Part shown: one piece after another, positions 1 to 24,000 of the stretch
Layout: each line of letters begins with the position of its first letter
Numbering within the stretch: position 1 is the stretch's first letter
Origin: Lachnospiraceae bacterium
GTDB lineage: Bacteria; Bacillota; Clostridia; Lachnospirales; Lachnospiraceae
Length of the DNA: 24,000 nt
Direction: 5' to 3'
NCBI GenBank assembly: GCA_024399135.1
Contig: JAKSHY010000002.1
Span: 116,238 to 140,237 of the forward strand
Position numbers and translations under genes: made by a program
Notes under the pieces: generated by a model
The model's database searches: none
What the model was told of the DNA's origin: nothing
The model's input: the letters and a program-made list of their open reading frames with translations, nothing else

Positions 1-19
1 TTAATTGGTTCTGTGCCAT
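1..19 (-). CDS. 5' end of an unidentified gene running off the left edge (only MAQNQL visible)
   Basis: ATG at 19..17 is preceded by AAGGAG (30..25) with a 5-nt spacer. TATAAT-like boxes lie at about 54..43 on the minus strand. The visible part is too short to identify. Confidence 0.35.
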
Positions 20-104
20 TTTTTCTCCTTAATGTAATAAATATTATAATTATATCTCTTAACCATAAAATAAACAATTAGAATTATATTTGCGAAAAGA
101 TACA

Positions 105-135
105 ATCAAAATAGGACCTCCTGTATAGAAGGTCC
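105..135 (-). terminator. Putative intrinsic terminator downstream of the DUF1524 ORF
   Basis: GGACCT (114-119) pairs with AGGTCC (130-135), giving a 6-bp stem and 10-nt loop. On the minus strand it is followed by TATTTTGATTG. Confidence 0.45.
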
Positions 136-157
136 CTAATTCTTTGATGCTCTTTAA

Positions 158-1231
158 TTAGTTTGCCAAAACAGTTTCTCGCGTTTCATCAAACACCTTA
201 ATAAACAAATCCCCTCTTTGACTCTTCAATTCTTCGATATTTGTAATATCAGAATACTTACCAAAATCTTTTTCTTCGATTTCTTCATATTTGGTGATTT
301 GTGATTTTAACCAAGCATCTGTTATTTCATTTAAGGCTTTACTCTTTTTAGCAATATTGTCTGTTTTAGGCAGCAATGCCAGATTCGTTAAACTATCCTT
401 CATAATAGAGTTTGCCATATTGTTTCCACCAAACTTTTCTTGTGGAATTATGTGGTCAACTTCAATCTTATCTGCCGAACTATTATAAGGCTCAATATTC
501 TTTAATGAATAGTAATAATACAAAATAGGTGTCATCGTTTTCTGTGTTACTGGCTGACCATTATAAGAACCAGATAGAGCACCTTCTATAAATGTCTTCC
601 ACTCTTGCTTTGCAACTGGTAAAATTCTGTTCTTCCAGTCTTTAATATCTGCAGACATTTTGGAGTCACCAGAGCCTCTCCACACCTTAGTAGAATATTC
701 GAAAACCAATCTATCAAAAAGAATTCGAGCATCTCGCTGAAACGCCTTGTATTGCGCGCCACTCACAGTTGGACAACCCTTATCTTTCCAATCCTCTAAC
801 AAAATAGCTATAAACTCCAAAGAAATCGCATTTCCAAGTAATTTAGCCATCGGCTTATCCCATGACTGAAAATACTTAAAAAATGTATCCGTCATAAGAA
901 TTTCGCATACTTTATTTATATCATTTACCAAGTCATCAATATCCGTGTCCCAATTAATATTTTTACCTTTTTCTAAACTTGAAACACTTTGCGCTGACAT
1001 TCCTTGTGCGCATACTGAACTGATAAGTTTGAAGCCTAAAGTTATTTTATCCATAGAAATTTCATCATGAATAACTGTTGAATCAAATATCAATCGTTTC
1101 TTATCAATTCTTGAAATCAATGTGGCAGCTAAATCCCATCTAACAACTCCATCCGGCTCTTCAACTCCCAAATTTTTATACATATCTTTTACAAGAAGCA
1201 AACGGTAACAACAAGTAACATATGGTAACAA
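158..1231 (-). CDS. DUF1524 / HNH-type nuclease domain protein (GmrSD C-terminal-half-like), apparently missing the N-terminal DUF262 half; possibly a 5'-truncated remnant
   Basis: The C-terminal motif VDHIIPQ...(N)...NLALLPKTDNIAKKSK is typical of the DUF1524 His-Me finger. No DGQQR/ParB-like DUF262 motif is present. The first 10 track codons are encoded by the GTAACA decamer repeats, so the first plausible ATG is 1183 (MYKNLG), and it has no convincing SD. Confidence 0.6.
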   Translation of the reverse strand: MLPYVTCCYRLLLVKDMYKNLGVEEPDGVVRWDLAATLISRIDKKRLIFDSTVIHDEISMDKITLGFKLISSVCAQGMSAQSVSSLEKGKNINWDTDIDDLVNDINKVCEILMTDTFFKYFQSWDKPMAKLLGNAISLEFIAILLEDWKDKGCPTVSGAQYKAFQRDARILFDRLVFEYSTKVWRGSGDSKMSADIKDWKNRILPVAKQEWKTFIEGALSGSYNGQPVTQKTMTPILYYYYSLKNIEPYNSSADKIEVDHIIPQEKFGGNNMANSIMKDSLTNLALLPKTDNIAKKSKALNEITDAWLKSQITKYEEIEEKDFGKYSDITNIEELKSQRGDLFIKVFDETRETVLAN

Positions 1232-1240
1232 TCAGTAACA
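1201..1240. repeat. Four tandem 10-bp units, each ending in GTAACA (aacgGTAACA acaaGTAACA tatgGTAACA atcaGTAACA)
   Basis: Read directly from the sequence. GTAACA occurs at 1205-1210, 1215-1220, 1225-1230 and 1235-1240, an exact 10-bp period. Confidence 0.85.
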
Positions 1241-1371
1241 AACCACAAATCGGCAAGCAATGTCTCTGTCCAGACAGACACACGAGCGCTTGCTGGTAGT
1301 TGCTCCCAAGCCCTTCAAACAATCCGGAGGATTGGACTACGCTGATTATGAATAAAACTTTTAATCCAACA

Positions 1372-3396
1372 CTAACTTTCCGCTAATTCATTTTCCATTT
1401 CTTTTATTTTGTCTAAATTAACTTCGAAGAGTTTATAATACTTCTTTTCTAAGTGCTTTTTTCTTTTCTCTGTCAATATATTAACTACTTCAAAAATATT
1501 CACTTTCTTATTCGTTATAAAAGAAGCAACACACCCAACAAATGGTGGAACTATCGCTAATCCACTAATTAAATATGTCTTGTAAGTAGCATTTAAAAAA
1601 ATATATGCAATAATAATTCCAATATAATATAAAACAACTAAGATCCTAAATCCATTTTTAAATACTTTTGTTCTCTTATCTATCATTCTATCTGCTTTTT
1701 CTTTTATCTTTAAGCAATCAGAATAACGTTTTCTCAACTCCGTCTTAGCTTTTTCTCTTAATTCTTCTTTTTCTAAAATAAGTTGATTTTTTTCGGAGCT
1801 ATTATTCAATATATTCTCGTCTTTTTTCTTTAAAATGGCTTTGTATTCCTCAATTGCCCTATCTCGTTCTTTTAATTCACTATCTAATCTTTCTTTCTCT
1901 GATTGATATATTGACAAATCTTTTTCGGACAAGAAATCTAACACATCGTCCAGAACTCTTATTTCTATTTCTTCTGGTTTCTTTGCTTCTTCTCTTAACG
2001 AAAGAATGACATCCGCCATCTGTTCAGCGTCAAGTTTTTTATTCCGATAATCATCATAAGCCTTTTCATATTTTTCTGAGACCGATTGTGATATCATACT
2101 TGACAGCACGATTTTAGCCTTTAGCAAGACGCTGAAATTTGAAGGAAAATCTTTTGCACCAAATCCTTTATTTAAATCAAACCATAATCTATTAGTAATA
2201 CCACTCATATTAATTGCTAACGGAATTTTTCTTACTGCCATATCATTAGAAATAAACAACATTTTGCCAACTTCAGTTAGTACAATATGCTGACAGGATT
2301 TCAAGTCATCTACATCATTTTCTTTTCTTAAAATATTTACATAATTAATATGTTTTATATATCTAAATTTATCATCCGAAAGCTCATATTTTGCAATACA
2401 TTCCTCGCTTTCAAGATTATATTTCTGATTAGCCTCTTCATAATAGTTATATCCATCAGCTTGAACTATTCCTTTTGCTTTAAGTAAGCTAAAGAAAGCA
2501 GCTTTCTTTTCAATAACATCTGCTGCAGTCTTACAACCGTTTACAATCGTGTTCATCGCATAATTTTCGACATCTACAATATCATTTCCAAGAACTATAT
2601 TTTCTGCTTTTGTAAAAAATTTATCGATCTCAATTTTAACATCTTCAAAATACCTCACTTTTATATTATGTGAGCCACTTTTACTATTCATTTCATATAT
2701 TAGGCTAAGCAAATCCTCCACATGTCTTTTAAATACCTCTCCATTATATCCGGCCAAGTGAAATAAAATCTCTATCTCAGCATATAATATAATAGGTTTA
2801 TTCCAAGCCCGTCTTTCTGAAACATTACTATTATGATTAATGCCCGCATACAAAACAGCGCCTTCTTTAATTGTATTAATCATTGCCATAATATCTTTAT
2901 CATCCTGTTTTTCTACAATATAAGCACTTATGACATCTGAAAAATGGTTTCCATTTGATTCATCCAATAAAAAAGCACAAAATTCCTTAACTAATTGTTC
3001 TTTTTCTTTTGCAGATAATTCTCCTCTTTTTTCTTCTGCAAATTTTTCAAGTTCACGTATTACATTATCGCTTTTCGAAATAGCATTTTGACATTGTTCA
3101 TCAATTGAAGAATTTGGAAGTTTACTTATATCAACTGTATATTGATTATTCTCTCTCGATACATAATCTATTTTCTTTAAAGAAGTCTGAATAACATAAT
3201 CTGGAATACAAAATCCATACTGTGCTCGAATTTTTTCAGAAATATCCGTAATTCCAAAACAATATAAACCTGTACCTATAACTATTCCCTCAACAAAACG
3301 TGAAACAATAAAATAAATATCACTTTTTCCATCATTATATAATTGTCTAAATGTAACCAAAGACGCTAAATTTTTAACTTCTGTACTTAATCTCAT
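1372..3396 (-). CDS. Hypothetical 674-aa protein: globular N-terminal two-thirds with no motif I recognise, a long charged coiled-coil, then two C-terminal TM helices
   Basis: ATG at 3396 (MRLSTEV) lies 13 nt after the hsdR TAG (3412..3410), with GAAGGAA between them. The track start at 3429 overlaps hsdR and has no SD. The heptad-like K/E-rich region is SEKERLDSELKERDRAIEEYKAILKKKDE...EKEELREKAKTELRKRY. The hydrophobic segments are FRILVVLYYIGIIIAYIFL and LISGLAIVPPFVGCVASFI (about nt 1500-1650). Confidence 0.8.
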   Translation of the reverse strand: MRLSTEVKNLASLVTFRQLYNDGKSDIYFIVSRFVEGIVIGTGLYCFGITDISEKIRAQYGFCIPDYVIQTSLKKIDYVSRENNQYTVDISKLPNSSIDEQCQNAISKSDNVIRELEKFAEEKRGELSAKEKEQLVKEFCAFLLDESNGNHFSDVISAYIVEKQDDKDIMAMINTIKEGAVLYAGINHNSNVSERRAWNKPIILYAEIEILFHLAGYNGEVFKRHVEDLLSLIYEMNSKSGSHNIKVRYFEDVKIEIDKFFTKAENIVLGNDIVDVENYAMNTIVNGCKTAADVIEKKAAFFSLLKAKGIVQADGYNYYEEANQKYNLESEECIAKYELSDDKFRYIKHINYVNILRKENDVDDLKSCQHIVLTEVGKMLFISNDMAVRKIPLAINMSGITNRLWFDLNKGFGAKDFPSNFSVLLKAKIVLSSMISQSVSEKYEKAYDDYRNKKLDAEQMADVILSLREEAKKPEEIEIRVLDDVLDFLSEKDLSIYQSEKERLDSELKERDRAIEEYKAILKKKDENILNNSSEKNQLILEKEELREKAKTELRKRYSDCLKIKEKADRMIDKRTKVFKNGFRILVVLYYIGIIIAYIFLNATYKTYLISGLAIVPPFVGCVASFITNKKVNIFEVVNILTEKRKKHLEKKYYKLFEVNLDKIKEMENELAES

Positions 3397-3409
3397 TTTC
3401 TCATTCCTT

Positions 3410-6400
3410 CTACGCTGCCGCATTGGCATTTATTGTCTCTATAACCTTCCTAATTCCCATCCACACATTCAGATCTGTAAATATTTCAACCACACTTCCC
3501 TGGTCTGTAAAAGGTGATTCCTGAAGAACAGAAAGATCCTTCATCATTCCGTTGTGAACGATATATTCCACTATCTGATTCACAAAATATATCTGCCTGC
3601 TATCAAGGCTTGTGCTTGTCAGATATTCTGAGAAAGCTTCCTTGGCAGCATTCATATCAAGACCAACGATCTCACGAACTAATTCGCCTAATGGCTTCTG
3701 TCCATACTCATGCTCATAATCCTGCTTAGTACCAACCTCATTCCAAAGGATATCCTCAAGTGTTGATATATCAGAACTTGTAAGAGGCTGATTAGTCTTA
3801 AGCTTTGCAATTACAACATTATCTTGATGTTGCCTAATATAGAATTCAGCTTTAGCTTTGTAATTCTTCAATTCATCATTTTCAAGCTCAGATTCCTTCC
3901 ATTCCACAGACAAAAGATCATCTTCAAAATTCGTATCATAACGAAGCTTATGCTTCGGAATATACTTCATAAGATCACGGAGTTTTTCTCTGATTTCTTC
4001 AAATTCATTGATACCGGCATTATCAAGATAATCTGTATTTAGAATCTTCTGAATCAAATCGCTCTGCATCTGAATCTCAGGAATATTTGCCACACTGGCA
4101 ATACCTTCTACCTTCTTATAAAGGTCGCTTCTTGCTCGTGTATATTTCTTGCCTACAAGATAAGCAAGTTCTATGCCATACATAAGTGCATCAAATCTTA
4201 CTGCACTCGCCTCATCATCATCCGGCAAAATGAGTGGTGCCAGTTCTTCCCTGACAATCAATGTGTCCTCATAGGTAAGACACTGATAATTAGTTTCCGC
4301 AGAATATAAATCCACATATTTCAAATGCTGACGAACTGCAAAATTGTCTCTTGGTAACTCCTGCACCTTTTCAGACATTTGTTTTACCAAAAGATTTCTA
4401 TATGCAATGAGTCTTTCAATCTGATAATCAATATCCTGCAATTTATAAGAAATCTCAAATTTCAAGTTAAAGATAGCTCCCTGTAGAGCAATCATATTGG
4501 CAGTTGCTTTACCTTTATTCATTCGGAAGAATTCAAAGTTTCCGCAGAAATCAAATATATAGAACTTCTGCTTATCTTCCCCATCAATAAGTCCAGGACA
4601 AAGTCTGGTACCACGTCCAATCATCTGCCAGAATTTTGCCTTACTCATAACCTTCTTGAAGAATACAAGGTTTATTACTTCCGGTACATCAATACCGGTA
4701 TCCAGCATATCAACAGAGATAGCAATCTGTGGCATCTTCTTTGGATCAGAGAATTCATCTATAGCACTCTGGGCATAGGTCATATAGTTATCAATCACCT
4801 TTGCATAATCCGGAAGATGTGGATACTCCTTATGGAATACTTCAAGTATCTTTTCAGCATGATCATGATTCTTTGCAAATATAATGGTTTTACCAATCTT
4901 CTGACCATAATCTATCTTGATTCCATTGGTCATAAGTGTATGGAGAACCTGACGAATTGTATCCTCATTGAAAATCCATGTATTTAATGCAGATGAACCT
5001 ATAGACTCCGGAAGCTCACCATTTTCATCCTCAAAGGTAGCCTCATACTCTTCTTTATCTTTCTCTGATAAATCATCATAAACAATACCCTGTTCAATGA
5101 ATTTCAGTTTTGATTCTACCGAAACATAGTCAACAAGATATCCATCCTTTACTGCCTGAGCTAAATCGTAACCATAGGTAGGCACACCATTTTCCAGTTC
5201 AAATACTTCATAAGTATTTTTATCAATTTCATCCTTTGGAGTTGCTGTTAATCCTACCAATGGCGCATCGAAATAGGTAAAAATATCGCGATATTTATTA
5301 TAAATTGATCTATGGGCCTCATCACAGATTACCAGGTCAAAATGGCCACAGGTAAACAGTTTCCCATCGTTATCATTAACCGTATCAATGCAGTTAATCA
5401 TGGTCTGATATGTAGAAAATACGCAGTGAGCGTTATAATTATCTTTTTCCTCACACAGGTTCGTGCATGACAAATTAGGAAGCATATTTACAAAGCTTCT
5501 CTTTGCCTGTGTAACCAGCGAATTTCTATCTGCAAGGAAAAGAATATTCTTTACCCAGCCCGCTTTCAGTAAGCAATCGCAAAGAGCAATAACAGTTCTT
5601 GTCTTACCTGAACCCGTTGCCATTACAAGAAGTGCTTTTCTACGATTCTTCTCGTCAAAGCTATGACATACTGCCTTAATTGCTGATTCTTGATAATAAC
5701 GGCCGGCAATGTTTTTATCTACACTTACATGCTTTAGGCTTGTACGCATAGTAAGCAAATTGAACCACTTCTCCAAATCTCTCTTGGAATAGATTACAGA
5801 GCACTTTCTCTCAGGATATTGGTCATCGATGATATGCGTATCAAATCCATTGGTAAGAAATACAACTGGTCTCCTCTTATATTTCTGTTCCAATAAATCG
5901 GCATATAATTTTGCCTGCTGTCTACCCTTGGATACATCTACGCAGGTCCGTTTTGCTTCAATTACTGCCAATGGCTTATGCATGTCATCGTAAAGTACAT
6001 AGTCTGCATAACCCACTTCTGATTTGTTAGGCATACCCGGAAGCTCTACTTCATTAATCCAGTCCTTTCCTTCGGTCCAGCCTGCATCCATAAGCATAGA
6101 ATCAATATAAAGCTTTCTAGTTTTATACTCAGATAAATCCAATGGCTTTGGAACATAAGTCTGCTGCTGTTCCTGTCTACGGGCAGATAATTCTTCCTTG
6201 AGAGAAGCATTTTCAGCAATCAGCTTCTGTAAGTCAAGTTCCTGCTGTGCATTCTTCTCCTGCTCCTTAGCAAGTTCTTCTTTGGTCTGCGCTGCAGTTT
6301 CTTTAGATTTTTTCGCTTTTTCTATACGGTCACTAATGATCTTCTTATCAAAGACACGTTCTTCATACTGGTCAGAGTAGCAATAAGCAATAAAATCCAA

Positions 6401-6754
6401 ATAAATAAACAGATTCTCCAGGCATAGCATGGCCTCATCTCTGCCAAGCTTCTTGTTACTGTGAGCCACATTATTGCCGCAACGACGAATATAATCCATA
6501 CGCTTCCAAAGATCAGCACCTATAATCTGTCTGTATTCTTCTGCATTCATAAGGCTCTGCAAATTATCCTGGTAAGGCATCTCCAGTTCCTTATCCACGG
6601 AATACATCCATTTCAGAGCGAACTCCATCGCCATGCGGCTATTAATAATACTAGCCTCCGGATCCATAAGAATAATCTTCTCAGCTGATATTGCCACATC
6701 CTCAAAGGAAGCGAATTTCGATTCATTTTTCAAATAATCAAAGTTGGTTATCAT
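3410..6754 (-). CDS. hsdR: Type I restriction endonuclease R subunit (N-terminal DUF4145-like domain, coiled-coil linker, PD-(D/E)xK nuclease, SF2 helicase, EcoEI_R_C-like tail)
   Basis: Motifs seen: YADYVLYD...VIEAKR (nuclease), MATGSGKTRT (motif I), VICDEAHRS (DEAH), GLTATP (III), QMIGRGTR (VI). ATG at 6754 (MITNFDYL) has GGAGG 9 nt upstream. The track start at 6763 is TTG. Confidence 0.95.
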   Translation of the reverse strand: MITNFDYLKNESKFASFEDVAISAEKIILMDPEASIINSRMAMEFALKWMYSVDKELEMPYQDNLQSLMNAEEYRQIIGADLWKRMDYIRRCGNNVAHSNKKLGRDEAMLCLENLFIYLDFIAYCYSDQYEERVFDKKIISDRIEKAKKSKETAAQTKEELAKEQEKNAQQELDLQKLIAENASLKEELSARRQEQQQTYVPKPLDLSEYKTRKLYIDSMLMDAGWTEGKDWINEVELPGMPNKSEVGYADYVLYDDMHKPLAVIEAKRTCVDVSKGRQQAKLYADLLEQKYKRRPVVFLTNGFDTHIIDDQYPERKCSVIYSKRDLEKWFNLLTMRTSLKHVSVDKNIAGRYYQESAIKAVCHSFDEKNRRKALLVMATGSGKTRTVIALCDCLLKAGWVKNILFLADRNSLVTQAKRSFVNMLPNLSCTNLCEEKDNYNAHCVFSTYQTMINCIDTVNDNDGKLFTCGHFDLVICDEAHRSIYNKYRDIFTYFDAPLVGLTATPKDEIDKNTYEVFELENGVPTYGYDLAQAVKDGYLVDYVSVESKLKFIEQGIVYDDLSEKDKEEYEATFEDENGELPESIGSSALNTWIFNEDTIRQVLHTLMTNGIKIDYGQKIGKTIIFAKNHDHAEKILEVFHKEYPHLPDYAKVIDNYMTYAQSAIDEFSDPKKMPQIAISVDMLDTGIDVPEVINLVFFKKVMSKAKFWQMIGRGTRLCPGLIDGEDKQKFYIFDFCGNFEFFRMNKGKATANMIALQGAIFNLKFEISYKLQDIDYQIERLIAYRNLLVKQMSEKVQELPRDNFAVRQHLKYVDLYSAETNYQCLTYEDTLIVREELAPLILPDDDEASAVRFDALMYGIELAYLVGKKYTRARSDLYKKVEGIASVANIPEIQMQSDLIQKILNTDYLDNAGINEFEEIREKLRDLMKYIPKHKLRYDTNFEDDLLSVEWKESELENDELKNYKAKAEFYIRQHQDNVVIAKLKTNQPLTSSDISTLEDILWNEVGTKQDYEHEYGQKPLGELVREIVGLDMNAAKEAFSEYLTSTSLDSRQIYFVNQIVEYIVHNGMMKDLSVLQESPFTDQGSVVEIFTDLNVWMGIRKVIETINANAAA

Positions 6755-6780
6755 AAGGCACAACCTCCCAACACTCTAAA

Positions 6781-7305
6781 CTATTTAAACAATTCAGGTT
6801 CTTCATTGTACAAATCAATTAACCATGGTTGTGGGACATATACAAGTATCATTTCATTATCCCAACCAAGTGAAACAGCCTGATCAGGTTGATGTATAAA
6901 GAGTCCATTTAATAAATACACAGTGTCACCTGAATTTCTGTCCAATTTAATTGCTTTCTCTTTGCTACGCAAAAGTTTACATACTATTTTCATTTGCTCT
7001 GGACTTAACTTTTGTAGTTTCTTTCTTTGATTCTCCTTGAATTTCTTATTTTTTCTTTTCGAACATATATAAGAAAATATTGATGAAATAGCTAAAGTAA
7101 AAATCAAAGACAGACTAAGTAAGAAAATAATACCAATTATTTGCTTCCACATATCAGGCAAGTTATTCAGTGACATTTTTTCAAGAATTTCTATTGGAAG
7201 AAACAATAGCATGCCTGACAATATTGCTACAGCAATGAGTGCCGGTGTTATTTTCTTAAAATTATCAAATGTTTTCTCTGCTATACTATCAACCGATATA
7301 TTCAT
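6781..7305 (-). CDS. Two-TM membrane protein with a C-terminal soluble domain; resembles the superinfection-exclusion SieB family (PF14163) from memory, unverified
   Basis: TM segments: ITPALIAVAILSGMLLFLPI and IIGIIFLLSLSLIFTLAISSIF. These are followed by a basic stretch KRKNKKFKENQRKK, then LSPEQMKIVCKLL...SGDTVYLLNGLFI...PQPWLIDL. Its ATG directly abuts the upstream stop (TAAATG at 7308..7303). Confidence 0.6.
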   Translation of the reverse strand: MNISVDSIAEKTFDNFKKITPALIAVAILSGMLLFLPIEILEKMSLNNLPDMWKQIIGIIFLLSLSLIFTLAISSIFSYICSKRKNKKFKENQRKKLQKLSPEQMKIVCKLLRSKEKAIKLDRNSGDTVYLLNGLFIHQPDQAVSLGWDNEMILVYVPQPWLIDLYNEEPELFK

Positions 7306-7644
7306 TTATCTTCGACCTTTCTTCATACCTTGTGATATTTGTTGACGAATTTCAGGCATCTTTATAGCTTCAGTCATAAGCGTATTCATCATATCTGCCC
7401 CAAGTTTATTTTCCATTTCCTTCTGCATCAGTTCAAGCTGATGTTTATGCTCGATTTCTTGTTTTTCAAGATCATATTTATGTTTCTCTCGTTCAGTTTC
7501 CAAATCTAATTCATGTTGCTTAATTAACTTTTCAATTTCTCCTTTTGTCTCTTTACGAGATATCATTACAGAAGATATTGCTGCAATTAAAGCACCAAGA
7601 ACTGAAACTATATATGGCATTATTTCTTTGATAATCTCTAACAT
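7306..7644 (-). CDS. Small single-TM protein with a highly charged coiled-coil tail (112 aa), unknown function
   Basis: N-terminal TM segment PYIVSVLGALIAAISSVMI, followed by KETKGEIEKLIKQHELDLETEREKHKYDLEKQEIEHKHQLELMQKEMENK. AGGAG lies 7 nt upstream and overlaps the hsdS stop codon. Confidence 0.75.
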   Translation of the reverse strand: MLEIIKEIMPYIVSVLGALIAAISSVMISRKETKGEIEKLIKQHELDLETEREKHKYDLEKQEIEHKHQLELMQKEMENKLGADMMNTLMTEAIKMPEIRQQISQGMKKGRR

Positions 7645-7653
7645 AACTTTCTC

Positions 7654-8790
7654 CTAACCAAAATATTTTTGCATTAATGAATCAAATAATAACTGTGTCT
7701 CGTCCAATGCCTTCTGCACTACAACTTTTGATTTGTCGACTTGTTTGACAAAATCTGCGAACTGCACTTGTTCGTTCACTGGAACTAGCGGAACTGGTAA
7801 TTCCTTCAACTTATTTAAAGGCAATTGTTTTAGTGTTGACTGATTCGTTGAACCAAACATAAAACGCTGTGCCTCTTCTGTAGTCAAATAATGACTAATA
7901 AATAATCTATCCGCCTTATTTTTATCAATTCTTATTACTGCTAAATTTCTAGTAACATTCATTCCTTTGCATCTTTCATCGCTAAGCATAACCTGCCCTG
8001 GTTGTCCAATAACCTGAACTAGAATTTCATCACCAATTAACCTTGTTTTTTTATACTTACACTCTATATCTGATGCAACCCTGTAAACATTATCTAAGTT
8101 TAAGCTTCCGTTCTTGAAATCAGAAGGTCTTACCATGGGAATACCATCTTCAACATTATCACCTGGTACAACTATTCCGTATGATAATCCAGCACCTTCT
8201 TGAATCAATTCAATAAGTTGCTTTTTCTCATATTCCTGACTTCCAAACAGCTCGACAAATCGGGCTTTGATGAGGTCATCCACAGTCTCTAGTTCTTTTT
8301 TTCGTAAATCAATAATAGATTTTACTTTTTCTATCGAATCAACAATATTGCTTTGTTCTTCCAACACTGGGAATCTAATCAGCATTGATAAAAAATCCGC
8401 ATCCGGTATACTTCTTCGTCTAGCAGTTGTTCCTCGTAATTTTGACTTATAATATTCAATACTTCTCGGAGATCTTAATGCATATTCTAAATATTTAGGA
8501 ATAACCTTGTCTGTATCCACATCCCATATTTTATATGCTGGACTGACAATTCCTTCATCTGCCAATTCCTGAACCGCAAGAACCCCCTCATCGATAGGAA
8601 AGCTCTCCACCAATTGATGTCTAGAAACAACCTGATATGATGACTGATCAACAGATGCTATTTGTTTTTTGAATCTGTCATCTTGGAACATCAATCCTTC
8701 ATGCATAGTCATTGAAAGAACAGAATATTTTTCATTCCCACACTTTTTTACTTTTGCCTTTTTTATAAGTTTTCCAACTTCTATTTCCAT
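7654..8790 (-). CDS. hsdS: Type I restriction-modification specificity subunit with two target-recognition domains
   Basis: The layout is typical of HsdS. The central conserved helix is LRKKELETVDDLIKARFVELFG and the C-terminal conserved helix is VVQKALDETQLLFDSLMQKYFG. The gene lies between hsdM and hsdR. Confidence 0.9.
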   Translation of the reverse strand: MEIEVGKLIKKAKVKKCGNEKYSVLSMTMHEGLMFQDDRFKKQIASVDQSSYQVVSRHQLVESFPIDEGVLAVQELADEGIVSPAYKIWDVDTDKVIPKYLEYALRSPRSIEYYKSKLRGTTARRRSIPDADFLSMLIRFPVLEEQSNIVDSIEKVKSIIDLRKKELETVDDLIKARFVELFGSQEYEKKQLIELIQEGAGLSYGIVVPGDNVEDGIPMVRPSDFKNGSLNLDNVYRVASDIECKYKKTRLIGDEILVQVIGQPGQVMLSDERCKGMNVTRNLAVIRIDKNKADRLFISHYLTTEEAQRFMFGSTNQSTLKQLPLNKLKELPVPLVPVNEQVQFADFVKQVDKSKVVVQKALDETQLLFDSLMQKYFG

Positions 8791-8834
8791 CTACATCATC
8801 CCTACAAATCCGAATTTAGGACTTGCCCTTTCCT

Positions 8835-10055
8835 TTAAAAGTATTCCGCCAACTTTACTTGTCCTGCCTCATAACTAATCACCAAATTTATACAAGCAAA
8901 AGTCTTAAATGACTTCATTTCAAATAGATCCTCACTTTTCTTCACAAGAAGATTTCTATTATTTTTATCATCAGATAACTTTATCAAATATTTTTTTATG
9001 TTTGTTTTATTTAGACCTTTTATTGGTTTAGGCAAATATCCGTCTATGTACGCATTTACCTGACTGGACGAAAAATCACTTTTCTCGTAATTACATAATG
9101 CATAAAGGACATGATTCAAACCATTTGACTCAGATATATTATCATTGTAGAGTCCACGAATAACCGAATATTCTGCTGCCAATCTTGTTTTCACCCAACC
9201 TTCTTGAGCTTTTATAAATATTTCATCGTTCATTAAAATCTTATCGCTTTCATTGTCGTAATAAGATATAGCAAGGCAATAGCACATTTCATTAACACTC
9301 TGTGGAATACCAGCAGTGCATTTAAGCACATAATTAGATAGATCATCAATCATAGGAACCGTAAAACCACATTCTCTAAACTTTTTAGACACAAAGCTAT
9401 TACATTCTGTATCATTAAAACCTCTAACAGATATTGTTTGAATTCGGCTTGCTATTGTCTGATAATTGGGCATTTTCTCAAAATACTGCATTATACTATT
9501 TGTGGCTCCAATAGCCAAAAAACGAACATTATTTTTTATCATTAGCGGATCATCTGCCATCGTTATAATGCAACTCAAATCCTCTAACATTTTTTCATCG
9601 TTGATAATTGTTTCAAAATTATCTAGCACCACAAGTTGATTTTTATTATCTTGAAGAAACAGCTTAAAAAAATCATTACTTACTTCATATGTTCTACTAG
9701 CCTCAAGATTACCAGCTGCAATGCCTGCATTTATCCCTGCTTCTTTGGTTTCGATTCTTTCCACTAACACTTCTGAATATAATGCAGAAAAATATTGATA
9801 GAACCCACCTTTCATTTTTACATCAGACAAATTGACAAATTTATATTTTCCTGCAACACTTTTCATAATATGAGTTGTTAGCCATGTCTTACCGCATCCA
9901 CTTTCTCCAGCAACAAATACATATTTATATCTATTTATCGCTCTTAAGAGTTCTTTTTCATAATATTCTCTTACTATGTAGCTTTTCTCATTAAATTCTT
10001 CCCTATTTCGAAAAATTGTATTTATTTTTTCTTCTGTTATACTCATTATCAACAA
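8835..10055 (-). CDS. P-loop NTPase (AAA+/ORC-Cdc6-like or AAA_22-like ATP-binding protein) inserted between hsdM and hsdS
   Basis: Walker A is VAGESGCGKTW and Walker B-like is QLVVLDNFE. A sensor-1-like FLAIGATN is followed by IASRI. The C-terminal roughly 150 aa could be a winged-helix or lid domain. The track start is TTG; an ATG at 10046 (MSITEEK) is the more likely start. Confidence 0.75.
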   Translation of the reverse strand: MLIMSITEEKINTIFRNREEFNEKSYIVREYYEKELLRAINRYKYVFVAGESGCGKTWLTTHIMKSVAGKYKFVNLSDVKMKGGFYQYFSALYSEVLVERIETKEAGINAGIAAGNLEASRTYEVSNDFFKLFLQDNKNQLVVLDNFETIINDEKMLEDLSCIITMADDPLMIKNNVRFLAIGATNSIMQYFEKMPNYQTIASRIQTISVRGFNDTECNSFVSKKFRECGFTVPMIDDLSNYVLKCTAGIPQSVNEMCYCLAISYYDNESDKILMNDEIFIKAQEGWVKTRLAAEYSVIRGLYNDNISESNGLNHVLYALCNYEKSDFSSSQVNAYIDGYLPKPIKGLNKTNIKKYLIKLSDDKNNRNLLVKKSEDLFEMKSFKTFACINLVISYEAGQVKLAEYF

Positions 10056-10069
10056 CCTGTCTTCTTTGA

Positions 10070-11575
10070 TTAATGTATTTTTATCAATTTCTCAAGTTCT
10101 TCCATTTCCTTGCCAATCTCCATCTCAATCTCACGGATGTTAGCCATAATTTCCGATGTAGGTGGGTACTCTACTGCCACATATTCCACCTCTTTATATT
10201 TATTGATGCTGAGATCATAATCATTGTCTTCTATTTCCTTCTTAGGCACCATGAACGACTTATCTGTACGCTTTCTGTCCTGTTCACCATCAAGATTCTT
10301 AAATCTCTGAATGATGTCAGGAATATCGTTGTCTGCCACTACTGAACGCTTATCATCTAAGCTAAATCCGTCTGCAGTCATATCATAGAACCATACATTA
10401 TCTGTTCCGCCATGCTCTGTCTTTGTAAATACAAGAATAGCGGTCGATACCCCGGCATATGGTTTAAATACACCAGAAGGCATTGAAATAACTGCCTCTA
10501 ATCTCTGATTCTCAACGATTTCTTTTCTAATTGCTTTGTGTGCAGTAGAAGAACCAAACAACACGCCATCAGGTACGATACATGCACATCTTCCACCTAT
10601 TCTTAACATACGCACAAACAATGCCAGAAACAGTAATTCTGTCTTCTTGGTACTGCAAACCTTAAGAAGATCTGCCGATACAATATCTGCATCCAAGCTT
10701 CCTTTGAATGGTGGATTTGCTAATATCAATGAATATTTATCCTTATCAGGATTCTGATCAGATAAGCTATCTCTATATTCAATAAAAGGACTTTCCACTC
10801 TATGATTCATCATATTCATAGCACCGATACGAAGCATGGTTCTATCCATATCAAAACCATGAAACATATGATTCATGAAATGGTCCTTCTTCTGTTTATC
10901 GTAGAAGATTTCTTCCTTCTTGTTATTCCACAGATATTCCCCAGCTTCCACAAGGAAACCAGCTGTACCACAAGATGGATCACAAATAATATCATCTGCT
11001 TTAGGATCCATCAGTTCTACCATCATCTTAATAATATGACGAGGCGTTCTAAACTGACCATTCACGCCTGCTGTAGCAAGCTTTGAAAGTAAATACTCAT
11101 ACACATCACCTCTGGCATCAGAATCATTTAACTTTGCCATCTGCGTGTAAAGTTCATCCATAGCATCTACAACCTTAGAAAGCATAAGCGGTGTAGGAAG
11201 CTTGAAGATAGCATCGTCCATATACTTTGAAAATGCACTGTCCTTACTGGCATGAAGATTCTTTATAAATGGGAATACCATTTCCTGCATAACAGAATAC
11301 ATTCTATCAGCGGGATAATCTCTAAACACTGACCACTTAAACTGTGTACCGTCGATAGTTCTTTCACCAATCTTTACTTCCTTGGCAAATACGCTCTCAT
11401 ATGGAAGACCAAGCATCGCGCTTTCCTTAGCGTGTGTATTATCTGATACATCTAGGTCATGGATAAACATAAGATATGTCATCTGCTCAATCACATCCAG
11501 TGGATTGGTAAGTCCACCAGTCCAGAAAATTTCCCATAAGCTATCAATTCTATTTTTCAATTCACCTGTTATCAT
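10070..11575 (-). CDS. hsdM: Type I restriction-modification N6-adenine DNA methyltransferase subunit
   Basis: HsdM_N-like N-terminus (ELKNRIDSLWEIFWTGGL...MTYLMFI). AdoMet motif ICDPSCGTAGFL. Catalytic motif LANPPFKGS. Confidence 0.95.
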   Translation of the reverse strand: MITGELKNRIDSLWEIFWTGGLTNPLDVIEQMTYLMFIHDLDVSDNTHAKESAMLGLPYESVFAKEVKIGERTIDGTQFKWSVFRDYPADRMYSVMQEMVFPFIKNLHASKDSAFSKYMDDAIFKLPTPLMLSKVVDAMDELYTQMAKLNDSDARGDVYEYLLSKLATAGVNGQFRTPRHIIKMMVELMDPKADDIICDPSCGTAGFLVEAGEYLWNNKKEEIFYDKQKKDHFMNHMFHGFDMDRTMLRIGAMNMMNHRVESPFIEYRDSLSDQNPDKDKYSLILANPPFKGSLDADIVSADLLKVCSTKKTELLFLALFVRMLRIGGRCACIVPDGVLFGSSTAHKAIRKEIVENQRLEAVISMPSGVFKPYAGVSTAILVFTKTEHGGTDNVWFYDMTADGFSLDDKRSVVADNDIPDIIQRFKNLDGEQDRKRTDKSFMVPKKEIEDNDYDLSINKYKEVEYVAVEYPPTSEIMANIREIEMEIGKEMEELEKLIKIH

Positions 11576-11578
11576 GAA

Positions 11579-12640
11579 TTAATCCTCCTTATCCCAATTC
11601 CATGTGTATTTAGTATATCTTCCGCCACCGATTTTTGTAATCTTTCCTTCTTTTACAAGTTCCGTCAGGGTTCTTTGTACTGTAGTCTGGCTAATCCCCG
11701 GTGTATTCTCCATAATCTCTGTCTTGGTTATGGTTCCAAGATGATTCTTTATCAATTCCTCTATCCTATCCGGCTTTGGAACCTTCTTTTCTTCTACTAC
11801 CTTTGCTCTGTCAAAGAATTCTCTATAGGCAGCTGTGATGATTCCAAGAACATATTTTACAAATGGTTCATAATCATTCTCATCTTCTATCCAGCCAGTA
11901 GAGCTTTCCTTCAACGCTTCGTAGTAGCTATCCTTTGTCTTTTCAATCAGCTTCTCCAAACTGATATATTTTCCAACGATATAATCATTCTGATATAGCA
12001 ATAATAATGTCAGTAATCTACTCATTCTGCCATTACCATCATTGAAAGGATGAATACATAAAAAATCGATAATGAACATTGGCATAATCAAGAGCGAATC
12101 CGCCTCACTTCTATTGATAGCCTCGTTGTAAGCAGCGCACAGATTAGTAATAGCTTCTGGTGTTTCCCATGCAGGTAATGGTCGGAATCTCACGAACTTA
12201 TTGCCTTGATTATCCTCTTCCTCAATTACATTATCTGCCGCCTTGAATTTTCCACCCTTTGCTGCATTTTCAAATCGATATAAATCTCTATGCAACTGCA
12301 AGATAAATGTATCTCTAACCGGAATATGCGGAAAGCTTTCATGAATCGTATTAAGCACATCTCTATATCCGGCAATCTCTCGCTCATTTCTGGTTCTTGG
12401 CATTGTCTTATCCAAAACAATCTTCTTTAATCGATCGTCTGATGTATAAATACCTTCAATTTTATTAGAACTCTCGGTACTCTGAATCTTGGCTACTTCA
12501 ACAAGACTCTCAAGAACATCCGCATGCTTTTCTGCAATTAAACGCTGCTCTCCTCTGTATTCATGAATCGTTGTAAGATAATTCACAATGTCCGGAGTTA
12601 ATAACTTTTTCCATTTTTCTGTATAATCAAAACTTCTCAT
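11579..12640 (-). CDS. Fic/DOC family protein (probable AMPylase) with an N-terminal inhibitory-helix motif and a C-terminal winged-HTH
   Basis: Fic motif HPFNDGNGRMSRLL. The [ST]xxxE[GN] inhibitory motif appears as SNKIEG. The C-terminal ISQTTVQRTLTELVKEGKITKIGGGRYTKY is HTH-like. GAGG lies 8 nt upstream of the ATG. The stop is 3 nt from the hsdM ATG, with AAGGAGGA inside the fic 3' end. Confidence 0.9.
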   Translation of the reverse strand: MRSFDYTEKWKKLLTPDIVNYLTTIHEYRGEQRLIAEKHADVLESLVEVAKIQSTESSNKIEGIYTSDDRLKKIVLDKTMPRTRNEREIAGYRDVLNTIHESFPHIPVRDTFILQLHRDLYRFENAAKGGKFKAADNVIEEEDNQGNKFVRFRPLPAWETPEAITNLCAAYNEAINRSEADSLLIMPMFIIDFLCIHPFNDGNGRMSRLLTLLLLYQNDYIVGKYISLEKLIEKTKDSYYEALKESSTGWIEDENDYEPFVKYVLGIITAAYREFFDRAKVVEEKKVPKPDRIEELIKNHLGTITKTEIMENTPGISQTTVQRTLTELVKEGKITKIGGGRYTKYTWNWDKED

Positions 12641-12660
12641 TTCAATTGCCTCATATAATT

Positions 12661-12765
12661 CTCAATTTCGTCATTTTATACATTTTGACTTAATTAGATT
12701 ATATACTTCAACTTCGTCAAATGTAAACATTATCTTCGTCATTTTTAACAATATGACGAAATTAA
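12661..12765 (-). promoter_or_regulatory. Putative promoter and operator region of the fic-hsd operon
   Basis: On the minus strand: -35 TTTACA (12727..12722), an 18-nt spacer, -10 TATAAT (12703..12698). There are four TTCGTCA boxes: 12667-12673, 12713-12719 and 12735-12741 on the plus strand, and 12754-12760 inverted. The last two form the palindrome TTCGTCAT-N10-ATGACGAA. One box overlaps a TTGACG -35-like hexamer. Confidence 0.5.
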
Positions 12766-12783
12766 ACAATTTTTTGATACAAT

Positions 12784-12831
12784 TAAAAACCGGAAACTAC
12801 CTATTTTCTTATTTTAGGCAATTTCCGGTTT
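12784..12831 (-). terminator. Intrinsic terminator insulating the fic-hsd operon from upstream transcription (partly bidirectional)
   Basis: AAACCGGAAA (12787-12796) pairs with TTTCCGGTTT (12822-12831), and CCTA (12800-12803) pairs with TAGG (12815-12818) across a 3x3 internal loop. A T5 run follows on the minus strand and a T3 run on the plus strand. Confidence 0.6.
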
Positions 12832-12832
12832 C

Positions 12833-12878
12833 GTTACTATAATATTTTCTTTATCGAGAGCAATCCTGTTACTATAAT
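12833..12878 (+). repeat. Direct duplication of the 11-mer GTTACTATAAT (12833-12843 and 12868-12878)
   Basis: Read directly from the sequence. Each copy contains a perfect TATAAT, but the -35 matches are weak (TAGGCA, TTTATC). Confidence 0.7.
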
Positions 12879-12891
12879 TACTTAAAATTCC

Positions 12892-12918
12892 CATCCTGAA
12901 AACTACGCCTTCAGGATG
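12892..12918 (-). terminator. 9-bp stem hairpin, possibly a terminator for the small minus-strand ORFs upstream
   Basis: CATCCTGAA (12892-12900) pairs with TTCAGGATG (12910-12918) around a 9-nt loop. On the minus strand it is followed by GGAATTTTAAG, a weak T tract. Confidence 0.35.
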
Positions 12919-13015
12919 TCACGGTACTCGTCAAATGCCCATTCATGCTAGCATGATGAGCGCTTTCCTCGTTACTCGCGCAAAATAGGTGTACAACAGG
13001 TGTATGAATCACATT

Positions 13016-13099
13016 TTATTCTCCACAAAGTCCTGATTTATAGGCTTTTCCGATAAAAGCACGGGATTTGCCATGGCATACAAATAAAACTCGTATCAT
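13016..13099 (-). pseudogene. 27-codon ORF whose start resembles the N-terminus of an LMW protein-tyrosine-phosphatase/ArsC-type protein; probable gene remnant
   Basis: AGGAG lies 6 nt upstream of the ATG. The peptide is MIRVLFVCHGKSRAFIGKAYKSGLCGE. The VLFVCxG start matches the P-loop strand, but the CX5R(S/T) motif is broken. I could not recognise a continuation in any frame. Confidence 0.3.
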
Positions 13100-13138
13100 A
13101 CTCAACTCCTTACAATGCCCGTAAATTTCAATTTCGTG

Positions 13139-13315
13139 CTACCATCGCTTTTCAAATGCTATTCTTGTATCCGTGCAAAATCCAATAATCGTCACAATAC
13201 CCATTACGCATTTTTCAAAAATAGTTCCCAAAAATTGCTGAACCACGCCTACTAAAGTAAGTGGCAGAGTAACAATAAAAAAAACAGAAAGAACAATTTC
13301 CCACTCCTTAATCAC
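13139..13315 (-). CDS. Possible 58-aa two-TM small membrane protein (just below the ORF track cut-off)
   Basis: The ORF runs GTG 13315..13313 to TAG 13141..13139: MIKEWEIVLSVFFIVTLPLTLVGVVQQFLGTIFEKCVMGIVTIIGFCTDTRIAFEKRW. There is no SD before the GTG. An AAGGAG inside the ORF could instead serve an ATT start, or an out-of-frame TTG giving a 14-aa hydrophobic peptide. It contains a T8 run (13277-13284). Confidence 0.3.
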   Translation of the reverse strand: MIKEWEIVLSVFFIVTLPLTLVGVVQQFLGTIFEKCVMGIVTIIGFCTDTRIAFEKRW

Positions 13316-13327
13316 TAATCAAAATTT

Positions 13328-13936
13328 TTACTCTTCATCAGGAGCCTGACCATCATGTGCCAGCCACTTGCATTCTGTTATTTCCATATTAGTGAATGTA
13401 GCTTTAAAAGAAGAATCTTCTGGGCTGCAAGCATAAATACCAAACTGAATTTCATCAGTAGCTTTATACATATGACATATTCTCATCTGCTTGAATTTAA
13501 TTCCGTCTTCTGAGCATTCGATGCAGTAATCATCCTTACGTCTGCTGAATCTATACCACATAGATTTAATATCAGCATCGATTTCAGTTGTGGCCCAATC
13601 TGAATATCCATTATTGGTAGCTACACTGCCAAGATGTTGAAATTCATCATTTTCATATTCAATAGAGCCCTTTAACCAGTTCTCGCTATCAAGATACATT
13701 ACAACACCACACTGATCAAATCGTACTTTGCTTTCAAATTCTGTCTTCACGACAAAAGAAAAGAACTTCTCACTTGTTGTCAGCTGCAAAACAGGGGCAT
13801 TATCATTCCTAAAATGATAATATGTACGCTGCCATAAATCTGTATGTGGATTTGTTGTTATCTCAATTTTATCTTCCGAAATAGAAAACTCTCTCGGTTC
13901 TCGTGTCCATTTCCACTGTTCTTTATCAATCTTCAT
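13328..13936 (-). CDS. DUF1349 family protein (concanavalin-A-like lectin/glucanase fold)
   Basis: The pattern WKWTREP...TTNPHTDLWQRTYY...DNAP...QCGVVMYLDSENWLK...E matches my recollection of DUF1349 (PF07081). Confidence 0.7.
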   Translation of the reverse strand: MKIDKEQWKWTREPREFSISEDKIEITTNPHTDLWQRTYYHFRNDNAPVLQLTTSEKFFSFVVKTEFESKVRFDQCGVVMYLDSENWLKGSIEYENDEFQHLGSVATNNGYSDWATTEIDADIKSMWYRFSRRKDDYCIECSEDGIKFKQMRICHMYKATDEIQFGIYACSPEDSSFKATFTNMEITECKWLAHDGQAPDEE

Positions 13937-13986
13937 TTTGCTTCCCCTCTTGTATAATATCTTTTAGATACCATTTTGATATTCCC

Positions 13987-14790
13987 CTATGATTCGTGTG
14001 GTCTTCCAAGCTTCATATCATCTGGTGTATCAAATGACTTTCTTGCAATCGTTTCCGTATATCTTCTGATTGTATCCTCTTTTTCCTCCATAGTCATAAA
14101 CTTAATTAAACTTGTCTGGTTAAAAAATACAACCTGAACCAGTCCTGCTCTTTTACTTGATCCTGCTATTGCAATATTGGATGCTTCCTTTTTCAAAGTA
14201 GGCATATTAACAATTTCATGGCCTGACTTTTCATATTCATCCATCAAATTGACAGGAGTACCTGCCATCTGGGATACTTCAAGCTTGTCTACATGAACCA
14301 TATCCAGCTTAGCAATTGAATTAACAACAATCACTATCTGTTCCCACCCAAGTGGTCTTGCATCAAGAAGGACATCATACATAAACCAGTTCCCAAGCTT
14401 TGTCATCTGAATCTTTTTTACATAGCTTAAGTCATCAATTTCGCCCTTTTGAACTGTCTTCTTAACATCAGCTTCACCTTCCACATTTTTTGAAAGCTTG
14501 ACATCGTCAATATTATTTTGTGGAATATACTCTGCCTCTTTAGAAATATAATCTTCCTCTTTAGGTATATCATTCGGAATTGAAGACATCTTCTTGGCTT
14601 TCTTGACGGACTTAATTCCCGAGTAAAATAGTATAACTCCAAGAATTCCCATAATGACCATTCTTATATTAAACATACCGTTTAACATGCTCATCGTAAT
14701 TGTAAATAGAATAATAAAACCGAGCATCATTTCTACAGCCCCAATCGTCATAATTGTGTCTTTACTTAGTTTGCTCTCTTTTTTATCCAT
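13987..14790 (-). CDS. Membrane-anchored hypothetical protein (2 N-terminal TM helices plus a soluble domain of about 190 aa)
   Basis: TM segments: IMTIGAVEMMLGFIILFTITMSML and MVIMGILGVILFYSGI. AAGGAG lies 9 nt upstream. The start overlaps the CPBP stop by 8 nt. Confidence 0.75.
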   Translation of the reverse strand: MDKKESKLSKDTIMTIGAVEMMLGFIILFTITMSMLNGMFNIRMVIMGILGVILFYSGIKSVKKAKKMSSIPNDIPKEEDYISKEAEYIPQNNIDDVKLSKNVEGEADVKKTVQKGEIDDLSYVKKIQMTKLGNWFMYDVLLDARPLGWEQIVIVVNSIAKLDMVHVDKLEVSQMAGTPVNLMDEYEKSGHEIVNMPTLKKEASNIAIAGSSKRAGLVQVVFFNQTSLIKFMTMEEKEDTIRRYTETIARKSFDTPDDMKLGRPHES

Positions 14791-15676
14791 AGTAATAAAC
14801 TCCTTTTGATCGTCTAATCGCTCTTACAATAATTATAATATCAATTACCAGCATAGGTATCATCAAAAGGCCATACGATACGAATGGCCCTGGAAATCTC
14901 TTTTCAAATACTTCTTCATTAAGAAAGAATTTTAATATAGAAGGATTTCCGTTATTTACGGCATGCATTATAGCTGCAGGCCAGATAGATTCTGTCTTAA
15001 TCGTAATATAGGTTAACATAACTCCCATAAGAGTGCACTGAATACACATGATGATAATCCCTGCAAAAGGGAATCCTGGGTAATCAGTTCCGAAATTATG
15101 TCCTACCACGGTGAGCGGTGCATGCCAAAGTCCCCATATGATTCCGCCTGTAATAATAGCCTTCGGAATCCCTAACAGTTTAATTAATTTCGGCATCATA
15201 TATCCACGCCATCCACCCTCTTCCCCAAGCGCTGCGAATGACAGAATCGTACAGGAAACCATTGTAAGAATCGGCGAAGCGAATGCAATTTCATTTCCAT
15301 ATCCAAGCTCCATTATAACATTCGAGTCGAAAGCATCTGGCACAAGAACCAGTGCCATAAGACACATGATTTCAAAATAAACCCACGGAATTAAGAGCGC
15401 GAATAAATAATATTTCCACTTTCTGTCCTTAAAACTGATTCCCAGCATCAATGAATCCTTACCTGTCATAGGTAAGCCTTCCTTGGTAATCAGTCGGCTA
15501 AGAATATGGGCAACAAATGGCATCAGCATTCCAAGTCCAATAAAAGATTCCATATATGGATTCGAACCATCCCACTTAAATCCTGTACCAATAAATGAAA
15601 AAAATATAATCCATGTAAGTCCAAAGGAAAGAATTAAATATATCCAAAGCCTTTTGGTTTCAAGTTTTTTATCCAT
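14783..15676 (-). CDS. CPBP family intramembrane glutamic endopeptidase (CAAX protease / Abi, PF02517)
   Basis: Motifs ALGEEGGWRGY (EExxxR), GLWHAP and AIMHAVNN (HxxxN). ATG at 15676 (MDKKLETK) has AAGGAG 10 nt upstream. The track extension to 15730 overlaps the upstream gene. Confidence 0.85.
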   Translation of the reverse strand: MDKKLETKRLWIYLILSFGLTWIIFFSFIGTGFKWDGSNPYMESFIGLGMLMPFVAHILSRLITKEGLPMTGKDSLMLGISFKDRKWKYYLFALLIPWVYFEIMCLMALVLVPDAFDSNVIMELGYGNEIAFASPILTMVSCTILSFAALGEEGGWRGYMMPKLIKLLGIPKAIITGGIIWGLWHAPLTVVGHNFGTDYPGFPFAGIIIMCIQCTLMGVMLTYITIKTESIWPAAIMHAVNNGNPSILKFFLNEEVFEKRFPGPFVSYGLLMIPMLVIDIIIIVRAIRRSKGVYYYG

Positions 15677-15680
15677 AAAG

Positions 15681-16451
15681 CTATCTCTCCTTTCGACGAT
15701 ATAGACGACATGAAATGAGGTATGATACAAAATAAAGTCCCAGAATAATTACAGGCTCAAGAGACTGAAAAATAAGCACTCCGCTTTTATGTTCCTCAAC
15801 GAAATCCATAAACACTGTAATATCCCAGTCTGAAACAGTAGACAAATCTCCAAACATAAGAAAACCTATTACAATAAATGCAATCGTCGTCCAGAACACC
15901 ACCATCGCCCTCATGGCTTTTTCCTTACCAACACCGATATATAGAGGTAACTCTATACCTGCTAAAAACAGCACGATACTTATAATACTAACCAAAAAGG
16001 AATTCACCATAACTGCAATATCCTGAAGCAGGCCTTCTTTGCAAAAAGCAATACAGCCAATTCCCAGTATATAACCAAACGACATAATCAAATATGCCGA
16101 AATACCTATAAAAACATATTTTGACGCCACATATGTATTTTTATCAAATGGCATGGAATTAAGATAATTCCCAATTTTATTCTTCTCATCATTACTCATA
16201 AGCTTGCTAACACTCATAAAAGACATTGGCAAAATAATGAAAGGAACATATGCCATAATAAAGAAGATATCAAATAAATTAATTACACTTCCATCCTCAA
16301 TCATTATCATGGAATCCTGAAACTCCTTCGTTCCAGGAAATACAATTCGAAGTATCAAAAAGAGTATGGAATATGTCGCTATGACCCATGTTAGTCTAAT
16401 TTTGTTAATTCTATCAATAGAAACAAAGTCCTTATATAATAATCCACCCAT
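15681..16451 (-). CDS. Polytopic membrane protein, ABC-2-type permease-like
   Basis: It has about 6 hydrophobic segments. It sits in an operon directly after the ABC ATPase, and its start overlaps the upstream stop (TAATG at 16453..16449). Confidence 0.7.
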   Translation of the reverse strand: MGGLLYKDFVSIDRINKIRLTWVIATYSILFLILRIVFPGTKEFQDSMIMIEDGSVINLFDIFFIMAYVPFIILPMSFMSVSKLMSNDEKNKIGNYLNSMPFDKNTYVASKYVFIGISAYLIMSFGYILGIGCIAFCKEGLLQDIAVMVNSFLVSIISIVLFLAGIELPLYIGVGKEKAMRAMVVFWTTIAFIVIGFLMFGDLSTVSDWDITVFMDFVEEHKSGVLIFQSLEPVIILGLYFVSYLISCRLYRRKER

Positions 16452-17230
16452 TACACCAGTCCTCTCTTTCTTTTCGCAATAAATACCGAAAGAACATAAG
16501 AAAGCACACCTGTCACAATTGCCGAAATCAATACCATCAAATAATGATCTTTTATAGCTTCCATAATCAATTCAATCGGATTAACATCTATAACCTCCGT
16601 TTTATCACTAAAACTGTAAACAAATACCCTTTTTACTTTTGAAAAATTAAATAACACAAGGGCTACAATAATCGTCATGATAGACGAAAACTGAGCAAAG
16701 CTTTCTTTTCCATATCCGAATACAAACATATATAAACATATAAATGCGCCATAAATGAAAAGTGCACTTGCCATTGTAATTATGATTTTTAAAATAGTTC
16801 CAAATGTAAGTATATCTGTAAGCATTGATATTACGAATGCCAGCAGTAAATCTGTAGTAACTCCTATTCCAAAGAACATAGATATTGTTATATACTTGGA
16901 CAACACTCTCTTTTCTATTGAGACTGGCATTATGGCTGATACATTCTGAAATCCCGCCTTCCCGTCTGCCCAAAATATAGCTGTCACATCCCCCACCATT
17001 GCCAGCGAAAGCGTCATAAATAATGAAAGGACAAAGGCTGAGAGATTTTTAACATCAATATCTGTAACCCCGTTTTCTGTCATCATTGACCTTTGAGCAA
17101 GCGCGATATTTCCAAATCTTGCACTTAGTACGAACATAATGGATACGACTAAAACTACTACAACTATATATATATAGGTAATCCTCCGTTTTCTAAGGCA
17201 CATCAGGTCCTTTATAATTAATCCTTTCAT
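16451..17230 (-). CDS. Polytopic membrane protein, ABC-2-type permease-like
   Basis: It has about 6 hydrophobic segments. ATG at 17230 (MKGLIIKDL) has GGAGG 5 nt upstream. The track start at 17242 is TTG. Confidence 0.7.
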   Translation of the reverse strand: MKGLIIKDLMCLRKRRITYIYIVVVVLVVSIMFVLSARFGNIALAQRSMMTENGVTDIDVKNLSAFVLSLFMTLSLAMVGDVTAIFWADGKAGFQNVSAIMPVSIEKRVLSKYITISMFFGIGVTTDLLLAFVISMLTDILTFGTILKIIITMASALFIYGAFICLYMFVFGYGKESFAQFSSIMTIIVALVLFNFSKVKRVFVYSFSDKTEVIDVNPIELIMEAIKDHYLMVLISAIVTGVLSYVLSVFIAKRKRGLV

Positions 17231-17255
17231 TAATACCTCCAAAGGGACATTTTTA

Positions 17256-17981
17256 CTAATTCTTCCTATTTATGTAAAAAAGCATGATATCCTCAAGTTT
17301 TCCCTCTTCATGCGTTTTTAATATTTCATCCTTGTTTCCAGAAAGAACAATTTTTCCTCCATCGATGAATACAACTTCATCCGCAATCTTCTCTATATCC
17401 CCTGTAATATGCGACGAAAGTAAAATAGAATGATCCTTCTTAGTTACATATTCACCAAAAATCTGAATTATCTCATTTCTTACTATAGGATCAAGTCCTG
17501 ATGTAGGTTCATCCATAATCAAAAGCTTAGCATTATGAGACATTGCCACTGCAATCTGCAGTTTCATTCTCATACCACGTGAAAAATCACCACAGGGCTT
17601 TTTTGATGGAAGCGAAAATCTTTTTAAGAAATCAAAGAAAACATTTTCGTCCCAATTTTTATATATATTTTTCATCATGATATTGATGTCTTTGCCTGTC
17701 ATGAAGTCATGAAAGCCCATCTCGTCAAATACCACTCCGATATCCTCCCGAAGCCTTGCACTGTCTTTCTTTATATTTTGACCAAATACGAATATCTCGC
17801 CTTCATCTATATCAATCACATCCAAAACAGCTTTTATAGTAGTGGTTTTTCCTGCACCATTCTGTCCAATGAATCCACATATACTGCCTTCTGGTACGCA
17901 AAACGAAATGTTGTCCAGCTTAAAATCTCCATAGTCCTTGCTCACATTTTTAATTTCTATAACATTTTTTATTTCTTCCAT
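17256..17981 (-). CDS. ABC transporter ATP-binding protein
   Basis: Walker A is GQNGAGKTT, the signature-like motif is FSRGMRMKL, Walker B is LLIMDEPTSGLD, and the H-loop is LLSSH. ATG at 17981 (MEEIKNV). Confidence 0.9.
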   Translation of the reverse strand: MEEIKNVIEIKNVSKDYGDFKLDNISFCVPEGSICGFIGQNGAGKTTTIKAVLDVIDIDEGEIFVFGQNIKKDSARLREDIGVVFDEMGFHDFMTGKDINIMMKNIYKNWDENVFFDFLKRFSLPSKKPCGDFSRGMRMKLQIAVAMSHNAKLLIMDEPTSGLDPIVRNEIIQIFGEYVTKKDHSILLSSHITGDIEKIADEVVFIDGGKIVLSGNKDEILKTHEEGKLEDIMLFYINRKN

Positions 17982-17997
17982 TCCGAACCCCTTCGCT

Positions 17998-18039
17998 ATA
18001 AAAAACAAAAAGACTCTCAATGTATAGCATCAAGAGTCC
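17998..18039 (-). terminator. Intrinsic terminator after the NhaC-family gene
   Basis: The hairpin spans 18012-18038: GACTCT...AGAGTC plus 3 inner pairs, with loop TATAG. On the minus strand it is followed by TTTTTGTTTTTT. Confidence 0.65.
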
Positions 18040-18045
18040 TATTTA

Positions 18046-19476
18046 CTAAAGCATCGCATATCCTGCGATAAGATATGCAATCACTGCCAATATGGCACCC
18101 ATAATAGCATAAGGCGCCTGTGTTATGGCATGATCCATATTATCTATTTCACATGTTGCTGATGATAATACTGTCGCATCTGAATAAAAACATGCATGGC
18201 TTCCGAATACTCCACCAGAAACAACTGCTGATAATACTAGTAAAATGCTTCCATTAAGCGCAATTGCGAGTGGAACAACGATTGGAAGTGCAATAACCTC
18301 AATCCCCCAGAAAGAACTCGTAACGAATGTAAGTGCAGCCAGTATTATGAATACTACTGCAGGAAGAACTGCTGGTGTTAAAAATGGTTCAACGAGCGAA
18401 ATAACATATCCTGAAAGATCCATTTCCCCACATGCTGTCTTAATAAAGAACGAAGCAAGTAAAATAGCAAGCACTGGCAGCATATCAGCAAATCCCTGAA
18501 TGAACAGTTCTCCGAAACGACCAAACGACATAAGCTTTCTTGGTACGAACAAAAATAGTGTTACGAACAAAGTTGAAATAATAGCCATAAGCATATCGCT
18601 CGTAACAATTGTCACGCCTATCAGTATTGACATTGGGATAACAAAATCTATAGCCTTACCAGGTGGTATGACCTTATGAGGTTTTTCAATCATCGACTTT
18701 ACAGCGTTGGTTTCTGCGCCCTCTTTCATTCCAGCTACAGTATATTCACCTGTCTCACTAATTATCTGAACTGGCTTTTGAGTTATTACCTCTCCAGACC
18801 TTGCTCTTTCATAAGCTTTCTTCATAGGGCCAATTTTAGGCAATACTCCGAATGCAAAAAGAAATGTTATAAGCAACGCAATAATTGGATAAAACATATA
18901 TGGAACAACATGAAGATATGTACTAAGTGCAGTACCATAACCTAAATTGGCAACTGCAGGTTCCTCCATGAATATACCTGAATAGAACACTGCCCATGTA
19001 GAGAATGGAAGCATCGCACATACCGGGGCACCTGTAGAATCAATTATATATGCAAGCGCTTCACGTGGTGTCCTTCTTTTGTCACATGCACCCTTCATAC
19101 AGGTTCCAATTGTCATAATATTTAGATAATCATCTACGAAAATAACAACACCTAGAATTGCGGAGGTCACGAGTACCATTCGTTCACTTTTGCAAAACCT
19201 GGTAACCAGTCTCGAAAAGCCTTCTGTACCTCTTGCTTCTCTCAGTATAAGAATCAAAGATCCAAACAATCCACAAATAAGAAGGATATACTGATTATCA
19301 GCATTACTGATTTCATCAAGAACGAGTCCGCACCATGGTCCTAAAAAGTTCACACCATGTATGATTATATATGCAACCAGCGAACCAAAAATCAATGCTT
19401 CAAATGATTTCTTGGTTTTAATTGCAAATACAAGCATCGCTACTGGAGGTAGCAAACATATCCATCCGTAATCCAT
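18046..19476 (-). CDS. nhaC: Na+/H+ antiporter NhaC family protein
   Basis: LLPPVAMLVFAIKTK at the N-terminus. VIFVDDYLNIMTIGTCMKGACDKRRTPREALAYIIDSTGAPVCAMLPFSTW matches the conserved core of the NhaC family (PF03553). Confidence 0.85.
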   Translation of the reverse strand: MDYGWICLLPPVAMLVFAIKTKKSFEALIFGSLVAYIIIHGVNFLGPWCGLVLDEISNADNQYILLICGLFGSLILILREARGTEGFSRLVTRFCKSERMVLVTSAILGVVIFVDDYLNIMTIGTCMKGACDKRRTPREALAYIIDSTGAPVCAMLPFSTWAVFYSGIFMEEPAVANLGYGTALSTYLHVVPYMFYPIIALLITFLFAFGVLPKIGPMKKAYERARSGEVITQKPVQIISETGEYTVAGMKEGAETNAVKSMIEKPHKVIPPGKAIDFVIPMSILIGVTIVTSDMLMAIISTLFVTLFLFVPRKLMSFGRFGELFIQGFADMLPVLAILLASFFIKTACGEMDLSGYVISLVEPFLTPAVLPAVVFIILAALTFVTSSFWGIEVIALPIVVPLAIALNGSILLVLSAVVSGGVFGSHACFYSDATVLSSATCEIDNMDHAITQAPYAIMGAILAVIAYLIAGYAML

Positions 19477-19509
19477 TTTTCAATTCACACTCCCAATTCC
19501 ACCAATTAT

Positions 19510-21435
19510 TTATATATCTATATTTTTTACGTACAAAAATAAATTTTGATTACTTTCCTTATAATCATCTGCCTTAATCATTTCCATGGCAACCTGTTTA
19601 AATCCGTCATCATACTTTCGTCTGTACATAATGCTTATAGAACTCTTTCCAGATTTAAAGTATTCTTTCAGATAATTCACATCTGTCTTTTCAAGATACA
19701 TTGAAAGGTCATCACTATGTACCTGGCCCGACTTTCCGAAACCTGAAAGCCATCCGGATATTGTATCAGTAAATCCCTTTTCTCGTGTCTGTTCTGAAAT
19801 ATCCATATTTACGATTGAATATGTATCCTCAGTCAGATTGATTTTTAATATTTTGGTGTATAAATCACATAATGCCTTATGAGCAGCAGCCTGCCCTCTT
19901 CTGTCTATACCCTTTCGAGAATAATAATCTGCTTTAGCCTTATACATTCTGTCATCTGCGAGCTTAGCTATATTTATTATAGTCTCGTTTTCCAGACCCC
20001 TCTTTGTTACATAACCTACAGACAATGACAGTGACGAAACCAGCTGTCCACTCCATTCCATCATTACACTATCTAAATCACTAATTATGTATTCAAGATG
20101 CTCTTCATCAGCAAAAAAGATGGCTACGAATTCATCTCCACCAGTTCTATATACCTTTCCATAATTACCCAATGTCCTTTTAAGACAATCTGCTGCACCC
20201 TTTATAAGCTCATCGCCCGCGGCATGACCAAGCTCATCATTCACAACCTTAAGACCGTTGATATCTATTGCAGCATATACGAAGTCAGCCTCTGGTGGAA
20301 TCGCAGGATATGCTAACATATCATCCTCATAAGCTCTTCTGTTATATAATCCTGTAAGCTCATCTGTTTGAGATTTATATATAAGTCTTTCCTCCTGCCT
20401 CTTTTCTTCATCAATTTCTCTTGTTGTATATGCAACCTTTGTTGCTTTTCCATCTGCATCTTTTTCTATAACAATGAATGTAGCAAGAAACCAGCCTATA
20501 TTTTTGCCAACTAACTGAGTCGCGATAGTTTTCTTGTCACCAATTCGATCAGCTATTGTTGTTAAATCAGTAAATTCAAGTGCTCTTTCAAGATAATCAT
20601 CCTGCGTAACCGCAGTCATTACCTGCTTCATAATCACAGCTGCACCTGTTCTTCTATTATCAATAATATTATCAACCTCGTTCTTGGCACTTATCTCATC
20701 AACTGTATCATGAACAAGATCAATTACATGCATACTATAGTTTACCTCAGCAATAGATGAGAGGATTCTATACTGATTTTCTTTTTCACTCTCCTTTACA
20801 AAGGTATGTATAATAATAATTCCTATAACCATACCAACAGAATACAAAGGAAGCAGTGGATATGCTATCTGAGCTATAATAGCGGCAGTCATCTCAACAC
20901 AGAATAAGAAAATTGTAAAATATCTCTTCTTCATCTCTCCAATGGCTTTTTTCATAACCGAGCCTGTCTGGATAGCAAGTAAAACGCACAAAAATACCTG
21001 CATATACAAAGCTACATATCTCATGGTATATGCATGATAAACGGTATCCTCATCTATCCAGAAGAATATGTGAACAAAATGATTAACTATCAGCGCCAGA
21101 ATTTCAAGAACAGCAAATACATGTCCAAAGTACAGTATGAACCTGCCAAATCCAGTTGATAAGCGAAGATAAGTTGTAACATACCTGCACAGCAATACTA
21201 CCGAAAAGGCCATTGTTAGATAATAAAGAAGCGTATCTATATATAGTATGGTTGGTATATGCAGTTCATAAAGAACTCCCCATATGGAATCCGTAATATA
21301 ATAAATAAGAGCAACCCAAATATATAGCTTAAATACCCTATTTACTTCTGTTTTATCTTCTTTATTTCTAAAATATTCATGGTTAATTATTAAATGAATA
21401 ATTATAGATATAATACCTATTGCAGAATAATACAT
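19510..21435 (-). CDS. Membrane-bound diguanylate cyclase: about 7 TM helices, an uncharacterised sensor-like domain, GGDEF, and a second similar C-terminal domain
   Basis: DELTGLYNRRAY plus RTGGDEFVAIF. GGAGGA lies 6 nt upstream of the ATG. No RxxD I-site is present 5 residues upstream of GGDEF (the sequence there is GNYGKVYRTGGDEF). Confidence 0.9.
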   Translation of the reverse strand: MYYSAIGIISIIIHLIINHEYFRNKEDKTEVNRVFKLYIWVALIYYITDSIWGVLYELHIPTILYIDTLLYYLTMAFSVVLLCRYVTTYLRLSTGFGRFILYFGHVFAVLEILALIVNHFVHIFFWIDEDTVYHAYTMRYVALYMQVFLCVLLAIQTGSVMKKAIGEMKKRYFTIFLFCVEMTAAIIAQIAYPLLPLYSVGMVIGIIIIHTFVKESEKENQYRILSSIAEVNYSMHVIDLVHDTVDEISAKNEVDNIIDNRRTGAAVIMKQVMTAVTQDDYLERALEFTDLTTIADRIGDKKTIATQLVGKNIGWFLATFIVIEKDADGKATKVAYTTREIDEEKRQEERLIYKSQTDELTGLYNRRAYEDDMLAYPAIPPEADFVYAAIDINGLKVVNDELGHAAGDELIKGAADCLKRTLGNYGKVYRTGGDEFVAIFFADEEHLEYIISDLDSVMMEWSGQLVSSLSLSVGYVTKRGLENETIINIAKLADDRMYKAKADYYSRKGIDRRGQAAAHKALCDLYTKILKINLTEDTYSIVNMDISEQTREKGFTDTISGWLSGFGKSGQVHSDDLSMYLEKTDVNYLKEYFKSGKSSISIMYRRKYDDGFKQVAMEMIKADDYKESNQNLFLYVKNIDI

Positions 21436-21464
21436 TCGTGCTCCTCCACAGATTTCAAAGCCTC

Positions 21465-22655
21465 TTAATCACATTCCGTATTTTTTAACAAAAGTTTCTT
21501 ATATGTACTATCAATTGCAAACGCTCCAAGCGGAGCTGTTATTACAATAGCAAGTACAGCTATTGTTAATACTATATCGCCACAGGAAAGTCCCAAGCTT
21601 AATGGTATACCGCCTATAGCTGCCTGCACTGTTGCCTTAGGCGTATATGCCATCATAGAAAACAGCCTTTCACCTTTACCAAGATTCGTTCCAAGTAAGC
21701 ATATGAATACACCAAGCATTCTGAATATTAATGCTCCGAAAATCACTATAATTGCACTGGTTCCAACCTTTCCTAAATAACCTATATTCACTGTTGCCCC
21801 AACCAGTACGAAAAGGAAAACCTCTGCAACAACCCAGAGCTTATTATATTTTGATGACAGCCTTACCGATACTTCTTTCCTGTGCTTCTTTAGGGCAATA
21901 CCTATAAACATTATTGCAATTAGTGCAGAGTATGTAATCGGTGTATTTAACATATCCTCAACAGCTACCAGTATGAATGAAAATGAAAGCATTATCATTA
22001 CCTTAACTGTATCTCGTATATGAACCTTTTCAAAGAATATCGCAAGCAGTCTTCCTGTTAATATTCCTATTCCAATTCCTAAAATAATAGACACTGGAAT
22101 ATTCACGAAGCGTATTACCGAAACGCCATCCCCCTGCATCATTCCAACGAAGGTTGAAAACAATACTATTACATACACATCATCGACAGATGCTCCCGCT
22201 AAAATTAACTGTGGTATATTTTTAGCCACACCATAGCCTTCATCCATAAGCTTAACCATTCTTGGAACAACAACTGCCGGTGAAACAGCTGCAAGCACAG
22301 CTCCCATGACAGCCGCCTCAAGGTATGATATTCCAAGAAGCCCAGGTGCCAGAATAAGCATTCCTATGAGTTCTAAACTTGCCGGAACAAAGCACATCAA
22401 AAAAGCTGGTCTTCCTATTTTCTTTAATCCTGATATATCAAGACTCAATCCTGCCCTGGTAAGAATAATTATGAGCGCTATCTTCCTGATATCCGCCGAT
22501 ATTGCCAGAATGGACTCATCGAATATATTTAAAACATATGGTCCCAAAACTATTCCGGTAAGCAGCATTCCTATAAGACCTGGAAGCTTTATTTTCCTGC
22601 ATATCCATCCTAAGCCGGAGCCCACTATTAAAATTAAAGCAATACTTAATAACAT
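21465..22655 (-). CDS. Cation:proton antiporter (Na+/H+ exchanger family, CPA1/CPA2-like)
   Basis: It has about 11-12 TM segments. The N-terminus IKLPGLIGMLLTGIVLGP is typical of PF00999 proteins. Confidence 0.8.
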   Translation of the reverse strand: MLLSIALILIVGSGLGWICRKIKLPGLIGMLLTGIVLGPYVLNIFDESILAISADIRKIALIIILTRAGLSLDISGLKKIGRPAFLMCFVPASLELIGMLILAPGLLGISYLEAAVMGAVLAAVSPAVVVPRMVKLMDEGYGVAKNIPQLILAGASVDDVYVIVLFSTFVGMMQGDGVSVIRFVNIPVSIILGIGIGILTGRLLAIFFEKVHIRDTVKVMIMLSFSFILVAVEDMLNTPITYSALIAIMFIGIALKKHRKEVSVRLSSKYNKLWVVAEVFLFVLVGATVNIGYLGKVGTSAIIVIFGALIFRMLGVFICLLGTNLGKGERLFSMMAYTPKATVQAAIGGIPLSLGLSCGDIVLTIAVLAIVITAPLGAFAIDSTYKKLLLKNTECD

Positions 22656-22798
22656 ATTTTAAATAGCCTAATGGTTATATAACCAAAAGTATACTATCCT
22701 CTCACTCTTTGCATCATTTTCCATAATGCATAAATATACATAGTGAATGATAACATATCACAGTACAAAAATATACTTATTCGTAGTTCTTCTGTATC

Positions 22799-22827
22799 TT
22801 GATAATATATTCGTTACGTATTAGAAT
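22799..22827 (+). promoter_or_regulatory. Sigma-A-type promoter for the flotillin gene
   Basis: -35 TTGATA (22799-22804), 17-nt spacer, -10 TAGAAT (22822-22827). AAGGAG at 22858-22863 lies 8 nt before the ATG. Confidence 0.5.
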
Positions 22828-22871
22828 CTAACCTATAAACTTTATTATTTATTTACGAAGGAGAAGTAAAA

Positions 22872-24000
22872 ATGGCAAACGGATTTTTATCAGCTTTAAT
22901 GCCTATATTAAGCATTATCGCAGCAGTTGTAGTTGTTATTTTACTTATAGTAATTATATTTAAATTTTGCTATAAGACATGCCCACCAAACAAGGCTATG
23001 GTAGTAACCGGTCCAACTGGTGCATCTACTGTAATAGGAAAAGCCAAACTCATTATTCCAATCATTCAGAGAGTTGACTATATGTCACTTGAAAATATCC
23101 AGGTTGATTTCACATCAAGAGATGAAATTCCAACACGAGATGCAATTAACGTATTGGTAGACGCAGTTGCCAACATGGCTATTGACCAGGATCCAGAAGT
23201 GTTAAAAACAGCATCTTCCAAATTCCTTGGATATTCAACAAAAGATATTCAGGAAATCGTTACTCCTATTCTTGAGGGTAATATTCGTGAAATTATCTCT
23301 CAGACCACATTAAAGGATCTCATTCAGGGAGATAAAAAAGAGTTCGCTGAAAGAGTCGTTGAAAATGTAAGCCCTAACTTAAGAGATATGGGACTTAAAT
23401 TAACAACCTTCAACATTCAGAACTTCAAGGATAAGAATGGTGTAATCGACAATCTCGGTATTGAAAATACTGAGCAGATCAGAAAGGATGCTGCTATTGC
23501 AGCTGCCAAGGCAAAATCTGAAATTGCCATAGCTCAGGCACAGGCAGACAAGGATGCTAATGATGCTCAGGTTGCTGCTGAAACAGATATGGCTTCCAAG
23601 CAGAATGAACTTGCTATTAAGAAGGCCGAATTAAAGAAGCAGTCTGATATTGAAATAGCAAAAGCTGAAGCTGCTAAGGGTATCGAAGCTGAAGCTCAGC
23701 GTAGAGAACAGGAAATTGCAACAGCAAATGCTAACCTTGCCCGTCAGGAAAAGGAAATTGATTTAAAGGAACGCGAAGTTAAAATTACAGAGCGTCAGTT
23801 AGAAGCTGAAATCAAGAAAAAGGCTGAAGCTGAAAAATATGCTGCACAGCAGTCTGCTGATGCCAAGTTATATGAAACTCAAAGAAAATCTGAGGCTGAA
23901 TTATTCGAAAGACAAAAGAAGGCTGAAGCTGAAAAATTCGAAGCAATTCAGAAGGCTGATGCTCAGAAAGCTCTCGCTGATGCTATTAAGGCTCAGGGTA
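22872..24000 (+). CDS. Flotillin / SPFH (band 7) domain protein, 3'-truncated by the window edge
   Basis: Not in the ORF track because no stop is reached. My translation is open from the ATG at 22872 to the edge. It shows an N-terminal TM (ALMPILSIIAAVVVVILLIVIIF), an SPFH core (KAMVVTGP...IIPIIQRVDYMSLENIQVDF...) and a long EA/K-rich flotillin repeat region. Confidence 0.85.
   Translation, partial: MANGFLSALMPILSIIAAVVVVILLIVIIFKFCYKTCPPNKAMVVTGPTGASTVIGKAKLIIPIIQRVDYMSLENIQVDFTSRDEIPTRDAINVLVDAVANMAIDQDPEVLKTASSKFLGYSTKDIQEIVTPILEGNIREIISQTTLKDLIQGDKKEFAERVVENVSPNLRDMGLKLTTFNIQNFKDKNGVIDNLGIENTEQIRKDAAIAAAKAKSEIAIAQAQADKDANDAQVAAETDMASKQNELAIKKAELKKQSDIEIAKAEAAKGIEAEAQRREQEIATANANLARQEKEIDLKEREVKITERQLEAEIKKKAEAEKYAAQQSADAKLYETQRKSEAELFERQKKAEAEKFEAIQKADAQKALADAIKAQG

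What the first reader, a model, noticed from the sequence alone, without database searches (positions are those of the whole stretch)
1372..3396. 674-aa orphan protein translationally coupled to hsdR: globular head, coiled-coil stalk, two-TM anchor
- The gene starts 13 nt after the hsdR stop, with its SD in the gap, so it is made from the same mRNA as the restriction subunit.
- I recognise no catalytic or nucleotide-binding motif in the first about 470 aa.
- After that comes roughly 110 aa of K/E-rich heptad-like sequence, then two hydrophobic helices and a basic tail.
- A cytoplasmic sensor-like head tethered to the membrane through a coiled coil is the layout of several abortive-infection effectors that kill by membrane damage.
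- Nothing in a canonical type I system requires such a protein.

This is my strongest single-gene candidate for an undescribed, RM-linked defence component.
Basis: partly seen in the sequence, partly recalled or inferred. Interest (0 to 1): 0.8.

Follow-up and report, generated by a model that had tools for sequence, protein, structure and literature searches.

The report
Bacterial MCU-like channel in defence island
The gene after hsdR belongs to a large unnamed bacterial family that joins a conserved cytoplasmic head to a membrane module related to the mitochondrial calcium uniporter pore; the family recurs inside restriction operons and defence islands, so it is probably a new membrane-channel immune effector.

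Summary
The gene is real: minus strand, 1372-3396, 674 aa. It starts 13 nt after the hsdR stop, with an AAGGA Shine-Dalgarno sequence in the gap. Its layout is a head, a roughly 100-residue helix, two TM helices and a basic helical tail.

It is not an orphan. A profile search finds 1624 cluster representatives (707 at E<1e-30) across many phyla. None is named, and none hits Pfam or PADLOC.

- About half of the species-level members carry a W-D/N-x-x-E filter. One has the exact WDIMEPVTY.
- Their tail profile hits MCU structures at E=7e-17.
- The window's clade aligns to that profile (hhalign 99.6%), but its filter is degenerate (LNATYKTY).

Context:
- 14 of 61 loci carry type I RM genes on the same strand, often in the order hsdM-hsdS-X-hsdR.
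- Other copies sit beside type II/IV restriction genes, on plasmids, or at a prophage end.
- Some copies are in housekeeping contexts.

Best reading: a self-contained sensor-channel abortive-infection effector, not an obligate RM subunit. Function is untested, and the head matches no solved or viral structure by Foldseek.

The parts
1372..3396 (-). Gene X: 674-aa head-stalk-2TM protein. It is identical to the NCBI hypothetical protein MCQ2080454.1 from a Lachnospiraceae MAG.
3397..3409 (-). 13-nt gap between the hsdR stop and the X start, containing an AAGGA Shine-Dalgarno sequence
3133..3318 (-). Residues 27-88: winged-helix-like element (alpha-beta-alpha-alpha-beta-beta)
   Evidence: AF2 secondary structure. 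Only weak Foldseek hits to small DNA-binding winged-helix proteins.
1927..3102 (-). Residues 99-490: helical bundle plus alpha/beta core. Family-wide invariant polar residues are E178, E209, N218, N237, D293, K297, N327, R357, K410 and E475. This is the putative sensor or ligand-binding head.
   Evidence: No Foldseek match at E<0.001 in the PDB or BFVD.
1651..1899 (-). Residues 500-582: K/E-rich coiled-coil stalk, continuous with TM1. It corresponds to CC1 of MCU.
1588..1650 (-). TM1, residues 583-603
1576..1587 (-). Extracytoplasmic loop TYKT. It occupies the position of the MCU W-D-x-x-E-P filter, which is degenerate here (LNATYKTY).
1513..1575 (-). TM2, residues 608-628, with the clade-conserved PP motif
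1375..1512 (-). Residues 629-674: basic juxtamembrane segment and helical tail. It corresponds to CC2 of MCU and carries the conserved K-x-Y-x-x-[YF]-x-[IV] motif.
3410..6763 (-). hsdR: N-terminal DUF4145, then HSDR_N, ResIII/helicase and EcoEI_R_C domains
7654..8790 (-). hsdS
10070..11575 (-). hsdM

Best explanation
Gene X is a member of a large, horizontally mobile, unnamed bacterial family of single-polypeptide sensor-channel proteins.

Architecture:
- A conserved cytoplasmic head: a winged-helix-like element, a helical bundle and an alpha/beta core with an invariant polar pocket.
- A roughly 100-residue coiled-coil helix joins the head directly to TM1.
- The module stalk-TM1-short outer loop-TM2-C-terminal helix is homologous to the pore module of the mitochondrial calcium uniporter (CC1-TM1-WDxxEP-TM2-CC2).

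Inferred mechanism:
- The protein oligomerises in the cytoplasmic membrane. MCU is a tetramer.
- The channel stays closed until the head detects an infection-associated cue.
- It then opens a cation path that lets Ca2+ or other cations in and collapses membrane potential. This stops the infected cell, which is abortive infection.
- The system is self-contained. The gene rides in restriction operons and defence islands as cargo. In this window it is co-transcribed with hsdR as a second line of defence.

Shown versus inferred:
- Shown: the architecture, the family, MCU homology of the tail (direct for filter-bearing members, transitive for the window's clade), and the association with RM systems.
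- Inferred: oligomerisation, gating, ion flux, the trigger, and the defence phenotype.
- In the window's clade the acidic filter is lost, so Ca2+ selectivity is not expected. A non-selective leak, or only an anchoring role, remains possible.
For: Family:
- 252 clusters in the homologue search.
- 1624 representatives at E<1e-3 and 707 at E<1e-30.
- 75 species-level loci across Bacillota, Bacteroidota, Spirochaetota, Proteobacteria, Chloroflexota, Desulfobacterota, Cloacimonadota and Omnitrophota.

Structure:
- AF2 gives pLDDT 83 for the full length and 87 for the head (pTM 0.84). Helix 500-600 runs into TM1.

MCU homology:
- 33 of 231 full-length members in hand carry W-[DNSE]-x-x-E-x-x-T-[YWF] between the TM helices. 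P0174 has the exact WDIMEPVTY.
- The tail profile A4 hits 13 distinct MCU sequences in the PDB at E=7e-17 to 4e-11. The next hit has E=0.098.
- Pfam MCU matches 23 of 29 tails. The best scores 51 bits against a cut-off of 30.8.
- Human MCU against P0174 by BLASTP: E=2e-10, 26% identity over 140 aa.
- The window's tail scores 48 bits (E=1.7e-14) on the A4 HMM.
- The window-clade tail profile against A4 by hhalign: 99.6%, E=1.4e-24, 174 columns.
- The A4 HMM hits no non-family ORF among about 1300 ORFs.

Context:
- 14 of 61 loci carry type I RM genes on the same strand. The order is hsdM-hsdS-X-hsdR in L052 and L062 (L032 and L068 add 1-3 genes between X and hsdR), and hsdR-X in the window, L084 and L089.
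- The RM-embedded L052 and L062 have intact WDIMEQ[YW]TY filters.
- Other neighbours are NgoMIV, Eco47II+GmrSD, McrBC, and FokI/Mrr with a PLD-helicase.
- Copies occur on plasmids beside recombinases and Hok.
- In E. coli the gene is in 4 of 5426 genomes, at the ssrA-side end of a lambdoid prophage.
- The window's gene array is all defence-related: SoFic, a type I RM, SieB, a STAND-like ATPase and a GmrSD_C-like gene.
- X has 28.9% GC against 38.1% for hsdR, which fits separate acquisition.
Against: - The window's own protein has none of the W, D or E filter residues.
- It gets no direct Pfam MCU hit. Its clade profile reaches MCU in the PDB only at E=0.034, and human MCU against that profile gives 26% hhalign probability.
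- About 77% of loci have no type I RM within 10 kb.
- The Streptococcus lineage sits at a fixed site after uvrB. Other copies lie after ftsH, or among metabolic or signalling genes.
- The head is more conserved than the tail: 0.5-0.7 against 0.25-0.33 column identity. This is unusual for a sensor of fast-evolving phage proteins. It would also fit an enzymatic head with the hairpin acting only as an anchor.
- The other tail variants (Proteobacteria, some Clostridia and Bacteroidota) show only local similarity to the MCU-type tail.
- There is no experiment, no multimer model, and no structural match for the head.
Confidence: 0.55

Rival explanations
1. A physiological, regulated cation (Ca2+) channel of bacteria: a housekeeping or accessory ion-homeostasis or signalling protein. 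Its proximity to RM genes would only reflect insertion into variable genome regions.
For: - The MCU-type pore has an intact Ca2+-filter motif in many members.
- Bick et al. 2012 suggested that bacterial MCU homologues may be calcium channels (from my own memory of the abstract).
- Some loci are in non-defence contexts.
- The head is highly conserved, which fits a conserved cellular ligand.
Against: - The distribution is patchy: 4 of 5426 E. coli genomes, with plasmid and prophage-end copies.
- The gene is repeatedly embedded between hsdS and hsdR in different phyla.
- The filter has been lost in a whole clade that still conserves the rest of the tail.
Confidence: 0.17
2. An accessory subunit or guard of the type I RM enzyme, analogous to PrrC. 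It would bind the Hsd complex and fire when a phage anti-restriction protein inactivates that complex, or it would tether or regulate the enzyme at the membrane.
For: - It is co-transcribed with hsdR, with a 13-nt gap here.
- The same hsdR-X adjacency occurs in a relative with 54% identity (L089) and in L084.
- It occupies the PrrC-like slot between hsdS and hsdR in L052, L062, L032 and L068.
Against: - Most homologues, including close ones (L003, L012, L090, L092), have no type I RM nearby.
- Its position relative to the hsd genes is not fixed.
- Its GC content differs from that of the hsd genes.
- It has no similarity to PrrC or RloC.
Confidence: 0.1
3. A membrane-anchored enzyme or nucleic-acid-binding protein. 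The conserved head would be the effector (for example a nuclease or nucleotide-processing domain), and the 2-TM hairpin would only localise it.
For: - The head is the most conserved part and has an invariant polar constellation: E178, E209, N218, N237, D293, K297, N327, R357 and K410.
- The N-terminus is winged-helix-like.
- The tail varies, and three or more hairpin types exist.
- The window's clade lacks the filter.
Against: - No catalytic family is detected by Pfam, NCBIfam, PDB profile search or Foldseek.
- The coiled coil, two TM helices and C-terminal helix are retained throughout the family, and the tail is under constraint within clades.
- The tail's homology to a true pore module is specific.
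Confidence: 0.13
4. An addiction or exclusion module of mobile elements. It would be a toxin-like membrane protein that stabilises the island, plasmid or prophage, or excludes competitors, rather than defending against phage.
For: It is found on conjugative or mobilisable plasmids next to Hok/Gef and recombinases, in integrase islands and at a prophage end.
Against: - No partner antitoxin gene is conserved next to it.
- Many copies are chromosomal and sit inside RM operons.
Confidence: 0.05

Closest known systems
Mitochondrial calcium uniporter pore subunit MCU (Pfam PF04678; structures 6DNF, 6WDN, 6K7X and others)
   Same: - The module order is the same: CC1, TM1, short loop with W-D-x-x-E-P-x-T-Y, TM2, CC2.
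- The large soluble domain sits on the matrix or cytoplasmic side.
- Sequence similarity is significant for filter-bearing family members: profile E=7e-17, and pairwise E=2e-10 against human MCU.
- The window's tail is homologous to those members.
   Different: - This family is bacterial.
- Its roughly 490-residue head (winged-helix-like element plus alpha/beta core) was not matched to anything, including MCU, by profile or Foldseek searches.
- The family is mobile and found in defence islands.
- The window's protein lacks the W, D and E filter residues.
- No MICU or EMRE partners were looked for or seen.
Sensor-fused membrane-pore immune effectors (Cam1, Chp1, Csx28, Cap15, PycTM-type)
   Same: A cytoplasmic sensing domain is coupled to a small TM module that depolarises the cell as an abortive-infection output. 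For Chp1, a tetrameric pore that depolarises the membrane is described in the abstract of bioRxiv 10.64898/2026.08.05.743128 (listed). The other examples are from my own knowledge.
   Different: - There is no CARF, SAVED or cyclic-nucleotide-binding domain.
- No messenger synthase is linked, so X is a single-gene unit.
- The pore module is of MCU type.
- X has no PADLOC or Pfam match to these effectors.
PrrC / RloC and other genes embedded in type I RM operons (TgvAB; the HEC/PDC candidates of Payne et al. 2024)
   Same: The gene is nested in or appended to hsd operons, sometimes exactly between hsdS and hsdR. The 'guilt by embedding' logic applies.
   Different: - It has no ABC-ATPase or anticodon-nuclease domains.
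- It is not restricted to RM loci.
- It is not among the PADLOC HEC/PDC models.
CorA / Mrs2 Mg2+ channels
   Same: The general layout matches: cytoplasmic alpha/beta head, very long stalk helix continuous with TM1, short outer loop, TM2 and a basic C-terminus. This comparison rests on my own knowledge of CorA structures.
   Different: There is no GMN motif, and no Pfam CorA hit even at E<=5. Significant similarity is to MCU, not to CorA.

Membership tests
MCU (PF04678, mitochondrial calcium uniporter pore domain) | Topology: coiled coil, TM1, short loop, TM2, coiled coil, with both termini on the same (matrix or cytoplasmic) side | tested here: met
   Hydropathy analysis and the AF2 model give helix 500-600, TM helices 583-603 and 608-628, and helices 634-673. 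The flanks are basic, which fits the positive-inside rule.
MCU (PF04678, mitochondrial calcium uniporter pore domain) | Significant sequence similarity of the protein itself to the MCU profile | tested here: not met
   The window protein has no Pfam hit at E<=1. Its clade's tail profile against PDB MCU gives E=0.034. Human MCU against that profile gives hhalign probability 26%.
MCU (PF04678, mitochondrial calcium uniporter pore domain) | Homology through intermediate sequences (same family, full-length alignment) | tested here: met
   The window tail scores 48 bits (E=1.7e-14) on the A4 HMM. A5 against A4 gives 99.6%, E=1.4e-24. A4 against MCU structures gives E=7e-17. Pfam MCU matches 23 of 29 A4 tails, the best at 51 bits against a cut-off of 30.8. 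P0174 aligns with the family profile over its full length at E=6e-170.
MCU (PF04678, mitochondrial calcium uniporter pore domain) | W-D-x-x-E-P selectivity filter at the start of TM2 | tested here: not met
   The window has FLNATYKTYLIS, with W, D and E all replaced. The filter is present in about 34 of 74 species-level family members, including the RM-embedded L052 and L062.
MCU (PF04678, mitochondrial calcium uniporter pore domain) | Tetrameric assembly and Ca2+ conductance | not testable with these tools
Conductance needs an experiment.
Known or candidate anti-phage systems (PADLOC-DB v2.0.0, including HEC and PDC models) | Match to any model of the library | tested here: not met
   No families match at E<=1. 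The library does hold HEC and PDC models, because neighbouring genes hit them.
PrrC-type RM-embedded guard | Obligate residence inside a type I RM operon | tested here: not met
   Type I RM genes lie within 10 kb in only 14 of 61 loci.
PrrC-type RM-embedded guard | ABC-ATPase N-domain plus anticodon-nuclease C-domain | tested here: not met
   There are no Pfam, NCBIfam or PADLOC hits.
CorA/Mrs2 | GMN motif after TM1 and a CorA profile match | tested here: not met
   There is no GMN motif in the loop. CorA is absent from the window protein's own Pfam table at E<=5 and from the 25 families most often matched by the 36 members; only those 25 of 77 matched families were listed.
SLATT and other 2-TM conflict-system effector domains (Pfam) | Profile match | tested here: not met
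   No SLATT family is in the window protein's own Pfam table at E<=5 or among the 25 families most often matched by the 36 members, and none appears among the 23 families matched by the 29 tails at E<=0.01.

The most novel reading that the evidence does not exclude
Prokaryotic MCU-type channels are immune effectors. A conserved winged-helix/alpha-beta cytoplasmic sensor would gate an MCU-fold pore that floods the infected cell with cations. The pore of the eukaryotic mitochondrial calcium uniporter would then descend from, or share ancestry with, this mobile bacterial defence module. That would add MCU to the list of eukaryotic death and signalling components with roots in bacterial immunity, alongside gasdermins, TIR, cGAS/STING and NLR-like STAND proteins.
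Probability: 0.3. Interest if true: 0.92.

Novelty: new variant of a known kind. Interest (0 to 1): 0.8.

Why it matters
**A function for bacterial MCU homologues.** From memory, bacterial MCU homologues have been noted since 2012. Pittis et al. 2020 (PMC7423614) include bacterial sequences in their MCU tree. I found no paper that gives them a function, an architecture or a genomic context. No paper in the searchable library links MCU with phage defence.

**A testable hypothesis.** This finding supplies an architecture (a novel conserved head plus an MCU pore) and an ecological context (restriction operons, defence islands, plasmids and prophage ends). It also names specific residues to mutate.

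**If it holds**, it would:
- add a new effector type, an ion-selective channel of a eukaryote-like family, to bacterial immunity;
- give a bacterial model for MCU gating;
- bear on the origin of mitochondrial Ca2+ uptake.

**Scope.** For this window alone, the gene is one more uncharacterised cargo gene of a type I RM locus that is unusually rich in embedded genes.

Tried and rejected
**Family and fold searches**
- Pfam, NCBIfam and PADLOC on the protein gave nothing useful.
- Foldseek of the full and head-only AF2 models against the PDB and BFVD gave no match at E<0.001. Only short winged-helix-like fragments appeared, plus very weak exonuclease/XRN-like hits that I do not rely on.

**Ideas considered and dropped**
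- The head as a PIN-, Toprim- or PD-(D/E)xK-type domain, judged from motifs. Nothing supports this.
- CorA-like and SLATT-like tails. There is no profile support.
- A conserved partner gene. Neighbour clustering found none beyond the hsd genes and, in one Streptococcus lineage, uvrB.
- The downstream GmrSD_C-like gene as a partner. It has no homologue next to other family members.

**Searches that led nowhere**
- The tail alignment A4 against the 5.8-billion-protein collection returned no hits. The same profile scores family members at over 100 bits locally, so I treat this as a tool artefact, not a result.
- Literature searches for bacterial MCU homologues in defence found nothing.
- Bick et al. 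2012 could not be retrieved.
- tRNA and Rfam scans of the window were empty.
Full report
**1. The observation**

The ORF lies on the minus strand at 1372-3396 and encodes 674 aa.
- hsdR (3410-6763, minus strand) ends ...GCG GCA GCG TAG. Thirteen bases follow (AAGGAATGAGAAA) and then the ATG, so an AAGGA Shine-Dalgarno sequence sits 8 nt upstream of the start.
- A longer in-frame start at 3429 exists. The family alignment and the deposited protein (P0001, 674 aa, 100% identical, 'hypothetical protein', Lachnospiraceae MAG) support the start at 3396.
- No terminator-like site separates hsdR from the gene on that strand. Co-transcription is therefore likely. Strict translational coupling is not shown.
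- Residues 471-582 are K/E/L-rich.
- Hydropathy analysis gives two TM segments, 583-603 and 608-628, joined by a four-residue loop. A basic helical tail follows, 629-674.
- Coordinates of all sub-parts were checked by translation.

**2. It is not an orphan**

- A word-indexed search found 252 clusters, all unnamed. They include Mogibacterium pumilum and Streptococcus gordonii proteins.
- An exhaustive profile search found 1624 representatives at 50% identity with E<1e-3, and 707 with E<1e-30.
- A scan of one genome per species returned 75 loci in at least eight phyla.
- The protein itself has no Pfam, NCBIfam or PADLOC match. The PADLOC copy does hold the HEC/PDC 'guilt-by-embedding' candidates of Payne et al. 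(bioRxiv 10.1101/2024.01.29.577857). The family is therefore not among them.

**3. Structure**

- AlphaFold2 with a 36-sequence alignment gave pLDDT 83 for the full length. The head alone, residues 1-495, gave pLDDT 87 and pTM 0.84.
- The model shows, in order:
  - an N-terminal alpha-beta-alpha-alpha-beta-beta element typical of winged helices (residues 27-88);
  - a bundle of long helices (99-187);
  - an alpha/beta core (about 198-420);
  - three more helices;
  - a single helix from 500 to 600 that runs straight into TM1;
  - TM2 and two C-terminal helices.
- Foldseek against the PDB (full model and head) and against BFVD gave nothing at E<0.001.
- Across 66 full-length species-level members, the head is clearly more conserved than the tail. 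Invariant polar residues are E178, E209, N218, N237, D293, K297, N327, R357, K410 and E475. There is also a W405-x4-KGFG motif.

**4. The tail is an MCU-type pore module**

First hints:
- The whole-family profile's best PDB hit was MCU, weakly (E=0.027).
- Pfam MCU hit 7 of 36 members, best E=1.3e-7.

Filter motif:
- In the tail alignment, a subset carries W-[DNSE]-x-[ML]-E-[PKQ]-x-T-[YW] between the TM helices.
- 33 of 231 full-length sequences in hand match this motif.
- P0174 (Lewinella sp. 4G2, WP_068217522.1, 'hypothetical protein') has WDIMEPVTY, identical to the eukaryotic selectivity filter.

Statistical support:
- A profile of 29 such tails (A4) hits 13 distinct MCU sequences in the PDB (human, fungal and others) at E=7e-17 to 4e-11. 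The matches cover CC1, TM1, the filter, TM2 and CC2. The next hit has E=0.098.
- Pfam MCU matches 23 of 29 tails. The best scores 51.4 bits against a cut-off of 30.8.
- Human MCU against P0174 by BLASTP gives E=2e-10 and 26% identity over 140 residues.
- The A4 HMM hits no non-family protein among about 1300 ORFs from the fetched loci.

Caveat: the A4 sequences were picked by a motif that resembles the filter. The matches, however, extend over roughly 125-155 positions, far beyond the motif.

**5. Where the window's protein stands**

- Its tail (502-673) aligns end to end with the A4 HMM at 48 bits, E=1.7e-14.
- A profile of 18 tails from its own clade (A5) matches A4 at hhalign probability 99.6%, E=1.4e-24, over 174 columns.
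- Directly against MCU it is not significant. There is no Pfam hit. A5 against the PDB puts MCU first but at E=0.034. Human MCU against A5 gives 26% probability.
- Its loop reads FLNATYKTYLIS. The W, D and E are all gone, and only the T-Y is kept.
- Close relatives often keep one acidic residue (LDFEKQ, LDEPRK, LPESNK).
- The rest of the tail is conserved within the clade: ADxKI before TM1, the PP in TM2, and KKxYxEYxI after TM2. The module is therefore under constraint, but it is unlikely to be Ca2+-selective.
- A head-based neighbour-joining tree gives three groups:
  - a large one with intact filters (mostly Bacteroidota and others), with an internal subclade that has lost the filter;
  - the window's Bacillota/Treponema group with degenerate filters;
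  - a mostly proteobacterial group with different short 2-TM tails that show only local similarity.

**6. Genomic context**

After removing duplicates there are 74 loci, and 61 of them have at least 12 kb of sequence.

Type I RM association:
- The largest neighbour clusters are hsdR, hsdM and hsdS.
- 14 of the 61 loci carry type I RM genes within about 10 kb on the same strand.
- The orders seen are:
  - hsdM-hsdS-X-hsdR in L052 and L062 (one extra gene between hsdM and hsdS in L062), and the same with 1-3 further genes between X and hsdR in L032 and L068;
  - hsdR-X in the window and L084;
  - hsdR-hsdM-..-hsdS-X in L081 and L067.
- L089, a relative with 54% identity, repeats the window's arrangement. 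There, a DUF4145-type hsdR is followed by X after a roughly 23-nt gap, in an operon that also holds AbiH and AbiJ-like genes.
- L052 and L062, both RM-embedded, have intact WDIMEQ[YW]TY filters.
- Expected background (my estimate from general knowledge of RM frequency): on the order of 1% of random 20-kb windows would contain a type I RM locus. The observed 23% is a large excess. This was not tested against a computed background.

Other neighbours:
- NgoMIV (L012).
- An Eco47II RM pair plus GmrSD_N in an integrase island (L003).
- McrBC plus a type I RM (L001).
- FokI/Mrr and a PLD-helicase (L092).

Mobile-element copies:
- Conjugative or mobilisable plasmids of Citrobacter and Pantoea, next to a recombinase, a transposase or Hok.
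- 4 of 5426 E. coli genomes, between ssrA and the tail-fibre end of a lambdoid prophage.

Counter-examples:
- The oral Streptococcus lineage always has the gene 33 nt after uvrB.
- Other copies lie after ftsH, among signalling genes, or in an array of small unannotated ORFs.

The window itself:
- Every gene of the roughly 12.5-kb same-strand array is defence-related. In order: SoFic (PADLOC E=4e-42), hsdM, a STAND-like ATPase, hsdS, a small TM/coiled-coil protein, a SieB-family protein, hsdR, X, and a GmrSD_C-like His-Me protein.
- X has 28.9% GC, against 38% for hsdR and hsdM. This fits separate acquisition.

**7. Interpretation**

- Established here: the family, its architecture, the MCU homology of the tail (direct for half the family, transitive for this gene), and a strong but not exclusive association with restriction systems and mobile elements.
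- Most economical mechanism: a single-protein sensor-channel. The conserved head senses a cue, the stalk transmits it to the pore helices as in MCU, and cation influx or depolarisation aborts the infection.
- The topology fits. The bacterial cytoplasm corresponds to the mitochondrial matrix. An open MCU-type pore would therefore conduct cations inward, down the membrane potential.
- Purely inferred: oligomeric state, gating, ion, trigger and phenotype.
- The high conservation of the head argues for a conserved ligand (a nucleic acid or a small molecule) rather than a variable phage protein. It also keeps alive the rival in which the head is the effector and the hairpin only an anchor.
- A PrrC-like dependence on the RM enzyme is unlikely as a general rule, because most homologues lack type I RM neighbours. 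It could still apply to this clade's hsdR-X pairs.

**8. Novelty**

- Bacterial MCU homologues have been noted before. Bacterial sequences appear in the tree of Pittis et al. 2020 (PMC7423614). Bick et al. 2012 mention them from my memory; the paper was not retrievable.
- I found no description of their domain architecture, their head domain or their genomic context.
- No paper in the searchable library links MCU with phage defence or conflict systems.
- RefSeq calls even the WDIMEPVTY-bearing member 'hypothetical protein'.
- I rate this a new variant of known kinds (MCU-family channels, and sensor-fused membrane effectors of bacterial immunity), with high interest.
- The main caveat is that this window's copy has a degenerate filter and no function has been tested.

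Noticed in passing
window 6781-7305 and 7306-7644 (minus strand): Two small membrane-protein genes are embedded between hsdS and hsdR. One is a SieB-family superinfection-exclusion protein (174 aa, Pfam E=8e-21). The other is a 112-aa protein with an N-terminal TM helix and a coiled coil, with no family match. Both have lower GC (30-32%) than the hsd genes.
   Followed up: partly
window 8835-10055 (minus strand): A 406-aa STAND/AAA-type ATPase is inserted between hsdM and hsdS. Its matches are weak: nSTAND3 and AAA_16 in Pfam, and the PADLOC candidate PDC-S59 at E=1e-6.
   Followed up: partly
window 11579-12640 (minus strand); promoter-like site 12727-12698: The first gene of the same-strand array is a SoFic-type Fic/DOC protein with a C-terminal HTH (PADLOC SoFic E=3.8e-42). 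The best sigma-70-like site in the region (11 of 12 matches) lies just upstream. The whole 12.5-kb array may therefore be one transcription unit.
   Followed up: no
window 3410-6763, residues 27-117 of HsdR: HsdR carries an N-terminal DUF4145 domain, and residues 5-217 weakly hit PADLOC PDC-M16A. The hsdR next to the 54%-identical homologue in L089 has the same DUF4145 fusion.
   Followed up: no
window 158-1183 (minus strand) and intergenic 1184-1371: The downstream gene encodes a 341-aa protein with a DHIIP...N His-Me finger like the C-terminal (DUF1524) half of GmrSD (weak HNH_4 and PADLOC HEC-05 hits). It lacks the DUF262 half. Just upstream are four GTAACA repeats at roughly 10-nt spacing (1199-1241) and a 10-bp inverted repeat (1261-1282), in a GC-richer spacer (41.5%).
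   Followed up: partly
L002, L006, L015-L018, L020, L026 (Streptococcus oralis/gordonii group): In oral streptococci the family member always sits immediately 3' of uvrB (33-nt gap in L002 and L006) and before DUF1697 or NUDIX genes. This is a fixed chromosomal site with no defence genes nearby.
   Followed up: partly
L095 1-22028 (Lewinella sp. 4G2): The member with the exact WDIMEPVTY filter lies in a run of about 17 small same-strand ORFs, mostly without Pfam hits. They are separated by intergenic gaps mostly of about 250-700 nt (one of about 2 kb). This looks like a cassette-type variable region.
   Followed up: no
L094 12025-14043 (E. coli MS21324 chromosome): A proteobacterial-type family member is present in only 4 of 5426 complete E. 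coli genomes. It lies between ssrA and the tail-fibre/Lom end of a lambdoid prophage, the usual place for prophage cargo genes.
   Followed up: partly
L001 15261-21968 (Mogibacterium pumilum): Next to the family member are McrBC and a type I RM locus with several hsdS fragments around a tyrosine recombinase. This is a phase-variable hsdS shufflon arrangement. L089 has a similar hsdS-integrase-hsdS arrangement.
   Followed up: no

Follow-up and report, generated by a model that had tools for sequence, protein, structure and literature searches.

The minus strand of the window analysed here, a stretch of 24,000 nucleotides from a Lachnospiraceae bacterium, carries a type I restriction-modification (RM) operon that is best understood, with a probability of about 0.68, as an RM backbone loaded with exchangeable and independent defence cargo, not as an eight-part machine. 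The inserted genes probably have an anti-phage role. This chromosomal operon of a gut bacterium would belong to a horizontally mobile family whose backbone is constant and which takes up cargo at three positions, located between hsdM and hsdS (slot 1), between hsdS and hsdR (slot 2) and after hsdR (slot 3). Comparison of loci shows that unrelated small toxin or defence modules are swapped at these positions by recombination. The inserts would constitute second-line, abortive-infection-type defences that act independently and ride the RM operon for co-regulation and co-transfer, and the two membrane proteins among the cargo, when triggered, would probably damage membrane integrity. That type I RM operons harbour defence genes is already established (PrrC, rlo, TgvAB, DarTG2/RptR, Payne 2024), and the window adds good candidate defence genes to this known arrangement.

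The original prediction described a co-directional set of eight genes at 1372-12640, and all eight open reading frames (ORFs) were found on the minus strand at the coordinates given there. Each of them has conserved homologues elsewhere, so all are regarded as real genes. The junction lengths, once recomputed, agreed exactly throughout: 3 nt from fic to hsdM, with AAGGAGG inside the 3' end of fic; 14 or 23 nt from hsdM to the ATPase gene, depending on whether the TTG at 10055 or the ATG at 10046 is used; 44 nt from the ATPase gene to hsdS; 9 nt from hsdS to orf112, with AGGAG overlapping the hsdS stop codon; 0 nt from orf112 to orf174 (TAAATG); 26 nt from orf174 to hsdR, counted to the ATG at 6754; and 13 nt from hsdR to orf674, counted to the ATG at 3396. 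This tight packing, together with the Shine-Dalgarno sites located inside genes, suggests one transcript, and no intergenic terminator-like site was detected inside the eight-gene unit. The extent proposed for the operon held for its eight genes and failed at its end after orf674; the unit probably reaches ~113 and includes a ninth ORF. The 140-nt spacer downstream of orf674 (1232-1371, minus strand), with a TGTTAC repeat array at ~1200-1242, contains no terminator and no Rfam match, and its structure is not unusual (fold z = -0.49). The ninth ORF is co-directional (158-1231, or 158-1183 for the 341 aa starting from the ATG at 1183) and its similarity to GmrSD-type enzymes is limited to their C-terminal His-Me/HNH part, the DUF262 N-domain being absent. 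It matches Pfam HNH_4 and GmrSD_C, both below cut-off, and its residues 248-346 align to profile positions 479-588 of 600 in PADLOC HEC-05 (6.5e-6). It lacks an upstream Shine-Dalgarno site, forms a singleton cluster and is probably a remnant. The first terminator-like hairpin downstream of the operon is found at 113-136 on the minus strand (10-bp GC-rich stem followed by a T-run; -18.2 kcal/mol, z = -3.6), and a single transcript would run from ~12697 to this terminator at ~113.

At the regulation level, the expectation of a single upstream promoter/operator region was borne out by one strong promoter-like site lying amid four operator half-sites (12667-12760, minus strand; promoter scan 11/12). 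Just upstream of it, the insulating terminator proposed at 12784-12831 is indeed a strong minus-strand hairpin of 18 bp followed by UUUUU, which folds at -25 kcal/mol (z = -7.1 vs shuffles) and insulates the operon against transcription coming from upstream. Of the promoter-like sites in 14 kb, TTTACA-18-TATAAT (12727-12698) is the best, with the -35 TTTACA at 12722-12727 and the -10 TATAAT at 12698-12703; promoter-like sites as a whole are not enriched over shuffles (53 found vs 60.2 expected). The half-sites, (A)TGACGAA, comprise an inverted pair just upstream of the -35 (12754-12760 and 12735-12741), a third copy in the promoter spacer (12713-12719) and a fourth between the -10 and the ribosome-binding site (12667-12673), that is, four copies of TGACGAA within 12667-12760 vs 2.0 expected across the whole 24-kb window. 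This layout recurs in ~34 of 36 related loci, and the two arms of the palindrome change together from one locus to another. Among the related loci compared, the half-site type tracks the recognition-helix residues of the winged helix-turn-helix (wHTH) of Fic, a correlation for which shared ancestry is a partial confounder and L090 the one exception. SQTT pairs with TGACGAA in two Fic clades whose mutual identity is only 69%, and the closest relatives of the window Fic (86-88% identical) display STTT or SMTT with TGACTAA-type sites. Fic is a likely autorepressor of the operon: its wHTH most likely binds the operator (ATGACGAA sites) and would repress the whole unit, driven from one sigma-70-type promoter that the four half-sites flank and overlap. 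Such autorepression would parallel that exerted by RptR on the type I RM/DarTG2 island of enteropathogenic E. coli (EPEC).

The backbone genes are assigned by profile matches. The first one, fic (11579-12640, minus strand), encodes a SoFic-like class II Fic protein of 353 aa (Pfam Fic, 1e-13; PADLOC SoFic, 3.8e-42) with a C-terminal wHTH, matched by wHTH families at residues 291-345. Its active-site motif HPFNDGNGRMSR is kept in 36 of 37 orthologues and its inhibitory motif SNKIEG in all 37. Fic is not a further insert: it leads the operon throughout this family as a conserved gene, lying before hsdM in 36 of 42 loci, and it corresponds to a described system, SoFic. The methyltransferase subunit HsdM (10070-11575, minus strand; 501 aa) matches Pfam N6_Mtase (1.5e-61) and HsdM_N as well as PADLOC MTase_I (1.7e-181), and PADLOC Specificity_I covers residues 1-377 of the 378-aa specificity subunit HsdS (7654-8790, minus strand). 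The hsdS gene is preceded by a leader, AAATTCGGATTTGTAGGGATGATGTAG, which is kept across loci whichever cargo is present and marks the 3' edge of slot 1. The EcoAI/EcoEI-like restriction subunit HsdR (3410-6763, minus strand; 1114 aa from the ATG at 6754) matches Pfam ResIII (3e-38), EcoEI_R_C (2e-19), DUF4145 (3.8e-18) and HSDR_N, and PADLOC REase_I (1.4e-160). Its N-terminal DUF4145/HEPN RNase-like domain (6413-6685), absent from the original prediction, contains an R90...H98 motif (6461-6487), and 83 of 84 orthologues keep R-x2-GN-x3-H. DUF4145 belongs among the HEPN families (PMC3710099), and RNase function has been demonstrated for it in RAZR (PMC13017515).

The exchangeable character of the cargo emerged from orthologous operons, 80 loci sampled through HsdR (77-92% identical), a sampling biased to gut metagenomes and close HsdR orthologues. 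Across them the backbone consists of Fic-wHTH, HsdM, HsdS and HEPN-fused HsdR, and the three cargo positions hold at least 25 different combinations. In 46 of the loci the contig includes all of M, S and R; cargo occupies slot 1 or slot 2 in 35 of these (both slots in 12), 11 contain at least three cargo genes, and 25 distinct architectures occur. The alternative cargo includes AbiJ, DUF3990 with a partner, Bro-N, RhuM-Fic, DUF3644/EC042_2821, the YhcG nuclease, MNT/HEPN, AbiH, GmrSD-HNH and an AAA_13 ATPase. Relative to these operons, the three inserts of the window are insertions, as had been proposed, co-oriented and tightly packed behind one regulated promoter. The window ATPase and orf674 are each found in 0 of the 80 orthologous loci and a SieB-like gene in 1 of 80, and therefore the co-variation of inserts that comparative genomics might have revealed is not seen in these operons.

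The slot-2 cargo is formed by two genes on the minus strand. The protein encoded by orf112 (7306-7644) begins with a single transmembrane (TM) helix, seen as a hydropathy segment at residues 7-30, continues as a charged coiled coil and matches phrog_2542 (4e-8); homologues of 104-114 aa occupy the same position in L009-L018, L021, L037 and L102. Its neighbour orf174 (6781-7305) encodes a SieB-family protein (Pfam PF14163, 8e-21, 74.6 bits against a cut-off of 26), named 'superinfection exclusion B family protein' by NCBI, with two TM helices (16-44 and 51-82) and a cytoplasmic tail of ~90 aa. It is, like SieB of P22/lambda, a small inner-membrane-type protein, and the family, that of P22/lambda sieB, is an abortive-infection one. 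In its canonical form sieB is carried by prophages, aborts the growth of superinfecting phage and also yields an antagonist, Esc, from an internal start; the conserved internal Met44 of orf174 is not preceded by a Shine-Dalgarno site. Unlike canonical sieB, this clade resides in type I RM operons, and no copy was found in phage, plasmid or viral-contig collections.

It is for this slot that a PrrC-like guard, possible although improbable, has to be weighed. The SieB-family protein, with or without orf112, would be a dedicated type I RM accessory held inactive by HsdM/HsdS, and a phage anti-restriction factor disabling the enzyme would release it, so that the membrane is depolarised or poisoned and the infection aborted. 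In agreement with this, the SieB-like gene lies directly after hsdS and before hsdR in 16 of 16 contexts, its hsdS junction is of 9 nt or less with the Shine-Dalgarno site on the hsdS stop, its C-terminal tail is highly conserved (52 invariant columns among 18 sequences), it stays out of the mobile-element collections mentioned above, and PrrC shows the same near-exclusive embedding. Furthermore, in L024, a different type I family (HsdM 25% identical, HsdR without DUF4145), a SieB-like protein only 45% identical starts 2 nt after hsdS. However, the other 15 contexts belong to one operon family, and there are therefore effectively only two independent observations. In addition, orthologous RM operons work without the SieB-like gene in all but 1 of the 80 HsdR-sampled loci, and slot 2 elsewhere houses AbiH, DUF3990 pairs, the ATPase and other genes. 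Frameshifts interrupt the SieB-like copy of L102 and possibly that of L021, L019 has a split orf112, and each of the two occurs alone, orf112 in L037 and SieB in L020, L022, L023 and L024, from which orf112 is absent. The confinement of the SieB-like gene to the hsdS-hsdR junction, L024 included, was counted against the reading of the inserts as free cargo. These data hint at functional coupling to RM for the SieB-like insert alone, the only gene for which guard-like coupling to the RM complex remains plausible.

The other two inserts fit the interpretation as exchangeable cargo in different ways. In slot 1, the ATPase gene (8835-10055, minus strand; 403 aa from the ATG at 10046) encodes an ORC/Cdc6-like AAA+ P-loop protein with a C-terminal winged helix. 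Its Pfam AAA/STAND matches are weak, and its AF2 model (pLDDT 86) finds 2qen, 2fna and Orc1/Cdc6 as best folds; Walker A (GESGCGKT) and Walker B (DNFE) are both invariant. Only 12 homologues were found; in other loci the ATPase gene occupies the position between hsdS and hsdR of a different operon (L006/7), stands by itself (L004/5) or neighbours GmrSD/HEPN genes (L008). All 11 relatives match PADLOC PDC-S59 (best 2.2e-9), and the match of the window protein is distant and covers only the P-loop N-terminus. The protein is probably a DNA-sensing candidate related to PDC-S59; it has no recognisable effector domain, a feature counted against its reading as an independent defence. In slot 3, orf674 (1372-3396, minus strand; 674 aa) encodes an N-terminal wH-like region, an alpha/beta and helical core and a long coiled coil of ~100 residues linking this large cytoplasmic part to a TM hairpin (residues ~583-628, 1513-1650, by hydropathy). 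It has no family in Pfam, NCBIfam, PHROG or PADLOC, and its AF2 model (pLDDT 82.6) has no fold match in PDB or BFVD; the C-terminus is weakly MCU-like (E = 0.014). Its family is large and unannotated (708 clusters at E <= 1e-30). Homologues follow type I HsdR (L003) and the type II restriction endonucleases Eco47II and NgoMIV (L105, L108), lie beside McrBC (L001), stand alone (L002, L110) or on plasmids, and in one prophage adjoin a cI-like repressor (L112). Of 7 Firmicute contexts, 4 have the homologue right behind the 3' end of a restriction-endonuclease gene, an adjacency counted against free cargo, as it could also reflect a functional link. The ATPase is related to the listed candidate PDC-S59, and PADLOC has no model for orf112, the SieB-like gene or orf674.

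The inserts resemble defence or abortive-infection cargo and not housekeeping genes, as the original prediction held. It is quite improbable that they instead serve selfish addiction or stabilisation, or that they regulate or chaperone the RM enzyme (e.g. in restriction alleviation or assembly), and merely exploit a site that tolerates insertions. Many of the alternative slot cargo genes are toxin-antitoxin-like (MNT/HEPN, DUF3990 pairs, RhuM-Fic), the ATPase has DNA-binding and ATPase domains only, and a 'genomic sink' has been discussed by Payne et al. Against this, a toxin/antitoxin pair architecture is not recognisable in any of the three window inserts, the prophage homologue of orf674 occupies a classic moron position, and embedded genes tested experimentally have generally proved to be defences; the abortive-infection nature of the SieB family points in the same direction. 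Hardly tenable is the original model of an integrated multi-layer system in which the accessories are functionally linked both with the RM complex and among themselves, which draws on the one promoter, the tight or overlapping junctions, the defence-like features of every accessory gene and the HEPN domain of HsdR itself, but faces a gene combination found in no other of 104 related loci examined, inserts that never co-occur with one another elsewhere and are each found in other slots or outside hsd loci, and identities to the window that form a recombinant mosaic (Fic 88%, HsdM 92% and HsdR 77% in L094; 61%, 79% and 92% in L025). Given the 0/80, 0/80 and 1/80 counts and the occurrence of each insert without the others, the eight genes do not behave as one co-evolved functional unit.

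The exchangeable-cargo reading has several counterparts among known systems, and 96.7% of embedded genes have been found to be co-oriented (bioRxiv 10.1101/2024.01.29.577857). In enteropathogenic E. coli, experiments have shown that the RRDM island (RptR-HsdM-HsdS-DarT-DarG-HsdR-M48 peptidase) represses itself and acts against phage (PMC12255303). It is likewise a co-directional multi-ORF type I RM operon: its first gene encodes a DNA-binding repressor (predicted in the window), repeated operator sites overlap its promoter, hsdS and hsdR enclose a toxin-type module, and a further gene comes after hsdR. It differs in its regulator, a 9-kDa four-helix protein binding TAGCTA, whereas the window has a 353-aa Fic enzyme with a wHTH tail and a predicted ATGAnnnAATT-type palindrome; in its cargo, DarTG2 instead of an AAA+ ATPase, a SieB-like pair and orf674; and in its host, a gammaproteobacterium instead of a clostridium. 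PrrC of the E. coli prr locus (EcoprrI) and RloC/rlo of Campylobacter hsd loci, aptly cited as precedents for passengers, are also non-RMS genes between hsdS and hsdR, and PrrC is almost confined to type I RM operons, like the SieB-like gene. Both are ABC-ATPase and anticodon-nuclease proteins that no window insert matches, and masking of PrrC by the RM complex and its release by the phage Stp peptide have been shown, whereas a like mechanism in the window would be a prediction. Further counterparts are the HEC/PDC guilt-by-embedding sets (Payne et al. 2024, bioRxiv 10.1101/2024.01.29.577857), to whose PDC-S59 the window ATPase is distantly akin, and TgvAB of the V. cholerae VPI-2 type I RM locus (PMC11411939); GmrSD-like genes are frequent guests in such operons. 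The window HsdR is alike by domain to the HEPN(DUF4145)-fused restriction subunits already described (Anantharaman et al. 2013, PMC3710099), its RNase role being predicted, and its R...H pair has the same spacing as the catalytic R146/H154 of RAZR, a zinc-finger-HEPN protein activated by assembling on phage proteins (PMC13017515) and not fused to HsdR. Finally, Fic resembles SoFic, the Shewanella oneidensis-type Fic AMPylase, over nearly its full length: it has the inhibitory helix motif of class II, keeps HxFx(D/E)GNGRxxR intact and ends in a wHTH, although it is not an NCBIfam equivalog (57 bits vs a cut-off of 550). SoFic is listed as a stand-alone defence gene, whereas the window Fic leads a type I RM operon family whose operator co-varies with its wHTH.

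The locus in this Lachnospiraceae MAG (genes MCQ2080453-461) is a clear, well-delimited type I RM operon that would serve as a regulated carrier of exchangeable second-line defences in human- and animal-gut Clostridia, and its best reading, to which a probability of about 0.68 can be given, is an RM system with Abi-type cargo as its back-up, all under common control. The original prediction had gone further and suggested that eight genes may form one integrated, multi-layer system of RM and abortive infection. The gene run underlying that proposal was recovered in full: eight co-directional ORFs (fic, hsdM, an ATPase gene, hsdS, orf112, orf174, hsdR and orf674) form an unbroken run on the minus strand between 12640 and 1372, and the gaps between them (3, 14/23, 44, 9, 0, 26 and 13 nt) were reproduced exactly. 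AAGGAGG lies inside the 3' end of fic, AGGAG spans the stop codon of hsdS, and the orf112/orf174 junction reads TAAATG. Upstream, the neighbours are ordinary chromosomal genes (DUF1349, a Rce1-like protease, an ABC transporter, Na+/H+ exchangers and a GGDEF protein). Sequence signals agree with the terminator and the promoter/operator region anticipated on that side. The hairpin at 12784-12831 is convincing as a terminator (-25 kcal/mol, z = -7.1, with a U-tail). Among promoter-like sites across 14 kb, the top match is TTTACA-18-TATAAT (12727-12698); the 94 bp around it (12667-12760) contain TGACGAA four times, compared with an expectation of 2.0 for the window as a whole.

Inside the unit, a sequence scan found no intergenic terminator, and promoter-like matches were no commoner there than in shuffled sequence. 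Several matches of 9-10/12 do fall within genes, for example at 8987-8958 upstream of hsdS, and they were given no weight because the total of promoter-like sites lies below the shuffle expectation. There is no terminator directly after orf674, where a 140-nt unstructured spacer is found, and the first terminator-like hairpin downstream stands at 113-136; the transcription unit is likely to be slightly longer than was first described. Beyond the spacer comes a ninth ORF (158-1231, minus strand). Its similarity to GmrSD enzymes is confined to their C-terminal His-Me (HNH/DUF1524) portion, it has neither a DUF262 domain nor an SD, and it forms a singleton cluster; no homologue of it was found on plasmids. 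It is probably a remnant, and may derive from an earlier cargo of slot 3, the position after hsdR. Four tandem TTGTTACnnn repeats precede it at 1200-1242 on the minus strand. At the opposite end, a gene-free stretch of about 500 nt between the DUF1349 gene and the terminator contains a 27-codon ORF (MIRVLFVCHGKSRAFIGKAYKSGLCGE; 13016-13099, minus strand), whose product presumably resembles the N-terminus of low-molecular-weight phosphatase/ArsC-type proteins and which may be a scar of island insertion.

The RM subunits themselves are readily assigned. HsdM matches Pfam N6_Mtase (1.5e-61) and HsdM_N (6e-10) as well as PADLOC MTase_I (1.7e-181), and HsdS has two target-recognition domains, with PADLOC Specificity_I models aligning to residues 1-377 and Pfam Methylase_S at 2e-17. 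HsdR shows a nuclease domain at its N-terminus together with an SF2 motor and a C-terminal domain (HSDR_N, ResIII 3e-38, Helicase_C, EcoEI_R_C 2e-19; PADLOC REase_I 1.4e-160). By its scores this subunit is related to EcoAI/EcoEI (type IB) without being an equivalog, since it falls below the respective cut-offs (256.5 vs 550 bits for NCBIfam restrict_EcoAI; 294 vs 729 for PRK11448). HsdR also bears an N-terminal DUF4145/HEPN domain (3.8e-18; 6413-6685, minus strand; motif at 6461-6487). Fusions of DUF4145, one of the HEPN families, to REase-helicase proteins are already on record (PMC3710099), and in RAZR DUF4145 is a catalytic RNase domain that works via R146/H154 (PMC13017515). Because the R90...H98 pair of HsdR has the spacing of those catalytic residues and is kept in 83/84 orthologues, the subunit may have a built-in RNase function. 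In the orthologous operons, hsdS is immediately preceded by a conserved leader (AAATTCGGATTTGTAGGGATGA), regardless of the gene upstream.

The common control invoked in the preferred reading would be exerted by the first gene. SoFic is a catalogued defence gene, listed as a stand-alone single-gene system, whereas fic of the window opens an hsd operon. Its product has a winged-HTH tail and matches PADLOC SoFic at 3.8e-42, with 57.2 bits against the NCBIfam SoFic equivalog (cut-off 550). The active-site motif HxFx(D/E)GNGRxxR is intact (HPFNDGNGRMSR, residues 197-208), as is the N-terminal inhibitory motif (S/T)xxxE(G/N) (SNKIEG, residues 58-63). Since fic precedes hsdM, from which it is 3 nt apart in the window, in 36/42 informative orthologous loci, it belongs to the backbone and is not an insert. 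A putative operator palindrome, AATTnnnTCAT-N8-10-ATGAnnnAATT, lies upstream of the -35 with further half-sites within the promoter, and this layout is kept in about 34/36 related loci (upstream regions, L009-L094). Between loci the variable core triplet changes on both arms together. With a single exception (L090), which core is present corresponds to the residues that begin the recognition helix of the Fic wHTH: SQTT goes with TGACGAA, SDTT with TGACTAA, SQVT with TGATAAA, SRIT with TGATGTA and SVVT with TGATTAA. The SQTT/TGACGAA pairing recurs in two Fic clades whose mutual identity is only 69%, and the closest relatives of the window's Fic (86-88% identical) differ in residue and site alike. 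From this co-variation we infer that Fic autorepresses the operon; the wHTH residues and the operator core point to a possible specificity code. The same pattern suggests that SoFic-like proteins can act as operon repressors, and here such a protein could control transcription of the entire operon. The abundant 'stand-alone' SoFic annotations may include transcriptional controllers of RM operons.

Whether the eight genes belong together was addressed by comparison with orthologous operons. Metagenome contigs were scanned with HsdR, giving 80 loci (HsdR 77-92% identical) that were annotated against the proteins of the window. The proposed insertions, namely the ATPase gene between hsdM and hsdS (slot 1) and orf112/orf174 between hsdS and hsdR (slot 2), all on the minus strand, are confirmed by orthologous operons without them. 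Of 46 loci whose contig includes all three of hsdM, hsdS and hsdR, 35 had extra genes in at least one of these two slots; 12 had cargo in both, and 11 had at least three extra genes. Altogether, 25 different cargo combinations were seen among the orthologous operons. A recombinase with a second hsdS was present in 29 loci, DUF3990 with a partner in 12 and AbiJ in 8; Bro-N, RhuM-Fic, DUF3644/EC042_2821, YhcG nuclease, MNT/HEPN, AbiH and GmrSD-HNH were seen as well, and some loci have an AAA_13 ATPase after hsdR. Neither the ATPase nor orf674 of the window turned up in any locus (0/80 each), and the SieB-like gene (orf174) did so in 1/80 (L102), where it is frameshifted. Identities to the window's Fic, HsdM and HsdR are mosaic, at 88/92/77% in the orthologous operon L094 and 61/79/92% in another, L025. 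From this survey of cargo and identity, heavy embedding emerges as the norm for the operon family and the combination in the window as a one-off recombinant. The original claim is retained for the gene run and its junctions; for the eight genes as one unit it finds no support in co-variation among the 80 orthologous operons.

The survey also brought out several features of related loci. DUF3990 and its Pfam-less partner (about 153 + 153 aa) form a recurrent two-gene module in slot 2 and are the commonest non-recombinase cargo (L028, L032, L035, L042, L050, L058, L061, L076, L077, L079 and others). Slot 1 of several operons (L027, L036, L068, L073; L027, L050, L088, L094) is filled by non-coding DNA in which two conserved elements, of about 150-350 nt, were recognized; one of them starts with a duplicated hsdS leader (AAATTCGGATTTG...). 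They matched no Rfam family, and an Rfam scan of the whole window and four related loci gave no match in the operon, its spacers or the slot-1 non-coding inserts. In the SieB-carrying operon of L010, a Tn7-like element with TnsA, TnsB, TniB/TnsC and TniQ interrupts hsdR at codon ~648 (L010 2218-9739).

At the level of the individual inserts, the slot-1 ATPase is a P-loop protein for which only 12 homologues were found. One of them occupies hsdS|hsdR of an orthologous operon, a different slot from that in the window, and others stand alone or beside GmrSD/HEPN genes. Its AF2 model (pLDDT 86) corresponds to an AAA+ protein of ORC/Cdc6 or ATPase_2 type with a C-terminal winged helix, the best structural matches being 2qen, 2fna and archaeal Orc1/Cdc6. 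Walker A and Walker B are invariant in the homologue alignment, no effector domain was found in the protein, and pattern scans for it in viral contigs were negative. PADLOC PDC-S59 is matched with E = 1.2e-6, with only residues 6-63 aligning to profile positions 3-60 of 428, and all 11/11 relatives match this model (best 2.2e-9) only across the P-loop N-terminus. The ATPase is best described as a candidate single-gene system that is rare and mobile and has a distant relationship to the listed candidate PDC-S59.

The orf674 family is far larger, with 708 clusters at 50% identity for E <= 1e-30 and 988 for E <= 1e-10, and lengths of about 620-710 aa. No Pfam, NCBIfam, PHROG or PADLOC model matches orf674. 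Its predicted structure (pLDDT 82.6) starts with a wH-like N-terminal region and continues with a mixed alpha/beta core, a helix of about 100 residues and a TM hairpin at ~583-628. The full-length model has no fold match in PDB or BFVD, and a profile search against PDB sequences returned only coiled-coil similarity and weak MCU-like similarity of the C-terminus (E >= 0.014). A PIN-like reading of the invariant motif [D/E]-x-E...H...N (residues 207-218, after a predicted beta-strand) had no tool support and was discarded. Seven Firmicute loci were examined for context: orf674 or its homologue lies directly after type I hsdR in 2/7 (L003 and the window itself), immediately behind a type II REase, Eco47II or NgoMIV, in 2/7 (L105, L108), before McrBC and type I RM in 1/7 (L001), and alone in 2/7 (L002, L110). 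In L105 and L108 the homologue begins 43-45 nt after a C5 methylase plus an Eco47II-like or NgoMIV-like REase; that of L105 is part of an element that bears an integrase, and a GmrSD_N gene comes after it. In a proteobacterial prophage (L112), a distant homologue of 625 aa and 32% identity (5384-7261) lies beside, and divergent to, a cI/LexA-type repressor (7267-7959), the classic site of an exclusion/abortive-infection moron, and distant relatives stand alone on Citrobacter and Pantoea plasmids. Contexts of this kind are the signature of a mobile gene for defence or exclusion that stands alone, with a notable habit of trailing restriction genes. This could be a large unannotated family (about 700-1000 clusters at 50% identity) of single-gene abortive-infection effectors, whose members would be sensor/coiled-coil/TM-hairpin proteins that preferentially trail restriction-endonuclease genes.

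Slot 2 holds orf112 (112 aa, one TM helix) and orf174 (174 aa; Pfam SieB, 8e-21). The latter scores 74.6 bits against Pfam PF14163 (cut-off 26), its residues 24-133 aligning to profile positions 2-111 of 147, and has more than 217 close homologues, all of about 174 aa. Met44 is nearly invariant in the alignment, and no SD precedes this candidate Esc-like internal start in 8 loci. orf112 is dispensable, being absent in four related loci (L020, L022, L023, L024) and present without SieB in another (L037). SieB is a prophage-encoded exclusion gene; in contrast, no match to orf174 was obtained by tblastn in 50,697 phage records and 72,556 plasmids or by pattern scan in IMG/VR viral contigs, and its contexts are all hsd operons. 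In 16/16 of those recovered, spanning two type I families, the gene lies between hsdS and hsdR, directly after hsdS. The second family is that of L024, in which a 45% identical SieB-like protein starts 2 nt after hsdS, the HsdM (682 aa) is 25% identical to that of the window, and the HsdR (1068 aa) is without the DUF4145 domain.

Such a distribution resembles that of PrrC, which hardly ever occurs other than embedded in type I RM systems (Payne et al. 2024, bioRxiv 10.1101/2024.01.29.577857), and raises the alternative that the SieB-family membrane protein is a type-I-RM-specific guard. Alone or together with the 1-TM protein of the pair, it would act as an effector in the membrane, physically coupled to HsdS/HsdM, and would fire when phage anti-restriction proteins disable the RM enzyme. 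However, most orthologous operons are without the SieB-like gene, and the 16 contexts amount to only about two independent lineages. A PrrC-like guard role, for the SieB-like gene alone, is a live possibility, albeit an unlikely one; if true, RM guards would number two known mechanistic classes, where at present there is one. Taken as a set, the proposals of a SieB-family RM guard, an Abi-effector family represented by orf674 and a SoFic-like operon controller are given an equally low probability.

Compared with known systems, RM backed up by Abi-type cargo conforms to an architecture, defence genes in type I RM operons, that is already known and to which the window adds a further example. Embedded genes are co-oriented in 96.7% of cases (Payne et al. 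2024), and one such case, TgvAB in V. cholerae, has been tested (PMC11411939). The practical value of the locus lies in three candidates that are absent from PADLOC v2 (the SieB-like membrane protein, so far seen solely in type I RM operons; the widespread ~670-aa membrane-anchored family; and the ORC/Cdc6-like ATPase). The available part of the tables that supplement Payne et al. (2024) lists neither SieB nor PDC-S59. The type-I-RM-tied SieB-like clade, the orf674 family and the apparent regulatory role of the SoFic-like protein are not catalogued. PrrC/RloC proteins fuse an ABC-ATPase to an anticodon nuclease, and no insert in the window matches the PrrC/RloC models of PADLOC or Pfam. Their near-exclusive hsdS|hsdR location is shared by the SieB-like gene only, and not by the ATPase or orf674; moreover, the proposed SieB guard would be a membrane effector, whereas PrrC is an anticodon nuclease. 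The closest tested analogue is the seven-ORF RRDM island of EPEC, in which RptR, HsdM, HsdS, DarTG2, HsdR and an M48 peptidase are expressed from one autorepressed promoter (PMC12255303). A first gene for a DNA-binding protein and repeated operator sites that overlap the promoter are common to both; in the window these are a predicted wHTH domain and four putative half-sites around the -35/-10. RptR is a 9-kDa four-helix repressor that uses TAGCTA sites, whereas the operon in the window is led by a 353-aa Fic-wHTH protein with other sites; it is an analogue of the RptR-type island and not a member of it.

What the first reader, a model, noticed from the sequence alone, without database searches (positions are those of the whole stretch)
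6781..7644. Two-gene membrane module (TM-coiled-coil peptide plus SieB-like protein) in the PrrC position between hsdS and hsdR
- orf112 (one TM plus an extremely charged E/K/H-rich helix) and orf174 (two TM plus a soluble C-terminal domain) are fused at the DNA level by TAAATG. The SD of orf112 overlaps the hsdS stop codon, which implies stoichiometric co-translation with the specificity subunit.
- From memory, orf174 resembles the SieB superinfection-exclusion family. P22 SieB aborts lytic growth of superinfecting phages.
- A SieB-like effector with a dedicated small partner, embedded in an RM operon exactly where the anticodon nuclease PrrC sits in E. coli, would be a membrane-acting analogue of the PrrC guard logic.
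Basis: partly seen in the sequence, partly recalled or inferred. Interest (0 to 1): 0.75.

Follow-up and report, generated by a model that had tools for sequence, protein, structure and literature searches.

The report
SieB-family membrane gene inside restriction operon
A restriction-modification operon of a gut or rumen Lachnospiraceae bacterium carries, between its specificity and nuclease genes, a membrane protein related to the phage-exclusion protein SieB and a separate small membrane-anchored helical protein. Both recur in restriction operons elsewhere, independently of each other, so they are candidate extra anti-phage layers, not one two-gene machine.

Summary
On the minus strand, orf112 (7306-7644) and orf174 (6781-7305) abut as TAA|ATG between hsdS and hsdR, and the orf112 ribosome-binding site overlaps the hsdS stop codon.

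- **orf174 is a SieB-family protein.** It scores 74.6 bits (E 8e-21) against Pfam PF14163, whose cut-off is 26. It has two transmembrane helices and a small cytoplasmic domain. Its best structural match among viral proteins is a P22 protein that is probably SieB itself.
- **orf174 belongs to the operon backbone.** In 26 related loci from Lachnospiraceae and other Clostridia it is a near-constant part of one type I RM lineage: Fic, hsdM, hsdS, SieB-like, hsdR. Its divergence tracks that of HsdR (r = 0.70).
- **The "dedicated partner" idea fails.** orf112 accompanies orf174 in only 5 of 18 comparable loci. Its family also follows hsdS, or other RM genes, in six arrangements that lack any SieB-like gene.
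- **A second embedding exists.** A distant SieB-family clade sits inside an SNF2-helicase/type III methylase system.

My best reading is that orf174 is an RM-embedded phage-exclusion (abortive-infection) effector co-expressed with the RM enzyme. A PrrC-like guard mechanism is possible but untested. The general phenomenon of defence genes embedded in RM operons is already known. This pairing was not found in the literature I searched. Interest is moderate.

The parts
12698..12727 (-). Best sigma-70-like promoter match (11 of 12), upstream of the Fic gene. It is the probable start of one long minus-strand transcription unit.
   Evidence: No strong terminator-like site lies between here and 136-113(-).
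11579..12640 (-). Fic/SoFic-like protein (353 aa) with a C-terminal winged-helix domain. It is a conserved first gene of this operon lineage.
   Evidence: Pfam Fic E 1e-13. PADLOC SoFic E 3.8e-42. Present at 55-86% identity upstream of hsdM in L001-5, L018-20, L022, L024 and L032.
10070..11575 (-). hsdM, the type I methyltransferase subunit (501 aa).
   Evidence: N6_Mtase E 1.5e-61 and HsdM_N. PADLOC MTase_I E 1.7e-181.
8835..10055 (-). P-loop ATPase (406 aa, AAA_16/STAND-like) inserted between hsdM and hsdS. It is cargo specific to this window.
   Evidence: Only sub-threshold Pfam hits: nSTAND3, AAA_16 and ATPase_2. phrog_6841 E 1e-10. No homolog in any of the related loci.
7654..8790 (-). 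hsdS, the specificity subunit (378 aa).
   Evidence: Methylase_S E 2e-17. PADLOC Specificity_I E 1.2e-42.
7645..7656 (-). hsdS stop codon TAG embedded in the ribosome-binding site TAGGAGAAAG, 9 nt before the orf112 ATG.
   Evidence: Read from the sequence. The same junction is conserved in L006-12, L001, L003, L014, L015 and L021.
7306..7644 (-). orf112: an N-terminal transmembrane anchor followed by one long, highly charged helix. It belongs to a conserved but unnamed small-protein family that follows RM genes. It is facultative in this operon lineage.
   Evidence: Hydropathy. AF2 gives a helix over residues 2-95 at pLDDT 84. There are 49 homolog clusters with KQHExDxExERE, EHKHQLE and MPExRxQ motifs. 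No Pfam, PADLOC or PDB match. phrog_2542 (function unknown) E 4e-8.
6781..7305 (-). orf174: a SieB-family (PF14163) inner-membrane protein. It has a conserved N-terminal segment, two transmembrane helices, a basic linker and a small cytoplasmic alpha/beta domain that may be winged-helix-like.
   Evidence: PF14163 at 74.6 bits against a cut-off of 26. hhalign to lambda SieB. AF2 pLDDT 82. Top BFVD hit is P22 Q38660. PDB gives only weak MarR-type hits. Context is conserved in 26 loci.
3410..6763 (-). hsdR (EcoAI/type IB-like, with an N-terminal DUF4145 domain). The true start is probably the ATG at 6754, preceded by GGGAGG, which leaves 26 nt after the orf174 stop.
   Evidence: ResIII, DUF4145 and EcoEI_R_C. 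PADLOC REase_I E 1.4e-160. NCBIfam EcoAI-type, below its cut-off. Homologs align from residue 4-5. Sequence.

Best explanation
orf174 encodes a SieB-family inner-membrane protein. By the positive-inside rule both termini are cytoplasmic: a two-helix hairpin, a basic linker and a small C-terminal domain. It has become a stable accessory gene of one lineage of type I (EcoAI-like) restriction-modification operons in Lachnospiraceae and related Clostridia. The backbone of that lineage is Fic(SoFic-like), hsdM, hsdS, SieB-like, hsdR.

orf174 is transcribed and translated together with the RM subunits. I infer that it acts as a second, membrane-based line of defence. When a phage gets past restriction, the protein halts the infection in the way P22 and lambda SieB do, by shutting down macromolecular synthesis partway through the lytic cycle, which sacrifices or arrests the infected cell.

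orf112 is a separate element. It is a small membrane-anchored, long-helix protein whose gene is translationally coupled to the 3' end of hsdS. It recurs after RM genes in many different systems and is present in only a minority of the SieB-bearing operons. It is therefore not an obligate partner of orf174.

Shown here: family membership, architecture, conserved embedding, co-divergence with the RM genes, and separability of the two genes. Inferred: the anti-phage function and the abortive mechanism.
For: **Family and architecture**
- PF14163 at E 8.2e-21, 74.6 bits, cut-off 26.
- The profile aligns in register with lambda SieB across the N-terminus, TM1, the LP..W loop, TM2, the basic linker and the L(S/T)xxQ helix: 80% probability, E 1.5e-5.
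- The AF2 model has pLDDT 82.
- The best hit in the viral structure library is P22 Q38660, described as 'initial portion of N operon', 195 aa, probability 1.0, E 0.025. The annotated sieB lies in exactly that part of the P22 genome.

**Conserved embedding**
- 18 of 26 related loci have hsdS directly upstream.
- 16 have hsdR downstream, either directly or after an inserted defence gene.

**Long co-residence**
- Pairwise identities of the SieB-like protein correlate with HsdR (r = 0.70, Mantel p about 5e-4), with Fic (r = 0.70) and with HsdM (r = 0.47).

**Defence neighbourhood**
- The variable slots of the same operons hold GmrSD/HNH, AbiH, Mrr, NERD and shufflon integrase genes.
- The Fic gene matches the PADLOC SoFic model.

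**Independent second case**
- A distant SieB-family gene sits 10 nt after an SNF2 helicase, and before DUF4391, in a type III methylase system.
- Another lies next to a C5-methylase and Vsr.

**Known SieB phenotype**: PMC10461980.

**Separability of orf112**.

**Single transcription unit**: plausible.
Against: - No experiment bears on function.
- Similarity to the characterised SieB proteins is only at profile level. There is no BLAST-level hit in 50,697 phage records or in IMG/VR. hhalign to P22 SieB itself is weak: 12.7% probability, E 0.0023.
- The molecular mechanism of SieB is itself unknown, so 'works like SieB' is a phenotype-level statement.
- No PADLOC model matches either protein, so there is no prior experimental support for this clade.
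- One natural locus (L034) carries an in-frame deletion of the gene with hsdR intact. The gene is therefore dispensable for maintaining RM.
- The constant position next to hsdS and hsdR could instead reflect a role in the RM enzyme's own biology.
Confidence: 0.55

Rival explanations
1. PrrC-like guard, using orf174 alone. The SieB-like protein is held inactive by physical contact with the assembled HsdM/S/R complex. It is unleashed at the membrane when a phage anti-restriction protein (Ocr-, ArdA- or Stp-like) disables or dissociates the enzyme.
For: - It occupies the same slot as prrC, between hsdS and hsdR (bioRxiv 10.1101/2024.01.29.577857).
- Expression is tightly coupled to the RM genes.
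- It has co-diverged with HsdR.
- No intact copy was found away from RM genes in this clade.
- Its cytoplasmic domain could serve as a protein- or DNA-contact module.
Against: - It has no sequence or fold relation to PrrC.
- In L025, L026 and L031 the gene sits upstream of hsdM, separated from it by other genes, and not next to hsdR.
- In several loci 1-2 kb of other defence genes separate it from hsdR.
- Other SieB-family clades live in recombinase or integrase islands without RM genes, so the family does not need an RM partner to be tolerated.
- No interaction data exist.
Confidence: 0.15
2. Obligate two-gene membrane module. orf112 and orf174 form one complex and act only together.
For: - The TAA|ATG abutment is seen in the window and kept in L001 and L003.
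- Both proteins are membrane-anchored with cytoplasmic parts.
Against: - orf112 is absent from 13 of 18 loci in which orf174 follows hsdS.
- The orf112 family is followed by an integrase, Mrr, a 213-aa unknown protein or hsdR itself in other RM operons that have no SieB-like gene.
- It also occurs next to a serine recombinase and next to a Dam-like methylase.
Confidence: 0.07
3. Non-lethal accessory of the RM enzyme. The SieB-like protein, orf112 or both tether or regulate the type I complex at the cytoplasmic membrane where phage DNA enters, or they control restriction alleviation. In this model they do not kill the cell.
For: - Both have membrane anchors with cytoplasmic domains.
- orf112 is translationally coupled to hsdS across unrelated type I families.
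- orf174 has co-diverged with HsdR.
- The PDB gives weak winged-helix (MarR-type) fold hints for the orf174 C-terminal domain.
- From my own knowledge, not checked here: older reports (Holubova and colleagues) say type I enzymes associate with the membrane.
Against: - The characterised family members, P22 and lambda SieB, are exclusion factors with no RM partner (PMC10461980).
- Most type I systems have no such gene.
- L034 keeps hsdR after deleting the gene.
- The fold hits are all above E 0.1.
Confidence: 0.13
4. Passive hitch-hiker. The gene is a remnant of a mobile element lodged in an RM hotspot, with no current function linked to defence.
For: - The hsdM-hsdS and SieB-hsdR junctions are clearly insertion hotspots.
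- Other SieB-family members sit in mobile islands.
Against: - The gene is intact, at 174 aa, with 35 invariant positions across 45 sequences.
- It holds a constant position and has co-diverged with the backbone.
- No phage or mobile-element genes lie next to it in the window.
Confidence: 0.05

Closest known systems
SieB superinfection-exclusion proteins of phages P22 and lambda (Pfam PF14163)
   Same: - Same Pfam family, scored well above the cut-off.
- Same size class: 174 aa against 184-192 aa.
- Same layout: a conserved N-terminal segment, two transmembrane helices with an LP..W loop, a basic linker and a cytoplasmic C-terminal domain.
- The N-terminal ~24 residues are the most conserved part of the orf174 clade. 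In P22 these are the residues missing from Esc, the self-protecting short form (annotation of BK000583).
   Different: - Only profile-level similarity, with no BLAST hit to any phage record.
- The gene is chromosomal and sits inside a type I RM operon. It is not in a prophage PL operon next to the N/24 gene.
- No evidence for an internal Esc-type start or a sas antisense RNA. Neither was examined.
- The host is a Gram-positive-type Clostridia lineage.
- Function is untested.
PrrC anticodon nuclease embedded in the EcoprrI type I RM locus
   Same: Both are single accessory genes located between hsdS and hsdR and co-expressed with the RM subunits. PrrC is the textbook case of an abortive-infection effector genetically embedded in type I RM (bioRxiv 10.1101/2024.01.29.577857).
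   Different: - PrrC is a soluble ABC-ATPase fused to an anticodon nuclease. orf174 is a two-TM membrane protein with no ATPase or nuclease domain.
- Latency by binding to the RM enzyme, and activation by Stp, are shown for PrrC. Neither is known here.
[quoted passage not shown] 2024; HEC and PDC families in PADLOC)
   Same: It is the same phenomenon: uncharacterised genes nested inside multi-gene defence operons. The same operon lineage also hosts GmrSD-like, AbiH, Mrr and NERD inserts.
   Different: - Neither orf174 nor orf112 matches any HEC or PDC model.
- SieB/PF14163 does not appear in that paper or in its 11 supplementary files.
- orf174 is a near-constant, co-diverging operon member, unlike the variable cargo genes.

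Membership tests
SieB (Pfam PF14163) | Scores above the family's curated gathering threshold | tested here: met
   74.6 bits against a cut-off of 26, E 8.2e-21, residues 24-133 on profile positions 2-111 of 147. Lambda SieB scores 103.5 bits in the same test.
SieB (Pfam PF14163) | Architecture: a protein of about 170-195 aa with two transmembrane helices, a basic linker and a cytoplasmic C-terminal domain | tested here: met
   Hydropathy. AF2 pLDDT 82. In-register hhalign to lambda SieB and, weakly, to P22 SieB. Distant family representatives share the layout and the Y.LQPW motif.
SieB (Pfam PF14163) | Fold similarity to the P22 SieB model | tested here: inconclusive
   The top BFVD hit is P22 Q38660: E 0.025, probability 1.0, TM 0.41, 108 aligned columns. 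That Q38660 is SieB is inferred from its length and its 'N operon' description. No hit reaches E 0.001.
SieB (Pfam PF14163) | Encoded by a prophage and expressed in the lysogen | tested here: not met
   The gene lies in a chromosomal type I RM operon with no phage genes nearby. No relative was found in IMG/VR or in GenBank phage records.
SieB (Pfam PF14163) | Aborts lytic growth of superinfecting phages | not testable with these tools
   Needs phage challenge experiments. The phenotype of P22 SieB is taken from PMC10461980.
SieB (Pfam PF14163) | Internal in-frame start giving a self-protecting short form (Esc), as in P22 | not tested
   P22 Esc starts at codon 25. orf174 has M44 and M105 but no obvious ribosome-binding site was examined. 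Ribosome profiling or N-terminal proteomics would be needed.
PrrC-type RM guard | Gene located between hsdS and hsdR of a type I operon | tested here: met
   The position is conserved in at least 16 related loci.
PrrC-type RM guard | ABC-ATPase N-domain plus anticodon-nuclease C-domain | tested here: not met
   No such Pfam or PADLOC hit for orf174 or orf112.
PrrC-type RM guard | Kept latent by the RM complex and activated when a phage anti-restriction factor hits it | not testable with these tools
   Requires toxicity, interaction and trigger experiments.
Obligate two-gene module (orf112 + orf174) | The two genes co-occur as neighbours wherever either is found | tested here: not met
   5 of 18 comparable orf174 loci have orf112. 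Six orf112 arrangements lack a SieB-like gene.
Type I restriction-modification operon (EcoAI/IB-like) | hsdM, hsdS and hsdR all present and intact in one orientation | tested here: met
PADLOC phage-defence candidates (HEC/PDC) | Significant match to a PADLOC-DB v2.0.0 model | tested here: not met
   orf174 gives only PDC-M68A at E 0.016. orf112 gives nothing.

The most novel reading that the evidence does not exclude
SieB-family membrane proteins are a recurrent 'fail-safe' partner of methylation-based defence. In this reading orf174 senses the state of the type I complex, or the DNA it is translocating at the membrane, through its cytoplasmic winged-helix-like domain. It collapses the infected cell when restriction is neutralised. 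That would make it a membrane-acting analogue of PrrC. It would also give the first mechanistic handle on how SieB works, a question open since the 1970s. orf112 would be a second, independent hsdS-coupled membrane adaptor.
Probability: 0.15. Interest if true: 0.75.

Novelty: new variant of a known kind. Interest (0 to 1): 0.45.

Why it matters
- **A way into the SieB mechanism.** SieB is one of the oldest known phage-exclusion genes, yet its mechanism is unknown and its family is annotated almost only by homology. A clade that is a fixed, co-evolving component of a type I RM operon offers a defined genetic partner set (HsdM, HsdS, HsdR, Fic) against which to test what triggers it and what it binds. 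A second clade sits inside an SNF2/type III methylase system.
- **Two additions to the catalogue of RM-embedded genes.** Neither the SieB-like clade nor the hsdS-coupled orf112 family is in PADLOC. Both occur in abundant gut, oral and rumen Clostridia, where phage defence is poorly studied.
- **Practical relevance.** Such operons are barriers to genetic manipulation of, and phage therapy against, these organisms.

Tried and rejected
- tblastn of orf174 against GenBank phages (E up to 1) and PLSDB plasmids gave no match. An IMG/VR pattern scan found no relative. A recent phage origin is therefore rejected.
- PADLOC gave no significant model for orf174 or orf112. NCBIfam gave nothing significant for either.
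- PHROGs gave only weak SieB phrog hits for orf174 (E about 0.007) and an unknown-function phrog for orf112.
- An orf112 profile searched against PDB sequences found nothing meaningful; the best hit was E 0.053 to a 62-aa protein.
- Literature searches for SieB together with type I restriction, the hsd genes, defence islands, or PF14163 found no description of this arrangement. Several hits were false ('Siebert' in reference lists).
- L031 and L033 looked at first like distant (38-41%) homologs. They are frameshifted copies of the L025 type, either pseudogenes or error-rich assemblies, and were not used as distant queries.
- Rfam found no RNA family anywhere in the window.
- I considered that the DUF4145 N-domain of HsdR might mark SieB-bearing operons. 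I rejected this because HsdR proteins of SieB-less loci (L006-9, L037) align from residue 5 as well.
Full report
**1. What is there**

All genes in 1-13,000 lie on the minus strand. In the order they are read:

| Gene | Coordinates | Length | Notes |
|---|---|---|---|
| Fic/SoFic-like | 11579-12640 | 353 aa | |
| hsdM | 10070-11575 | 501 aa | |
| P-loop ATPase | 8835-10055 | 406 aa | |
| hsdS | 7654-8790 | 378 aa | |
| orf112 | 7306-7644 | 112 aa | |
| orf174 | 6781-7305 | 174 aa | |
| hsdR | 3410-6763 | 1117 aa | probable true start is the ATG at 6754; DUF4145 N-domain, EcoEI_R_C; EcoAI-like |
| unknown protein | 1372-3429 | 685 aa | |
| HNH/GmrSD_C-like | 158-1231 | 357 aa | |

- The best promoter-like site (11 of 12) is at 12727-12698. 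The best terminator-like hairpin is at 136-113. Nothing strong lies between them, so one long transcript is plausible. This is an inference.
- An identical copy of orf112 is annotated in a Lachnospiraceae MAG.

**2. Checking the observation**

- The minus strand reads TAA|ATG at 7308-7303, so orf112 and orf174 abut with no spacer.
- hsdS ends TTT GGT TAG, and that TAG is part of TAGGAGAAAG, 9 nt before the orf112 ATG.
- Hydropathy gives one transmembrane helix in orf112 and two in orf174.
- AF2 models agree. orf112 is essentially one helix over residues 2-95 (pLDDT 84). orf174 has helices 5-35 and 51-98, then a compact alpha/beta domain (pLDDT 82).
- The tail of orf112 is 48% charged residues.
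- Both ORFs have many conserved homologs.

**3. Is orf174 SieB-like?**

Yes, at family level.

- Pfam PF14163 scores E 8.2e-21 and 74.6 bits, against a curated cut-off of 26. Lambda SieB, read from J02459, scores 103.5 bits in the same test.
- A profile of the orf174 clade aligns in register with lambda SieB over the N-terminus, both transmembrane helices, the basic linker and the L(S/T)xxQ helix. hhalign gives 80% probability and E 1.5e-5.
- Against P22 SieB the register is the same but the score is weak: 12.7% probability, E 0.0023.
- In the viral structure library the top hit is a 195-aa P22 protein described as 'initial portion of N operon' (E 0.025, probability 1.0). The annotated sieB lies there, so this is probably SieB itself.
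- There is no BLAST-level similarity to any phage, plasmid or IMG/VR sequence.
- The cytoplasmic domain gives only weak MarR/winged-helix matches in the PDB, all at E 0.1 or higher. I treat that fold only as a hint.
- A full HMMER scan of 1.84 billion cluster representatives finds 824 family members at E 0.001 or better. They share the same layout and a Y.LQPW motif near the C-terminus.

**4. Context of the orf174 clade**

Scans of one genome per species and of JGI metagenomes returned 26 loci with 57-73% identical proteins. They come from Oribacterium, Agathobacter, Butyrivibrio, Christensenellaceae, and rumen and gut MAGs. tblastn with all window proteins shows a common backbone: Fic, hsdM, [variable], hsdS, [orf112 or nothing], SieB-like, [variable], hsdR.

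- hsdS lies directly upstream in 18 loci.
- hsdR lies downstream in 16 loci, either immediately or after an insert of 1.2-2.4 kb.
- The variable slots hold GmrSD-N+HNH, AbiH, Mrr, NERD, a HAD-like gene, or an integrase with a second hsdS. The operon is therefore an insertion hotspot, while Fic and the SieB-like gene are near-constant.
- Four loci (L025, L026, L031, L033) have a different arrangement next to guaA, with AbiH or a caspase-like gene nearby. In L025, L026 and L031 hsdM lies 2.5-3.2 kb downstream. L033 shows no hsd gene within 6 kb. L031 and L033 are frameshifted.
- One locus (L034) has an in-frame deletion that leaves a 38-aa remnant in front of an intact hsdR.
- Pairwise identities of the SieB-like protein correlate with those of HsdR (r = 0.70, Mantel p about 5e-4), Fic (r = 0.70) and HsdM (r = 0.47). 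This indicates long co-residence, not recent insertion.
- The ATPase, the 685-aa protein and the HNH protein of the window are absent from all related loci.

**5. Is orf112 a dedicated partner?**

No.

- It accompanies orf174 in the window and in L001, L003, L014, L015 and L021 only. That is 5 of 18 comparable loci.
- Its family is a real, well-conserved small-protein family with the motifs KQHExDxExERE, EHKHQLE and MPExRxQ.
- The family occurs without any SieB-like gene in these arrangements:
  - hsdS, orf110, integrase, a 145-aa protein, hsdS', hsdR (L006-9);
  - a different type I family, where it is followed by Mrr and GmrSD (L010-13);
  - after an HNH gene and directly before hsdR (L036-38);
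  - before a 213-aa unknown protein and DUF4238 (L039-41);
  - after a serine recombinase (L042);
  - after a Dam-like methylase cluster in an IMG/VR contig (L054).
- The junction in which the hsdS stop lies inside TAGGAG is kept even across unrelated hsdS families. orf112 is thus tied to the 3' end of hsdS and not to orf174.
- It has no Pfam, PADLOC or PDB relative.

**6. The wider SieB family**

I sampled six distant clades.

- Bacillales members lie in recombinase, integrase or plasmid-like islands.
- One lies next to an HNH gene.
- One lies next to a C5-methylase with Vsr.
- One (P0396) sits 10 nt after a 1078-aa SNF2/DrmD-like helicase and before DUF4391, in an operon that ends with a type III methyltransferase.

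Embedding of SieB-family genes in methylation-based defence has therefore happened at least twice.

**7. Mechanism**

- *Shown:* family membership, membrane architecture, conserved embedding, co-divergence with the RM genes, and separability from orf112.
- *Established knowledge:* P22 SieB stops macromolecular synthesis midway through the lytic cycle of superinfecting P22-like phages (PMC10461980). P22 protects itself with Esc, which is SieB lacking its first 24 residues. PrrC is an abortive effector embedded between hsdS and hsdR (bioRxiv 10.1101/2024.01.29.577857).
- *Inferred:* orf174 is a co-expressed second-line exclusion (abortive-infection) effector acting at the membrane. The N-terminal segment, which is the most conserved part of the clade, is likely needed for activity, by analogy with the SieB/Esc pair.

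Whether orf174 is coupled to the state of the RM enzyme (guard model), merely shares its operon, or instead tethers or regulates the enzyme cannot be decided from sequence.

**8. Novelty**

- Embedded defence genes in type I RM are a known phenomenon, and PF14163 annotation of these proteins is automatic in public databases.
- I found no paper describing SieB-family genes as conserved type I RM operon members.
- Neither protein is in PADLOC, and SieB/PF14163 appears nowhere in the text or supplements of the guilt-by-embedding study.
- I rate it a new variant of a known kind, of moderate interest (0.45). The guard reading, if proven, would deserve about 0.75.

Noticed in passing
window 8835-10055 (-): A 406-aa P-loop ATPase sits between hsdM and hsdS. 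Its Pfam hits (AAA_16, nSTAND3, ATPase_2) are all below threshold, and it matches phrog_6841 at E 1e-10. It is absent from all 26 related loci, so it is cargo specific to this window in the hsdM-hsdS hotspot.
   Followed up: partly
window 1372-3429 (-) and 158-1231 (-): A 685-aa protein with no Pfam or PADLOC match has two C-terminal transmembrane helices, and its start overlaps the hsdR stop by 20 nt. It is followed by a 357-aa HNH/GmrSD_C-like protein with a partial PADLOC HEC-05 hit (E 6.5e-6). Neither occurs in the related loci. This may be a further defence pair appended to the operon.
   Followed up: partly
window 12667-12696 and 12735-12764: Two copies of a 30-nt direct repeat (80% identical) contain the palindrome TTCGTCA...TGACGAA. 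They flank the best promoter-like site upstream of the Fic gene. This could be an operator, and the Fic protein carries a C-terminal winged-helix domain.
   Followed up: no
L048 5001-5510 and L049 2196-2705: A distant SieB-family gene (169 aa) lies 10 nt downstream of a 1078-aa SNF2/DrmD-like helicase. It is followed by DUF4391, three unknown genes and a type III methyltransferase. This is an independent embedding of the family in another methylation-based system.
   Followed up: partly
L034 909-1025: An in-frame deletion fuses SieB-like residues 1-26 to the last ~12 residues. The resulting 38-aa remnant lies directly upstream of an intact hsdR.
   Followed up: partly
L003 10557-12558, L021 2184-4186, L015 3673-4938, L029 1364-3222, L019 6472-8490, L004 7746-8780, L002 4078-4824: Related operons carry different inserts in two slots (hsdM-hsdS and SieB-hsdR). 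The inserts include GmrSD_N+HNH with a 222-256-aa unknown, AbiH with a 238-aa transmembrane protein, an integrase with a HAD-like gene, Mrr and NERD. This operon lineage is a defence-gene hotspot.
   Followed up: partly
L025 479-4171 and L026 1538-3566: In a sub-clade the SieB-like gene lies next to guaA. AbiH, a 134-aa transmembrane protein or a 713-aa caspase-domain protein is nearby, and hsdM is 2.5-3.2 kb downstream. The gene is not between hsdS and hsdR here.
   Followed up: partly
L054 1985-5393 (IMG/VR contig): An orf112-family gene (136 aa, 39% identical) follows a Dam-like methyltransferase, a 268-aa unknown protein and a 349-aa unknown protein on a 9-kb viral-classified contig. The small helical protein therefore also travels with non-type-I methylase clusters.
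   Followed up: no
window 6754-6763 (-): The mechanical ORF call starts hsdR at the TTG at 6763. Homologs align from residue 4-5, and a GGGAGG lies 8-9 nt before the ATG at 6754, so 6754 is the likelier start.
   Followed up: partly

Follow-up and report, generated by a model that had tools for sequence, protein, structure and literature searches.

A single-gene cassette encoding an ORC/Cdc6-like AAA+ ATPase between hsdM and hsdS of a type I restriction operon: a candidate stand-alone defence gene

Introduction

BREX and related systems have ATPases of the ORC/Cdc6 clade among their core components, a clade of which an arginine at the base of strand 5 is a hallmark (PMC12839542). AAA+ ATPases of this clade, such as BrxC/PglY, BrxD, DUF499 and SspC, are found beside DNA methyltransferases in defence operons; BrxC is a protein of 1200–1300 aa, and BrxD is a stand-alone ATPase without extra domains (PMC12839542, PMC12707154). 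Another arrangement is known from PrrC and RloC, in which an ABC-type ATPase is joined to an anticodon nuclease; PrrC sets the example of a guard lying within a type I locus (PMC12707154). Type I operons commonly harbour embedded genes according to the preprint of Payne et al. (bioRxiv 10.1101/2024.01.29.577857), whose guilt-by-embedding screen is a precedent for defence genes lying within operons and produced the single-gene phage defence candidate PDC-S59. Our literature search found no single-gene defence systems built on PF01637 or Cdc6-like ATPases, only multi-gene systems of the BREX, Ssp and DISARM type, and no record specific to PDC-S59. Here we analyse gene X, which encodes an ATPase of this architecture and lies between hsdM and hsdS in a 24,000-nucleotide stretch of Lachnospiraceae DNA (the window).

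Gene X within the type I restriction operon

The genes of the type I system and X are all found on the minus strand:

113..12727, minus strand: putative nine-gene transcription unit, delimited by gene spacing and consensus promoter- and terminator-like sites only
10070..11575, minus strand: hsdM, 501 aa (Pfam N6_Mtase, 1.5e-61, and HsdM_N; PADLOC MTase_I, 1.7e-181)
8835..10046, minus strand: gene X, 403 aa from the ATG at 10046, predicted ORC/Cdc6-like AAA+ ATPase with a winged-helix-like C-terminal domain
7654..8790, minus strand: hsdS, 378 aa (Pfam Methylase_S; PADLOC Specificity_I, 1.2e-42)
3410..6763, minus strand: hsdR, 1117 aa, with N-terminal DUF4145 and C-terminal EcoEI_R_C (Pfam and PADLOC)

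The putative unit runs in the order Fic/SoFic, hsdM, X, hsdS, p112, SieB-like, hsdR, p685 and HNH-like, with gaps from a 20-nt overlap to 44 nt, except that p685 and the HNH-like gene lie 140 nt apart. The best promoter-like site (12727..12698) and the strongest terminator-like hairpin (136..113), both of them consensus matches only, lie at its two ends. X is separated from the hsdM stop (10070) by 23 nt and from the hsdS start (8790) by 44 nt. Internal promoters or terminators at X were considered and rejected, since promoter-like matches around the gene are no commoner than in shuffled sequence and the scan around X found no flanking terminator-like sites.

The open reading frame 8835..10055, which an earlier note had placed between hsdM and hsdS from the sequence alone, is indeed there on the minus strand. 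Its TTG at 10055, taken from the list of reading frames, would give a protein of 406 aa, and the ATG at 10046 is the start chosen by the database gene call and by the homologues. X is not a chance reading frame, since it has 18 close and ~456 distant homologue clusters and shows a dN/dS of 0.06 against an 80% identical relative (with dS near saturation); it is a real, well-conserved gene under constraint. The separation of hsdM from hsdS was previously regarded as unusual, but the gene order is less so than assumed, because embedded genes are already known to be common in type I operons (Payne et al.).

Predicted fold and sequence motifs

The AF2 model of X (pLDDT 85.9) has as its top Foldseek matches the archaeal PF01637 ATPases 2qen and 2fna together with Orc1/Cdc6. 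The best of these matches cover the whole length of X at E 1e-11 to 1e-8, and those to 2qby, 1w5t, 2v1u and ORC4/5 extend over ~400 columns at E 1e-9 to 1e-7 with a TM of ~0.4–0.5. The initial label of X as ORC/AAA_22-like is thus correct by fold, while in sequence the Pfam matches (AAA_22, ATPase_2 and nSTAND3) all stay under their gathering scores. The bit scores against the respective thresholds are 24.0 vs 33.2 for ATPase_2, 23.2 vs 27 for AAA_22 and 20.6 vs 181.3 for TIGR02928. Sequence searches of the PDB with close- and broad-family profiles gave only P-loop-level matches (midasin, UvrA, ORC4/5). The motifs and predicted structural elements of X, in the numbering of the 403-aa protein, are as follows:

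9948..10016, minus strand: N-terminal pre-Walker motif IFRNREEFNEKSYIVREYYEKEL, from family alignments
9882..9908, minus strand: Walker A, GESGCGKTW, residues 47-55
9684..9767, minus strand: β-hairpin insert, residues 94-121, between strand 2 and the Walker B strand in the AF2 model
9612..9635, minus strand: Walker B, LVVLDNFE, residues 138-145, with strand 138-142 in the AF2 model
9444..9446, minus strand: invariant Arg201, last residue of helix 195-201, at the strand 5 base where AAA+ proteins have their arginine finger
9300..9311, minus strand: GIPQ, a GxP motif in the helical lid, residues 246-249
8838..9254, minus strand: C-terminal domain, residues 265-403 (AF2 domain model pLDDT 89.8)

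The AAA+ core is present, with a Walker A motif and an atypical Walker B motif (D-N-F-E). Both had been picked out from the single sequence and both hold across the family: G47, G50, G52, K53 and W55 of Walker A are invariant among 121 family members, and the D-N-F-E spacing of Walker B is a family signature rather than noise, because N143 never varies and conservation of E145 reaches at least 90%. The invariant Asn143 occupies the usual place of the catalytic glutamate, and Glu145 sits three residues past the aspartate. Conservation gives no support to the proposal that IGATN (residues 179-183) is a sensor-1 motif, since only G180 and A181 are conserved while T182 and N183 differ even between close relatives; the invariant polar residue in this part of the protein is R201. 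In the pre-Walker motif R26 is invariant and F12, R15, Y23 and E30 are at least 90% conserved, and in the lid G246, P248 and Q249 are invariant in close relatives, with GIPQ as the family consensus. X has an intact reading frame and retains all family-invariant residues. One relative, P0012, carries a two-residue deletion in Walker A.

In the AF2 model helices 73-78 and 82-89 follow strand 68-72, R201 directly precedes strand 202-207 and the lid helices span residues 212-264. In this predicted structure the combination of helix pair, strand-5 arginine and helical lid is the layout of the ORC/Cdc6 clade, so the extra P-loop NTPase noticed between hsdM and hsdS appears to have an ORC/Cdc6-like AAA+ architecture. 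The β-hairpin that comes after the helix pair 73-89 has a tip that is variable in the alignment and of low model confidence. The C-terminal domain anticipated from the sequence is real (~140 aa) and confidently folded in the model. It opens with two long helices, which lead into a winged-helix-like unit whose third helix is Lys-rich (KTNIKKYLIKLS); a β-wing follows, and finally another helix with a β-hairpin. The best Foldseek matches of the isolated domain are all winged-helix (HlyU, SmtB, MarR and the NB-ARC WHD), at a non-significant E of 0.07 or higher, and judging from them the domain is most likely winged-helix-like. Neither Pfam nor Foldseek of the C-terminal domain found a nuclease domain in X, and the solo protein has no recognisable effector domain.

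X therefore resembles Orc1/Cdc6 and the archaeal proteins PABY2304 (2qen) and SSO1545 (2fna) in its whole-length predicted fold, helix pair, strand-5 arginine, lid and winged-helix-like domain. It differs from Orc1/Cdc6 and PF01637 proteins in scoring under every curated threshold, in the extra β-hairpin after the helix pair, in having D-N-x-E instead of D-E in Walker B and in its GxP lid, and the chromosome replication role of Orc1/Cdc6 is not that of X. Some features are instead reminiscent of STAND and NLR-like proteins (Avs, bNACHT; nSTAND1, nSTAND3): the P-loop gives sub-threshold matches to nSTAND3, NACHT and NB-ARC, the GxP lid motif and an acidic residue three positions past the Walker B aspartate are present, the C-terminal domain is WHD-like with NB-ARC winged-helix domains among its weak Foldseek matches, and rare relatives carry a nucleosidase fusion or, less clearly, a SEFIR/TIR fusion. 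However, every STAND score in Pfam stays under its threshold: nSTAND3 reaches 25.7 of 27.2 bits over the P-loop alone, and NACHT and NB-ARC fall far short. X, in contrast to STAND proteins, has an invariant arginine at the AAA+ arginine-finger position and ends at 403 aa after the winged-helix-like domain, without a C-terminal repeat or sensor array.

The X family and its relation to PDC-S59

The family comprises ~456 clusters at 50% identity, which are missed at curated Pfam and NCBIfam thresholds, match PADLOC weakly and, where named in their source, are labelled only ‘AAA family ATPase’ or ‘hypothetical’. Among the library matches of X just one is specific, the distant one to PDC-S59. The window protein matches this profile at E 1.2e-6 and 25.9 bits over profile positions 3-60, i.e. 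58 of 428 positions, a stretch that corresponds to the pre-Walker motif. PDC-S59 is the top PADLOC family for all 101 family members tested, and the matches are collinear from the pre-Walker motif onwards, with a best E of 1.5e-14 and an extension to position 273 in some members. The two are alike in size (428 profile positions and 403 aa), but the C-terminal domain of X is unmatched by the profile and the relation is distant. By these profile comparisons the X family appears to be a sister family of PDC-S59 rather than part of it.

X is also set apart from the ATPases of other methylation-linked systems. Like BrxC/PglY, BrxD, DUF499 and SspC it is a same-clade AAA+ ATPase beside DNA methyltransferases, and like BrxD it stands alone without extra domains; however, PADLOC finds no Brx component in the window X and BrxF only weakly in 4 of the 101 family members tested, BrxC is a much larger protein, and X is no constant component of any system, its slot and host system being variable. 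With PrrC, RloC and the Campylobacter rlo genes, to which X had been likened, it shares the position of an extra, co-oriented P-loop NTPase gene nested among hsd genes. The analogy with the rlo genes is one of position only, and the PrrC and RloC models of PADLOC do not match X, whose fold is AAA+ rather than ABC and which lacks a nuclease domain.

The genomic contexts of relatives suggest a recurrent association with defence. Of 42 non-redundant loci with a length of at least 5 kb, no fewer than 12 have a recognised defence neighbour, a lower bound and a raw count. Judged by raw recurrence, homologues do come back in restriction and defence loci, contrary to the lack of enrichment that the earlier note had allowed for. 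X is embedded in a type I operon twice (in the window and at L008), and two DISARM contexts have the order DrmMI-[X]-DrmA-DrmB (L036) and DrmMI-[X] (L025). Elsewhere X directly follows a type II R-M pair (L001), lies two genes upstream of long HsdM-like methylases (L011 and L044), follows three GmrSD_N proteins and a HEPN protein, or is found beside Mrr/SMODS/SLATT genes or after type IV enzyme fragments. Many other members lie among housekeeping or unannotated genes, such as those for Dpp/Opp permeases, UvrA and IMPDH. Members of the family have lodged within methylation-based defence operons and defence islands or next to them.

An all-against-all comparison of 382 neighbours from ~85 loci revealed no conserved partner gene, the largest recurring cluster being HsdM-type methylases in 5 loci. 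Two apparent partners were tried and rejected. The small downstream ORFs (70-130 aa) seen in many loci are unrelated to each other and to p112, and the three genes flanked by two X paralogues at L039 look like a transporter operon rather than a defence module, because the gene tested, which also follows X at L034, is a Dpp/Opp-type permease. An additional domain is present in P0096, an N-terminal nucleosidase (PNP_UDP_1, 6.4e-19), and may be present in P0056, which has a weak SEFIR/TIR match at threshold only.

X as an inserted cassette

Comparison with two related loci allowed us to delimit the insertion:

8830..10072, minus strand: inserted cassette, consisting of X with ~26 nt upstream (the ribosome-binding region) and 5 nt downstream
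8791..8829, minus strand: native hsdM-hsdS spacer, retained directly upstream of hsdS

In a blastn comparison with L014, which encodes the 80% identical X protein, the DNA similarity (77.5% identity) covers exactly 10072..8830, and the flanks are unrelated. At L008 the backbone is near-identical to that of the window (HsdM 87% and HsdR 83% identical) while the X copy shares just 49% identity and occupies the hsdS-hsdR slot, leaving hsdM and hsdS adjacent with their spacer intact. The window spacer GATTTGTAGGGATGATGTAGATG matches GATTTGTGGAGATGATGAGGATG at this L008 hsdM-hsdS junction, and hsdS downstream of X is itself intact with its native ribosome-binding region kept. The GC3 of X is 0.24 vs 0.35 for hsdM and hsdR. 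More distant plasmid relatives of the backbone (HsdR 47-48% identical) have hsdM-hsdS or hsdS-hsdR adjacent and lack X in the slots concerned, and their hsdS-hsdR slot is either empty or holds an Rpn nuclease.

Therefore, since slot and identity differ at L008, GC3 is lower and the similarity to L014 stops at the gene borders, X is most likely cargo, an independently acquired single-gene cassette and not a subunit of the restriction enzyme. It has neither the constant presence nor the fixed position with HsdM, HsdS and HsdR of a core subunit. The suggestion that X regulates methylase assembly or is otherwise tied to the type I enzyme finds no support in these comparisons, as the L008 backbone has its hsdM and hsdS adjacent and a divergent X elsewhere, most family members do not adjoin any hsd gene, and the plasmid HsdR relatives do without X in the slots inspected.

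Discussion

We propose that X is a candidate gene for stand-alone defence against phages or plasmids that shares its transcript with the type I system without belonging to the enzyme, a reading to which we assign a probability of roughly 0.6. A sensor or switch role, already raised in the earlier note, is plausible. In the mechanism that we envisage, ATP binding would lead to assembly of an X oligomer, in which Arg201, judging from its arginine-finger position in the predicted structure, would complete the active site of the neighbouring subunit. The asparagine in place of the catalytic Walker B glutamate would make hydrolysis slow, and X would probably be a switch and not a motor, because an invariant asparagine at this position suggests just that. 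Recognition of invading DNA or of a phage factor would fall to the β-hairpin insert and the Lys-rich winged-helix-like domain, and the output may be DNA binding or sequestration, or the hand-over of the target to nucleases encoded alongside. Rare relatives combine this core with an N-terminal nucleosidase domain or with a weakly matched SEFIR/TIR-like one.

A bolder version, possible in our view but doubtful, is that a minimal ATPase of ORC/Cdc6 type, equipped with a winged-helix-like domain but no effector, constitutes a new kind of anti-phage system on its own, acting as an ATP-locked oligomer on invading DNA or a phage protein. The lock would come from the natural replacement of the Walker B glutamate by asparagine, and the oligomer would block phage replication or mark the DNA for the co-encoded restriction machinery. 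Such a self-sufficient system would explain how the bare cassette could spread into type I, type II and DISARM operons.

The same contexts can be read differently, with X as a functional accessory of methyltransferase-based systems, either a PrrC-like guard of the restriction complex or a BrxC/BrxD-like scaffold or loader of ORC/Cdc6 type that tunes methylation against restriction. Adjacency to a methyltransferase does recur (HsdM in the window and at L008, L011 and L044, the type II M at L001, DrmMI at L036 and L025), X shares the strand of its closely spaced operon neighbours, and both the role of the clade in BREX and related systems (PMC12839542) and PrrC (PMC12707154) are precedents. However, X is partnered with systems as unrelated as type I, type II and DISARM, which disfavours a specific physical partnership, and the slot of X differs in near-identical backbones, its 49% identity being uncoupled from the 83-87% of the backbone. 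Most family members also have no methyltransferase within four genes, and the more distant HsdR-lineage relatives are without X in the slots examined. We consider an accessory role rather unlikely.

Still less probable, in our opinion, is that X serves a mobile element, be it as an ORC-like replication or maintenance ATPase, as a remnant of TniB/IstB/TnsC type or as a hitch-hiking selfish cassette. X does behave as a mobile cassette, one relative (L011) has a RepA_N protein two genes upstream, another on the Vibrio plasmid pVgang is near a replication initiator, traD and ParA, and IS1595 transposases are found near two family members. Yet the cassette travels without transposase, integrase or terminal repeats, and a position between hsd or drm genes inside operons is hard to square with a replication initiator. 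The family of transposition ATPases, which had been considered as a placement for X, did not come true either: no Pfam match to TniB or IstB was found at E <= 0.01, TnsC appears among the Foldseek matches only at rank 47, behind ORC/Cdc6 and PF01637 proteins as the best ones, and the neighbour survey showed no conserved transposase linked to the family. A phage origin was rejected as well, since neither the IMG/VR contigs nor 50,697 phage genomes contain a relative and there is just one weak PHROG match (phrog_6841, of unassigned function in PHROG); the BFVD search gave generic AAA+ folds only. That X is a decaying, non-functional insertion can practically be dismissed, for despite a GC below that of its neighbours and the Walker A deletion in P0012, its frame and all family-invariant residues are kept, dN/dS is low, the predicted structure is confident and the downstream hsdS is intact with its own ribosome-binding region.

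If X, as the stand-alone defence gene that we propose, protects against phages, it would be a compact single-gene system made only of an ORC/Cdc6-like switch ATPase and a winged-helix-like domain, and this would raise the question of how immunity works without a nuclease, NADase or membrane effector. Besides, the locus shows the nesting of defence genes within one another in a clear natural form: one and the same type I backbone holds distinct cargo from slot to slot between its genes, and the borders of the cassette can be mapped to within a few bases, which makes it useful for understanding how composite defence operons are assembled.

Organization of the operon

Nine co-oriented genes lie on the minus strand of the window, with gene X third from the 5' end:

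11579-12640, minus strand: Fic/SoFic-like gene
10070-11575, minus strand: hsdM
8835-10055, minus strand: X
7654-8790, minus strand: hsdS
7306-7644, minus strand: p112, a 112-aa protein
6781-7305, minus strand: SieB-like protein (Pfam SieB 8e-21)
3410-6763, minus strand: hsdR
1372-3429, minus strand: p685, 685 aa
158-1231, minus strand: HNH/GmrSD_C-like protein, 357 aa

The gaps between these genes range from a 20-nt overlap up to 44 nt, except for the last gene (140 nt). The nine-gene unit lies between the best promoter-like match, at 12727..12698, and the strongest hairpin resembling a terminator, at 136..113 (both consensus matches only), and consensus matching in the window showed no terminator-like site flanking X. 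The Fic-domain protein has a C-terminal winged-helix region and matches the PADLOC SoFic defence model (3.8e-42); with 3 nt between its end and hsdM, its gene appears to open the operon. HsdR carries an N-terminal DUF4145 at residues 27-117, with a PADLOC PDC-M16A match over residues 5-217, an architecture shared by the HsdR of L008, one of the loci carrying X relatives.

Between hsdS and hsdR (the S-R slot), p112, with an apparently hydrophobic N-terminal stretch, a charged, repeat-like remainder and a phrog_2542 match (4e-8), abuts the SieB-like superinfection-exclusion protein (6781-7644 together). GC3 of both is low (0.24-0.26), and the two genes may together form another embedded module, the second in this operon. 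The p685 gene shares 20 nt with hsdR, across the hsdR stop. Its GC3 of 0.21 is the lowest of the window, and its product gave no significant match in Pfam, PADLOC, NCBIfam or PHROGs. Together with the HNH/GmrSD_C-like protein, which matches HEC-05 weakly (6.5e-6), it may form a further uncharacterised defence pair.

X encodes an ORC/Cdc6-like AAA+ protein

The X gene is intact and under selection, and its product is an ORC/Cdc6-like AAA+ protein. As listed it starts at TTG 10055 (406 aa), but both the gene call in the database and every homologue start at ATG 10046, giving the 403-aa form numbered here. The motifs quoted in the earlier note are found at residues 47-55 (GESGCGKTW), 138-145 (LVVLDNFE) and 179-183 (IGATN). 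Only 18 relatives at ≥39% identity came out of 5.8 billion proteins searched with a word index. Profile searching across 1.84 billion cluster representatives gave 456 clusters at E ≤ 1e-3, of which 149 reach E ≤ 1e-30; almost all of the clusters are of 400-430 aa and matched over the full length. Across 121 members R26, G47, G50, G52, K53, W55, N143, D165 and R201 are invariant, and conservation is 90% or higher at F12, R15, Y23, E30, S49, L56, E145, G180, N200, W284 and L354 (N200 falls below 90% in a 101-member alignment). The residue following the Walker B Asp is Asn in every member, never Glu, so that D-N-F-E is a signature of the family. The T and N of IGATN, by contrast, vary even among close relatives, and the motif is thus not a conserved sensor-1. 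Against an 80% identical relative dN/dS is 0.06, with dS near saturation; simple decay of X is unlikely.

No Pfam or NCBIfam match of X reaches the curated threshold, and PDB sequence searches found the P-loop region only. The AlphaFold2 model from a 17-sequence alignment (pLDDT 85.9, pTM 0.79) has the following elements:

Residues 68-72: strand 2
Residues 73-89: helix pair after strand 2
Residues 94-121: β-hairpin, tip disordered and variable
Residues 138-142: Walker B strand
Residues 175-180: strand 4
Residues 195-201: helix with invariant R201 as its last residue; strand 5 (202-207) follows immediately
Residues 212-264: helical lid with GIPQ motif

Foldseek against the PDB placed the archaeal PF01637 ATPases 2qen (E 1e-11) and 2fna (2e-10) at the top, followed by archaeal Orc1/Cdc6, eukaryotic ORC/Cdc6 subunits, RuvB and RFC. 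The hallmarks of the ORC/Cdc6 clade, namely a helix pair after strand 2, an Arg at the base of strand 5 and a helical bundle (PMC12839542), are all present in the model. The earlier note is confirmed in placing an ORC-like ATPase between hsdM and hsdS, and was right to call it an extra NTPase. The C-terminal 142 residues, modelled alone, give a confident fold (pLDDT 89.8). The best PDB matches of this domain are all winged-helix (HlyU, SmtB, SqrR, MarR, forkhead and NB-ARC WHD) and none is significant (E ≥ 0.07), therefore we call it winged-helix-like only.

Insertion of X into the type I backbone

X was inserted as a cassette into the type I operon. In L008 the gene order is hsdM-hsdS-X-hsdR, with HsdM 87% and HsdR 83% identical to those of the window. 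The hsdM-hsdS spacer of L008 is 44 nt long and its 3' part, GATTTGTGGAGATGATGAGGATG, is recognisably kept as GATTTGTAGGGATGATGTAGATG directly upstream of the window hsdS; this native remnant indicates that X entered directly after the hsdM stop codon. The nearest relative, in locus L014 (80% identical in protein, 77.5% in DNA), is similar over exactly window 10072..8830, i.e. the gene with some 26 nt before it and 5 nt after it, between unrelated flanks. GC3 is 0.24 in X and 0.21-0.26 in the other inserted genes, versus 0.35-0.36 in hsdM, hsdR and Fic. X is cargo, not a restriction subunit: in the 83-87% identical backbone of L008 it is 49% identical and sits in the other slot, and so the suggested tie to methylase assembly is wrong.

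The S-R slot holds p112 and the SieB-like gene in place of X in the window. In plasmids with more distant members of this HsdR lineage (47-48% identical), hsdS adjoins hsdR in Bacillus thuringiensis, and Clostridium botulinum has an Rpn-family nuclease there. In the latter, plasmid p2 (HsdR 48% identical), this recombination-promoting nuclease lies at 5927-6793, marking the slot as a recurrent landing site for varied cargo.

Genomic contexts and relatives

The X family repeatedly nests in methylation-based defence loci without a fixed partner. Contexts of close relatives (39-52% identity) were:

L008: X embedded in type I
L011: two genes away on either side, a RepA_N protein (upstream) and an 858-aa HsdM-like methylase (downstream)
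L001: X immediately follows a type II R-M pair (PADLOC REase_II 1.7e-73, MTase_II 1.1e-115)
L010: preceded by three GmrSD_N proteins plus a HEPN protein
L013, L018: beside Mrr_cat, SMODS/AGS_C and SLATT genes
L017 (Lachnospiraceae MAG): after type IV restriction enzyme fragments
L007: AAA_15/DUF2813 protein five genes away

Four or five further close-relative contexts had no recognisable defence gene. Among eighty more loci taken from metagenomes, an X relative (28% identity, 9502-10551) is embedded in DISARM as DrmMI-[X]-DrmA-DrmB (L036), and L025 has DrmMI-[X]. In L044 X is followed by a 90-aa ORF, an HsdM-like methylase (854 aa) and proteins of 425 and 1072 aa, and in L089 its neighbour is mad3/mad8-like; at many metagenomic loci the neighbours are housekeeping genes or have no known function. 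Among 42 non-redundant loci of ≥5 kb, a raw count gives 12 or more with a recognised defence neighbour, and no conserved partner gene was found among the loci compared.

P0012, 44% identical to X and found on 16 contigs (L001-L004) directly after the type II R-M pair, has a two-residue deletion in Walker A (GE--SGKT), is conserved elsewhere in its sequence and may be a nucleotide-binding-deficient variant or early pseudogene. In L039 two paralogues (440 and 543 aa; one at 8242-9474, the other downstream) flank a three-gene block whose first gene, which also follows X in L034, is a Dpp/Opp-type ABC permease; this makes it a non-defence context.

The only specific library match of the family is PDC-S59, a PADLOC single-gene phage defence candidate, hit by 101/101 members tested. 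From the N-terminal pre-Walker motif onward the alignments run collinear with the profile, extending as far as position 273 of 428 (best E 1.5e-14); window X matches positions 3-60 (E 1.2e-6). A literature search found no paper naming PDC-S59. N-terminal domain fusions are rare: P0096 has a PNP_UDP_1 nucleosidase domain (Pfam 6.4e-19; PDB MTA/SAH nucleosidase 1.3e-7) and P0056 a weak SEFIR/TIR-like domain, at threshold only. Domains of these kinds typically serve as the effector heads in NLR-like conflict proteins. P0080 has an unassigned N-terminal extension of about 215 aa and P0131 an unassigned C-terminal one of about 180 aa.

Possible role of X

What could such a protein do? We infer a stand-alone defence or switch ATPase. 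Of the earlier proposal, the switch role is plausible and the methylase-assembly link is not borne out. R201 may act as an arginine finger, making nucleotide handling oligomer-dependent, the Asn143 substitution would slow hydrolysis, and the β-hairpin and winged-helix-like domain might recognise DNA or a phage factor. The main rival, in which X is a general accessory to methyltransferase-based systems or their guard, is supported by the repeated adjacency to methylases of several types. It is weakened by the diversity of those systems, by the shifts of X between slots and by the many members that have no methylase nearby. A mobile-element function is unlikely: TnsC ranks only 47 in the Foldseek list, the L014/window comparison showed no recombinase or terminal repeats with the cassette, and no relatives were found in phage genomes or IMG/VR; a Vibrio plasmid member, annotated only 'AAA family ATPase', does lie a few genes downstream of traD.

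The solo X protein has no recognisable effector domain. X is a candidate defence gene embedded in a restriction operon, a kind already known, and is of note mainly as a protein without an effector whose insertion boundaries can be mapped so cleanly.
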